Below are positions 1 through 51,197 of a stretch of 51,197 nt of DNA, in pieces; the first letter of the stretch is position 1; the number at the start of each line of letters is the position of its first letter. Position numbers and translations under genes: made by a program. Source of the DNA: Patescibacteria group bacterium (lineage in GTDB: Bacteria; Patescibacteriota; JABMPQ01; JAHIRA01); contig JAHISJ010000007.1 of the NCBI GenBank assembly GCA_018818205.1, forward strand, positions 1 through 51,197. Direction: 5' to 3'. The notes below the pieces were generated by a model. It had not been told where the DNA came from and ran no database searches. It worked only from the letters and a program-made list of their open reading frames with translations.

Positions 1-141
1 CTTCTTGTAAATGTAAGAGTTTGCTCATACAATTGTGAGTGAAGGTGTGCATTTCATTGAGGGTTAGCTGTCAACTAGCTACATTTTACCTCAATTATGC
101 CACCTTCTTTAGTTAGATCCCACACTGTTTAGTATAGAGCC
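1..141 (-). mobile_element. Probable left end of an ISL3-family insertion sequence (terminal inverted repeat plus start of transposase), running off the window
   Basis: Minus strand from 141 reads GGCTCTATACTAAACAGTGTGGGA, resembling ISL3-type ends (GGCTCT...GTGGG). An ORF from 52 (MHTFTHNCMSKLLHLQE...) stays open to the window edge and resembles ISL3 transposase N-termini. The end abuts a truncated gene. Confidence 0.6.
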
Positions 142-347
142 CAACTGAAATCTCAAAAAGCAAGAAACCAAAGGCTTTCAAGGGGAATAAAAAGGTTGCT
201 CGTGATGGTGTAAGAATCGCTGGGACAGCTAGGAAACAGATAGAGAAGAAATCGAAAAAAAGAGTGATTAGCAGGAAGAATTATAGGGCTATTTTGGAGG
301 AAAAAAAGAAGTTGGGGAATAAGTCCGGGCAGTTTCCGGGCGGGTAA
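142..347 (+). pseudogene. 3' fragment of a Bro-N/phage-antirepressor-type gene, 5' part cut off at the IS end
   Basis: Own translation: TEISKSKKPKAFKGNKKVARDGVRIAGTARKQIEKKSKKRVISRKNY...TAA(345-347), matching the TEIS..P..F..NK.VA..G...AG.ARK..E.....V.S..NY C-terminus of this family. No start codon; in-frame TAG at 135-137 lies inside the IS end. Confidence 0.65.
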
Positions 348-401
348 ATAACAAAATGACGGGGGAATATCTTTGTCATTGTTAAAAATAAAGTATAATA
401 T

Positions 402-442
402 TTTTACATCTATATTGACAAAAAATTTTACATCGATATAAT
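402..442 (+). promoter_or_regulatory. Sigma70 promoter with flanking direct-repeat operator candidate
   Basis: TTGACA(415-420)-16 nt-TATAAT(437-442); direct repeat TTTTACATCnATA at 402-414 and 426-438. Confidence 0.7.
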
Positions 443-469
443 TAACGTAGAACCACGTTTAAAAAAACC

Positions 470-1249
470 ATGCTTGCAATATTCATTAAAAAACTAAGAA
501 AACAACATAGCCTCACGCAAGAATTTTTGGCGTCAAAGCTAGATATCTCAAGGCCAACGTATGCTCAAATTGAGGCTGGGACAAGAGAAATAACGTTAAC
601 AGAAGCAAGAAAGCTAGCGGATATTTTTGGGATTGATTTTAATGATTTCTTACAAGAAAAAGACAAGAAAACAGTCGTTACCATTAAAAAAGGAAAACAA
701 AAAGAACAATCTAAAAAAGAAGAGTTGAGAATTAGCATTCCGCAACAAAACATTGAAAAGTTTAAAGAAGTGTTGCTCTATGTCTTGTCTAGAGTTGGCG
801 GCAAGCCAAATGTTGGTGAAGCGGTCATTTACAAGCTTTTGTATTTTATTGACTTTGATTTTTATGAAAAGTATGAAGAGCAACTAATAGGCGCTACTTA
901 CATTAAAAATCACTATGGTCCGACTCCCGTTGAGTTTAAAAAAGTTGTCGATGGAATGATAAAACAAGGCGAGATAGTAAAGATAGCAGATAAATTTTTT
1001 GATTATCCTCAAAGAAAATACTTACCTAAGAGAGAGCCGGATTTAACAAAGCTAAAGGATGCGAGGGAATTGCATCATATAGATGACGTTTTAGATAGGC
1101 TTTCAGACAAAAACGCTACAGAAATGACTGAATATTCTCATCAGGATACCCCTTGGCTTATAGCAAAAGAGAATAAACCATTAGATTATGAAGCGGTTTT
1201 CTACAGGGCACCGGAAACCTCGGTAAGAAATTACGATGAAAACGATTAA
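470..1249 (+). CDS. XRE-HTH plus DUF4065 (Panacea/SocA-like) antitoxin
   Basis: N-terminal HTH_3 (LTQEFLASKLDISRPTYAQIEAG); C-terminal KLLYFIDF...YIKNHYGPTP...EYSHQDTPW motifs typical of DUF4065. Confidence 0.85.
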   Translation: MLAIFIKKLRKQHSLTQEFLASKLDISRPTYAQIEAGTREITLTEARKLADIFGIDFNDFLQEKDKKTVVTIKKGKQKEQSKKEELRISIPQQNIEKFKEVLLYVLSRVGGKPNVGEAVIYKLLYFIDFDFYEKYEEQLIGATYIKNHYGPTPVEFKKVVDGMIKQGEIVKIADKFFDYPQRKYLPKREPDLTKLKDARELHHIDDVLDRLSDKNATEMTEYSHQDTPWLIAKENKPLDYEAVFYRAPETSVRNYDEND

Positions 1250-1625
1250 TTACTATGAAACGCCAGAGTTTAAAAAGGGTTTCAAGAAGCTTTTGAAAAA
1301 GTACAAAACGTTGGAAGAAGATTTTAAGCTGGTAAAAAAGGCAACAATAGAGCTGTTTCATGTTCAGGAGATAAACAATACAAGCGTTTTTCGAGTTTCC
1401 GGGCATTACTCAGAAGATGTACAAATATTCATCATAAAAAAGTTTGCGTGCAAAGCATTAAAAGGACGTGGCGCCAAAAGCGGTATTAGGGTTATTTATG
1501 CCTTGCATGTACAGAAATATAGAGTTGATTTTATTGAGATGTATTTTAAAGGTACAAAGGAGAATGAAGATCGGGTGAGAATAAAAATGTATCTTAAAGA
1601 CTTTTTTATGAAAACTACGAAATGA
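1236..1625 (+). CDS. RelE/ParE-superfamily toxin
   Basis: FKKGFKKLLKKY..L..D, KGRGAKSGIRVIY and IEMYFK..KEN pattern; overlaps the antitoxin stop. Confidence 0.75.
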   Translation: MKTINYYETPEFKKGFKKLLKKYKTLEEDFKLVKKATIELFHVQEINNTSVFRVSGHYSEDVQIFIIKKFACKALKGRGAKSGIRVIYALHVQKYRVDFIEMYFKGTKENEDRVRIKMYLKDFFMKTTK

Positions 1626-2113
1626 AAGATGATCATAAAAAAAGAATTAATCTTGATTTTGTTGCACTAAGCGCTGTTGTAGATGCATCCCATGCTAGTG
1701 AAACGAGGGGAAGTATGTCTGCGGTCAACTTATATTTTCTTGATAATTTGGGAAGAACTCACAAAGTTGATTTAGCAATTAAAGAGTTTAGTTCAGCAGA
1801 CAATAATGAAGCTGAAATAAAAGCAATTTTATTTTTTCTTCGTAAATTAGGCAATAAATATAAAATAATTTGGTTATTTACCGACAGTAATAGGGCAGCA
1901 AAATTAATTAACGGTAATCATGTTAATCACAAGTATCAATTCCTAATTTCTGAAATCAAAGAACTTATTTCCAAAAAGAAAAAAATGGGATCGAATATTA
2001 TGATAATCAAAAAACCCAGATCTGATGAAAAGATTATGGAAGTTAATAGTAGATTAAAACTAAAAAGAAAAGCAATATTAGTGAAGAGCACTAGCAGTAA
2101 TGGAAAAATGTAA
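1622..2113 (+). CDS. RNase HI-like fold protein
   Basis: Three acidic motifs in RNase H order: VDAS, NNEAEIKAI, FTDS. ATGA overlap with the toxin. The fourth catalytic Asp is not evident. Confidence 0.6.
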   Translation: MKDDHKKRINLDFVALSAVVDASHASETRGSMSAVNLYFLDNLGRTHKVDLAIKEFSSADNNEAEIKAILFFLRKLGNKYKIIWLFTDSNRAAKLINGNHVNHKYQFLISEIKELISKKKKMGSNIMIIKKPRSDEKIMEVNSRLKLKRKAILVKSTSSNGKM

Positions 2114-2123
2114 TCACACAATC

Positions 2124-2672
2124 ATGCCAGTAAAAATCACCTACTTTGTCCACGGCACAACAACCGATAACGAACAAGGCCTGGCCACCGGCTGGGCGCC
2201 TGGTGAACTTTCGGAAACAGGCATTGAGCAAGCTGAAAAACTTGGTCTTTTGGTTCAAGACAAAATTTTTGATAGTGTCTTTTGTTCTGATTTGAAGCGT
2301 GCAGTCGATACATCCCATAGTGCGTTTGAAGAAAAATATACAATAATTGAAGACGCAAGGCTTAGAGAAGCCAACTATGGTGATTTCACGCAGCAACCCT
2401 CCAAGGATTTTAAAGCAGACATGACAAAATGGATAGATACAAAGTATCCGGGTGGAGAAAGCTACAGAGATGTTGAAAATCGAATTGCGGATTTTGTGAA
2501 TTTCCTAAAAGAAAGCTATGAAGGGAAGCACATCGCCATAGTTGCTCACCAGGCGCCCCAACTGGCATTTGATGTTGTGCTAAAGGGAAAAACATGGGAA
2601 CAAGCAATTGCCGAGGACTGGAGGCACACAAAATCGTGGCAGCCGGGTTGGGAGTATGAAATAAGTGATTAA
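2124..2672 (+). CDS. Histidine phosphatase (phosphoglycerate mutase) family protein
   Basis: FVHGTTTDN (RHG variant), SDLKRAVDT, LREANYGD, YPGGES, IVAH. Start moved to ATG 2124. Confidence 0.85.
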   Translation: MPVKITYFVHGTTTDNEQGLATGWAPGELSETGIEQAEKLGLLVQDKIFDSVFCSDLKRAVDTSHSAFEEKYTIIEDARLREANYGDFTQQPSKDFKADMTKWIDTKYPGGESYRDVENRIADFVNFLKESYEGKHIAIVAHQAPQLAFDVVLKGKTWEQAIAEDWRHTKSWQPGWEYEISD

Positions 2673-2732
2673 TGCTTGTGCTGTAGTGTTTTAATCTGTA
2701 GACCCTATTCTTTACTTAGGACCACGGTATCT

Positions 2733-3302
2733 ATGAAAACAAGAGTAATTGTCAGTGCGGTAATAGAAGATGGTGACAATCTTCTATTTGCCAAGAAAAA
2801 AGAGAATGTTGGTCCATATCCAAATACGTGGCATTTAATTGGCGGTGGTATAGAGGAAGAGGAGTTACTTGAGGAGAGTATCAAGAGAGAGGTAAGAGAA
2901 GAAGCCAATACCGATGTTGAGATTATTGAAAAAGTAGGGTTTGACGATGATTTTGAACCTGATAAAAAAGGGGAACTGACACACTATATTTTTCTTACAA
3001 CAATTCAAAATAAACTGTACGAAACAGCTTTTGAGAAAGAAGGAATAATCTACGTAACACCAAATGACCTTGAACAAGCAAAAATAGGGAAGTGTATACT
3101 CAATCTAGAAACGGGGAAACAAAAAAATTCAGATAGAGAAGAACGTATTAAAATCATTAATAATTTTGAAAAGAAAAACGTAGATTGTGTAGCGCTAGCC
3201 TGCACAGACCTTCAATTATTGATTCCAAAACATCCAAGGGTACCAATATTTGACACCATAAAGCTCTTTGCTGATGCGACAGTTGAAAAAATAATGAAAT
3301 AA
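2733..3302 (+). CDS. Chimeric ORF: N-terminal NUDIX hydrolase part fused to the C-terminal half of an Asp/Glu racemase
   Basis: Nudix box GGGIEEEELLEESIKREVREEA; after about 2997 the sequence reads TTIQNKLYE...VALACTDLQLL...IFDT, like a racemase C-domain. May be non-functional. Confidence 0.65.
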   Translation: MKTRVIVSAVIEDGDNLLFAKKKENVGPYPNTWHLIGGGIEEEELLEESIKREVREEANTDVEIIEKVGFDDDFEPDKKGELTHYIFLTTIQNKLYETAFEKEGIIYVTPNDLEQAKIGKCILNLETGKQKNSDREERIKIINNFEKKNVDCVALACTDLQLLIPKHPRVPIFDTIKLFADATVEKIMK

Positions 3303-3310
3303 AAAACAGC

Positions 3311-4549
3311 ATGAAAAAACTCATCATACTATCATCTCTCTTCTTAGTGCTAACGATTCTAGGTTGCCAAAAAACAACCTCAAATGATACAGACTCGAGT
3401 ACTGAAAATGAAAACTATCGATCTGAAGAAGATACAGACAGTTCAGAGATCTCTTGCACCGTGGTAGATACTGGACAAGAATCATGTTCAAACAATACAG
3501 ACAAAATGAAGTGCCCAAATAAAGGTAAGGCATTCTATGGGCAAGACGCACAGTATGTTGGTAATAAACTCTCATATAGGGACAATGGTGATGGCACGGT
3601 CACTGATGTAAACACTGGCCTTATGTGGCAGCAAGATCCCGGTGCAAAGAAGAGTTATGAGGAAGCTCAAGCAGGTGCACAATCGTTTGAGTTAGCAGGG
3701 CATGATGACTGGAGACTACCGACAATAAAAGAGCTGTATTCGTTAATGGATTTTAGAGGTATTGACCCGAGCTCAATGAATAGCGCTGAAGGACTCAGAC
3801 CATATATAGATGATGAATACTTTGGATTTGAGTATGGAGATCTAAGTACCGGAGACAGAATAATTGATTCTCAATGGGCTACCAGCTCTGTCTATAATGC
3901 AGATGTGATGAACAACCAGGAATGCTTTTTTGGTGTTAATTTTGCAGATGGCAGGATCAAATGTTACCCAACAAAGCGAGGCAAAGGCTACTTTACGATA
4001 TATGTCAGAGGAGATAGCTACGGGGAAAACAATTTAGTTAAAAACAGTGACACCATTTCTGATAAATCGACAGGGCTGACGTGGATGAAACAAGATAGTG
4101 GCAGCGGAATGAACTGGGAGGATGCACTTGCGTATTGTGAAGACCTGGAATTAGATGGAAAAAGTGATTGGAGACTACCAAATGCAAAAGAATTACACAG
4201 TATTGTAGATTACTCTCGGTCACCCGATGCAACCAATTCTGCAGCTATAGATCCACTATTTGAAGTAAGCTCAATAACGAATGAGGCAGGAAAAAAAGAC
4301 TACGCCTTTTTTTGGACAAGTACCACGCATATTAGTGAAAGAGGGTATGATAGAGCAGCGTATATTCCATTTGGCAGAGCACTTGGCTACATGAAGGAAT
4401 TTGGCGGTTGGGTTGATGTTCATGGTGCAGGAGCGCAAAGGAGTGATCCAAAAGCAGGAGATCCAGATGAGTACCCAACTGGCCTTGGTCCACAAGGAGA
4501 TGCAATACGGATTGATAATTATGTTAGGTGTGTGAGGAGCGAGGGCTAA
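3311..4549 (+). CDS. DUF1566 (Lcl C-terminal domain) lipoprotein with two domain copies
   Basis: Lipobox ILGC; DNGDGTVTD..TGLMWQ / WRLPTIKEL and D..TGLTW / WRLPNAKEL; C-terminal YVRCVR. Confidence 0.85.
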   Translation: MKKLIILSSLFLVLTILGCQKTTSNDTDSSTENENYRSEEDTDSSEISCTVVDTGQESCSNNTDKMKCPNKGKAFYGQDAQYVGNKLSYRDNGDGTVTDVNTGLMWQQDPGAKKSYEEAQAGAQSFELAGHDDWRLPTIKELYSLMDFRGIDPSSMNSAEGLRPYIDDEYFGFEYGDLSTGDRIIDSQWATSSVYNADVMNNQECFFGVNFADGRIKCYPTKRGKGYFTIYVRGDSYGENNLVKNSDTISDKSTGLTWMKQDSGSGMNWEDALAYCEDLELDGKSDWRLPNAKELHSIVDYSRSPDATNSAAIDPLFEVSSITNEAGKKDYAFFWTSTTHISERGYDRAAYIPFGRALGYMKEFGGWVDVHGAGAQRSDPKAGDPDEYPTGLGPQGDAIRIDNYVRCVRSEG

Positions 4550-4617
4550 TGCATCTCTTGGTTTCTCATTAAGGATCACTGTAGAATAAGCCGATTATCA
4601 CCCGTCTTGCACAGTAT

Positions 4618-4647
4618 AAAAAAATCACCAGACGCGAACGCTGGTGA
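4618..4647 (-). terminator. Intrinsic terminator of the 4679-5371 gene
   Basis: TCACCAG/CTGGTGA stem followed by a T-run on the minus strand. Confidence 0.65.
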
Positions 4648-4678
4648 AGTAAATTGATGATAAAAAGATGCAACTTCA

Positions 4679-5371
4679 TTACAAGATAATAGTCATTTTG
4701 CTTTCCAAAGTAGACCCTGATACCTTTTCCTCTTTGCAAAGAATACTGATGCGGCAGCGGCCTATGATGTTGACTGCAGCGAATACAACAAAACAATGTG
4801 CTTTATGTTTGTTGCAGATGAATTTTGCGCTTTCAAATCTATTCGGATACACATCATGCTCTGCAAAGACCCACCGCTCAATTTTGGGATCTAAATAGAG
4901 AAACCCTCTCTTATTTATAAGAACAACATGCATGATACCGGGCGCGGGATTTTTCCAAACATGCATGCCTCTTCTTTTGAAATCAAGTGCCATACGAAAT
5001 TCATGTAAGCCAGCAGGTCGGGAATAAATACCTTTTTCTGTGATGATAAAGGTGGATTTTGTTGTTCCAACAATTTCATGAAATCGTTCATTGAAAGATC
5101 TAATTTTTTTACCGAATGGATCGTGTCTTACCTGGTAAAAAAGAAAGTATCTTTGTTCGGTATACGTACCTTCTGGTGTCTGATATGTAGTTAATGCCGG
5201 GTAATTTAAATAAATTATTGTTACAAGTCCCACAAGAAATAAAAGTCCATGGCTAATTTTATCGTTTACTGTTACTACTTTTTTCCCCTTAAATTCTAAA
5301 ATAATTCCAACGAGTATACGGCCTATCAATCCATGTATAATAAGCCATAGTACAAAAAGTTCTGTGTTCAT
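4679..5371 (-). CDS. Hypothetical membrane protein (two N-terminal hydrophobic segments)
   Basis: 230-aa ORF with AAGGAGG SD, own promoter and terminator; no family recognised. Confidence 0.7.
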   Translation of the reverse strand: MNTELFVLWLIIHGLIGRILVGIILEFKGKKVVTVNDKISHGLLFLVGLVTIIYLNYPALTTYQTPEGTYTEQRYFLFYQVRHDPFGKKIRSFNERFHEIVGTTKSTFIITEKGIYSRPAGLHEFRMALDFKRRGMHVWKNPAPGIMHVVLINKRGFLYLDPKIERWVFAEHDVYPNRFESAKFICNKHKAHCFVVFAAVNIIGRCRISILCKEEKVSGSTLESKMTIIL

Positions 5372-5410
5372 AGTACCTCCTTGAGTGTGAAAGTGTAATG
5401 TTCTAGTGGC

Positions 5411-5438
5411 AGTATAGTCGAATGCTGAATTTAATCAA
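5411..5438 (-). promoter_or_regulatory. Sigma70 promoter candidate for the 4679-5371 gene
   Basis: TTGATT-16 nt-TATACT on the minus strand. Confidence 0.55.
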
Positions 5439-5511
5439 GAGCGGATTAAAGAAATGTAGATCGAAGATTTGTATTGTTTGTTAATATGCCTTCACTCTTT
5501 CACGCAAATTA

Positions 5512-5540
5512 TTGACACTTAACGCTATTTTCTGTACAGT
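5512..5540 (+). promoter_or_regulatory. Sigma70 promoter candidate
   Basis: TTGACA-17 nt-TACAGT. Confidence 0.6.
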
Positions 5541-5568
5541 AAAGTGCTATCGTTTTTTTTGAAATTAG

Positions 5569-6033
5569 ATGGGAGGACAATTGTTAAGCATTTCTTTTGA
5601 CGGACGGTGGATTGCATGGGCGAGAATCATTTCCGAAAGTGATCCGAGCGTTGAGATTAAATTGTGGGACGTTTCTAGAAAACAAGTCCTATCATATTTG
5701 GCAATGCCTATCCAACTTAATGCCCCTGATTGCCTCGTGAGGTCGTTTGAACTTGGCAATGCAATAGAGCAGATCTCAAATGAACTTGCGGTTAATGTAC
5801 AATTTCCACATCTTGGAAGCAGTGCGTATGTGAGAGTGGCATACGGGAGAAGGCGATGGTATTTTGTTTTGAGTGTTTCAGAAAAAAGTACGTTTAGGCG
5901 TGCAAAAAAAATTCCCACTATTACTTTTTTGCCAAAGAAAATCGATTCAAACGGAGTTGTCATCGACAATGGCTACAGGATTCAGATACTGGAAAGCTTT
6001 CGATTTATTACCTCAGTTAAGAAGATTGAATAA
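5569..6033 (+). CDS. Hypothetical protein with a single WD40-like repeat at the N-terminus (start may be TTG 5581)
   Basis: SISFDGRWIA...EIKLWDV; GGGAGG at 5571-5576 precedes TTG 5581; promoter upstream and terminator downstream. Confidence 0.6.
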   Translation: MGGQLLSISFDGRWIAWARIISESDPSVEIKLWDVSRKQVLSYLAMPIQLNAPDCLVRSFELGNAIEQISNELAVNVQFPHLGSSAYVRVAYGRRRWYFVLSVSEKSTFRRAKKIPTITFLPKKIDSNGVVIDNGYRIQILESFRFITSVKKIE

Positions 6034-6038
6034 TTATG

Positions 6039-6069
6039 GCTACACGGAACATCCGATGTAGCTTTTTTT
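6039..6069 (+). terminator. Intrinsic terminator
   Basis: GCTACA-CGGA/TCCG-A-TGTAGC bulged stem followed by T7. Confidence 0.7.
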
Positions 6070-6080
6070 CTCCAAAATAA

Positions 6081-6109
6081 TTGACTTTGCTCTTTATCTA
6101 TGCTATAAT
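6081..6109 (+). promoter_or_regulatory. Sigma70 promoter, extended -10
   Basis: TTGACT-17 nt-TATAAT with TGc before the -10. Confidence 0.7.
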
Positions 6110-6130
6110 TAAACTACATAAATACACTAT

Positions 6131-6667
6131 ATGGCTAAATTTACTTCACAAAGACTCACCCGTGACGTCAGTTATGACACAGGAGGGGAGCAGAAGTTCA
6201 AAAAAACATTAACAAAAAGTCCAAAAGCAAGTGGACTTCTTAAGGAATACCTTGGCCAAAGAGGAAAGCGTGGGTACTCTAAGAAGACGTGGAACAAGTT
6301 CATGCGTAAAAAGGGTCCGCGAGCTATGTCTCGAACGAGTAGAAAATCGATTGAGTCGTATCTTAACCCATACGGAAAAAGTTCAGACAGTGCAGCAAAA
6401 GCAGCTCAAGCACAGCCTTCAGCGGCTCCAAAGAAGTCATCATGGTTTAGTAAACCGTCGCTTAGCGATGCAGATAAGCAAAAAGTTGAAAAAAGATCAG
6501 ACGCTGCGTTAAAACGAGAGACACGAAGTTTGCGTAATCAATTTGGTTCAGGAAAGGCAAGTTTTACCCGTAGTGGAGGCTTTGATTCAGGGTCAAAAGG
6601 TCGTACAAATTTACCGCCACCACCGCGTATGCCTCCACCACCACCGAGACCGCCAAGTCTCGGATAA
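6131..6667 (+). CDS. Hypothetical highly basic low-complexity protein with polyproline C-terminus
   Basis: K/R/S-rich 178 aa ending LPPPPRMPPPPPRPPSLG; own promoter. Confidence 0.75.
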   Translation: MAKFTSQRLTRDVSYDTGGEQKFKKTLTKSPKASGLLKEYLGQRGKRGYSKKTWNKFMRKKGPRAMSRTSRKSIESYLNPYGKSSDSAAKAAQAQPSAAPKKSSWFSKPSLSDADKQKVEKRSDAALKRETRSLRNQFGSGKASFTRSGGFDSGSKGRTNLPPPPRMPPPPPRPPSLG

Positions 6668-6685
6668 AAATATCCACATAAGTAC

Positions 6686-6714
6686 TTGACAAAAGGTTTA
6701 AGGAATAGTACGGT
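6686..6714 (+). promoter_or_regulatory. rpoBC promoter candidate
   Basis: TTGACA-17 nt-TACGGT. Confidence 0.5.
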
Positions 6715-6803
6715 TACTGCATGAAAAATCTCAACCGGGGTTTTATTTGCCTTTTTAATAATTAAAAGGGCCTTTGTTAGTTAAAGACAAGGGGCTTTGT
6801 TTT

Positions 6804-9800
6804 ATGTTAGAAAAAAATTCAATCAATGCGGCGCTTGTAGGAAAGCGCAAGTATTTTACGGACAAACATGAGGTTATAGACCTTCCTGACCTCATTGAAG
6901 TCCAGAAAAGTTCGTATGAATGGTTCATGGAAGAGGGTTTAAGAGAGCTCTTTGATGAGATATCACCCATCACCGATTTTACCGGGAAAGACCTTGAGCT
7001 CGTGGTAGGTGACTACTATCTTGATGAACCAAAGAATAGTGAGATGGTCGCAAAGTCAAGAAATGCAACGTATGAAGCGGCTGTGCGGGTTATGGTAGAG
7101 CTTAAGAATAAGCAAACGGGTGAGATTAAGGAGCAGGAAGTCTACTTGGGCGAGTTTCCTCTCATGACCGACAGAGGAACGTTCATTGTAAATGGCGTTG
7201 AGCGTGTGGTTGTTTCCCAGCTTATTAGGTCTCCGGGTGTCTTTTTTACTGAGACTGAAGTTAAGGGCGAGAAACTCTTTGGTGCAAAAGTTATTCCTAA
7301 CCGTGGTGCGTGGCTTGAGTTTGAAACAGATAGTCACGGTGTTATTTACGTAAAGATCGATAGAAAAAGAAAAGTAGCAGCCACGGCGCTTTTGAGAGCG
7401 TTTGGATTTGACAGTGACCGAGACATTTTAAAGCATTTTAAAGATGTTGATACACTTTCTGACAGAAAAATTATTGAAAACACGATCAAGAAGGACCCGT
7501 CATCAGACACAGCAGAAGGTCTTAAAGAGGTGTACAAGCGTATTAGACCGGGTGACCTTGCAACGGTAGACAACGCAAAATCACTGATTGAGGCGATGTT
7601 CTTTAATTTTGATCGGTACGACTTTGGTAAGGTTGGTCGGTACAAATTAAACCAGCGTCTAAAACTCGATGTTGAAAATACAAAAGAAAATAGAGTTTTT
7701 AGAACAGATGATCTTATAGAAATATTAAGAGAGCTAGTGAGACTCAACGTTAAGCAAGGTAAAGGCGATGATATTGATCACTTGGGAAACAGACGCGTTC
7801 GTGCCGTTGGAGAATTGCTCCAAAATAAAATGCGTGTAGGGTTGATGAGAATGGAACGTATCGCTAAAGACCGTATGAGTACCATGGATATTAACTTGGT
7901 AACACCGGCACAGCTTGTTAATGCAAGACCGGTTATTGCGGCAACACGCGAGTTCTTTACTTCATCACAGCTCTCACAGTTTATGGATCAAACAAACCCA
8001 CTCTCTGAATTAGCACATAAGAGACGCCTTTCTGCTATGGGTCCCGGTGGTCTTTCAAGAGAACGTGCAGGGTTTGACGTTCGCGATGTTCACAGATCTC
8101 ACTATGGACGTATCTGCCCGATTGCAACGCCTGAAGGTCCAAACATTGGACTTGTTGGGCACATGGCATGTTTTGCACATATTAACGAGTACGGATTTAT
8201 TGAAACACCATACAGAAAGGTGTTGCGGGAAGTCCCTATTAAACATGCAGAAAAAGCAAAAGGCGAGATTGCATATAAAAGTGGTATTAAAGATCCAAAC
8301 ACAGGAGAAGTGGTGATTAAAGGGGATACGGTCCTGACTGCAAATCATATAGCAACTCTTAAAAAACTTGAGAAAAAAGGTCTAAAAACAATCCCGGTTA
8401 AATCTAGGGTTACAAACGACATTATTCTCCTTGATGCGTTTGAAGAAGAGCTGTCAATTACCGCACCGGCAACGACTGACATTGATGAAAAGGGCTATTT
8501 TGAGCGCACGCGTGCAGAAGTACGCGTTAAGGGTGAACCGTCCATTGAACCAACAGGGCAGATCGAATATGTTGATGTATCACCAAAACAGATCGTTAGT
8601 GTTTCGACTTCACTCATTCCTTTTTTAGAGCACGACGATGCAAACCGAGCCCTTATGGGAACAAACATGCAACGTCAAGCTGTCCCGTGTATTCAGCCAC
8701 AGGCACCGCTTGTAGGTACTGGGTCAGAAGAGCGCGCAGCGAGAGATTCCGGTGCAGTTATTCTTGCGGGAGATGACGGAGAAGTAACACACGTTTCAGG
8801 ATCAAAGATCGTGGTAAAAGGAGATAAGAACAAAAAAGAGAATGAGTATGTTCTTCATAAGTTTTTGCGCTCCAATACATCAACGTGTATCAATCAACAT
8901 CCTATCTGTAACGTTGGTGATACAGTAAAAAAAGGAGACGTGCTTGCCGATGGTCCTGCAACGCATCATGGTGAACTCGCTATTGGACAAAACGTGTTGG
9001 TAGCCTTTATGTCATGGCAGGGCGGTAACTTTGAAGATGCTATTTTAGTTTCGGAGCGACTGGTGAGAGAAGATCGCTATACTTCAATTCACATTGAAGA
9101 CTTTTCGATTGACGTAAGAGACACAAAGCTTGGACCGGAAGTAGTCACCCGCGACATTCCAAATGTCAGTGAAGAAAAACTCAAAGATCTTGACGAAGAA
9201 GGTGTCATTCGTGTTGGTGCACAAGTGTCCTCGGGCGATATTCTCGTCGGAAAAATTACGCCAAAAGGTGAAACAGAACTTACCGCAGAAGAACGACTAC
9301 TCAGAGCAATTTTTGGTGAAAAAGCGCGTGATGTTAAAGATACGTCACTCTACTTGCAGCATGGTGAACATGGTAAAGTCGTTGATATTAAGATATTCAG
9401 TAGAGAAAATGGTGATAAACTCCAAACCGGTGTTATAAAGACGATTCAGGTTTCTGTCGCACAGCTCAGAAAAATCCAAGTTGGTGATAAAATTGCCGGA
9501 CGTCATGGTAATAAAGGAGTTATTTCAAAAATTGTGGCCACGGAAGATATGCCACATCTTCCTGACGGAAGAACGGTTGATATTATTCTAAATCCCCTTG
9601 GTGTTGCATCACGTATGAACATCGGACAGATTTTGGAGACACATCTTGGGTGGGCCGCTTGTGCGCTTGGGTACAAAATAGCGACGCCGGTTCTTGATGG
9701 TATTTCAGAAGACCAAATTAAGGGTGAGCTTAAAAAAGCCGGCATTGCTGAAGACGGAAAAGTTGATCTCATAGATGGTAGAACTGGTGAGCCGTTTAAA

Positions 9801-10277
9801 GAAAAAACAACTGTTGGGTATATGTATATTTTGAAGCTGTACCATTTGGTTGAAGATAAAATTCACCAGAGATCAATTGGACCGTACTCACTGGTAACGC
9901 AGCAGCCTCTTGGTGGTAAAGCACAGTTCGGTGGTCAGCGATTTGGAGAAATGGAAGTATGGGCGCTTGAGGGGTATGGTGCGGTACATACGCTCCAAGA
10001 AATGCTCACCATTAAGTCCGATGATGTTATTGGGCGTTCAAAAACGTACGAGAGCATTATTAAGGGCGAAGAAATCAGACAACCAAATATTCCTGAGTCC
10101 TTTAACGTGTTAGTTAAAGAGCTTAAAAGTTTGTCTCTTGAAGTAGAACTACTGGGAACCAAGGATGAATCAGAGGGAGGCGATGAAGATGAGGAGGAGC
10201 AGGAAAAATCGGAAAAGCCCGAGGTTCAAGAAGATAGTGAACCATCACAGGACCCCGTCAAAGAAGATGAAAAATAA
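6804..10277 (+). CDS. rpoB: DNA-directed RNA polymerase beta subunit
   Basis: [50 protein letters not shown] 6804 preferred over TTG 6774. Confidence 0.99.
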
Positions 10278-10319
10278 TTACTTTCTTTCTTATCTAACTT
10301 CTCATTTTAAAGTCTATCT

Positions 10320-13300
10320 ATGTCTAATGTCCCAAATGATTTTTCTGGCATAAAGCTCAAACTTGCGTCGCCAGAAAAAGTCCTCGAATGGTCGCATGGC
10401 GAGGTAAAAAAGCCAGAGACGGTAAACTACCGTACTCAAAGACCAGAAAAAGATGGTCTCTTTTGCGAACGAATTTTTGGTCCAACCAAGGATTGGGAGT
10501 GCTATTGTGGAAAATATAAAAGAATTCGATATAAAGGCATTGTTTGTGACAAGTGTGGTGTTGAAGTAACCCGTTCTATCGTGAGACGAGAACGTATGGG
10601 ACACATCAGTCTTGCAGCACCGGTCACGCATGTATGGTTTTTACGTGGCATCCCTTCAAAAATTGGACTTATGCTCGACATTTCTGCACAAAACCTAGAA
10701 AAGGTGATTTATTTTGCGAGCTATATCATTACGTCAGTAGACTTAGAGGCAAAAGAAGATATGTTGTCTCAAGCTGCGGATGAGTTTAAAAAGAAAAAGA
10801 AAGGGCTAAAGAAAATATACGAGGCAAAGATTCAGGAGATAAGGAACGAAGCACTTGAGAAAAAGGCACAGAGCAAAGCAAAAAATATTGACGTACGAGC
10901 AGAAAAACAAGCCCTAAAGTTGGAAGAAGAAAAGGAAAAGCAATCAAAGGAGTTAGGTGATAAATACAATCAGGCTAAGAAAGAAATAGAAAATATTAAA
11001 AAGCTTTCTATTATTTCTGAAATTGAGTACCGTACACTTTCAATGAAGTACGGACATGTTTTTGAAGCAGGCATTGGTGCGGAAGCGGTAAGAAGGGCAC
11101 TTGAAGAGGTTGACCTTAAAGAAGGGATTGAGACACTTAAACAAAATCTTATTGACGCCCCTGCATCACAGAAGAAAAAAATCAGACGCAGGCTCAACCT
11201 GTATCAACATCTTAATAAAAATGAAATTAGACCAGAATGGACGGTACTTAACGTACTTCCAGTTATTCCTCCAGACCTGAGGCCAATGGTGCAGCTCGAT
11301 GGTGGTCGTTTTGCCGCGTCTGATCTTAACGATCTGTATAGACGAGTAATCAATCGTAACAATCGGTTAAAAAGGCTTATAGAAATAAATGCCCCCGAGG
11401 TTATTTGTAGGAATGAAAAGAGAATGTTGCAAGAAGCGGTTGATGCACTTATTGACAATAGCGCGAGACACGGGAAGGCAGTCGCCTCAACATCGGGTCA
11501 AAAGAGGGTGCTTAAGTCCCTTGCTGATATGCTGAGAGGTAAACAGGGTCGGTTTAGACAAAACCTGCTCGGTAAACGTGTTGATTATTCTGGACGAAGT
11601 GTGATTGTTATTGGTCCAAATCTCACTCTTGGTGAGTGTGGAATTCCAAAAACCATGGCACTTGAACTCTTTAAACCATTTGTGATTAACGAACTTATTG
11701 AACAAGAGCATGCACATAATATTAGAAGTGCATCAAGGCTTATAGAAGAAAAGTCGCCGGAAGTATGGGATATGCTTGAAGAGGTTATTAAGGGCCACTT
11801 CATTATGATCAACCGTGCGCCGACACTGCATAGACTAGGAATTCAGGCGTTTCAACCGGTGCTTATAGAAGGTAAGGCGATTCAGATTCACCCTATGGTA
11901 TGTACCGCGTTTAATGCAGACTTTGATGGTGACCAAATGGCCGTACATGTGCCGCTTACCGAGCCTGCACAAAAAGAAGCTCGTGAGATTATGAGCTCAA
12001 CGACCAATTTACTTAAACCGGCAACGGGAAAACCTATCGTGATTGCAACGCAGGACATTGTTTTGGGCTGTTACTACATCTCAACAATTAAGCCTGGTGA
12101 AAAGGGAGAAGGAAAATATTTTGCTTCCGTTGACGAAGCTATGATTGCGTTTGAACACGAACTTATTACACTCAGATCAAAAATTCATGTAAGAATAGCT
12201 CCAGGTGAAATAGTTGAAACATGTGTCGGTCGTATCTTCTTTAACACGATCCTTCCTAAAGAGATGGGATTTGTTAACGTAATACTTGATAAACGGGCCA
12301 TCTCTTCAGTTATTGCAAAGTGTTTAAACACGCTTGGAAATGAAGAAACTGTGGAAATTCTCGATAAACTCAAAGTACTAGGGTTTAAGTATCTCACTAA
12401 ATCAGGTCTTTCATGGGGTATGGATGATTTGCAAGTTCCCGTTGAAAAGAAAGAAATTCTAGGTGAGGCTGAAAAGCAAGTCGAAGAAATCAGACAACAA
12501 TACAAATCGGGATTTTTAACCGATAGTGAACGATACGTAAAAACGATTGAAACATGGGCAACGGCAAAGGATAATATTACTAAGGTATCGACAAAAACAC
12601 TTGATGAATACGGTCCGGTGTATGCCATGGTTGAATCGGGCGCTCGTGGATCCTGGCCGCAGATTGTTCAGATTATGGGTATGAGAGGTCTTATGGCAGC
12701 GCCATCAGGTAAAACTATTGAACTTCCGGTGCGTGATAGCTTTAAAGAAGGGCTTGGAGTGCTTGAGTACTTCATCTCGACGCATGGTGCTCGTAAAGGT
12801 CTTTCTGATACGGCGCTTAGGACTGCCAACGCTGGTTATTTGACGCGTCGTCTTATTGATGTTGCGCAAGATATGGTTGTTTTTGAAAAGAATTGCGGTG
12901 CAAAAGAGAGTATTGAGGTTAATAAAAAGGACAGTGATAGAATAAATGAAACAGTTGGTTCACGGTCTCTTGGTAGAACGGCAGCACAAGATATTGTTGA
13001 TCCAAAAACAGGTGAAGTCATCATCAAATCAGGAAAAATTGTGGGAGATGAAGAGGCAAAAAAGATCGATGATGCAGACATTGAGGCAGTAAACATAAGA
13101 TCAGTGATTACGTGCAAAGCATTAAGAGGTTTATGTAGCAAGTGCTATGGATGGGATTTGGGAAACAGAAAACAGGTCGAGATTGGCCAAGCGGTAGGTA
13201 TTGTCGCTGCACAGTCAATTGGTGAACCGGGCACACAGCTGACGATGCGTACCTTCCATACGGGTGGTGTTGCCGGTGATGGTGATATTACGCAGGGTCT

Positions 13301-14162
13301 TCCTCGGGTAGAAGAACTTTTTGAGGCTAGAAACATTAAAAAGCCGGCGGTAGTTGCTGAGCTTGATGGTGTGTGCCATGTTAAAGAAGAAGGTGAAAAG
13401 AAAATCATTAATATTGTTTCAAAAGACGTCAAAAAAGCTGATATTGAAAAGGACTTTAAGAAGGGATCAGCAAAAGTAAAAAATGATTCTGTGATAACCA
13501 AAGGAACACTTCTTGGCCTTTCAACAGAAGGAAAGCAGATTAAAGCACCGTTTGATGGTATTGTTCGTATAGAAAAGGACACATTTGCTCTCTTTAAAGA
13601 AGGCACGATTGAAAAGCAGTATACGCTTCCTAGTGATTCAATCCTTTGGGTGCAAGATGGTGATTTGGTTGTAAAAGGACAACAACTCACTGAAGGACAT
13701 GTAGATGTTCAGCATCTCTTTAAAGTCGCCGGAAGAAAAGTGGTGCAGAAGTATATACTTGGCGACGTGCAGTATATTTATGCAAGCCAAGGGCAAGAAG
13801 TGAATGACAAACACGTAGAAATCATTATTCGGCAGATGCTTTCAAAAGTGGTGATCAGAGAAGAAGGCGAAAGCGAGTTTTTGGTAGGAGACGTTATTAG
13901 CAGAGCACAATTCTTTAATGCGATAAGCGTGTTAAAGAAGGATAATAAGAAACCGCCGGTAGCGGAGGATTTGCTCCTTGGGATTACAAAGGCATCGCTT
14001 TCAACTGAGAGTTTCCTTGCCGGAGCATCGTTCCAAGAAACTGCCAAAGTATTGATTGACGCAGCAATCGCAGGGAAGGTTGATCACCTTAGAGGGCTAA
14101 AAGAAAACGTGATCATTGGTAAATTGATCCCGGTTGGTACAGCATTCAGAAAACCTGCGTAA
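10320..14162 (+). CDS. rpoC: DNA-directed RNA polymerase beta' subunit
   Basis: [12 protein letters not shown] catalytic motif, zinc finger CYCGKYK...[17 protein letters not shown]. Confidence 0.99.
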
Positions 14163-14183
14163 AAGAACCGTTGTATCGATTTC

Positions 14184-14214
14184 GTAGGGGTGGCACGTAT
14201 GCCACCCTTTTTTT
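14184..14214 (+). terminator. rpoBC terminator formed by a GTAG-type REP-like palindrome
   Basis: GTAGGGGTGGCA-CGTA-TGCCACCC followed by T7; related copies at 41463 and 45007. Confidence 0.75.
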
Positions 14215-14220
14215 GAATGA

Positions 14221-14281
14221 TTCCTCCTCTTTTCTAAGGGAGAGGAAAGAACCTCCACCCCTTATTAAAGGGGAGGGAATA
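14221..14281. repeat. C/G-run palindromic repeat (related copy at 50824-50852)
   Basis: CCTCCACCCCTTATTAAAGGGGAGGGAATA preceded by a second imperfect hairpin TTCCTCCTCT...AGAGGAA. Confidence 0.55.
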
Positions 14282-14376
14282 ATAATATCTCTTTTTGACC
14301 ATAAAACCAAAGTAGTATACACTGTAACTACACTTTACGTGACGAGGAGTCACATGCTTTCTAATCCACGCATTTC

Positions 14377-16611
14377 ATGGGAAGAAAAAGAAAAAGAGGA
14401 AGACCTCGGAAAAAAAGAAAGGTTGAGACACCAAAAGAAACACCACTCGGATTTATTTTCCAAAAGAAAATGAGTCCAGAGACGTTTTGGGGTATTATTA
14501 CAGTTGTCTTTTTTGTGCTAGGGCTTATAATCTTTTTAAGTCTTATTGGTGTTGCAGGGAGATTGGGTGATGTATTGGAAAAAGGACTTAAAGTGTCCTT
14601 TGGCTACGGAGCATATTTAATACCATTTGCGCTTATATGGGGCGCATATCTGCTTTTAAAAACGCAAAGAAATAAAGAGTATCAAATTAAGAACACGGAG
14701 ATTGTTGGTGTGGTACTTCTGTTTATTTGTCTTGGTGGATTTTTCCATTCTTTGTCAAAACCTACTGAGTATTTACACAATGCTCAAGCGGGACTTGGCG
14801 GTGGTTATGTAGGATATATAGTACTTTTCCCGCTTGAGAAAGTGATTGGTATTTGGGCGTCGTTTGTGGTGCTTATTGCGTGCGGCATAGTAGGCGTTGT
14901 TTTAGTGCTTAATAAAACACCGGGAGAGCTTGTTGATCTACTCATACAGTTTAAAAAGTTTAGTGTTTCATTTTTTGATAAATTTAGAAAGAGAAAAGCA
15001 ATCCAAAGTGCAGGGCTTAGGGTAAAAGGGCTTGATAATAATTATGATGGTGACATAGACGGGGAAGGACAAAAAAAGGAGGCAGGAACATCACTTTTTA
15101 AGACAAAGTCGTTTCCTGCCCTTTCATTCAAAAAGAAAAAGGAAAAGCAGGATTCGCCTGTTCAGACATCTAGAGCAGAAAGCAACTACAAGCCGTATCC
15201 GTTGTCTCTTCTTGATACTAAAGGAGGCCGGCCGGAAAGTGGTGATATACGGGCAAATGCACAAATTATTGAGCAAACGCTTAAAAGCTTTGACATTGGG
15301 GTTTCTATGGAGGAAGTTAATATTGGTCCAACGGTGACGCAGTATACTTTTAGGCCGCGGAAGGGTGTTAAACTTCATCAAATTACGACTCTTCAAAATG
15401 ATCTCTCACTTGCTCTTGCCGCACATCCTTTAAGAATAGAAGCACCTATTCCCGGAAGATCACTCGTAGGTATAGAAATTCCAAACAAGAAAGTAGCGCT
15501 CGTAAGACTCAGAGAGATATTAGAAAGTCCTGAATATCAAAAGGCGCCGGGAATGTTAAATGTTTCGCTTGGGCGTGATGTCTCAGGAAACCCAAACGTA
15601 TCAGATATCAGTAAAATGCCTCATCTCTTGATTGCCGGTGCAACGGGAAGCGGTAAATCGGTTGCTATTCATGTCATTGTCTTGTCTCTTCTTGCACAAA
15701 ACAGTCCTGAGGATTTGCGTCTTATTCTGGTTGACCCAAAGAAGGTTGAGCTGACTTGTTACAATGATGTCCCGCATCTTCTTACTCCCGTTATTACTGA
15801 TGTTGACAAGACGATTAATTCGCTCAGATGGACGGTTGCAGAGATGGAGCGGCGCTTTATACTTCTTTCCGAAAGCGGTAAGCGTGATATTCAGTCCTAC
15901 AACAAAGCGTATCCGGACAATAAGCTTCCTTACATTGTTGCGGTTATTGATGAACTTGCTGATCTTATGTCTGTTGCCGCAAATGAGGTGGAGGCAGCGG
16001 TCGTGCGGCTTGCTCAAATGTCTCGAGCGGTGGGAATTCACTTAATACTGGCGACCCAGAGACCATCGGTAAATATTATCACGGGTCTTATTAAAGCAAA
16101 CATTACCGCACGAATTGCGTTTACCGTTGCGTCTCAAGTAGATTCACGAACCATTATTGACTCTGCCGGCGCAGAGAAGCTGCTTGGAAAGGGTGATATG
16201 CTGTATGTGGCAAGTGAACTAGGAAAACCTCGACGAATTCAAGGCGCGTATATTACTGAAAATGAAATCGGTAAAGTTGTTTCGTATATAAAAGAGCAAG
16301 GGGAGCCTGAGTATAATGAAGAGGTGGTTGAAAAAAATAAGACGTCGCGCGTTGTTGGCGCTACTCAGTCTATGGATGATGAAGACGATTATTTTGATGA
16401 GGCACGAACCATTGTAATACAAGCGGGTAAGGCATCTGCATCGCTGCTCCAGCGGCGTCTTAAAGTAGGATACGCGCGCGCGGCAAGATTACTTGATTCT
16501 TTGGAGGAGCAAGGTATAGTAGGACCTGCGGATGGTGCAAAGCCACGTGAAGTGTTTGTGCAAACAAATGATGATATGGGTGATGATATGCCCCCGGCTG
16601 ATTTAGCGTAA
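14377..16611 (+). CDS. ftsK: DNA translocase FtsK/SpoIIIE
   Basis: N-terminal TM helices, Walker A AGATGSGKS, VIDELADLM, LATQRPS, gamma domain LQRRLKVGYARAARL. Confidence 0.97.
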   Translation: MGRKRKRGRPRKKRKVETPKETPLGFIFQKKMSPETFWGIITVVFFVLGLIIFLSLIGVAGRLGDVLEKGLKVSFGYGAYLIPFALIWGAYLLLKTQRNKEYQIKNTEIVGVVLLFICLGGFFHSLSKPTEYLHNAQAGLGGGYVGYIVLFPLEKVIGIWASFVVLIACGIVGVVLVLNKTPGELVDLLIQFKKFSVSFFDKFRKRKAIQSAGLRVKGLDNNYDGDIDGEGQKKEAGTSLFKTKSFPALSFKKKKEKQDSPVQTSRAESNYKPYPLSLLDTKGGRPESGDIRANAQIIEQTLKSFDIGVSMEEVNIGPTVTQYTFRPRKGVKLHQITTLQNDLSLALAAHPLRIEAPIPGRSLVGIEIPNKKVALVRLREILESPEYQKAPGMLNVSLGRDVSGNPNVSDISKMPHLLIAGATGSGKSVAIHVIVLSLLAQNSPEDLRLILVDPKKVELTCYNDVPHLLTPVITDVDKTINSLRWTVAEMERRFILLSESGKRDIQSYNKAYPDNKLPYIVAVIDELADLMSVAANEVEAAVVRLAQMSRAVGIHLILATQRPSVNIITGLIKANITARIAFTVASQVDSRTIIDSAGAEKLLGKGDMLYVASELGKPRRIQGAYITENEIGKVVSYIKEQGEPEYNEEVVEKNKTSRVVGATQSMDDEDDYFDEARTIVIQAGKASASLLQRRLKVGYARAARLLDSLEEQGIVGPADGAKPREVFVQTNDDMGDDMPPADLA

Positions 16612-16622
16612 TTTCTCACAAC

Positions 16623-17309
16623 ATGGCAAATAGGGATTTTTCAAGCAAAGGAGAAGCGGTTCCCCATACTATTGGGGAAATTTTTTACTATGAAAGAAAC
16701 AGAAGACGCTACACTCTTAGTCAAATAGCAAAAGAATTAAATATTCGCAAAACGTACTTGGAACTTTTGGAGGATGATGCACTCGACAAGCTTCCTGCAG
16801 ACGTGTATACCAAAAACTACGTAAAGCGCTATGCTGATTTTCTTCACGTAGATAGTGATGCGATGATTGAGCTCTATGAAAAGGAAAAAAACGTGGTTAA
16901 GAAGGTACGTGATGAAGACGACCCGGGTAAAGTATTTTCTGAAAAGAAACGAAAGTTCTCTTTTATACTAACACCAAAAATAGCGAGGCGCTTTGGCATT
17001 CTTCTCCTTGTTGTCGTTTTTCTTTTTTATATTTGGTATCAAGTGAGTGATCTCTCTGCTCCACCGGAACTGACCATTATTGAGCCATCACAAAACGAAA
17101 CAACAATCACAGAAACATCTGTATTAGTAATTGGTGAGACAAGTCAAGACGCAGCTTTGACGATTAATGGCGAGCCTATTCATTTAACCAGTGATGGTAC
17201 GTTTCAGGAGACTATTGCACTTCAAAAAGGAATTAATGAGCTCAAGTTTGAGGTGGTAAATAAGCTCGGGAAGAAACGAGAGGTTGAAAAGAAAGTCTAT
17301 GTAGAATAA
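16623..17309 (+). CDS. rodZ: RodZ-like HTH membrane protein with C-terminal Ig-like domain
   Basis: HTH_25 pattern (YLELLE...LPADVYTKNYVKRYADFL), single TM, position between ftsK and recA. Confidence 0.75.
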   Translation: MANRDFSSKGEAVPHTIGEIFYYERNRRRYTLSQIAKELNIRKTYLELLEDDALDKLPADVYTKNYVKRYADFLHVDSDAMIELYEKEKNVVKKVRDEDDPGKVFSEKKRKFSFILTPKIARRFGILLLVVVFLFYIWYQVSDLSAPPELTIIEPSQNETTITETSVLVIGETSQDAALTINGEPIHLTSDGTFQETIALQKGINELKFEVVNKLGKKREVEKKVYVE

Positions 17310-17383
17310 AATAAGAGTAAGGGTAATAAATAATAAATAACGTTTATCAAAGGCGGATAGATAAACAGAAAGGGAAGAATCTC

Positions 17384-18421
17384 ATGCCCAAAAAAAAGGC
17401 GACAGTAAAAGTGGAGAAAAAGAATCCAAAAGAGGAGGCAGTCCAAAACGCCATTGATCAAATCAAAGAACGATATGGCGATGGCGCTATCATGAAGTTA
17501 GGTGACGTGCGTACTATTGATGTTGATGCAATCCCAACAGGGTCAATCTCACTTGATATTGCACTCGGTGTTGGCGGCATACCTAAGGGACGTGTCATTG
17601 AGATATTTGGACCAGAGAGTTCCGGTAAAACAACACTTGCTGAGCACATTGTAGCGAGCGTTCAAAAGCGCGGTGGTGTTGCTGCATATGTAGATGCAGA
17701 GCATGCGCTTGATCCGGACTATGCAAAAAAGATTGGCGTGGACATAGAAAAACTGCTTATCTCACAGCCAGAGACGGGGGAGCAAGCGCTCGAGATCGTT
17801 GAGACACTTGTTCGCTCAAATGCAGTGGATATTGTGGTGATTGACTCAGTTGCAGCGCTCACTCCTCGCGCTGAGATTGAGGGCGAAATGGGAGACTCGC
17901 ATATGGGTCTTCAGGCAAGGCTTATGTCACAAGCGTTAAGAAAACTTACCGGCGTTGTGTCAAAATCACGAACCACCGTTATCTTCATTAATCAAATCAG
18001 AATGAAGATTGGGATTATGTTTGGAAATCCTGAAGAAACTCCCGGTGGTAAAGCACTTAAGTTTTATTCGTCAGTCAGAATTGACTTGAGACGATCTGCA
18101 CAGATTAAGCTTGGTGAGAAGATTATTGGAAACAGAGTAAAAGTAAAAGTGGTAAAGAATAAAGTAGCGCCACCGTTCCAAACAGCAGAATTTGACATTA
18201 TGTATAATGAAGGAATTTCACGAATGGGAGATCTCCTTGATACTGGTGTTAGAATGAAGATCGTTGATAAGAGCGGTGCATGGTTTACGTATAATGGTGA
18301 ACAGCTTGGTCAAGGGAGAGAAGCATCAAAAATCTATCTCAAAGAACACAAAAAAGTTGCCAAAGAAATAGAAAAGAAAGTATGGGAGTACATTAAGGCT
18401 GAGGCAAAAGAAGAAGAATAA
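17384..18421 (+). CDS. recA: Recombinase A
   Basis: [37 protein letters not shown]. Confidence 0.99.
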
Positions 18422-18438
18422 GTATAACGTGCCAAATC

Positions 18439-19020
18439 ATGGCGCAAACACAAAACTCAAAGTACAGAGGTCCGCTTAAGGCTGCGCCTTTAGATATGGT
18501 GAGACCACAAAGAAAAAGCATATCTAGCCAAAGCAGGCAGACTTCTTATGAAATGCGAAGAAGACGCGTGCAAAAACCGGTAAGTGAGACTCCACAGGAG
18601 CCTCACTTACCCAGGCGGGATCAAGCAAAGCCTGCAAATCGCTCTGAAGAGGCTCCTCGTGTACTAAGCGATCCAGCACCTCGAGTGGCAAAACAACCAG
18701 AGCAAAAAACGCAGTCACCGCATACATTCAAAAAGAACCATGATCGTGAAACCAAACGGCCAAAACGAGGACGACGTTTTTTTGGCACGTGCTCTGTGCT
18801 CCTTGCACTCAATATAATTGTGCTTGGCGTGTTAATTTATTATGTGAGCAAAGTAGCACGAACGGTTGAAGCGTGGGACACGGAAGACATAAAAAATCAC
18901 ATTACTGAGACGTTGAATTTTCAGGAAGAAGCGCCGTCACAAAACGATGAGTTTTTTAACAAGATCATGGAGTCATCCGATCTTGAAAATGCAGTAAATA
19001 CCAACACAAAAGCAGAATAA
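18439..19020 (+). CDS. Hypothetical single-pass membrane protein with disordered basic N-terminus
   Basis: R/P/Q-rich N-terminus, one hydrophobic helix (VLLALNIIVLGVLIYYV), acidic C-terminus. Confidence 0.75.
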   Translation: MAQTQNSKYRGPLKAAPLDMVRPQRKSISSQSRQTSYEMRRRRVQKPVSETPQEPHLPRRDQAKPANRSEEAPRVLSDPAPRVAKQPEQKTQSPHTFKKNHDRETKRPKRGRRFFGTCSVLLALNIIVLGVLIYYVSKVARTVEAWDTEDIKNHITETLNFQEEAPSQNDEFFNKIMESSDLENAVNTNTKAE

Positions 19021-19086
19021 AACATTGACGCATTCCTCTTTTTCTGGTTCAATTAAAGGTCTGAACGTCTTTTTTTAGGAGGAATA

Positions 19087-19515
19087 GTGGAAAAAGTTAT
19101 TATAGGCGCCTCGATTTTTTACTATTGGACGCATTTTAGTAATGATTTATTGAGAGAAGTACTCATTTCTTGCGGAGGGGATAAAGCACTTATTTTTTTG
19201 GGAGAAGTAACCGATGTTCGATTAGTCCATCTGCTGCAGTGGGGTTATTTATCCCGCAAAGGAAAAACGTGGGAAGTTGTAGTTAAAGGCGAAACGACGT
19301 GGAATGAAAGAGATCAGTTTGCATCGTTTTTACAGATTTGGACTTCGGGTTATGAAGTTAATTTCTGTGGAATGCCGTATGAATCTTTGGGGACTATCTC
19401 TAAAGAAGTTCATGAGGAAGTTCATGGAGCAGACATTGCATGTGAGCAAGCAATTTTTTTAATCCCGCCAGAGACATATTATGCATCAGGCGAAACAACC
19501 ATTCAGTTTGAGTAA
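19087..19515 (+). CDS. Hypothetical protein
   Basis: GTG start after TAGGAGGAATA; TTGACG-17-TTCAAT at 19025-19053; long imperfect hairpin at 19517-19564. Confidence 0.65.
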   Translation: MEKVIIGASIFYYWTHFSNDLLREVLISCGGDKALIFLGEVTDVRLVHLLQWGYLSRKGKTWEVVVKGETTWNERDQFASFLQIWTSGYEVNFCGMPYESLGTISKEVHEEVHGADIACEQAIFLIPPETYYASGETTIQFE

Positions 19516-19640
19516 GGCACAAGCTTTACTCTTTTTTGATGGAAAAAAAGAGCATTTCTTGTGCAAGCGGTGTTTTAGGGTCTTTTATGAGAACGCAGGA
19601 TGCAGTACAATAAAGATATACGTTACAAATAACAACATGT

Positions 19641-20600
19641 ATGAAGTATACTTGCCTTTTTTCTGAAATAGGTAAAAAAGATGTGGCACGTGCCGGCGGT
19701 AAGGGTGCGTCGCTTGGAGAAATGACTAAAAAGGGATTCCCCGTACCTCCCGGTTTTGTTGTTGTAAGTTTTGCGTTTGAGAGTTTTTTGAAAGTAACAG
19801 ATTTACATGTAGAAATCAGCGCATTACTTGACACGGTCAATATACATGAAATACATACTGTTGAGAACGCTGCGTCAAAAATACAGAATTTGATTCTTCA
19901 AGCATATATGCCACATGAAATAGAAGAACACATTTTATGTTCTTTCAAAAAACTTAATACACCTTATGTCGCGGTGAGATCAAGTGCTACCGCGGAAGAT
20001 TCTTTAGAAGCTGCGTGGGCGGGCCAGCTTGAAAGTTATTTAAACACAACAGAAAAAACACTACTTTTGCATGTTCAGAAATGTTGGGCGTCACTTTTTA
20101 CACCACGAGCCATTTTTTATCGCTTAGAAAAAAATCTTATAAAAAATCCAATTTCCGTTGCAGTTGTTGTGCAAAAGATGATTCAAAGTGACGCGTCAGG
20201 TGTTGCGTTTTCTGTTCATCCTGTGACAGAAGATAAAAATCAGATGATTGTAGAAGCGTCGTATGGTTTGGGTGAGGCGGTTGTGTCAGGGAGTGTAACC
20301 CCGGATAGCTATGTGGTTCAAAAAAAGCCTCTTGCTCTATATGATATAAACGTGTGCGTTCAAACAAAGGGATTGTATCGTGGAAAAGAGGGTAATGAAT
20401 GGAAAAAAATCCCCCAAAAAAAAGGAGAGAGACAAGTACTTTTAGATAAAGAAATTCTTGAGCTTGCAAGAATTATTATGACCCAAGAAGAACATTGTGG
20501 CTTTCCGGTGGATGTTGAATGGGCGCTGGAAAAAGGAAAATTTTACGTCTTACAAAGTCGCCCCATCACTACACTAAAAAACAAAAAGCTCGCTTCATAA
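19641..20600 (+). CDS. Stand-alone PPDK_N (ATP-grasp, nucleotide-binding) subunit of the PEP synthase/dikinase family
   Basis: GGKGASLGEM, VPPGF, AVRSSATAED...AGQ, VVVQKM, GLGEAVVSG, DVEWA...LQSRPITTL, then stop after 7 residues; no His or pyruvate domain. Confidence 0.92.
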   Translation: MKYTCLFSEIGKKDVARAGGKGASLGEMTKKGFPVPPGFVVVSFAFESFLKVTDLHVEISALLDTVNIHEIHTVENAASKIQNLILQAYMPHEIEEHILCSFKKLNTPYVAVRSSATAEDSLEAAWAGQLESYLNTTEKTLLLHVQKCWASLFTPRAIFYRLEKNLIKNPISVAVVVQKMIQSDASGVAFSVHPVTEDKNQMIVEASYGLGEAVVSGSVTPDSYVVQKKPLALYDINVCVQTKGLYRGKEGNEWKKIPQKKGERQVLLDKEILELARIIMTQEEHCGFPVDVEWALEKGKFYVLQSRPITTLKNKKLAS

Positions 20601-20627
20601 AGAAACGAGCATCATACAATAAAGTGG

Positions 20628-22325
20628 TTAGCTTACCAGTTGCCCCTGACGATAAATGCGGGCAATGCCATGTTCTAAGTCTTCAACTTTGGCAGTGAGC
20701 TTTTTTGAGTCGGAAGCCAACGTTGCAAACTCTTCTTTGGTTCCTCCATGGGCGAGGAGTGTGCCGAACGTTTCTTTGTTAATGACTACAATATCTGCGG
20801 GCGCGCCTTCTATGAGTTTTCCCCGCATGCCATGGCCTGCCTCGTGCTCATAATCTGCTGCCATCAAGGAATACGCACTCAAGGCTTGCTCAAAAGAAAT
20901 ACGTTCTTTGGGGTTAGGGTGGTGGGTTGCTGCCCAGATGCCAAAGAGCGCTGACGGCGGCATGCCATCAGAGCCAAACATCATTTGTACTCCTTCTTGA
21001 AGCATTTCTGCGTGTGGACACAGTTGTGTAACGCGTCCATCAAGCCTGTCTTGATAGACCACATCGGTTAAGAAGTTAGGTTGAGATGATACCCATGCTC
21101 CAACAGAAGCTATCTCAGGAGAAAGTCCTTGGCTGAGCTCACAATGTTCTATTCTAAACTTTCCTGGATCAAGCTTGGCTTCTTTAGCAAGGTTTCTCCA
21201 TGATTTGGCTGTCTCAATCGCTCGTGCAACAGCTTTGTCACCAATTGCATGCATGGCAATTTTATTGAGCCCCATCGTGCGTGCATCTCCAATGGCTTGA
21301 TTTATTTCTTGCAAGGTATGATACTCCACTCCAACATTGTCTGATTTTTCGTACGGTTTTTTCATTAGAGCAGTGTGTGAACCAAAGCTTCCATCAGCAA
21401 GGAGCTTGAGACCGACAAGCGGTAAATCTTGAGCTCTATCAAATAATCCTTGTTTTTGAAGTGTGTCCAGATTTGAATAAAATTCCTTCATAATTTCTGG
21501 CGCCAAAAATACTTGTCTTACCGGAAATTCAGTGCCTCGTTCCTTTTGCCAGCTTTTTCGGGCCATAAGTAGTGCAACAACATCTCCATAGGAATAAGAG
21601 TACATATCGTGAATATTGGTGATTCCCTGTGAAATCCACGAGTCAAGTGTTGTTTCCATACCTTCAGCGATTCGTTCAACGCCATAATGACTTTCGGCAA
21701 TTTGAATGGCAAGAATAGCATGTCCTTCTGTTGCAAGTCCCTTTTTTGCATCAATATGTCCGGTAGTTCTCTTACCCAGACCCTTTTCCTCATGGACTTT
21801 TTTTGAAAGGAGGTCAATCATTGGTGTGTTGAGCCTGGCTCCATGAAAGCTGGAATCAATCATGCAATAGGGACGTTTGGTATCTACTCGGTCAAGATCT
21901 TCAAGAGAAATCTCTGCATTAGGGACGCTTTGTGTGTTATGTCCTAATATGACTTTTGGAAGAGCAAGATCTCCTGACCCCGTTTGTTCACGAAGCATTC
22001 TCATAATCTGATCTTTTGTTTTTCCTTCGCTGACATTGCCTGCATCAATAACTTCCATTGTTCCATAAGCAAGGTGATTGTGAGTATCGGTAAATGCAGG
22101 AAGTGCAACGCCACCTTCGTAGCGATCAAACAAAAGACTTGGCCTTCTTTCCTTTTCTGCATCTATCCATTGTCTAACGTCTCGTGGATCACCAATTTTA
22201 ACAATAGTTCCAGATTTCGGATCTAAAACCATTTGAATCTCGGTTTTTTTTTGAAGCTCTCTGCTTTCCGGTGAAGTTGGCACAAACGCCGCTTCCGGAT
22301 GCAGATGGGAGAGTTTTTCAGGCAT
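20628..22325 (-). CDS. Metal-dependent amidohydrolase, YtcJ-like (Amidohydro_3)
   Basis: DTHNH, KLLADGSFGSHTALM, MHAIGD, RIEH, FGSD, G..ADIVV; GGAGG SD. Confidence 0.88.
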   Translation of the reverse strand: MPEKLSHLHPEAAFVPTSPESRELQKKTEIQMVLDPKSGTIVKIGDPRDVRQWIDAEKERRPSLLFDRYEGGVALPAFTDTHNHLAYGTMEVIDAGNVSEGKTKDQIMRMLREQTGSGDLALPKVILGHNTQSVPNAEISLEDLDRVDTKRPYCMIDSSFHGARLNTPMIDLLSKKVHEEKGLGKRTTGHIDAKKGLATEGHAILAIQIAESHYGVERIAEGMETTLDSWISQGITNIHDMYSYSYGDVVALLMARKSWQKERGTEFPVRQVFLAPEIMKEFYSNLDTLQKQGLFDRAQDLPLVGLKLLADGSFGSHTALMKKPYEKSDNVGVEYHTLQEINQAIGDARTMGLNKIAMHAIGDKAVARAIETAKSWRNLAKEAKLDPGKFRIEHCELSQGLSPEIASVGAWVSSQPNFLTDVVYQDRLDGRVTQLCPHAEMLQEGVQMMFGSDGMPPSALFGIWAATHHPNPKERISFEQALSAYSLMAADYEHEAGHGMRGKLIEGAPADIVVINKETFGTLLAHGGTKEEFATLASDSKKLTAKVEDLEHGIARIYRQGQLVS

Positions 22326-22369
22326 ATTGAATTCCTCCGTAAATGTTTTTTACATTAGTGTGCTTTTTT

Positions 22370-22398
22370 ACCGTAGTGTAAAAAAGTACTAATGTCAA
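22370..22398 (-). promoter_or_regulatory. Possible internal promoter for the amidohydrolase gene
   Basis: TTGACA-17 nt-TACGGT on the minus strand; ACATTAGT/ACTAATGT inverted repeat at 22352-22395. Confidence 0.45.
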
Positions 22399-22408
22399 TG
22401 TATTTGGC

Positions 22409-23362
22409 TTAAATACGGTCTGTAACAGGAATGTCCAGAAGATACGTAACAAGCGCCATATTTGTATAGATTGCCGCTTCCAGCATTTCGTTTACAACCA
22501 TGCGGGGGTCATCATCCGTTTCTTTAAGTGCTGTAAGACGGCTGTCTGCGGTAGCCCTAGGTTCAAAGACACATACTGGCACGTTTTCTCGCATTTTTTC
22601 TAACTGTGTATTAGAGAAAGGAACAAAGTTTTTATTAAACTCAGCAACCAACGATTCATCTTCACCTGATTGTGGTAGTCCTTCTACAATAAACAAGAAA
22701 TCAACGTGATCGAGCATATCATCAAGTTTTGCTTGCTCATAGGTGCTACCATGTTCTTGAACGAGAGTTTGATTTTTTTCTGGAAGTGCCATCTCAGGAA
22801 TAATTGAATCCTCAATGAAGCTAACATCAAAATGACTTAGTACGTTTGAAACAGCTTTCATTGGCCGGGATGATTTGCTCATGCCATACACTCCAATTTT
22901 TTTACCCTTAAGATCTTCTAGGTGCTTCATGACTGTATACACGCAAAATAGTGCGCCAATAGCGTGTTCTTTGTCACCACACATAGCGTTTATTAGTGGA
23001 ATCGGATATCCTTTTTTGGCAAATGCAGATAAATCAAATGTTTTATGTCGAATTGCTAGAATATCACACAAAGGTGCAATAGAAGTAAGCGTATCGTCTA
23101 TATCTTCTTCACCTGTTTCAAGATAGGTGCCTTTGATCCCAGAGATACCAAACCATCCACCACCGAGTTTGATCATGGCGCTTTGCAAGCTTGCTGAGGT
23201 CCTGGTGCTTTCTTGAAAAAAATATGTAGCAATGACTTTTCCCGGGCATAGATTCGTGAAGTTTCTTTTTTCTTTAAGTCCGGTTTCAAAAATTTCTGCA
23301 CGACGAAACAGTTCAAGGTATTCTTCTTTAGTAAGATCTTGTGTTCTAGTAAAATGTTTCAT
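22409..23362 (-). CDS. Aspartate/ornithine carbamoyltransferase-family protein, divergent acceptor site
   Basis: FFQESTRT, LAIRH, PLINA..G..EH retained; HPTQ, RxQ and HPLP motifs replaced by HAIG, EGLPQ and FEPRA. Confidence 0.85.
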   Translation of the reverse strand: MKHFTRTQDLTKEEYLELFRRAEIFETGLKEKRNFTNLCPGKVIATYFFQESTRTSASLQSAMIKLGGGWFGISGIKGTYLETGEEDIDDTLTSIAPLCDILAIRHKTFDLSAFAKKGYPIPLINAMCGDKEHAIGALFCVYTVMKHLEDLKGKKIGVYGMSKSSRPMKAVSNVLSHFDVSFIEDSIIPEMALPEKNQTLVQEHGSTYEQAKLDDMLDHVDFLFIVEGLPQSGEDESLVAEFNKNFVPFSNTQLEKMRENVPVCVFEPRATADSRLTALKETDDDPRMVVNEMLEAAIYTNMALVTYLLDIPVTDRI

Positions 23363-23366
23363 ATTT

Positions 23367-24821
23367 TTACTGGTACTCTTTTAAGATTTTAACTTCACCT
23401 TTTGTTGCATTTACTTTGACGAGGTCCCCATCAGAAAGAACGTACGTTGCTTTTTTTGTGCCTACAACACAAGGAATTTCTAGTTCACGCGATATTATTG
23501 CTGCGTGACACGTGAGCCCACCTTCATCCGTAATAATGGCAGCTGCTTTTTCCATGGCGGGAACATAGTCGGGCAGTGTCATGCCACAGACTAGTATATC
23601 TCCTTTTTTTACTTTTTTTAGTGCGTCTTTGGCACCACAGCAAACTTTAACTCTTGCACGAGCTTGTCCTTTTGAAGCAGCTATTCCTGTAAGTAGCAAT
23701 TCATGACTACATTCTACATCTAATTCTTGTTGTGCGGCTGTTTGAGCTTCTCTACCGCTTAACGTTTTAATGCTATTTTTTTGCAATAGCACAAAGGTAG
23801 CTTTTTTTCTTTTTTCAATTTCCTTTTTATTTGCTGTGCCTCCACGTAAAATCTGCTTGATTTCATCATACCAGAGCCACTCAAAATCGTCTGTATTCAT
23901 TTTATAGCGTTTTGACACTTCCTTTCCCAATAGGTGGGCGGCATACACAGTCTTAACTTGCATTTCTTTTCGGAGATCAAGGTAGTGACAAAATTTGTCC
24001 ATTATCCAGAGCGTATGCTTAATCTTGTCTGAAAGAAAGTAATCTCTACAAAGTGTATCTCTTCTTTGCTTTATCTCCTTTGTTTTTTCTTGTAAGGCTA
24101 GCAATTCTTTTTTAGTCGAATTTTTGTTCTTTTTAACCTGATTTGAAAAATAAGCAATAGTATGTGGTGTCATGTTTTCCCAACCAAGCTTTGTCCACCA
24201 AAACTTTTTATGGATATTTTGAACATCTAACAGATCAGTTTTCTTCTTCTGAGCAACAGTCATTATTGCTTCTTTTTCTAGATTGATGTAAGAACGATAC
24301 TGTGGCGTGGTTATTTCTTGATACAGATTCATGAACTCTTCATTATCTAGATCACTCTTTTTGTTTGCCAACTCTTCTTTTATTATTATTTTCAGATAAT
24401 TGTCAAAAACGACATCAAAAGCATCAATGGCTAAGGTTAGCAAAGCGTGCGCAGAAGAAGATTCCTTGGATAAATAGTCGTAATAATATATTAATTCTTG
24501 GTTTGTACAATTACTAAGATTTTGTTTTTTTATTTTTCTTGCTGCTGCAAGCGCTCTCTTGGTGCAGTCATCAAATTGAGCAAATAGAGTAAGCGCTTTT
24601 GTTTTATTTGTGCAATCGCGTACGATTTGTTTGCCAATATCTTTAATCTCTGTGCCCCAAGCGCACCAGAGTTTGGGATCTTCGTTGTAATACAAGACTG
24701 AACAGAAGGAATTATCAAAGAACGTGCGCGCATGTTTATAAATACTAGTAAACATTATTGCCATACGATTAAGTTCAATGGTCCCGCGTGTGTAGATAAT
24801 CCATTGTGTTTTATCTTTCAT
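23367..24821 (-). CDS. Helical domain plus C-terminal PEP-utilising mobile (phospho-His swivel) domain, paralogue 3
   Basis: GDILVCGMT.P...ITDEGGLTCHAAIISRELEIPCVVGT; start ATG 24821 overlaps the upstream stop. Confidence 0.9.
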   Translation of the reverse strand: MKDKTQWIIYTRGTIELNRMAIMFTSIYKHARTFFDNSFCSVLYYNEDPKLWCAWGTEIKDIGKQIVRDCTNKTKALTLFAQFDDCTKRALAAARKIKKQNLSNCTNQELIYYYDYLSKESSSAHALLTLAIDAFDVVFDNYLKIIIKEELANKKSDLDNEEFMNLYQEITTPQYRSYINLEKEAIMTVAQKKKTDLLDVQNIHKKFWWTKLGWENMTPHTIAYFSNQVKKNKNSTKKELLALQEKTKEIKQRRDTLCRDYFLSDKIKHTLWIMDKFCHYLDLRKEMQVKTVYAAHLLGKEVSKRYKMNTDDFEWLWYDEIKQILRGGTANKKEIEKRKKATFVLLQKNSIKTLSGREAQTAAQQELDVECSHELLLTGIAASKGQARARVKVCCGAKDALKKVKKGDILVCGMTLPDYVPAMEKAAAIITDEGGLTCHAAIISRELEIPCVVGTKKATYVLSDGDLVKVNATKGEVKILKEYQ

Positions 24822-26301
24822 AGCTCGATCTTTTAGTAATCTTAATGACACCGTGATTAGCATTAACTTCAACGGAATCTCCGTCGCGTAGAATCTTTGT
24901 GGCCGATTTAGTTCCTACAACGCACGGGATAGAAAGTTCTCTACAAATAATTGCCGCATGACACGTAAGCCCACCTTCGTCGGTTACAACGGCGGCGGCC
25001 TTTTTCATAGCTGGAACAAACTCCGGCATGGTCATACCGGTTACTAAAATATCTCCCTCAGCTATCCGATCGTTTGCATCTTTTGAGCTTAAACAAATGC
25101 GTGCCGTACCGGTGACGCGCCCTGTTGATGCTGTAACCCCGCAAAACTCTTTGTCGCGTACTATTTTTTCAAAATCGGTTAAGGCGTTTCTTTTTTGTTG
25201 TGCTTCTTCTCCGTACCATTCCTTGAATGTACCATCATTTGAATATTCATAAAACCACTTTGCGTGTCTTTTTTGAGCAAGCTCAACATCGATCTTATTT
25301 TTTTTATATGCTATTGAGGCTGCTTCTTGGGGCCAAAAGTAGTATAAAATAGAGGCATCAGTTCCTATTTTCTTGCTTAGTTCTTTGTACAGTTTTCTAA
25401 GCAGCGCAACGGCTTTTACCTGGCCTTCTTTGCGTAAATCATGAAAAACGGCATAAGCGTCAAAAATTTCTAAATACGTGGTAACGATAGGATTTCTTTG
25501 CCCAATAATATGAACAATTTGTTTTTTTTGGCGTAGAGAGTTAGAAATAGAGGCTTTAATTTTTTGAATTTCTGGAATAATACTTTTTTTGTTTGATTTT
25601 TTATAATCAGAAAGAAGATTCTTTTTTGTATATACCCTTGCTTGTTCCCAACTGAAGTTAATCCAAAAATATTTTTTAATAAAAGTGTCGATACGTTTTT
25701 CTGATTTCTTTATACCGTTTTTGGTAATGAAATCAAACAGTTTGAGTTTTTCCAAATAAAACCTGTTTACATAACTTAAAACATTAGGATATGTTAACGT
25801 ATTTTTTATTTTTGCCTTTTTTGATTCTTTTGCATTTGGATATGTCGTGTCTATAAGGGGGTCAAAAAGAGGGTTGAGCATGACGTCGATTGCGTCAACG
25901 TTATACGTAATGCCGTGCCATAGGAGGGTCTTTTTGTATACCTGCAAAATGAGATCAGCAAGTTCTATTTTTGTTAGGGTAGAGAAATCTGTTTTGTTTG
26001 TTTTGGTAAAAAAAGAATCCAATAACGCAAATTCTTTATGCCAAAAGGCACAATAGTTTTTAAATGTTTTGTGACTTTTTAAGAATGTTTTTAAACAATA
26101 TGTTCCAACACGAGCATGGTCGGAGAAATTTTCGTAATAATAGGCGACGGTATTCTCAAGGTACAGACAAATTTTTTGATATTTTGGACCGTTTAAAAAC
26201 CGATTAGAATACTGAATGGAGTGTATAGGTATAGAAACGTTAAACGGATATAGCCCTGTTCTAATAAGCTCTTCCCACTCTGATGTCTTTTTTTTGGCCA
26301 T
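24811..26301 (-). CDS. Helical domain plus C-terminal PEP-utilising mobile domain, paralogue 2
   Basis: GDILVTGMTMPE...VTDEGGLTCHAAIICRELSIPCVVGT. Confidence 0.9.
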   Translation of the reverse strand: MAKKKTSEWEELIRTGLYPFNVSIPIHSIQYSNRFLNGPKYQKICLYLENTVAYYYENFSDHARVGTYCLKTFLKSHKTFKNYCAFWHKEFALLDSFFTKTNKTDFSTLTKIELADLILQVYKKTLLWHGITYNVDAIDVMLNPLFDPLIDTTYPNAKESKKAKIKNTLTYPNVLSYVNRFYLEKLKLFDFITKNGIKKSEKRIDTFIKKYFWINFSWEQARVYTKKNLLSDYKKSNKKSIIPEIQKIKASISNSLRQKKQIVHIIGQRNPIVTTYLEIFDAYAVFHDLRKEGQVKAVALLRKLYKELSKKIGTDASILYYFWPQEAASIAYKKNKIDVELAQKRHAKWFYEYSNDGTFKEWYGEEAQQKRNALTDFEKIVRDKEFCGVTASTGRVTGTARICLSSKDANDRIAEGDILVTGMTMPEFVPAMKKAAAVVTDEGGLTCHAAIICRELSIPCVVGTKSATKILRDGDSVEVNANHGVIKITKRSSYER

Positions 26302-26310
26302 GTATAAAGG

Positions 26311-27807
26311 TTATTTCTTTTTCTTCTTTTGAATTATCGTTACTATTCCAAGGTTAGCATCAACTTTAATTATATCACCATGCGCAATTGTTTTGGTAGC
26401 AGTTTGGGTTCCAATAATGCAAGGAATCTGCAATTCTCGCGCGATAATTGCTGCATGGCAGGTAAGACCGCCTTCATCGGTAACAATAGCCGAAGCTTTT
26501 TTCATAATGGGAACATATTCTGGTCGTGTCATGGGAGCAATAAGTATATCTCCAGTGTTCATTTTTGAAAAATCCTCTTGATTGAGAATGATTTTTGCTT
26601 TGCCAGAAGCTTTGCCAAAGCTCGCACACGTGCCGGCAACTGTTTTGTTTTTGGCGATACTGTTTTCAATAAGTGTATGGTATTCTTTTACCACTGAACC
26701 TGAATAAATGGTGGGTCTGTTTTTTTGTGGGGGAGTGGCACTAAGAGAGATCATAACTCCTCCTTTTGTTCTTTTTTGTAGTGTGGATAGGATGTGTGCA
26801 GTGTCGGAAAGAAGCAGTGTGACCTCGTCGGGTAATGTATATTTTAAGAGTTCGAGATCAAGATTTTTCTCATTTGCTATTTTTTCCATGACGGAGATAA
26901 TGTAATAATTGCTGATTTGGTTATATTTTTTTCGTTCATCTCTAAACTCAGAAATCCAGGAAAAGAATCGCAACCGGTCCTTTTCTTCTAAGGTCAGATC
27001 GTATTTTTGTATTTTTTGTTGTTTCAACGCTCTATTTTTTGTAAAGGTATCCAGAGTCTTTTGAATCAAAGTGATTTTTTCTTTATGGTAAGTAACGTCA
27101 ACCAGTTTCTTGGTGTAGTAATCAGAGTCAAGAAAGTACACTTTCTCGTAATCATTTTTTAACCAAAAGTAACGTTTAGCGTGTTCTTTTAAAGCCTTTT
27201 TAACGTTACTTGATGTTATTTTGTATTTTTGTGCGAGCGAAACAATCGTAAGAAAATCTTTTTGTTCTTGCATGTACAGTGGTAGATTATCCGGGCCGAG
27301 AAGTATGTGAAGATCGTTTTGTGTGAGTTTGTTTTTTTTAGATCCGAAGATAAAAGAAATAATTTCTTTGTCAAATGGATCAAGTAAGTCTATAAAAATA
27401 GAATGTTGCCAAAAGGTGAACGACTGTTCCAAAAAATCTTGATAGGTATATAGAAATGTTTCAGAAGATACTGGCAGTTGAATTAGGTTCAGGCCACTTT
27501 TTTCCATTTTTTTGCCGGCAGTAATAAAATGTTCGTAATGTGATTCAAAAAAATGGTCGTGCGCTTTTACATGGGAGAGTATTTTTTTAACTTCAGGTAA
27601 TGCACGAGTTTGATCGAAGTAATGATACAAACTAAAGCCTGAGGAAGTTTTTAAACACATTGACACGTCGTAAGGAAAGAACAATCCGGTCGTTACAACC
27701 ATTCTTCTTGATGACAAGGTTAAGAACGGTAAAAAAGCACAAAGTGGTATAGCTGCACCTGCCTGTTTGTACCAGTTGGTTGAACGAATTTTTTCTTTTT
27801 TAAGCAT
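26311..27807 (-). CDS. Helical domain plus C-terminal PEP-utilising mobile domain, paralogue 1
   Basis: GDILIAPMTRPE...VTDEGGLTCHAAIIARELQIPCIIGT; AGGAG SD supports ATG 27807 (27813 possible). Confidence 0.9.
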   Translation of the reverse strand: MLKKEKIRSTNWYKQAGAAIPLCAFLPFLTLSSRRMVVTTGLFFPYDVSMCLKTSSGFSLYHYFDQTRALPEVKKILSHVKAHDHFFESHYEHFITAGKKMEKSGLNLIQLPVSSETFLYTYQDFLEQSFTFWQHSIFIDLLDPFDKEIISFIFGSKKNKLTQNDLHILLGPDNLPLYMQEQKDFLTIVSLAQKYKITSSNVKKALKEHAKRYFWLKNDYEKVYFLDSDYYTKKLVDVTYHKEKITLIQKTLDTFTKNRALKQQKIQKYDLTLEEKDRLRFFSWISEFRDERKKYNQISNYYIISVMEKIANEKNLDLELLKYTLPDEVTLLLSDTAHILSTLQKRTKGGVMISLSATPPQKNRPTIYSGSVVKEYHTLIENSIAKNKTVAGTCASFGKASGKAKIILNQEDFSKMNTGDILIAPMTRPEYVPIMKKASAIVTDEGGLTCHAAIIARELQIPCIIGTQTATKTIAHGDIIKVDANLGIVTIIQKKKKK

Positions 27808-27925
27808 ATTCATTACTCCTCTGTTTTTAGAATAGCAAATGATTGTAATAAGAACAAACAAAAGTGCTATGTACTTTTTTTATATTATATGCTATAATTT
27901 AAACAAGAATTTAACGAAAAAAAAT

Positions 27926-28564
27926 ATGGGTATTGAAGGCGTGCGTGGACCAGGAGGGTATGCTGACTGGAAAGCTCCTGAAACGGAAGGTATTCAGGAA
28001 GCAAAAAAGCCATCTGGTGATACAAAGAAAGAACAACATGGCGATAAGCAAGCTGCCGATGCTGACAGAAAAGCACGCCAAGTGAGCTGGAATGAGGCCA
28101 TGAAACGTGCGGAAGATACCGGTGGGCACCATCCACAAGAAGAAGCGGATAGACAGGCAGAACAGCAGGCCCAAGGAGTTCCCGGAGGAGTGGATAGTGG
28201 AGTAGTGGCAGAACGGTATGGCAGCGGTGTTTCACGGCAGGAACTTGAGTCACAGTTACCTCCTCAAGCTCAAAGTCAATCACGAGCTGATAGATGGGCA
28301 CAGTATGGGACAGAGCAAGAACCAGCGCAAGGAGAAACTACGGAGGGAGTGGATCAAGCAAAGGCACTGATTGGCCAAATGCAAAGTACAGATGTGCCAG
28401 CATACTTTAAAAGACAAGTAGATGCTGCTTCAAATGTGAGTACGGCAGAAGAGGCTGCACAGGCGCTTAAAAAGCTTTCAGCTACTATTGAAAATTATCC
28501 TGATAGACGTATTAATCAGTTTAAGGATCAAATCGATACGGCTCTATCAACTCTTGAGCAGTAA
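27926..28564 (+). CDS. Hypothetical Q/A/E-rich largely disordered protein with small helical C-domain
   Basis: Open frame; TGcTATAAT just upstream favours ATG 27926; terminator downstream. Confidence 0.7.
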   Translation: MGIEGVRGPGGYADWKAPETEGIQEAKKPSGDTKKEQHGDKQAADADRKARQVSWNEAMKRAEDTGGHHPQEEADRQAEQQAQGVPGGVDSGVVAERYGSGVSRQELESQLPPQAQSQSRADRWAQYGTEQEPAQGETTEGVDQAKALIGQMQSTDVPAYFKRQVDAASNVSTAEEAAQALKKLSATIENYPDRRINQFKDQIDTALSTLEQ

Positions 28565-28574
28565 AAAAAGAAAC

Positions 28575-28604
28575 AAAAAAGTCCCTTAGAAAGGGGCTTT
28601 TTTT
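28575..28604. terminator. Bidirectional terminator
   Basis: AAAAAAGTCCCTT-AGA-AAGGGGCTTTTTTT between convergent genes. Confidence 0.75.
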
Positions 28605-28613
28605 ATATAAAGA

Positions 28614-29678
28614 TTATCCTGCAAGAAAATGCATGACATCACCATCGCGGACAGTGTAGTCTTTTCCCTCAACACGCATAACCCCTGCTTCTTTGGCACC
28701 CTTTTCGCCACCTAGTGCTACATAATCATCAAAAGAAATAACTTCAGCGCGGATAAAGTTCTTCTCAAAATCACTATGAATGACGCCCGCAGCTTCAGGT
28801 GCTTTTGCTCCTCTTTTTACGGTCCATGCACGACTCTCTTCTGGACCAGAGGTAAGAAAGGTTATAAGATCCAAAAGCTCGTATGATTTTTTTATTAAGC
28901 GCACCAAGCCTGATTCGGTTAAATTATACTCTTTGAGATACTCTGTAGCTTCTTCATCAGTAAAGCTGGCAAGATCTGCTTCAACCTTTGCTGAAATGGG
29001 TATAAAAGGCTTAAGAGGAAAATCGACTCCACTTGCTAGTTGCTTTTCTGAAACGTTTAAGACATACAAAATAGGCTTGAGTGTTAAAAAGGTATAGTCA
29101 TTAAGGAGCTCCGATTCCTCTTCTTCAAAGGTAACGGTTCTTAAGGGAACATTTTTTTCAAGATTTTCAGTAATTTTGGTGAGTAACTCTCTTTTTTGGA
29201 TCCATTCTTTATCACCTGAACGTGCTTGTTTAGTTGCTTTAGAAAGAGATGATTCAGCAACTGAAAGATCTCTAAGAAGCAGTTCTGTTTCTATCGTTTC
29301 TGCGTCGCGAACAGGGTCAATGGAGCCATCAACATGCGTAACGTTGCCATCATCAAAGAGACGAACAACGTGTAAAATCGCTTTTACTTCTGCGATGTGG
29401 CTTAAAAAAGCATTTCCGAGCCCCTCACCTTTGTGTGCACCTTTTACCAGTCCTGCAATGTCACAAAACTCAATAGCCGTTGGAATGATTTTTTTTGGGG
29501 AGTCAATCGCAGCAAGTTTATTGAGACGCTCGTCTGGTACATCAACGATGCCCACATTTGGATCAATAGTACAAAACGGGTAGTTGGATGCTTCTGCTTG
29601 CGTATTTTTAAGGAGTGCATTAAAAAGCGTTGATTTACCAACGTTGGGGAGCCCTACGATGCCGAGTGAAAATGACAT
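28614..29678 (-). CDS. ychF: Ribosome-binding ATPase YchF
   Basis: GIVGLPNVGKSTLFN, NYPFCTIDPN, DIAGLV, IHSDFEKNFIRAEV, EGKDY.V.DGD. Confidence 0.98.
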   Translation of the reverse strand: MSFSLGIVGLPNVGKSTLFNALLKNTQAEASNYPFCTIDPNVGIVDVPDERLNKLAAIDSPKKIIPTAIEFCDIAGLVKGAHKGEGLGNAFLSHIAEVKAILHVVRLFDDGNVTHVDGSIDPVRDAETIETELLLRDLSVAESSLSKATKQARSGDKEWIQKRELLTKITENLEKNVPLRTVTFEEEESELLNDYTFLTLKPILYVLNVSEKQLASGVDFPLKPFIPISAKVEADLASFTDEEATEYLKEYNLTESGLVRLIKKSYELLDLITFLTSGPEESRAWTVKRGAKAPEAAGVIHSDFEKNFIRAEVISFDDYVALGGEKGAKEAGVMRVEGKDYTVRDGDVMHFLAG

Positions 29679-29735
29679 GAATGTGTTGTTATGGTAATGC
29701 CCATTATACTACCGTAAGTAAGCACAGATTTCAAT

Positions 29736-29769
29736 AAAAAAAGCCTCCGAGCCGTAAAAAGCTGGAGGC
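29736..29769 (-). terminator. Intrinsic terminator
   Basis: GCCTCC...GGAGGC stem followed by T7 on the minus strand. Confidence 0.65.
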
Positions 29770-29791
29770 AAAATTGAAGTAATTGAAAACA

Positions 29792-30427
29792 TCAGGAAAT
29801 CGACCTGAAGTAGACGCCAATACCTATGATCTGAACCATGAGGTATGACCATTTGAATGTAGTGAGTCCAGAGCGAGTATAATAAATACCAGGAACATAT
29901 CTAATCCCCGTTTCAACTTTTATTCCAATAGTTGTTCCTGCAAAGAGAGGGTTAATACTCAGATTAATTCCCAAAGGAAACCCAACTAGCACACGCTTGG
30001 GTGAATCTTGAATGTCATGAAAATAAGTGATAAAGCCAGCAGTGAGATTGACATGAAGGTTAAGTAGAGGGGGTATATACCATACCGTATACTTGGCATC
30101 ACCACCAAGAATAGTGTGAAACCCTCGTTTGGATGATCCGCCAAATCCAACGTACCCTTCCATGCTAAAATCAGTTTTGGTGAAAACAAAGCCACCAACC
30201 ATACGGGCAAACCACCCGTCACGGTACTTTTGAGCTATGTCACCAATCCATACAAAGTCAACTTCAGGATACGCAAGATACGTAAATTGTGGAACTTGTG
30301 TGCTTCCCCCATAACCAACTTGGTTGTAAATCGGACTTTTTGTCCATGTGAATAGCTTGTCTGCGTGCGCAAATGAGGGTAGTAATGTGAGTAAAAAAAT
30401 TAAAAGGATGATATAGGTTCTTTTCAC
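29792..30427 (-). CDS. Secreted protein with beta-barrel-like sequence pattern
   Basis: Sec signal ending AHA; G/aromatic-rich alternating segments; C-terminal IGIGVYF; GAGGAGG SD before GTG. Confidence 0.7.
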   Translation of the reverse strand: MKRTYIILLIFLLTLLPSFAHADKLFTWTKSPIYNQVGYGGSTQVPQFTYLAYPEVDFVWIGDIAQKYRDGWFARMVGGFVFTKTDFSMEGYVGFGGSSKRGFHTILGGDAKYTVWYIPPLLNLHVNLTAGFITYFHDIQDSPKRVLVGFPLGINLSINPLFAGTTIGIKVETGIRYVPGIYYTRSGLTTFKWSYLMVQIIGIGVYFRSIS

Positions 30428-30466
30428 GATTCCTCCTCATATTTTAGCCATAGTACAAAGCGTACT

Positions 30467-30495
30467 ATTATAGTATAGATCTATAGTATTGTCAA
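30467..30495 (-). promoter_or_regulatory. Perfect-consensus sigma70 promoter with a palindrome in the spacer
   Basis: TTGACA-17 nt-TATAAT; TATAGATCTATA palindrome at 30474-30485. Confidence 0.8.
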
Positions 30496-30587
30496 CTTTT
30501 TTTTGTTTTTTTGTATTGGAAAAAGCCATCAACCAACTAAATGGGTCAATGGCCTGCTAGTGTTTTAGGGTGTTATACTAATACGGT

Positions 30588-30992
30588 TTAAGCGAGAAGA
30601 GCAAAGTTTGCTTTGAGCTCTTCCATGTCAATGTCAACGCAGATGATAAGGCCTGCAACATTAGTAAGGACGAATTCACCACCCGAAGTGCTCATAACAT
30701 ACCACTTTTCAGGATCAAACATATCTTCAATGACTGTATCAACGAGTGTACAAAGGCTATTCACAGGATTGTGCAGTAATTTCTGGCAAAATTCCTTTGA
30801 AAGTTTAGAGAGCGAGGGATGTTTAATATCGGGAAAGAAAATTTCAGCTTCCTGTTGAACTTCAAATACCACTTCAATGATAGGTAGATCGCTTTGCGGG
30901 ATCTCAATAACAAGGGTGAAGTGCAAAACAATAAATTTTCCGAATTTGTAGGTAATAATATTGTCCACGAGGGACAGGTTTACTTTAGTCAA
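30588..30992 (-). CDS. Hypothetical protein
   Basis: TTG start at 30992 after TAGGAGGAATT; own promoter; downstream hairpin GCCAT...ATGGC. Confidence 0.65.
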   Translation of the reverse strand: MTKVNLSLVDNIITYKFGKFIVLHFTLVIEIPQSDLPIIEVVFEVQQEAEIFFPDIKHPSLSKLSKEFCQKLLHNPVNSLCTLVDTVIEDMFDPEKWYVMSTSGGEFVLTNVAGLIICVDIDMEELKANFALLA

Positions 30993-31029
30993 AATTCCTC
31001 CTAAAAAATAAAAAAACAACTAGCAAAGC

Positions 31030-31058
31030 AGTATATATGTTTGTTGTCTTTTTGTCAA
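31030..31058 (-). promoter_or_regulatory. Sigma70 promoter
   Basis: TTGACA-17 nt-TATACT. Confidence 0.7.
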
Positions 31059-31076
31059 GCCCCCATTTGCGCAATA

Positions 31077-33248
31077 CTACATCTTCCACTCAGGAAGAGT
31101 TTTGTCTTTTTCTCCAGAAGCAAGAAGCAAGCCCCTGTTTACATTATACTCTCTTTTATTTCTTTCTGCTTCTATATCTAGCTTAGCAATTTCTTTTTGG
31201 AACTGACTTTTGAGATTTTCAAGAATCTCTGTTACTTCTCGTGGAGTTCTTGTTTCACCATATACTTCTTTAGGAAGGCTTTCATCTTCGAGTGTTGTTT
31301 TTTGTTTTCCGTGAAGCAGTACGTCAACTTCTAGACTGTCTAGGTGGCCAGATCTAAAGAGAGTGTTAATTGCGTTTGTGTAGCGCTCGTATTGCTCTTT
31401 CCATACGGGGTCTGCTTCTCTTTCTGCATGAGCCTCAACATCCTTTCTTCCAAATCCTCCAAAGCCTTTTTCAACATTTTTTCTAAAAAGCCTATCGTAT
31501 GTTCTTCTCATGACACCAGAAACGGATGACGAATTAAAATAGTCATTGCCTTGTATCTCAAAGATGGTGAGAACATTGTTAAGATCAGTATTTATAGTCT
31601 CGATTTCTTTGTCTGCCTCTCTAGCCTCTTTTTTTGCACGTTCCATTTTTTCTCGGAGCGTAATGTTTTGTTCTTGCGTTAACGTGGGTATGGTCTCAAT
31701 TGCTTGCAGTGCATCTTCTTCAGAAAAGCCAACGTCTAGCAGTCTTACTGCCATTTCTCCAGGAGTGATTTTTTCTGCCCGTTCCAGTTCTTGTAGTTGC
31801 AGCGAAGCTTCAATAAAGCGTTTTTTGTCATAGAGATCAATCATAAGCCCTTCAAAGAGTGCTTTTTCTACCTCCTCACATTTTTCATGGACTAAAAGGT
31901 CAAAAGGATAATCAGAAAGTTCTATAACATCGACGCGGTCGTGTACTAGCTTTTCAATTTCTGTATCAATGATGCGAAGTTGATTTTTTGGAGCGAGATC
32001 TTCAATGATAAACAATGCTCGTTCAACTCTGTCATTTGCATCATAGAGAATTGAATCAAGTTCTTCAGTAATGTCTTCCTTAATTTTGACTATTTCTGAA
32101 TCTGCATAATCTATTTCCTTGCTTTCTTCTCTGTATCTTTTTCTTATTGCTAAATATTCCTTTGCTTTTTCTGCAGTAAAGGTGCTGTAATAATTATGTT
32201 TAAACTCTCGTGAAAGGTGGAGTGCTTGTTCTAATTTTATTTTATACTGTTCTTTAAGGGGGTCATCACTTGCTACGCGTTCGTATTGACTTAAGAAGTT
32301 GACATACTGATTATAATAATGGTCGGAAAGGGTAAGGTCGTCTTCTGGAGCAGATTGTTCTGAATCTTGCTCTGTTTCTTGGGTTTCTGTATCTTCTCCA
32401 GTCTCTGGTGTTTCTTGCTCTTGTTGCTCTGCTAAATCAGGTACATCTTCTGGTGTGTCGATTTGCTCTTTGCGGGATAGTATCGGATCATCAATAGAAA
32501 GGGGAATAGCTGGTGCAATGAAATTCTCATCCAAAATCTGCGCTTCTGCCATGGCGGGGAAATCATCTCGGTAAATACGCATAGCTTCTTTTGCTCTCAT
32601 AATAAGATCGGCCGTATCGTACCATTCGGGTGATCCCTTTTCAAACTCATCTAACTTTGTGCGTGCCTCTTTTGCAATTTCCAAAATATCGAGCCACGCT
32701 GAATATGATGCCTCAACTTTTCTAAGAGGTTCAACGAGTGCGCCGGAACTGGCTTTTTCTTCAAAATCACCAATAATTGTGTTGAGCTTTTGAGCAATTT
32801 CTTGTCCGTATTCTGTGTGTTCGATAGTGCTTTCTTGGGTAGATTCTGGAACTTCAGGAGCAGTCACTTCGAGTTCAGGTGATGCAGGCTTAGCAGGTTC
32901 GGTCACTAGTGTTTCAGGAGGAGACTCGGCTAGTGGAGCATTCTCGGGTGCCGTAGGCGATGTTACTTTTTTTTGGCTTAAGGTGTGTTTTTTCGATTTC
33001 TTACTTTGTTTTGGTGTTGGCTCAGCTTCGTCAACACTGTATTTTTCACGTATTCGAGCTCTCTTCACTTCTCTTCCTGTTGCTCCTTTTCTTTCAGGCC
33101 GGGCAGTGGAATTTTCCTTTTGCTCCTGCCTTTTTCTCTTTTTTGCATCTCGTTGTTCTTTTATTCGTTGCTTATAGCTTTTCTCCTGAGGTTCAGCTTC
33201 TGGTTCGTGAGACGGTTCAAATCCTTGTTGTTCATCTACACCAGACAT
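31077..33248 (-). CDS. Large acidic hypothetical protein, disordered N-terminus and helical/coiled-coil body
   Basis: 723-aa ORF, E/K/P-rich; no recognisable motif. Confidence 0.8.
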   Translation of the reverse strand: MSGVDEQQGFEPSHEPEAEPQEKSYKQRIKEQRDAKKRKRQEQKENSTARPERKGATGREVKRARIREKYSVDEAEPTPKQSKKSKKHTLSQKKVTSPTAPENAPLAESPPETLVTEPAKPASPELEVTAPEVPESTQESTIEHTEYGQEIAQKLNTIIGDFEEKASSGALVEPLRKVEASYSAWLDILEIAKEARTKLDEFEKGSPEWYDTADLIMRAKEAMRIYRDDFPAMAEAQILDENFIAPAIPLSIDDPILSRKEQIDTPEDVPDLAEQQEQETPETGEDTETQETEQDSEQSAPEDDLTLSDHYYNQYVNFLSQYERVASDDPLKEQYKIKLEQALHLSREFKHNYYSTFTAEKAKEYLAIRKRYREESKEIDYADSEIVKIKEDITEELDSILYDANDRVERALFIIEDLAPKNQLRIIDTEIEKLVHDRVDVIELSDYPFDLLVHEKCEEVEKALFEGLMIDLYDKKRFIEASLQLQELERAEKITPGEMAVRLLDVGFSEEDALQAIETIPTLTQEQNITLREKMERAKKEAREADKEIETINTDLNNVLTIFEIQGNDYFNSSSVSGVMRRTYDRLFRKNVEKGFGGFGRKDVEAHAEREADPVWKEQYERYTNAINTLFRSGHLDSLEVDVLLHGKQKTTLEDESLPKEVYGETRTPREVTEILENLKSQFQKEIAKLDIEAERNKREYNVNRGLLLASGEKDKTLPEWKM

Positions 33249-33323
33249 ACGCTTGAAGTTATGATATTATTTATTATCATTATATCACAGTGTCTCAGTT
33301 TCTAAAAAAAATATGTTTTTGAC

Positions 33324-33387
33324 TTGCACCGTTTCAAATTAAGTGGTACATTAATCCTACCCATAGAGTACTGATATGGGTAGGATT
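33324..33387 (+). promoter_or_regulatory. rpsF promoter with a 13-bp inverted repeat at the predicted start site
   Basis: TTGCAC-17-TACATT (33324-33352); AATCCTACCCATA-9 nt-TATGGGTAGGATT (33353-33387). Confidence 0.55.
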
Positions 33388-33414
33388 TTAGGTTGAATAA
33401 TATAAAACACTCGG

Positions 33415-34113
33415 ATGAAATACGAATTAGTTTACATTTTAACTCCTAAACTGTCAGAAGAAGATGCAAAAGCAGAAGCGGACGCACTTCTAAAGAAAAT
33501 GGAAGAAAAGGGCGTAAATAGTGAGCGTCAAGATTTTTGGGGTAGGAGAAAACTTGCATATGAGATAAATCATCTTGATCATGGCTATTATGTGTTATCT
33601 GTATTTGAGTCTGCTCCAAGCGTGCCCGGCGAGATTGAGCATATGCTTCAAATTGAAAAAAATGTGCTGAGAAGTCTCATTGTTCAGTATGAAAAAGAAG
33701 CACAAGGAACACCAACTGATGAAGTAAAAGAAGAGCAAAAAGAGGGTGAAGAGAAAGAGGAGTCTAAGGAAGAAAAGACTGATAAAGAGAAAAAGGAAAC
33801 TGCAAAAGAACCTCAAAAGAAAGAAGAGCCAAAGCAAGAGGAACTAGAGAAAGAAGAAGAAACTACTGAAGAAAAAGGTGAATCATCGGAAGAGGAACCA
33901 AAAGAAGAGAAGGAAGAGAAAGAAAAATCAGTTGTGAAGCCAGTAAAAGAAGAGGAAGTAGAGGAAAAAAGCGAAGAAAAGAAAGAGTCGGAAGAGAAGA
34001 CAGAAAAAACTGAAGAACCGGAAAAGAAGAAGAAAAATGAGGAAAAGAAGTCAAAAGACGAATTAGAAATAGATATTGATAAGCGTCTTGATGACATTTT
34101 GGATAAGATTTAG
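33415..34113 (+). CDS. rpsF: 30S ribosomal protein S6 with long E/K-rich C-terminal extension
   Basis: MKYELVYIL.P, WGRRKLAYEI, GYY, VLRSLIV; rpsF-ssb-rpsR order. Confidence 0.96.
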   Translation: MKYELVYILTPKLSEEDAKAEADALLKKMEEKGVNSERQDFWGRRKLAYEINHLDHGYYVLSVFESAPSVPGEIEHMLQIEKNVLRSLIVQYEKEAQGTPTDEVKEEQKEGEEKEESKEEKTDKEKKETAKEPQKKEEPKQEELEKEEETTEEKGESSEEEPKEEKEEKEKSVVKPVKEEEVEEKSEEKKESEEKTEKTEEPEKKKKNEEKKSKDELEIDIDKRLDDILDKI

Positions 34114-34174
34114 GGAAGAGCGGGGAATAGTAATTTAATGTTCCTGCAGGGAAACGCAGGATAATCAGAAAACT

Positions 34175-34648
34175 ATGGATCTAAATAAAGCGATGGTTAT
34201 AGGGAGACTCACCAGAGATCCCGAATCACGCACAACCCCGTCCGGTCAAACAGTGACCAACTTTTCAGTCGCAACGAACTTCAAATGGACTGATCAAAGT
34301 GGGCAAAAGCAAGAGCGAGTTGAGTATCATGACGTAGTAGCCTGGCGAAAGCTTGCTGAGATCTGCGCTCAGTATCTTGAAAAGGGACGACGCGTGTATG
34401 TTGAGGGAAGACTCCAGACACGTGATTGGGAAGGACAAGATGGCGTAAAACGATACAGAACAGAGATCGTTACTGATAATATGATTATGCTTGATGGCGG
34501 AGGCGGTCAAGGGTCAGGTCAAAGTAAAGGTGAGCCTGCTCCTGCAATAGAAAACAAGCCGCAAGAGACACCAAAGAAAGATGATGCGCCAAAACCTGCA
34601 TCAAATACCTCTGAAGAAGAGGTAAGTATTGAAGATATACCTTTTTAA
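34175..34648 (+). CDS. ssb: Single-stranded DNA-binding protein
   Basis: [26 protein letters not shown]-terminal EDIPF. Confidence 0.98.
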
Positions 34649-34661
34649 CCTAAAGATACGT

Positions 34662-34880
34662 ATGGCAAACGGATTTAAAAAAAGACAATGCTATTTCTGT
34701 GCCGAGAATATTAAGTGTATTGACTACAAAGATGTTAATTTACTTGAGCGATATCTCTCACAGTACGGTAAGATTGTCTGCAAAAGAAGAACAGGTACGT
34801 GTGCACGGCATCAACGAATGCTTGCCAAAGCAATGAAACGAGCGCGGCACATTGCACTTTTGCCTTTTGTGGTAAGATAG
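34662..34880 (+). CDS. rpsR: 30S ribosomal protein S18 (Zn-binding type)
   Basis: [27 protein letters not shown]. Confidence 0.97.
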
Positions 34881-34901
34881 TATCGTTTAAAGCACTATTA
34901 A

Positions 34902-34930
34902 AAACGCCCATGCAAGTTGCATGGGCGTTT
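34902..34930 (+). terminator. Terminator / perfect 14-bp inverted repeat
   Basis: AAACGCCCATGCAA-G-TTGCATGGGCGTTT. Confidence 0.7.
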
Positions 34931-35013
34931 GTTGTGCGTAAGGGTGGATTGAACATGAAAGCTATAAATGGTACAGTAGTAACGATCAAAGAATCAAAAT
35001 TAACAGTATAACA

Positions 35014-36402
35014 ATGACCGATATAAACAAATCGATTTTTAGAGAGTATGATATTAGAGGTATCGTAGGAAGTGATCTTACTGAGGAAAATGTTGAGGTA
35101 CTCGGGAAAGCGCTTGGTACGTACTTTAAGGGAAAAGAGGAAGGTACGGTTGTAGTTGGTAGAGATAATAGACTCTCATCAGAAAGCTACGCAACGGCGT
35201 TAAATAAAGGCCTTAAAAGCACCGGAATGACGGTGATTGATATCGGGCTTGTTGTGACACCCATGTGCTACTATGCAGCAAAGATGAAGGAAGCTGCTGG
35301 CGTTATGATCACTGCGTCACATAATCCAAAAGAGTACAACGGGTTTAAAATTCAAACGAGCACTGATTCAGTATGTGGTGATGAACTGCAAAAAGTGTAT
35401 GAGATTATGGTATCTGGCGAATATGCTGAAGGTGAGGGTATGATTGAACTGTGGGACGTGGTGCCAGAATATTATGCCATGCTCAAAGACAAGATTACGC
35501 TTGAAAGGCCGCTAAAAGTGGTCATTGATTGTGGCAATGGAACGGCATCTCTCTTTGCCCAAGATATTTTAGAAGCATGGGGGTGCGAGGTTGTCTCGCA
35601 GTACTGTGAATCGGATGGTAATTTCCCACACCACACTCCAGACCCCGTAAAAGTAGAGAATGCAAAGATCTTAGCTGAGAAGGTGCGTGAAGAAAATGCA
35701 GACCTTGGGATTGGGTTTGATGGGGACGGAGACCGGCTTGGCGTTGTTGATGAAAAAGGAACTATGATTTATGGTGATGTGTTAATGGTCCTGTTTTATG
35801 ATGAAATCCTTAAAGATAATGAAGGCATGACGTGTTTAATTGAGGTAAAATGTTCTGAAGCGCTCTACAAGGAGTGTGAAAAAAGAGGCGGTGTGCCAGA
35901 ATTTTCACGCACGGGGCACTCACTTATTAAGGCGCGCATGAAGGAAACGGGGTCTCGCTTTGCTGGTGAGATGTCGGGCCATATGTTTTTTGCTGATGAA
36001 TACTATGGATTTGACGATGCATTCTATGCAGCGGGAAGACTCCTGAGGATTCTTGCCGGGAGTGGCGGGACATTTTCTGAGTTACTCTCGGACGTCCCTG
36101 CATATGTATCTACTCCTGAAGTACGGGTGAAAACAACGGATGATGACAAGTTTACTATAGTGTCTGACGTGCAGGACTATTTTAAGAATGACTACGATGT
36201 GGTTGATGTTGATGGTGCACGTATTAATTTCCCCTTTGGTGGATGGGGTCTGGTGCGGGCTTCAAATACCCAGCCGGTACTTGTGGTAAGGGCGGAAGCC
36301 AAAAATGAGGAAGACCTTGAGAAAATAAAATCGATACTTGAAGAAAAGTTAACTACCTATGAATCTATAGACCATATTGATTGGACGGGTAGCGAGGAGT
36401 AA
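35014..36402 (+). CDS. Phosphomannomutase/phosphoglucomutase
   Basis: IFREYDIRG, TASHNP, DGDGDR, GEMSGH, VRASNTQP. Confidence 0.95.
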   Translation: MTDINKSIFREYDIRGIVGSDLTEENVEVLGKALGTYFKGKEEGTVVVGRDNRLSSESYATALNKGLKSTGMTVIDIGLVVTPMCYYAAKMKEAAGVMITASHNPKEYNGFKIQTSTDSVCGDELQKVYEIMVSGEYAEGEGMIELWDVVPEYYAMLKDKITLERPLKVVIDCGNGTASLFAQDILEAWGCEVVSQYCESDGNFPHHTPDPVKVENAKILAEKVREENADLGIGFDGDGDRLGVVDEKGTMIYGDVLMVLFYDEILKDNEGMTCLIEVKCSEALYKECEKRGGVPEFSRTGHSLIKARMKETGSRFAGEMSGHMFFADEYYGFDDAFYAAGRLLRILAGSGGTFSELLSDVPAYVSTPEVRVKTTDDDKFTIVSDVQDYFKNDYDVVDVDGARINFPFGGWGLVRASNTQPVLVVRAEAKNEEDLEKIKSILEEKLTTYESIDHIDWTGSEE

Positions 36403-36406
36403 CTAT

Positions 36407-37198
36407 ATGAACCTTCATGAACAACTTGTTGTTGCAAAGGATGCAGCAACAAAAGCAGGAGATATTCAGATTCAGCATTTTGGAAAGAAGCATGATATAA
36501 CGTACAAAGGGAGCAATGACTTTGTTACCAATGTAGATTTATTGTGCGAAGAGGCTATTATTGATCGAATTCATGAGACAAATCCTGACCATGTAGTACT
36601 TTCAGAAGAAAAGGGGAAAGGGAATGGATCGTCACGGTATTTGTGGGTCGTGGATCCACTGGATGGAACAGTGAATTATGAACACGGGTTCCCCTATTTT
36701 TGTACAATAGTATCTCTTTTTGACAAAGAAACAGAAGATATTTTGGTTGGGGTAGTGTATAATCCTCTCGAAGATGTTATGTATTGGGCGATAAAAGGAG
36801 AAGGCGCATATAAAGGGGATAAAAAGGTTCGAGTAAGCACTAGAAAGGATCTTGCGCAGAGCTTCTTAACGTTTGGATCCTTTTACGTAACGAGAGGGCC
36901 TATAGAGAGTCCGTATAAGAGTCAAAACGAGTCAGCCGATTTTAGAGATGCTTTTTTACGCACGCGTGTTATTGGTTCTGCGGGGCTTGATTTAGCGCAT
37001 ATTGCAGAAGGTGTTGCGGATGTACATATTAGTTTTGGAGCAAAGCCATGGGATATATTTGGTTCGTCTCTTCTTGTAACTGAAGCGGGAGGAAGTGTAG
37101 TGGATGAGCAAGGGGGAAAGATAACCCTTGCTAGTAAAGGAATCATTGCAACGGGAGAAGACTTGATTGACGATGTGTTATCGCTTCTAAAAAAGTAA
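36407..37198 (+). CDS. Inositol monophosphatase family protein (intact motifs)
   Basis: LSEE, WVVDPLDGTVNY, GSAGLD, PWD. Confidence 0.92.
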   Translation: MNLHEQLVVAKDAATKAGDIQIQHFGKKHDITYKGSNDFVTNVDLLCEEAIIDRIHETNPDHVVLSEEKGKGNGSSRYLWVVDPLDGTVNYEHGFPYFCTIVSLFDKETEDILVGVVYNPLEDVMYWAIKGEGAYKGDKKVRVSTRKDLAQSFLTFGSFYVTRGPIESPYKSQNESADFRDAFLRTRVIGSAGLDLAHIAEGVADVHISFGAKPWDIFGSSLLVTEAGGSVVDEQGGKITLASKGIIATGEDLIDDVLSLLKK

Positions 37199-37202
37199 GC
37201 AT

Positions 37203-38771
37203 ATGAAAAAACCGGTAGTACTTGCCATTCTTGATGGATGGGGTATTGGTGATGACTGGGAACACAATCCCATTTTTTTAGCTAAAACGCCTGTTATTGA
37301 CGATTTGTTTTCACATTTCAAAAGCACTCAAATTGGTGCGTCGGGAACAAAGGTAGGACTGACCATAGGACACCAGGGTTCTTCTGAAATTGGTCATTTA
37401 ATTATGGGAGCGGGAAGAAACGTATTACTTCCTCAGACTATGGTTAAGACGGCGGTTGAGTCAGGCAATTTATTCAAAAATCCCGCGTATAAAAAGGCAT
37501 TTGAGAATGCAAAGATGAACAAATCTAGTGTTCATATGATTGGACTTCTTTCTGACAAGGGCGTGCATGCGTACGACACCTTTTGCCACGCGCTTCTAAA
37601 AATGGCAGTAAAGGAAGGTCTTGCAGATTCGGTATATGTACACGTGTTTGCCGATGGTCGTGACGTTGCACCAAAATCAGTTGAAGAATTTTTGAGAAGA
37701 CTTGATCAAAAGAAAGAAGAGTTGGGAATAAAAAGACCAATCGTTGCATCAGTGATGGGGCGGTACTTTGCGATGGATAGAGATCATAGATGGGAGCGGA
37801 CAGAAAAAGCGTTTAAGACGCTCGTGCATGGCAGAGCCGATTTTGAAGCACATGACGCGTTTGATGCAGTAAAAAAAGCATACAAACGAGGTGAAACCGA
37901 TGAATTTATTAGGCCGACGATTGTTCTAAATGAAAAACAAAAACCTCTCGCAGAAATAAAAAAGCACGATTCGGTAATTCATTTTAACTACCGTGTTGAT
38001 AGAGCGATTCAATTGAGCCAGGCATTTGTTGAAAAGAACTTTGAAGGGTTCCCAAGGGAAGAAGGGATCTCGGAAGTAACATTTGTTGCAACGACAAAAT
38101 ACTATGAAGGAATGGACGCTCCTGTGGCGTTTAATCGGCCAGTAGTCAAAAATACACTTGGTGAGGTGTTAAGTAATCACCAAAAAACACAACTCAGAAT
38201 TTCTGAGACGGAAAAGTGGGTGTACTTAACGACAATCTTTAATGGCATACACGAGGTAACATTTGAAGGAGAAGAGCGGGTATTGATTCCCTCTGATAAA
38301 GTTGCAACGTATGATCTGGCACCTCAGATGCAAGCACAAAAAATTGCTAATACGGTAATAAAAAAACTTGATGAGGATCGTTTTGATGCAGTGTTTATGA
38401 ACCTTGCAAATCCAGACATGCTTGGCCATACGGGTAAAAAAGAAGCGATTATTAAAGGTATTGAAGCGGTAGATGAAGCATTGGGCAGGGTAGTGCATGA
38501 GACTTTGCAAAGAGAAGGAACCGTATTTATTACTGCTGACCATGGTGATGCAGAGCTTTGCTTTGATGAAGAGTCGGGTCAGCCCCATACGTCACACACC
38601 ACTGCTGATGTCCCCTTTATTTTTGCAACAAAGGACGTACGGTTTAGCAATGCGTCACTCAGACCAAATGGCATTTTGGCGGACATTGCACCGACGTTTT
38701 TGGATGTAATGGATCTTCCTGTTCCAAAAGAGATGACGGGAAAGACACTGATAACACGGAAAAATGAATGA
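37203..38771 (+). CDS. gpmI: 2,3-bisphosphoglycerate-independent phosphoglycerate mutase
   Basis: ILDGWG, GSSEIGH, GRYFAMDRD, ANPDMLGHTG, TADHG. Confidence 0.95.
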   Translation: MKKPVVLAILDGWGIGDDWEHNPIFLAKTPVIDDLFSHFKSTQIGASGTKVGLTIGHQGSSEIGHLIMGAGRNVLLPQTMVKTAVESGNLFKNPAYKKAFENAKMNKSSVHMIGLLSDKGVHAYDTFCHALLKMAVKEGLADSVYVHVFADGRDVAPKSVEEFLRRLDQKKEELGIKRPIVASVMGRYFAMDRDHRWERTEKAFKTLVHGRADFEAHDAFDAVKKAYKRGETDEFIRPTIVLNEKQKPLAEIKKHDSVIHFNYRVDRAIQLSQAFVEKNFEGFPREEGISEVTFVATTKYYEGMDAPVAFNRPVVKNTLGEVLSNHQKTQLRISETEKWVYLTTIFNGIHEVTFEGEERVLIPSDKVATYDLAPQMQAQKIANTVIKKLDEDRFDAVFMNLANPDMLGHTGKKEAIIKGIEAVDEALGRVVHETLQREGTVFITADHGDAELCFDEESGQPHTSHTTADVPFIFATKDVRFSNASLRPNGILADIAPTFLDVMDLPVPKEMTGKTLITRKNE

Positions 38772-39537
38772 GCTTTTTCTAGAGATAGGGGAAAGAGCGG
38801 TACGAGAGGCGGGGAGTATTCTTATTAAGCGCTATGGAAAGGAAGTTTCAGTCAAAACAAAAAAAGATGGTACACAAGTATCCAAACTAGATATTCTTTC
38901 TGAGCAGAGTATTATTCGGACACTTACAGAAAGCGATATGGGTTTTTCTATTAGAGGAGAGGAGACTAATGCAATCCATAGCGGCAGTGATTATACCTGG
39001 ATTATTGATCCACTTTCAAACACCAAAGGATATTTACAAAAAAATGGTGACTTTGCAATTAGCCTAGCACTTCTTGATAAAACAGGAGTGTTTTTAGGGT
39101 TTGTGTTTGATCCGATGCATGATGATTTGTATATCGCTCAACGAAATTCCGGATCATTTTTAAATAAGGAGAAAATTCAGACAGTAAAAAAACGGCAAAA
39201 AAATCCATCAGTTTTCATTAACCGTTGGTGTAAAGAGTCATTTCCTGATATGATGAAATTAACAAGCGACGTGACTGTTTTAAGCGATTCGATAGCACTT
39301 GCAATGTGTAGAAATAGTACTTCCAATAAGCCGCACACTCTTGTGCTTTATAGCGATGTATTTAGTACAGCAGCAGCTTCACTTTTCTTAAAAGAGACAG
39401 GGTGCGTTTGCACTGATATGCAGGGCAACGAACTCGATTTTAATGGTATGTCTTCAAAAAAGGAGTATGGCATTATCTGTTCTGCTGACAAAATGTTTCA
39501 TGCGCATATTATGAAAACAATAACCAACTTTTTATGA
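38764..39537 (+). CDS. Inositol monophosphatase family protein, degenerate active site
   Basis: RGEE retained, WIIDPLSNT instead of DPLDGT; WD motif absent. Confidence 0.8.
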   Translation: MNELFLEIGERAVREAGSILIKRYGKEVSVKTKKDGTQVSKLDILSEQSIIRTLTESDMGFSIRGEETNAIHSGSDYTWIIDPLSNTKGYLQKNGDFAISLALLDKTGVFLGFVFDPMHDDLYIAQRNSGSFLNKEKIQTVKKRQKNPSVFINRWCKESFPDMMKLTSDVTVLSDSIALAMCRNSTSNKPHTLVLYSDVFSTAAASLFLKETGCVCTDMQGNELDFNGMSSKKEYGIICSADKMFHAHIMKTITNFL

Positions 39538-40199
39538 TCACAAATCAAAAGAACATTATATTTGATCTCGATGGCGTGGTTATTGATAGCAATCCGTCGT
39601 GGACAAGAGGGGTTGAGCAATTTACTCAGGAGCTTGGCGTACCAAAGGGGATACCTTTTGAACTCAGAAAAAAAATGCATGGTATGCGCGTGTTTGAGGC
39701 AGTAACATTGTTAAAAGCGAAATTTGGTTTTAAGCCTAAAGTTGATGATCTTATGGATAGAATAGATGCGATTATGCGAAACCTGCACGCAGAAAAGACT
39801 ACACTGTTTCCCGGTACCAGAGATCTTCTCTCTGAACTTGAAGCAAACCATTTTACCACGGCTCTAGCAACAAGTTCGACTCGGTCACTTACAGAATACG
39901 TACTTTCAAGGTTCAATCTAAAGCCGTATTTTGATTATGTAACAACGGGAGAAGATGTACTCAAAAGCAAACCAGACCCAGAAATCTTTTTGCTAACTGC
40001 TGCGCATATGCAAAAAGACCCAAAAGACTGTATTGTTGTTGAAGATTCGCTTTTAGGCTTGCAGGCCGCAAAAGATGCTGGTATGGACGTTATTGCGGTT
40101 TCGAATAATGGAGATTTTGATCCTGAGGAAATTACACAGATTAAGCCGACTCATGTGGTTAAGGATCTTAGTGATATTGATTTGGGGATGCTTGGGTAG
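39534..40199 (+). CDS. HAD-family phosphatase (beta-PGM/CbbY-like)
   Basis: FDLDGVVIDS, ATSS, KPDPEIF, VEDS..G..AA..AGM. Confidence 0.93.
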   Translation: MITNQKNIIFDLDGVVIDSNPSWTRGVEQFTQELGVPKGIPFELRKKMHGMRVFEAVTLLKAKFGFKPKVDDLMDRIDAIMRNLHAEKTTLFPGTRDLLSELEANHFTTALATSSTRSLTEYVLSRFNLKPYFDYVTTGEDVLKSKPDPEIFLLTAAHMQKDPKDCIVVEDSLLGLQAAKDAGMDVIAVSNNGDFDPEEITQIKPTHVVKDLSDIDLGMLG

Positions 40200-40221
40200 G
40201 ACGGTAAAAAACATTTTATTC

Positions 40222-40250
40222 AAAAAAACTGCTGAGATGAGCAGTTTTTT
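40222..40250. terminator. Bidirectional terminator
   Basis: AAAAAACTGCT-GAGATG-AGCAGTTTTTT. Confidence 0.75.
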
Positions 40251-40271
40251 GATTTGTGACTTGTTTGGTCA

Positions 40272-40370
40272 AAATGAATACTCGAGCAACTTCTTTTCAA
40301 ACAGTACACTTCGTTCTGATTTTTAAGAAAAAATAGCCTGTTTGAAAAGAAGTTGCTCGAGTATTCATTT
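40272..40370. repeat. Perfect 33-bp inverted repeat with 33-nt spacer
   Basis: AAATGAATACTCGAGCAACTTCTTTTCAAACAG (40272-40304) and its exact reverse complement (40338-40370). Confidence 0.95.
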
Positions 40371-40418
40371 CTAGGTTTGAAAGTGATGCTGCTATTTCTA
40401 TCACTTTGTGGGAAATGG

Positions 40419-41393
40419 CTACCGCAGTCCGCACGCTTTTCTTATCTCTCGCATATTCTTTTCGGCAATACGTCTAGCTTCTGTTGTACCCTTTTCTAAA
40501 ATGTCATCAACCTTTTTTGGGTTTTCTAGAAGTTCCGCGCGTTTTTCTCTAAATGGCGCAAAGTAGTCTGCGATGTCTTTTGCGAGCGTTTCTTTCAGAT
40601 CGGAGTATTTGAGATCACCTTTATTATGTGCATCTTGGAACTCAGCAAACGTAGATGGTTTTGAAAATTCGGCAAGAAGGGTAAAAAGGTTTGCGACGCC
40701 GGGACTTTTTGTCTGAGTATTATCTCCAGTGTCAGTCACTGCCCGTTTAATTTTATGTTTAATTTCTTCTGGTGTATCTGAGAGTGCAATGCCATCATCG
40801 CCTGTTTTGCTCATTTTTTGGTCAGGATGTTTAAGTGACATAATACGTTTACCTTGTGAGAGAATCGGTTTTGGGTAGGGGAATAAATCGGCAAACGTTG
40901 TATTAAACTTTTTTGCAATCTGACGGGTGAGCTCAATATGAGGAACCTGGTCTTCACCAACCGGGACTTCTTCAGCTTTGTAAAGAAGGATGTCTGCAGC
41001 CATGAGGACGGGGTAAGAAAAGAGACCAAGATTTACAAAGTCCGGGTGCTTTTCCACTTTTTCTTTGAACGTGGGGACCCGCTCGAGCCATGAAACCGGC
41101 GTTATGGAGCCCAAAATCCATGCAAGCTCAACGTGCTCTGGAACATGTGATTGTACAAAAATAATACACTTGTCTGGGTCGAGTCCTGCGGCAAGGTAGT
41201 CTATAACGACTTCTCTAATTTCTTCTTGGCGTTTGGATGGGTCGTAAGGAGTGGTCATGCCATGAAGATCCACAACGGAGTAAATGGCATGATGCGTCTC
41301 TTGCATCAAAACCCAGTTTTTAATGGCACCAAGGTAGTTGCCAAGATGAATTCTTCCTGAAGGTCTGAGGCCTGAAAAGAGTGTTTTTTCCAT
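40419..41393 (-). CDS. trpS: Tryptophan--tRNA ligase
   Basis: SGLRPSGRIHLGNYLGA, YPVLMAADIL, VPVGEDQ, KMSKT. Confidence 0.97.
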   Translation of the reverse strand: MEKTLFSGLRPSGRIHLGNYLGAIKNWVLMQETHHAIYSVVDLHGMTTPYDPSKRQEEIREVVIDYLAAGLDPDKCIIFVQSHVPEHVELAWILGSITPVSWLERVPTFKEKVEKHPDFVNLGLFSYPVLMAADILLYKAEEVPVGEDQVPHIELTRQIAKKFNTTFADLFPYPKPILSQGKRIMSLKHPDQKMSKTGDDGIALSDTPEEIKHKIKRAVTDTGDNTQTKSPGVANLFTLLAEFSKPSTFAEFQDAHNKGDLKYSDLKETLAKDIADYFAPFREKRAELLENPKKVDDILEKGTTEARRIAEKNMREIRKACGLR

Positions 41394-41462
41394 GATATGT
41401 GTGATTATTATTGTGCATGTATTGTAACATTTTGTGTTGATTTACGACAATAAAACGTTCCC

Positions 41463-41487
41463 GTAGGGGTGGCCTTTATGGCCACCC
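41463..41487. repeat. GTAG-type REP-like palindrome
   Basis: GTAGGGGTGGCC-TTTAT-GGCCACCC; near-copy of 14184-14207. Confidence 0.7.
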
Positions 41488-41602
41488 TGAAATTGCATTT
41501 CCATATCAACCCGTTTTTTATAATAAAAAAAATCCTCCAACACGTGCAAGAGACAGTCGTGATCTCTCGTGTGGGAGGAATATAATATAGTTTTTCGAAT
41601 AA

Positions 41603-43870
41603 TTATTTCTCGTGGAACCAGGTGGAAGCACCTGCTCTGCGAGGAATTTTTTCCATTTTCAGACTCACTTTGTAGTGAGCAATGGTTGGAATCCAACCTG
41701 ACGAATTTTGCTTCACCATGTAGATGAACAATTTGTCACGTTCAATTGTGGTGTCAACTTTGACCCAAGTTTTCTCTTTGAACTGGACGTGTGTTACGGC
41801 GAACCGTTTGGTTCCGCCATCACTCTCAATCCGCGCCCATGAGAATGTGGGGTCAACGCCTTCAACATAGATATAGCGATCGTTTCCAGCAACTTTGAGT
41901 ACGACGATGTACTTATCTGTCGGTAGGAACTCCTTGTAACAAACAGTATCAATCATCTTGCCGGTGCAGGTTTGCACGGTGCAACGTCCAGACTTACAAG
42001 TCTCGCTTGTCTTGCAATCGGCGTTGGTTTTGCAACCGGCCACGCATTTGGTTGCTGTGCAAATGTAATGAACTCCAAGTGGTTTGCAAATGGTATCGTT
42101 TGAGCACGCAAAGGCCGTGCAACGACCTGACATGCACATTTGTCCGGAGCACGCAGCGTTTGTGGTGCAGCCGGCCACGCACTTGCTTGAAGTGCAAATG
42201 TAATGAGCGCCAAGTTGTTTGCAAATGGTATCGTTTGAGCACACTTGGGCTGTGCAACGACCAGAAACACAAATTTGTCCGGAGCACGCAGCGTTTGTTA
42301 TGCACCCAGCAATACACTTGGCACTTGTACAGATGTACTGCGCACCAAAGATTTTACAATCGGTGTCTTTTGAGCAGATCTTTGCTTTGCAGCGGCCGCT
42401 TTGACACGTTTCGCCAGCTTTGCAAGAAGCATTGCTGATGCATCCCAGCACACATTTACCGCTTACACAGATGTAATTTGGTCCCTTTGCTTTGCAACTG
42501 GTGTCAAAAGTGCAGGGTTTTGATTCGGGAAGAAGCTCTGGCTGTGGTTCTGGACCGAGACCACCGTCATCGACAACTGGTTCCGGTTGTGGCTCAGGCC
42601 CAGGTTCCGGCCTGGGAGGTTCTGTGTAGATCGATTTGCAGTGCTTAGTAGCACTGTCACACAAGTAGCCGCCGACCAAACAGTCAGCGTGCGTTTTGCA
42701 ATTATTGACACACGCATTGAAATGCGGGTGGCAATATTCCGCTGCATAACAATCGGTGTGCATAGCACACATCAAAGCACAATTCTGTTTGGCGCAAGTG
42801 TATCCTGACGGACAGTCCGTCACAGTTTTACAAGATGGAATTTTAAGGCATTTGCCTTTTTTAATGTCGCAGTAGTATCCTTCAACACAATCAAATGGAT
42901 TAACGCATTCCGGTTTCTCGGAACACATACTGTTAAGGCAAACTAATTTTGAATCGTTGCACTCTGCATCATTGTTGCACAGACGCAGACATTTTGAATC
43001 ACGACAACCATAAGCACTCGGGCAGTCAGACAATGATTTACAGGTTGGTAGCGAAACACATTTTTCTTTAACACAATGAAATCCTGTTTTACACTCGAAT
43101 GAGTTAAAACATTCAATTTTGAAGCCGCACATCATATCCGCGCGGCAGATAAAGGGTTTTGTGCAATCACTGTTTAAAGCGCAAAGTTTCCAGCAATGCC
43201 CGTCACGGCAGCTGTAGCCCGGATCGCAATCCGTGGCATTGGTGCATGATTTCATTTCCGGCAAAACAATTTCAGGAACAACTTCGCCAACTTGTTCGGT
43301 CAGTTCAGTGGGCTCCACGTTTTCCGGCGGAGACTCCTCTGGATTTTCCGGCAAGTTTTCACCAGCGTCGCCTTCGGTGACTTCTGCTGGCTCGATGTTT
43401 TCAATGAGAGTTCGATCACCACCACCATCTTCTGGCGTGGTTTCTTTGATGATAACATCCTGGCACTTGCCATTCACACAAACCTGACCGCCAGTGCAGT
43501 CAGTGTTTGCGTTACAAGTATTGCTGTTGCCGGGAGGCAAGCACAAATTCTTTTGGCACGTGAAGTCTTTATCAATTTTTGCGCACTCGGTGTGCTGCTC
43601 ACAATTTTGTGCGATGTCGCAAAAGCCTTTGTAGCAAAATCCTTCCTTGGCACCCAAATGGGCGCAGTCAGAGGATTTTGTACATTTTTTGGTGCAATAT
43701 TTCTTATTCGCCTTGTGGGCGACTTGGATACAAACATTCGGCGCATCACAATCTTCTTTCGATTCGCATTCCTGCAAGTTTTTTCCGCAGCTGGGCAGAA
43801 TAATGATAGCAAAAAATAAGGACAACAATAATGATAGAATTGTTTGGGTCTTGTGGTGTTTATACCACAT
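41603..43870 (-). CDS. Cysteine-rich repeat lipoprotein with E/P-rich linkers and a C-terminal beta-rich domain
   Basis: AGGAGG SD before ATG 43870; lipobox LPSC; dozens of C..x.DC....C..G.C modules; TTGACA-17-TATTAT at 44028-44056; imperfect hairpin at 41533-41579. Confidence 0.85.
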   Translation of the reverse strand: MWYKHHKTQTILSLLLSLFFAIIILPSCGKNLQECESKEDCDAPNVCIQVAHKANKKYCTKKCTKSSDCAHLGAKEGFCYKGFCDIAQNCEQHTECAKIDKDFTCQKNLCLPPGNSNTCNANTDCTGGQVCVNGKCQDVIIKETTPEDGGGDRTLIENIEPAEVTEGDAGENLPENPEESPPENVEPTELTEQVGEVVPEIVLPEMKSCTNATDCDPGYSCRDGHCWKLCALNSDCTKPFICRADMMCGFKIECFNSFECKTGFHCVKEKCVSLPTCKSLSDCPSAYGCRDSKCLRLCNNDAECNDSKLVCLNSMCSEKPECVNPFDCVEGYYCDIKKGKCLKIPSCKTVTDCPSGYTCAKQNCALMCAMHTDCYAAEYCHPHFNACVNNCKTHADCLVGGYLCDSATKHCKSIYTEPPRPEPGPEPQPEPVVDDGGLGPEPQPELLPESKPCTFDTSCKAKGPNYICVSGKCVLGCISNASCKAGETCQSGRCKAKICSKDTDCKIFGAQYICTSAKCIAGCITNAACSGQICVSGRCTAQVCSNDTICKQLGAHYICTSSKCVAGCTTNAACSGQMCMSGRCTAFACSNDTICKPLGVHYICTATKCVAGCKTNADCKTSETCKSGRCTVQTCTGKMIDTVCYKEFLPTDKYIVVLKVAGNDRYIYVEGVDPTFSWARIESDGGTKRFAVTHVQFKEKTWVKVDTTIERDKLFIYMVKQNSSGWIPTIAHYKVSLKMEKIPRRAGASTWFHEK
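41969..42514 (-). repeat. Four tandem 135-138-bp (45-46 aa) intragenic repeats
   Basis: Unit C..DT.CK..G..YIC...KC..GC..NA.C.....C.SGRC; DNA period 135 nt (GTGCAAATGTAATGA at 42057 and 42192). Confidence 0.9.
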
Positions 43871-44163
43871 AGTTTCCTCCTGCATGGTGAAAAAGTACGA
43901 GATCCCCACGAGGAGCGCGAGGATTGTACACGTTACCCTAGAAAAAAGTAACGTTTAAGCAAAAAAATGTTTTTTTAAGCCTGAAACAATACTTTTTTAC
44001 AAAGGTACGAAAAACGGATAGCCTGTTATAATAAAACGGGAAGTGTAATTTGTCAACATAGTTTTTGAAAAAACCTTATTTTAAGCGATTCATCGAAGTA
44101 TCCATTGAATTCCACCATTGCATACTCTAGAATTCTTCCCATATAACCGCTATACTATAGCAT

Positions 44164-44955
44164 ATGAAAAACCATTCAAAAACAATGTATTTAACCATTT
44201 TTTCTTTTGTAGTAGGAATCGTGAGTGTATTGTTTTTTCCGCTTAAAGCTCAAGCGGCAGAGTATCCAAAACCTGAGGGGTATGTAAATGATTATGCACA
44301 CATGCTCTCTCCTGAAGCAAAAACAGGTCTTGAAGAAAAGCTCGACACGCTTGAAAAAGATACCGGAGCTGAACTTACAGTTGTTACCATTGATACATTA
44401 AACGGTGAGCCTATAGAAAACTACGCTGAAGGGTTGTTCCAGGAATGGGGCATTGGTAAAGAGGGCGAGGATAATGGCGTACTCTTTATTATGGCGATTG
44501 ATGAAAAGAAAATGCGTATTGAGGTAGGGTATGGCTTTGAGGGAGCGCTAACCGATGCAGAAACTAAACTTATTTTAGAAAAGGACGTAAAGCCTTACTT
44601 TAAGGAAGGCGACTATCAAAAGGGAATTGAGGAGGGAGTAAACAGAATAGGGGGACGAATAAAAGATGAAGTGCCAGCATATTCTGAAGAAGAAGTTACC
44701 AATTCACCTATAGCATTTTTTGATATAGTGTGGTGGCTATGGCGGACATTTGGGTCAATAGTTGTGGTGATAATCATTGTGATACTAATAAGTAGAAAAA
44801 AAGGGGGAGGAGTAGGAGGCGCTGCAGCAGGAATGTTTCTTGGTGGTCTTGGAGGAGGTAGAGGTAGATTTGGGGGAGGTAGCGGCGGCGGAAGTAGTTT
44901 TGGTGGTTTTGGGGGAGGATCGTCGGGAGGCGGTGGGTCGAGTTCGGATTGGTAA
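44164..44955 (+). CDS. TPM-domain (YgcG-like) membrane protein
   Basis: YVNDYA, WGIGK...DNGVL, RIEVGYGFEG.LTD, TM helix, Gly-rich tail GGGSSGGGGSSSDW. Confidence 0.93.
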   Translation: MKNHSKTMYLTIFSFVVGIVSVLFFPLKAQAAEYPKPEGYVNDYAHMLSPEAKTGLEEKLDTLEKDTGAELTVVTIDTLNGEPIENYAEGLFQEWGIGKEGEDNGVLFIMAIDEKKMRIEVGYGFEGALTDAETKLILEKDVKPYFKEGDYQKGIEEGVNRIGGRIKDEVPAYSEEEVTNSPIAFFDIVWWLWRTFGSIVVVIIIVILISRKKGGGVGGAAAGMFLGGLGGGRGRFGGGSGGGSSFGGFGGGSSGGGGSSSDW

Positions 44956-44963
44956 ATATGCAA

Positions 44964-45036
44964 AAAGTAGAGGCGTAAAATCTTACGCCTCTACTTTATT
45001 TTGCACAAAAAAGGTGGCATGTATGCCACCTTTTTT
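44964..45036. terminator. Tandem palindromes between convergent genes (REP-like, bidirectional terminator)
   Basis: AAAGTAGAGGCGTAA-AATC-TTACGCCTCTACTTT (44964-44997) and AAAAAAGGTGGCAT-GT-ATGCCACCTTTTTT (45007-45036). Confidence 0.75.
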
Positions 45037-45039
45037 TAC

Positions 45040-46719
45040 TTACACATCAATAATCACCGGAAGCACCATTGGCCGTTTCTCTGTCTTTTGAAACAGAAAC
45101 TGACCAATGCCATCACGAATCTTTTTCTTGAGATACGTTTCATTTGCAGCCATTTTGGGGTCTTTGTCGATTAAGATCTTTTTGACCTTGCTTCTAGTCT
45201 CCTCAATGAGTTTCTTGTTCTCTTTGAGGTAGACAAACCCACGTGAAATGATGTCAGGATTGCCAATCAGCTTACCGGTTTTTACTTCAATGGACGCAAT
45301 AACCACGAGCATGCCGTCATTTGCCATGTGTTGCCTGTCTCTCAGAACGATGTTTGTAGCATCAGCCTCACCAAGTCCATCTACAAAAACATATGACGCA
45401 GGAACGTGTTTTTTTAGTAGTTGTCCCTCACCGTTTTTGTACTCCATGATCTGTCCGTTGTTTGCAACAAAACAGTTCTTTTTAGGAATACCCACACTTT
45501 CTGCAATATTTGCGTGAAGCTGCAAGAAATAGCGGTTACCGTGGATCGGGATGAAGTACTTAGGTTTAGTCAACTGAAGCATCATTTTTAAATCTTCAAT
45601 GTGCCCATGACCACCGGTATGCACGTCCATCAATTTATAATGGACAATGTGCGCTCCCTCACGTGAGAGTGAGTCCTTAAGTCGTTGGACGGTAGCCTCG
45701 TTTCCTGGGATAACGGAGGAGGAAAAGATAACCGTATCATTTTTCTCAATTGCTAAGAACCGGTGTTCCTTGTTTGCAATACGCATCAATACAGCGTTGT
45801 CTTCACCTTGCGCACCCGTGCACATAATAATCACTTTCTTTGGATCCATAGAGAGCGATTCTTTGACATCAATAATGAGTCCCTTTGGCACCTTTAAGTA
45901 TCCCAGTTCTTGGGCAATTGCCGCGGTTGTTTTCATGCTATAGCCCTCAATAACGATCTTTCGCTTATACTTTGAGGCGATATTGATTGTCTGCTGAATA
46001 CGTGAGATAAGTGTGGAGAATGTTCCTATAATCACTCTTCCCGGTGCTTGCGCGATAATTCTGTCTAACGTCTCAGCAATCGTTTTTTCTGAAATAGAGT
46101 AGCCAGGCACTTCTGCGTTTGTACTGTCAGAAAAAAGGGCAAGTATGCCTTGCGCACCAAGTCTCGCTATTTTTCCGACTTCGACCGGTTTTTCGTTAAC
46201 CGGGGAGTGGTCAAACTTAAAGTCACCAGTGTGAAGGAGTGTTCCTTCTGGGGTGTGAATAGCGACACCAACACCATCAGGGATGTTGTGGTTTACTCTA
46301 AAAAATTCAATTTTAAAGATACCAAGCTTAATTTTATCGTCAGGGTCGATTGTGTAGCAGTTAAGTTTTTCCTTAACATTCTTGTAATCAAGCTGACGCT
46401 TTTCAATAATCGCACGGGTAAGCTTTGTCGCAAACAGTGTGGGGTTCCCGAGCTTAGGAATAAGATGAGGGATTCCACCGACATGATCAAGGTGACCGTG
46501 GGTTATAATAACACCGCGGATGTTTTGTTCACGTCCTTTTAAATAGCCAATGTTAGGAATTATATAGTCGATTCCATGCATTTCTTCTTCGGGGAACTGA
46601 AGCCCCATGTCAATTATGATAATATCATGATCATATTCAATGACCATCATATTACGTCCGACTTCTTCGAAACCTGAAATAGGAATCACACGAAGTCGCG
46701 ATTCATTCTTTTTTATCAT
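45040..46719 (-). CDS. rnj: Ribonuclease J
   Basis: EVGRNM, THGHLDHVG, HTGDFKFD, SDSTNA, IPGNE, HTGGH, RPMVLPVI. Confidence 0.97.
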   Translation of the reverse strand: MIKKNESRLRVIPISGFEEVGRNMMVIEYDHDIIIIDMGLQFPEEEMHGIDYIIPNIGYLKGREQNIRGVIITHGHLDHVGGIPHLIPKLGNPTLFATKLTRAIIEKRQLDYKNVKEKLNCYTIDPDDKIKLGIFKIEFFRVNHNIPDGVGVAIHTPEGTLLHTGDFKFDHSPVNEKPVEVGKIARLGAQGILALFSDSTNAEVPGYSISEKTIAETLDRIIAQAPGRVIIGTFSTLISRIQQTINIASKYKRKIVIEGYSMKTTAAIAQELGYLKVPKGLIIDVKESLSMDPKKVIIMCTGAQGEDNAVLMRIANKEHRFLAIEKNDTVIFSSSVIPGNEATVQRLKDSLSREGAHIVHYKLMDVHTGGHGHIEDLKMMLQLTKPKYFIPIHGNRYFLQLHANIAESVGIPKKNCFVANNGQIMEYKNGEGQLLKKHVPASYVFVDGLGEADATNIVLRDRQHMANDGMLVVIASIEVKTGKLIGNPDIISRGFVYLKENKKLIEETRSKVKKILIDKDPKMAANETYLKKKIRDGIGQFLFQKTEKRPMVLPVIIDV

Positions 46720-46811
46720 TCTTTTTTAATTTGTTCTCTTTACTAGTTAGAGTTATATTAATTAGTTAGATGGTTTACAAGGAGAAAATCTCCTAGTTAC
46801 ATTTAAAGTTA

Positions 46812-48578
46812 TTACTCCTTTACAATAACCGGTTTTGTCTTAATATACCATGACTGTATCTCTGCAAACCGGTCAGGTGGGAGTGTAATGTATTCTAATT
46901 CCGCACCATGTACTTTTTTAGACATACTATAAAGGTAAGTTGGGCTGTAAAGAAATATCGCTGGAAGCTCTTCACCCATGATATTTTGAAAGTGGAGATA
47001 CTTTCTCACCCGTTCGTTTTCATCAGTTTCTTTTCTGGCTGTTTCAAGCAAATCGTCAATGGTTGGATTATTGTATGAGGTTAAGTTTAGACCCGGTTCT
47101 TTTCTAGCACTTGAGTGCCAAAAAGGATAGGGGTCAGGATCATGCAAGAGTAGTTGACCGTATAGTAGCGCGTCGTAGCTTCGAGGCATGATATATTCTG
47201 TTTGCAGCGTTTGCGCGTCGAGTGACTCGATGTTCATAGTTATACCAACTGCGGCTAAATCCTCACTCATAATCTCGGCTATATCTATGAAGTGTTGCTT
47301 ATCAGTAACCGCAAGGGTGAATTCGAGCTTCTGATTATCTTTATAGCGCATGCCGTCTTCTTCATGTACCTTCCAGCCAGCCTTCTCAAGCTCTTCTTTT
47401 GCCTTATCATGGTTATATTCATATGCACCAATTTCAGGGTTATGACCCATGAAATTTGGTAAAATAGCAGTATTTACCGGGTATGCCTCGCCGTCAAGGG
47501 CCTCATTTATAATCCGTTCTTGGTCAATAGTATGCGCAATGGCGCGACGTACGTTTCTTTCTTTGAGGACAGGGTTTTCACTCCAGTTAAAAAATAATGC
47601 ATAGTAGCGAGGAAGCTTTAAATGATAGTAGTTTATGTCCTTTTCAAAATCGTCTGTAATGAGATCTTTTGACTCCTCTGGAATAAAGCTAATACCGAGC
47701 ACATCACCTTTCCTATAGGCCTCAAGCGCCATATCCCAGTCGTTAAAGAACGTAAAGGTTATGTATTCAATACGAGGCTTTTCGCCAAAATAATCGGGGT
47801 TTCTCTCGAGGGTATAGCTTAAAAGGGCACCGTTTTTCTTGTCTTTCTTGTATTCTTTAAACTTGTATGGACCAGTACCAATGGGTTTTAAATTGAGTTC
47901 AGAGAGCGGGAGAGCATCTGGTGTAATCTCACTCCAGATGTGTTTAGCAAGAATACCGAACGTTGCGTTTTCATATAAAAAGGGAGAGTAGACGTCTTTT
48001 GTGAGCGTAAATTTGACAGTATAATCGTCTAATTTCTCTACGGCAACACTGTTAAAGCTCGAGAACAATGGACTTTTTACCTCAGGATTTTTAATCATTT
48101 GAATGGTAAAAACAACATCGTCCGCGGTAAGCGGTGTACCATCAGACCATTTCACATCTTTTCTCAGGAAAAAGGTATAGTTTTTCTTGTCTTCACTTAT
48201 TTCGTATCGCTCCGCAATACTAGGGGTAAGTTCATGGTTTTTGTTGTACGTAAGCAGCCCGGCAAAGATAAGTGAACTGATATCTTGGTCAACGTCCTTG
48301 ATTTGAGACAAAATGGGGTTTATGTATTCCGGTTCACCAACTGCTGCTTCCGTATAGTGGCCGCCATCAACAGGGATGGTGTTAACTTTGTAACCAGCTT
48401 CATTAACCCAAAAGAAAACGCTGGCAAGAGCAATCATGACTATAAGCAAAAGAGCCAGTTTTTTTTCGTTTCGCGTGAGAAGCTTAGGAATATATAAAAG
48501 CTTCTTAAACGTAAACGATTTTTTTGAGGAGTTCGTTTTTAAAGAGAGGTTCTGGTTTTTTTGTTCGCTTGTGTTCAT
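46812..48578 (-). CDS. Family 5 (peptide/nickel) ABC substrate-binding protein, N-terminally membrane anchored
   Basis: YTFFLRKDVKWSDGTPLTADDVVFT, PIGTGPYKF, VRRAIAH.ID. Confidence 0.92.
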   Translation of the reverse strand: MNTSEQKNQNLSLKTNSSKKSFTFKKLLYIPKLLTRNEKKLALLLIVMIALASVFFWVNEAGYKVNTIPVDGGHYTEAAVGEPEYINPILSQIKDVDQDISSLIFAGLLTYNKNHELTPSIAERYEISEDKKNYTFFLRKDVKWSDGTPLTADDVVFTIQMIKNPEVKSPLFSSFNSVAVEKLDDYTVKFTLTKDVYSPFLYENATFGILAKHIWSEITPDALPLSELNLKPIGTGPYKFKEYKKDKKNGALLSYTLERNPDYFGEKPRIEYITFTFFNDWDMALEAYRKGDVLGISFIPEESKDLITDDFEKDINYYHLKLPRYYALFFNWSENPVLKERNVRRAIAHTIDQERIINEALDGEAYPVNTAILPNFMGHNPEIGAYEYNHDKAKEELEKAGWKVHEEDGMRYKDNQKLEFTLAVTDKQHFIDIAEIMSEDLAAVGITMNIESLDAQTLQTEYIMPRSYDALLYGQLLLHDPDPYPFWHSSARKEPGLNLTSYNNPTIDDLLETARKETDENERVRKYLHFQNIMGEELPAIFLYSPTYLYSMSKKVHGAELEYITLPPDRFAEIQSWYIKTKPVIVKE

Positions 48579-48612
48579 GGTTCTTTTGTTACACGTAAGT
48601 AGCCACAGGGCA

Positions 48613-48837
48613 CTACTGAATGAACAAATGCGCTATAGATAAACCGACGAACAAAGCGGCACACACTATAGTTGCCATGAATACTGATTTTTCAGCACCT
48701 CTTTTGGTACTGTACACATTTCCTTCTCCACCAAATGAAGAGGAAAGCCCAGTGCCTTTATTTTGGACAAGAATAAGTCCGATTAATACTACGGAGATTA
48801 CCACTTGAATAATGGTTAAGATTGTCGTTGTTTCCAT
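48613..48837 (-). CDS. secG: Preprotein translocase subunit SecG
   Basis: LILVQNKGTGLSSSFGG...KRGAEK; two TM helices. Confidence 0.93.
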   Translation of the reverse strand: METTTILTIIQVVISVVLIGLILVQNKGTGLSSSFGGEGNVYSTKRGAEKSVFMATIVCAALFVGLSIAHLFIQ

Positions 48838-48909
48838 TCGTGTTGTTTACTAGTACAGCAAGAGTATCATTATTATCAGAAAATGTCAATGCCTGAACAC
48901 CATTTTTAC

Positions 48910-50757
48910 TCACTTTTTCTTTTTGTAGGAATTTTCTTTAATTTTTTCTTCAAGTGCGTGTGCCTGTTTTTTAGGCAAGATTTTCTCAAGTTCTATAAGC
49001 GGTGCCTTCTCAATCTTCCGAATATCGCCAAAATGTTTAATGAGCTGTTTTTTTCTGGCAGGGCCAATGCCGGGGACCGTATCTAAAATGGAGACGTGCG
49101 AGTTAGTACTTCTTAAGTTTCTGTGATACGCGACCGCGAACCTATGTGCTTCATCTCGGAGTTGCTGGAGGAGTCTAAGTCCCTCTGATTTTTTTGAAAA
49201 AATAAGAGGTAGTTTCCTTCCCGGCATAAAGATTTCCTCTTCTCTCTTTGCAAGCGAAATAATCGGCAGATCAACGTCATACTTCTTTAGTGCTCTAAGA
49301 GCTGCGTTTAGTTGTCCTTTCCCACCATCAATAACAATAAGATCCGGCTCTGGCCATTTCTTTTCTTTGTATGTTTTTGCAAAGCGCCTGGAAAGTGTTT
49401 CATAGAGCATTCCGGTATCATCGGGGCCAATGACACTTTTTATTCTAAATCGTCTGTATTCGCTTTTTTTTGCGTGGCCATCTATAAAGACGACCATTGA
49501 TGCGGTCGGATTGGTCCCTTGAATATTTGAAATATCAAAGCATTCCATACGTATAGGTACAGTGGGAAGAGCTAAGGCGCTTTTTAGATCATGCAAAGTG
49601 AGAGTCAAATCTTTTTTTGCATGGGAAATTTTGGAAAGAAACAGTCTTGCATTCTTCTCTCCGAGGGCAAGCATTTTTTTCTTTTTCCCACGTTTAGCAA
49701 CAAAAAAAGTAAGCTTATGTATGGTTTTTGGGGAGATATTTCTTTTCTCGAGAAGCGTTTTGATATAGGAAAAGGGAAACGTAAGGGTATCTTCAGCAAT
49801 GATTGTTTTAGGAAAGGTATGTGTTTTTGAGTAGTAACTGACTACAAAAGATGAAAGGATCTCCGGAAGTGTGCTGTCTATGGGAGCGTTTACAATAAAG
49901 TTTTCTTGACCGATCAACTTGCCGCAACGAACCAGCATAAGGGACACCACAAGCTCTTTGCCCCGATACACTGAAATATAGTCTTCATTACTATTTTTAG
50001 AAGAAACAACTTTTTGCTCGGCAAGAATCTTTTTAATCGACCGTATCTGATCACGTCTGATAGCCGCTTTTTCATAGTCTTTAAGCAGTGAAGCTTCAGT
50101 CATCTCTTTGTTGAGCAATGCCATAACATCAGTGCTTTTGCCACTTAAAAAGAGCATGCATTTCTCAATTATTGCGTTGTATTCTTGGGTAGAGACTGCG
50201 CCAATGCATGGTCCCAAACAGAGGCTTATGTGATATTTTAGACACGCTCTGTTTTTTGGCCCTTTGCTCACTTTTCCATCCACAATCTTTACCGGACAAT
50301 CACGGTACGGAAACATTTTTCTGAGCAAGCCAAGCGTTTGTTTTACCGCTTTGCCATCAGTAAAAGGGCCAAAATACTGACTTTTTGAGTCGGTTATTTT
50401 TCGTGTGGTGGATATTTTGGGATAATCGTCAGCATACTCTATTTTGATGAAAAGGTGACTTTTATCGTCCTTAAAAATAACATTGTACTGTGGCCTGTAT
50501 TTTTTTATGAGGTTTGCCTCAAGGAGGAGCGCTTCAAACTCTGAATCGGTAACAATCGTTTTAATATCAGAAATCTGAGTAACCATCTGTTTTTTGCTGT
50601 TTTCAAGCGAGGCACTCTTTTGGAAGTATGAGGATACTCTGCTTTTGAGTTGTTTTGCCTTTCCCACATACAAAACAGTGCCACTTGGATCTTTAAAGAG
50701 ATAGACACCAGGAAGCTTGGGGAGGGTAGAAAGAATTTTTTTGATTTGTGAAGTCAT
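48910..50757 (-). CDS. uvrC: Excinuclease ABC subunit C
   Basis: LP..PGVY...YVGKA..L..RV.SYF GIY-YIG, ECFDISN, IDGGKGQL, RDEAHRFA, HhH PGIG. Confidence 0.97.
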   Translation of the reverse strand: MTSQIKKILSTLPKLPGVYLFKDPSGTVLYVGKAKQLKSRVSSYFQKSASLENSKKQMVTQISDIKTIVTDSEFEALLLEANLIKKYRPQYNVIFKDDKSHLFIKIEYADDYPKISTTRKITDSKSQYFGPFTDGKAVKQTLGLLRKMFPYRDCPVKIVDGKVSKGPKNRACLKYHISLCLGPCIGAVSTQEYNAIIEKCMLFLSGKSTDVMALLNKEMTEASLLKDYEKAAIRRDQIRSIKKILAEQKVVSSKNSNEDYISVYRGKELVVSLMLVRCGKLIGQENFIVNAPIDSTLPEILSSFVVSYYSKTHTFPKTIIAEDTLTFPFSYIKTLLEKRNISPKTIHKLTFFVAKRGKKKKMLALGEKNARLFLSKISHAKKDLTLTLHDLKSALALPTVPIRMECFDISNIQGTNPTASMVVFIDGHAKKSEYRRFRIKSVIGPDDTGMLYETLSRRFAKTYKEKKWPEPDLIVIDGGKGQLNAALRALKKYDVDLPIISLAKREEEIFMPGRKLPLIFSKKSEGLRLLQQLRDEAHRFAVAYHRNLRSTNSHVSILDTVPGIGPARKKQLIKHFGDIRKIEKAPLIELEKILPKKQAHALEEKIKENSYKKKK

Positions 50758-50823
50758 GGAATTCTCCGCTTATCTGTATTATACATAGAGCGTGTTATTC
50801 CGGACAGTCTTTCCGAATTTAGG

Positions 50824-50852
50824 TCCCTCCCCCTAGTAAAGGGGAGGGAATA
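50824..50852. repeat. C/G-run palindromic repeat (related to 14252-14281)
   Basis: TCCCTCCCC-CTAGTAAA-GGGGAGGGA; shares TAAAGGGGAGGGAATA with the 14 kb copy. Confidence 0.6.
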
Positions 50853-51147
50853 CGATATGTAATTTTTGACATTGTTTTTTGCATTATCTTTTGCTACAAT
50901 TACTATAGGCACATTGATAGAATCAGTAACAGTATGTATGAAGGAGTCTGACACAAAAGCTTGTTTTAATGCTTTCTTTTTAACAAAGAGAGGAGACCTT
51001 ACTCAATGTTTATAAATAAAACTAAGCTTACCCTCAGACTTTTTTTGTGCGGAAAAGCTGACCCGCCTGCACTTTTACCACATCAAAAAAAGCAAGGTTT
51101 TTGCTAGAATGTTTGTATACACATAACAAACATAAAAAAACCTTGCT

Positions 51148-51197
51148 ATGAACATTGTAAAACAAAAATGGGACTATTTAAATGCTACTTTAGATCA
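51148..51197 (+). CDS. Possible 5' end of a gene running off the window (MNIVKQKWDYLNATLD...)
   Basis: ATG directly after a long hairpin containing TGcTAGAAT; frame open to the edge, but only 16 codons are visible. Confidence 0.35.
   Translation, partial: MNIVKQKWDYLNATLD

Follow-up and report, generated by a model that had tools for sequence, protein, structure and literature searches.

What might an ultrasmall groundwater bacterium do with one stand-alone ATP-grasp protein encoded beside three proteins that each end in a phosphohistidine swivel domain? The locus comes from a 97%-complete genome (window: the whole stretch of contig JAHISJ010000007.1 that was analyzed, 51,197 nucleotides), and our favored answer, held with moderate confidence, is that the array represents a two-component (split), one-to-many member of the rifampin phosphotransferase (Rph) family of small-molecule dikinases. 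A preliminary description had placed a complete PPDK_N domain at 19641-20600, and Pfam bore this out: the 319-aa protein encoded there (19641..20600, plus strand) matches PPDK_N with an E-value of 9.2e-95, spanning 3-316 of 328 profile positions. The protein is an HpeI/PpsB-like nucleotide-binding component; it aligns with residues 4-316 of Rph-Lm, which sets its K21, R113, and S132 opposite Rph K22, R117, and T136, and K21 and R113 are invariant in 9/9 stand-alone ATP-grasp proteins. Identity to eight stand-alone orthologs at other arrays is 49-58%, and to the full-length PEP synthase (PpsA) of the same genome 36%. A solved 387-aa chain, 9goj_A, also matches it (E = 1.4e-50), and we suspect this chain to be the ATP-grasp component of a two-component dikinase. 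Since the gene lies on the strand opposite to the modules and converges on an amidohydrolase gene, it adjoins the module operon but stands outside it and is not co-transcribed with the modules.

The three modules are encoded in tandem on the minus strand as A (23367..24821, 484 aa; PEP-utilizers E = 3.2e-26), B (24811..26301, 496 aa), and C (26311..27813, ~500 aa; PEP-utilizers E = 4.7e-26). The Pfam PEP-utilizers mobile domain ends all three ORFs (E = 3e-26, 1e-25, and 5e-26), TDEGGLTCHAAI is present in each, and every paralog consists, much as originally proposed, of a helical domain of ~380 aa (approximately residues 1-380 of module B, the acceptor part) followed by an intact phospho-His swivel domain (catalytic His448 in B). 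One detail of that proposal did not survive, namely the TTG at 24872 as the start of module A; the ATG at 24821, which overlaps the module B stop by 11 nt, is most likely the start, and module C most likely begins with the ATG at 27813, preceded by GGAGG, or with that at 27807. Pairwise identity among the paralogs is 26-31%: as long ORFs, the first shares 31% and 28% identity with the other two and, with starts corrected, module B shares 30% and 26% with its two neighbors. In a 57-sequence alignment across genomes, module pairs are 21-49% identical and the catalytic His is invariant (57/57). It is likewise kept by 102/102 module-like ORFs at 18 other loci of this kind, which come from Patescibacteria plus a single Woesearchaeota MAG; as these loci were picked for their homology to the modules, and some are closely related, counts across them are not independent.

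Automatic annotation would call all four genes "phosphoenolpyruvate synthase" on the strength of their best NCBIfam rows, which are far under the cut-offs, and the genes might on that account be taken for decayed PEP synthase fragments, pseudogenes, or assembly artifacts. The chance of this is close to nil, as it is already contradicted by four ORFs without interruption, by module N-terminal domains that are not PEP-utilizers_C, and by orthologs of the same architecture in 45/301 genomes of the phylum. Furthermore, a full-length, intact PpsA is encoded separately from the array: the single PEP-utilizers_C match of the genome lies on another contig, inside an open frame of 821 aa that also contains PPDK_N and a swivel (the intact PpsA has 816 aa), and a profile search of the genome found no PEP/pyruvate TIM barrel accompanying the array. 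The sole barrel of the genome belongs to this PpsA, and the original observation that the window holds no pyruvate-binding barrel, and that the genes are not a broken PEP synthase, is upheld. The array proteins resemble PEP synthase and pyruvate phosphate dikinase in their homologous ATP-grasp and swivel domains and in the PpsA-type motif with its Thr, but differ from them in having no PEP/pyruvate TIM-barrel domain.

The N-terminal domain of the modules, ~380 residues, matched no Pfam family. An AlphaFold (AF2) model of module B (pLDDT 92.8, pTM 0.89), in which this domain is mostly helical, gave Rph-Lm as its best Foldseek match (E = 9.5e-16, TM 0.57). VIA-align superposed model residues 8-490 on Rph-Lm 5fbu 329-867 (Z 19.3, rmsd 5.3 A, 422 aligned), a match that runs from the rifampin-binding domain to the end of the swivel, and the N-terminal domain alone (model 4-376) matched chain residues 325-748 of 5hv3 (Z 12.2, 318 aligned). 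The 57-sequence profile aligns with Rph 605-866 (E = 1.4e-35), with D288 opposite Glu667 and K291 opposite Lys670; these residues form a conserved D-x-R-K motif (RDERK in module C) whose D288, R290, and K291 (module B numbering) are nearly invariant in the 57 sequences. A point against the match is that module B has His at the position of Rph Arg666, the conserved Arg standing three positions further on; Arg666, Glu667, and Lys670 are the residues given for the second phosphotransfer in the Rph report (PMC4844700). On module A, the NCBIfam Rph and PRK06241 models (residues 255-497 and 318-497, respectively) reach upstream of the swivel domain, while the PRK08296 models, which describe ~600-aa "hypothetical protein" families, match the modules in the swivel part only. 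The N-domain profile A4 matches module C with an E-value of 7.7e-86, by construction, module C being one of the rows of A4. Since the module B model matches Rph and its D-x-R-K motif aligns with Glu667 and Lys670, the system can be read as a split Rph-type dikinase; in fold and profile, the N-terminal domains are, as had been suggested, Rph-type acceptor domains.

According to the mechanism that we propose, ATP would be bound by the 319-aa ATP-grasp protein, on which the swivel His of module A, B, or C would dock in trans and take the beta-phosphate, AMP and Pi being given off as the His is charged. The swivel domain would then return to its own Rph-type N-terminal domain, where the conserved Asp-x-Arg-Lys would position the phospho-His and the phosphate would pass to a bound small-molecule acceptor. 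We infer the transfer in trans, the AMP + Pi stoichiometry, and small-molecule acceptors that differ between modules; as the three N-terminal domains are old, divergent paralogs, each module probably serves an acceptor of its own. PEP synthase is the nearest relative of the swivel domains (NCBIfam E ~1e-38 to 1e-40, compared with ~1e-19 to 1e-22 for Rph; 52% identity to the PpsA of the same genome over 71 residues), and their PEP-synthase-like motif, GGLTCH, retains the Thr of GG-x-T-C/S-H, a regulatory site in PEP synthase. Charging by the full-length PpsA is therefore also possible, and the modules could conceivably be phospho-carrier or regulatory proteins that are charged by PpsA or PEP and pass the phosphate on to proteins, or that assemble into a structural hetero-oligomer, the swivel of PTS enzyme I being homologous. 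We regard this as very improbable, however, since the N-terminal domain is a homolog of the acceptor-binding domain of Rph and retains Asp and Lys for positioning the phospho-His in the transfer to the acceptor, since the arrays are accompanied by a dedicated stand-alone ATP-grasp lineage, which in some genomes is joined to modules in one protein, and since the arrays have no PEP-binding barrel and the genome no detectable PSRP-type regulator.

Four nt past the stop of module A begins a gene (22409..23362, minus strand) for a 317-aa protein of aspartate/ornithine carbamoyltransferase fold, whose sole Pfam match is OTCace_N (E = 2.6e-26). It is divergent, as the preliminary description held, scoring 123.3 bits on TIGR00670 (NCBIfam cut-off 236.95), whereas the canonical PyrB of the same genome, encoded beside a carB-like gene, reaches 338.7 bits, where 263 is the cut-off; the presence of the latter pair calls for care in speaking of minimal metabolism, as had been done. 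The closest solved relatives of the 317-aa protein are archaeal ATCases (E = 8e-28), and it retains S52, T53, R54, T55, R105, H106, H133, and R166, among them the equivalents of STRT, R105, and H134 of PyrB (the ATCase catalytic chain), but it reads STRTS and HAIG where PyrB reads STRTR and HPTQ, lacking both the Gln of HPxQ and the aspartate-site R-x-Q. As the phosphate-binding set is kept while these are lost, another acyl- or carbamoyl-phosphate-like donor is possible, and the protein, with its STRT/Arg/His set, could be the user of a phosphorylated product, which would link it to the modules. The gene recurs beside arrays (5/18 other loci), and its four closest relatives among 301 genomes all adjoin module arrays. 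A further 83 nt downstream is the gene for a 565-aa metal-dependent amidohydrolase (20628..22325, minus strand; Pfam Amidohydro_3, E = 2e-39), for which blastp found no homolog in the 18 other loci, making its supposed membership of the system doubtful; unrelated amide hydrolases stand beside the carbamoyltransferase-like gene elsewhere, an M20 in L021 and a Cyclase in L022.

These neighbors bear on the idea that the modules use ATP to activate or condense substrates, as do PigC/RedH or glutamine kinase, phosphorylating a carbonyl or amide for bond formation, with the carbamoyltransferase-like enzyme and a hydrolase finishing the biosynthesis or salvage of, e.g., a ureido or nucleotide-like compound. 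The PigC/RedH NCBIfam models match both the ATP-grasp protein (E = 6e-69) and the swivels (E ~1e-19), the carbamoyltransferase-like protein has kept S52, T53, R54, T55, R105, and H133 for binding phosphate, a different amide hydrolase adjoins its gene at each of three loci, and phosphoribosyltransferase, PfkB, and cytidylyltransferase-like genes, all nucleotide-related, occur at other loci. The PigC/RedH matches stop short of the acceptor domain, however, and a condensation partner or carrier protein is not evident. Moreover, just 5 of the 18 other loci have the carbamoyltransferase-like gene, its neighbor there is either a gene for a 307-aa protein without a Pfam match or a module from another clade, and the hydrolases are mutually non-homologous, one of them on the opposite strand. 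We therefore think this idea unlikely, while keeping it in view.

The split, one-to-many reading also draws support from the conservation of the layout. Co-occurrence of the genes in other genomes, on which the original proposal depended, was found in the form of arrays at the 18 other loci, with 1-11 module genes each. To the one stand-alone ATP-grasp and three modules of the window's genome correspond, in 5/5 array genomes checked, exactly one PPDK_N frame of ~320 aa and one frame of PpsA size (~800 aa); less favorably, an ATP-grasp gene is inside the stretch examined at only 10/18 loci, and in G011 and G015 the gene and the array are on separate contigs. Fusions agree with an ATP-grasp common to several modules: a 797-aa protein in G008 joins it to one module, and a 3181-aa ORF in G216 and a 2648-aa protein each have one ATP-grasp fused to six modules, as counted from six His motifs. 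In a tree of 83 modules, arrays are made up of members of different clades, and in the clade of module A (SH-aLRT 99) 9 loci are represented by a single member each, with identity up to 40%. The paralogs belong to old orthologous groups whose conservation extends over several classes and reaches a DPANN MAG, and module A is in the best-conserved of them. Such fixity looks more like settled metabolic roles than an arms race, which speaks against a detoxification battery of Rph-like resistance kinases, in which each module would inactivate a different antibiotic or toxin from the host or the neighbors of these surface-attached, ultrasmall cells. Diversified tandem paralogs would suit the recognition of many compounds, the only solved homolog of a full module is rifampin phosphotransferase, and an in silico resistome survey (PMC8651080) lists rph-like genes in CPR genomes. 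Nevertheless, the modules are only 14-18% identical to Rph, the arrays lie amid housekeeping genes (rpoBC, recA, and ychF among them), the recurrent carbamoyltransferase-like gene has no obvious role in detoxification, and the HD and HAD phosphatase-family genes interleaved with the arrays would, if they dephosphorylate what the modules produce, reverse it; we consider such a battery quite unlikely. Accessory genes vary from locus to locus and so indicate no common pathway pointing to the acceptors, and no aromatic-catabolism genes were seen near the arrays of the Patescibacteria and the DPANN MAG.

The split architecture itself is not new, since a two-component dikinase subfamily is already described in PMC12167813. 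There, HpeHI, CreHI, and PpsAB (phenylphosphate synthase) require both components and an essential His, HpeH alone moves phosphate between acceptors, and each system is one component pair acting on phenolic aromatics in catabolism. Compared by description, these systems likewise have a separate ATP-grasp and an Rph-type acceptor/phospho-His swivel subunit, but form one pair, whereas here a single ATP-grasp accompanies three modules (1-11 in relatives); in addition, HpeH is 71 kDa and the modules ~490 aa, and the array swivel motif is PEP-synthase-like, GGLTCH with Thr. Our literature search found no published description of a one-to-many layout. The three modules here, and the up to eleven in relatives, suggest that these reduced genomes have a system for distributing phosphate that is as yet unstudied. 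Rph (PDB 5FBS, 5FBT, 5FBU, 5HV1) has the same three functional parts, a common acceptor and swivel fold, and K22, R117, Glu667, and Lys670, whose equivalents the array proteins keep, but it is one chain of 867 aa with an N-domain counterpart of ~430 aa, against ~380 aa in the modules, and its Arg666 is not conserved in position. In logic only, the array recalls the PTS relay from enzyme I through HPr to enzymes II, where one donor enzyme serves many specificity components and the EI swivel is homologous to those of the modules. Unlike the PTS, however, it would draw on ATP and not PEP, it includes no HPr/EII homolog or membrane component, and the swivel His of each module would hand its phosphate directly to the acceptor within one polypeptide.

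All of the genes named in the preliminary description were present in the window with their domains, arranged as a minus-strand run of five genes that is convergent with the ATP-grasp gene. The run consists of module C (26311-27813), module B (24811-26301) and module A (23367-24821), each with a PEP-utilizers mobile domain at its C-terminal end (E about 1e-26), followed by a carbamoyltransferase-like gene with a divergent ATCase/OTCase fold (22409-23362), which starts 4 nt past the module A stop as had been stated, and an Amidohydro_3 gene (20628-22325; E 2e-39, 136.8 bits vs. a Pfam gathering threshold of 29.7). The convergent gene (19641-20600, plus strand) encodes a complete, stand-alone ATP-grasp (PPDK_N) protein of 319 aa (Pfam E 9.2e-95). 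The ATP-grasp gene and modules had been described as one system; they are indeed adjacent, but since the ATP-grasp gene lies on the opposite strand, outside the operon, it is a neighbor of the operon and not a member. Modules A and C are probably shorter than their longest ORFs, since the likely starts, judged from sequence, would be an ATG at 24821 for module A (an 11-nt overlap with the stop of B) and an ATG at 27813 for module C, with GGAGG ahead of it. Core housekeeping genes lie around this region (rpoB, rpoC, ftsK, rodZ, recA, ychF, phosphoglucomutase, iPGM, RNase J, and uvrC), no tRNA genes were found in the window, and none of nine local proteins matched the PADLOC models of anti-phage defense. 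GC content over modules B and C (window 24001-28000) was 0.352-0.358, the lowest of the mid-window (about 0.39-0.43 nearby), a dip that Lys-rich coding or a different history may explain. ORFs without a Pfam, NCBIfam or PADLOC match were 27839-28564 (plus strand; 241 aa, rich in Gln, Ala and Glu, and divergent from module C), 18439-19020 and 19087-19515 (both plus strand, between recA and the ATP-grasp gene), and 31077-33248 (minus strand; 723 aa). The sequencing runs listed comprise four of DNA (two labeled as groundwater and two as biofilm metagenomes), one of which may come from the source sample, and none of RNA.

The NCBIfam models that would name the ATP-grasp protein and the three modules are those of PEP synthase, and since the scores of all four proteins were far below the cut-offs, automatic names are likely misleading. 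The PEP/pyruvate TIM barrel (PEP-utilizers_C) was absent from the four proteins. In the genome carrying the window (1.41 Mb, 29 contigs, 97% complete), the sole PEP-utilizers_C match was an 816-aa ORF on another contig and, since this ORF also has its own PPDK_N and swivel domains, it is an intact PEP synthase (PpsA). The earlier view that the window does not hold a broken PEP synthase therefore stands, the barrel occurring only in the intact PpsA elsewhere. Considering that the ATP-grasp protein is 36% identical to the genome's PpsA vs. 49-58% to the stand-alone ATP-grasp proteins found at other arrays of tandem module genes, it belongs to a separate, conserved ATP-grasp lineage. Its residues K21, R113 and S132 align with K22, R117 and T136 of rifampin phosphotransferase (Rph), and K21 and R113 are invariant in nine of nine orthologues. 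A complex prediction pairing the ATP-grasp protein (319 aa, alignment A6) with module B (alignment A3) scored 0.01 vs. a mark of 0.32; it was run without controls and is no evidence on binding either way.

Modules A, B and C carry an identical motif, TDEGGLTCHAAI, in the swivel domain, their mutual identity is merely 26-31%, and the N-terminal ~380 residues of each had no Pfam family match. The swivel His was invariant in all 57 aligned sequences. A structure was modeled for module B only, using AlphaFold2 and a 57-sequence alignment (mean pLDDT 92.8, pTM 0.89). The top Foldseek match of this model in the PDB was Rph-Lm (5fbu; E 9.5e-16, TM 0.57), and the lower-ranked matches all aligned over much smaller parts of it (TM by query ≤0.21). 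VIA-align superimposed 422 residues of the two structures (model 8-490, chain 329-867; Z 19.3, rmsd 5.3 Å), a stretch of Rph made up of the rifampin-binding domain and the swivel domain, and the N-terminal acceptor-type domain (N-domain) of module B by itself aligned to 5hv3 over 318 residues (model 4-376, chain 325-748; Z 12.2). The comparison with Rph, raised in the preliminary description, hence gave a match of the N-domain to the rifampin-binding-domain fold for the module B model. In agreement with the fold, the 57-sequence module profile aligned to Rph 605-866 (E 1.4e-35); in module A, the NCBIfam Rph and PRK06241 models also extended past the swivel domain toward the N-terminus. In Rph, Arg666, Glu667 and Lys670 are reported to hold the phospho-His and the phosphate in the second transfer (PMC4844700). 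A near-invariant [H/Q/R]-D-x-R-K of the modules lies on this segment (R666-E667-Y-P-K670), with D288 opposite Glu667 and K291 opposite Lys670, both conserved in at least 90% of the 57 sequences. Rph R666 is opposite His287 and a conserved R290 follows three positions later, so that Arg666 is not positionally kept.

To determine how widely modules occur, we used several searches that differ in reach. Among 301 genomes sampled from the phylum, a profile of the N-domain alone detected the family in 45, including 13 of the 16 sampled from the window's order (the window's genome counted); at most six candidates were scored in each genome, so that copy numbers from this search are lower bounds. A whole-module profile returned 32,231 proteins at E ≤ 1e-3 and 8,113 at E ≤ 1e-30, but these figures are unusable as clade size since the swivel domain is part of this profile, and Rph-like proteins of the ordinary sort probably score as well. 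A word-based search with the N-terminal 380 aa of module B picked just three proteins out of 3991 candidates, including one from the window itself, and a scan of genome contigs with a 4-row N-domain sub-alignment reached 10 loci. Contigs with related loci are labeled Candidatus Kuenenbacteria, Candidatus Nealsonbacteria, 'Patescibacteria group bacterium' and, in one case, Candidatus Woesearchaeota MAG; the labels 'Gammaproteobacteria' and 'Saccharibacteria' were not relied on, since those contigs were placed in the window's phylum. In a protein atlas, relatives fell in Minisyncoccota, Nanobdellota and Microcaldota.

Neighborhoods were surveyed at 18 other loci (L016-L025, L028-L031, L033, L034, L036, and L037; L032 and L035 were omitted as duplicates of L021 and L018), which hold 7, 1, 2, 8, 8, 7, 1, 8, 7, 1, 6, 3, 2, 11, 7, 6, 8 and 9 module-like ORFs, respectively. 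The catalytic His was kept in 102 of these 102 ORFs, and an ATP-grasp gene lay inside the fetched stretch at 10 of the 18 loci. In relatives, a single ATP-grasp goes with 2-8 modules. Each of the five array genomes checked in full has exactly two PPDK_N, in frames of about 800 aa (PpsA) and ~320 aa, and in two of them (G011 and G015) the short frame is on a contig other than that of the eight-module array. The relation of one ATP-grasp to several modules, as the preliminary description had it for the window, is thus a conserved layout. In G110, a reduced genome of roughly 0.6 Mb, eight module genes account for about 2% of the DNA, a large investment that argues for an important function. Eight tandem module genes also occupy 20-11495 of L036, a 12.5-kb contig labeled as a Candidatus Woesearchaeota archaeon MAG, and one of them falls in the orthologous clade of module A; this array could stem from inter-domain transfer or from a mis-binned contig.

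ATP-grasp and modules also occur in one polypeptide. A 797-aa protein of G008 is an ATP-grasp fused to one module. In G216, a 3181-aa ORF (L025:2802-12347) that stays open when read with table 11 begins with a single ATP-grasp, after which come six swivel-His motifs. The same layout was found in P0004, a 2648-aa protein of the representative library. In both megaproteins, short modules (about 350 aa) alternate with long ones (about 490-700 aa) in a similar way, and P0004 has W at expected G positions, e.g., TDEGWITCH, as if an organism with TGA=Gly had been translated with TGA=Trp. Shortened relatives lie in or beside arrays (L018:12395-13147, L016:16631-17656, and L021:12769-14942), with ~350-aa frames seen in the N-domain survey as well. 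Some short relatives (250-390 aa) consist of N-domain parts only, as does L018:12395-13147, which has no swivel match, or of a swivel with a truncated N-domain; swivel-only genes of 104-120 aa were also present (L024:2623-2937 and L037:7149-7511).

The age of the paralogues was assessed with a quick maximum-likelihood tree of 83 modules (LG+G4, with SH-aLRT as the sole support measure), i.e., the window's three and 80 of the 102 module-like ORFs (420-560 aa, at least 250 aligned residues), short forms and fusions being excluded. Arrays were composed of members of different clades, not of recent local duplicates, and therefore the paralogues are old and have been kept apart. The module A clade (support 99) has one member from each of nine loci, the Woesearchaeota MAG among them; module B is sister to this clade (support 96) on a long branch, and module C falls in a group of nine (support 90). 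Such old, separate paralogues are what distinct functions would predict, though they are no proof of distinct acceptors.

The carbamoyltransferase-like protein, described earlier as rewired, is a divergent but genuine member of the ATCase/OTCase fold (TIGR00670, 123.3 bits vs. a cut-off of 236.95) and was found with modules at 5 of the 18 other loci. It retains S52, T53, R54, T55, R105, H106, H133 and R166, has STRTS and HAIG vs. STRTR and HPTQ in the genome's PyrB, and is missing the aspartate-site R-x-Q, the PyrB having STRTR, HPxQ and R-x-Q-x-ER. This canonical PyrB (338.7 bits vs. a cut-off of 263) is encoded beside a carB-like gene on another contig. At G000:C4:168517-170883 (L026), it directly follows a gene that matches the large subunit of carbamoyl-phosphate synthase in its C-terminal half and, given both genes, de novo pyrimidine synthesis seems present in its initial part at least. 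The window's carbamoyltransferase-like protein was matched in 62 of 301 genomes, including one flagged unpublished. Its four best non-self matches (G015, G011, G294, and G292; 141-149 bits, 32-33% identity) all directly adjoin module arrays, and the next-best matches scored ≤100 bits. A Kuenenbacteria contig has a 60% identical copy near modules, and G292 is the minimal case, with three consecutive genes for the ATP-grasp, a single module and the carbamoyltransferase-like protein.

The amidohydrolase, by comparison, is a doubtful member of the system in which it had been placed, since blastp gave no homologue for it at the 18 other loci; the Amidohydro_3 ORF also had no match to a specific NCBIfam equivalog. 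Unrelated amide hydrolases adjoin the carbamoyltransferase-like gene at L021 (M20, opposite strand) and L022 (Cyclase), which is no more than a weak hint. Recurrent neighbors of arrays are a small cytidylyltransferase-like gene, MetK, PfkB, AdoHcy hydrolase and a phosphoribosyltransferase, several recurrent neighbor genes being confined to seemingly closely related genomes. Genes of ~200 aa of HD-domain/HAD phosphohydrolase families lie amid modules (L028:12474-13079, L028:17692-18303, L037:5712-6317, and L023:12280-12879) and, as phosphatase-family genes within a kinase array, may hint at cyclic phosphorylation and dephosphorylation.

Observed in these data are the architecture and fold, the catalytic residues and one-to-many layout, both of them conserved, and the fusions. 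Based on the precedent of two-component dikinases (PMC12167813) and on Rph, we lean toward the view that all modules have their swivel His charged in trans by the one ATP-grasp protein and that they phosphorylate their own, differing acceptors. The ATP-grasp protein would place the beta-phosphate of ATP on the swivel His, leaving AMP and Pi, and each charged module would then phosphorylate the acceptor that its own Rph-type domain binds, with different modules serving different acceptors. Beyond transfer in trans itself, we infer its stoichiometry, the nature and diversity of the acceptors, and any hand-over to the carbamoyltransferase-like protein. Against this proposal, the ATP-grasp gene is often apart from the array, the Arg666 position is not conserved, and the swivel domains resemble that of PpsA and retain the Thr of the regulatory site, though the genome had no match to the PEP-synthase regulatory kinase PSRP (PF03618). 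There is also no coherent pathway context pointing to acceptors; the modules could serve to trap or activate metabolites, to detoxify compounds, or to activate substrates for condensation. Reverse, ATP-forming operation driven by carbamoyl phosphate or acyl phosphates was set aside on thermodynamic grounds from general knowledge.

A broader and, in our estimate, rather doubtful extension of transfer in trans is that Patescibacteria and DPANN ultrasmall symbionts share a dedicated phosphate distributor, in which one ATP-grasp charger would serve as many as eleven or more ancient, functionally distinct modules, sometimes within megaproteins (about 2,650 and 3,200 aa, six swivel His), that irreversibly phosphorylate, and so trap or activate, host-scavenged metabolites. 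If true, this would amount to a cytoplasmic equivalent of the PTS that runs on ATP, and to a major, so far unrecognized element of the way in which such symbionts manage with minimal biosynthesis. Treating the array genes as a distinct system corrects their annotation as PEP synthase or rph-like, and the arrays offer a set of soluble proteins open to testing for the metabolites that uncultured symbionts take up or modify.

The split architecture itself, for which the preliminary description had cited phenylphosphate synthase, is already in print in the form of the two-component dikinases HpeHI, CreHI and the phenylphosphate synthase PpsAB, each with an ATP-grasp subunit and a swivel/Rph-type acceptor subunit (PMC12167813). 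In that report, both components are needed and the His is essential, HpeH by itself shifts phosphate between acceptors, and HpeH, CreH and the PpsA of PpsAB are about 45% identical pairwise (PMC12167813). In open-access papers and preprints, supplements aside, we found no account of arrays or one-to-many split dikinases in CPR/DPANN, nor of six-module megaproteins or a spread across genome-reduced Patescibacteria and a DPANN MAG. A resistome survey lists rph-like genes in CPR genomes and, in the portion used here, does not remark on arrays or splitting (PMC8651080); gene tables of such resistome and metabolism surveys, e.g., PMC8651080, could list the module genes. As in HpeHI, CreHI and PpsAB, the window's ATP-grasp and swivel-plus-acceptor parts are separate proteins, a likeness drawn from architecture; the NCBIfam PRK08296 models match the swivel part of the modules only. 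Rph, in contrast, has its three domains in one polypeptide, while the window has its ATP-grasp in a separate, opposite-strand gene and fused forms occur in relatives. Whereas the two-component dikinases have one swivel subunit per ATP-grasp, the window's genome has three modules and one stand-alone ATP-grasp, and related loci have up to 11 module genes or, in two proteins, six modules each. The kind of enzyme is therefore known, and the one-to-many arrangement is the unusual part: the split Rph-type dikinases known so far occur as single pairs, with which the degradation of phenolic compounds begins, whereas here chemistry of the split-dikinase type appears as a conserved one-to-many array in genomes of 0.6-1.4 Mb.
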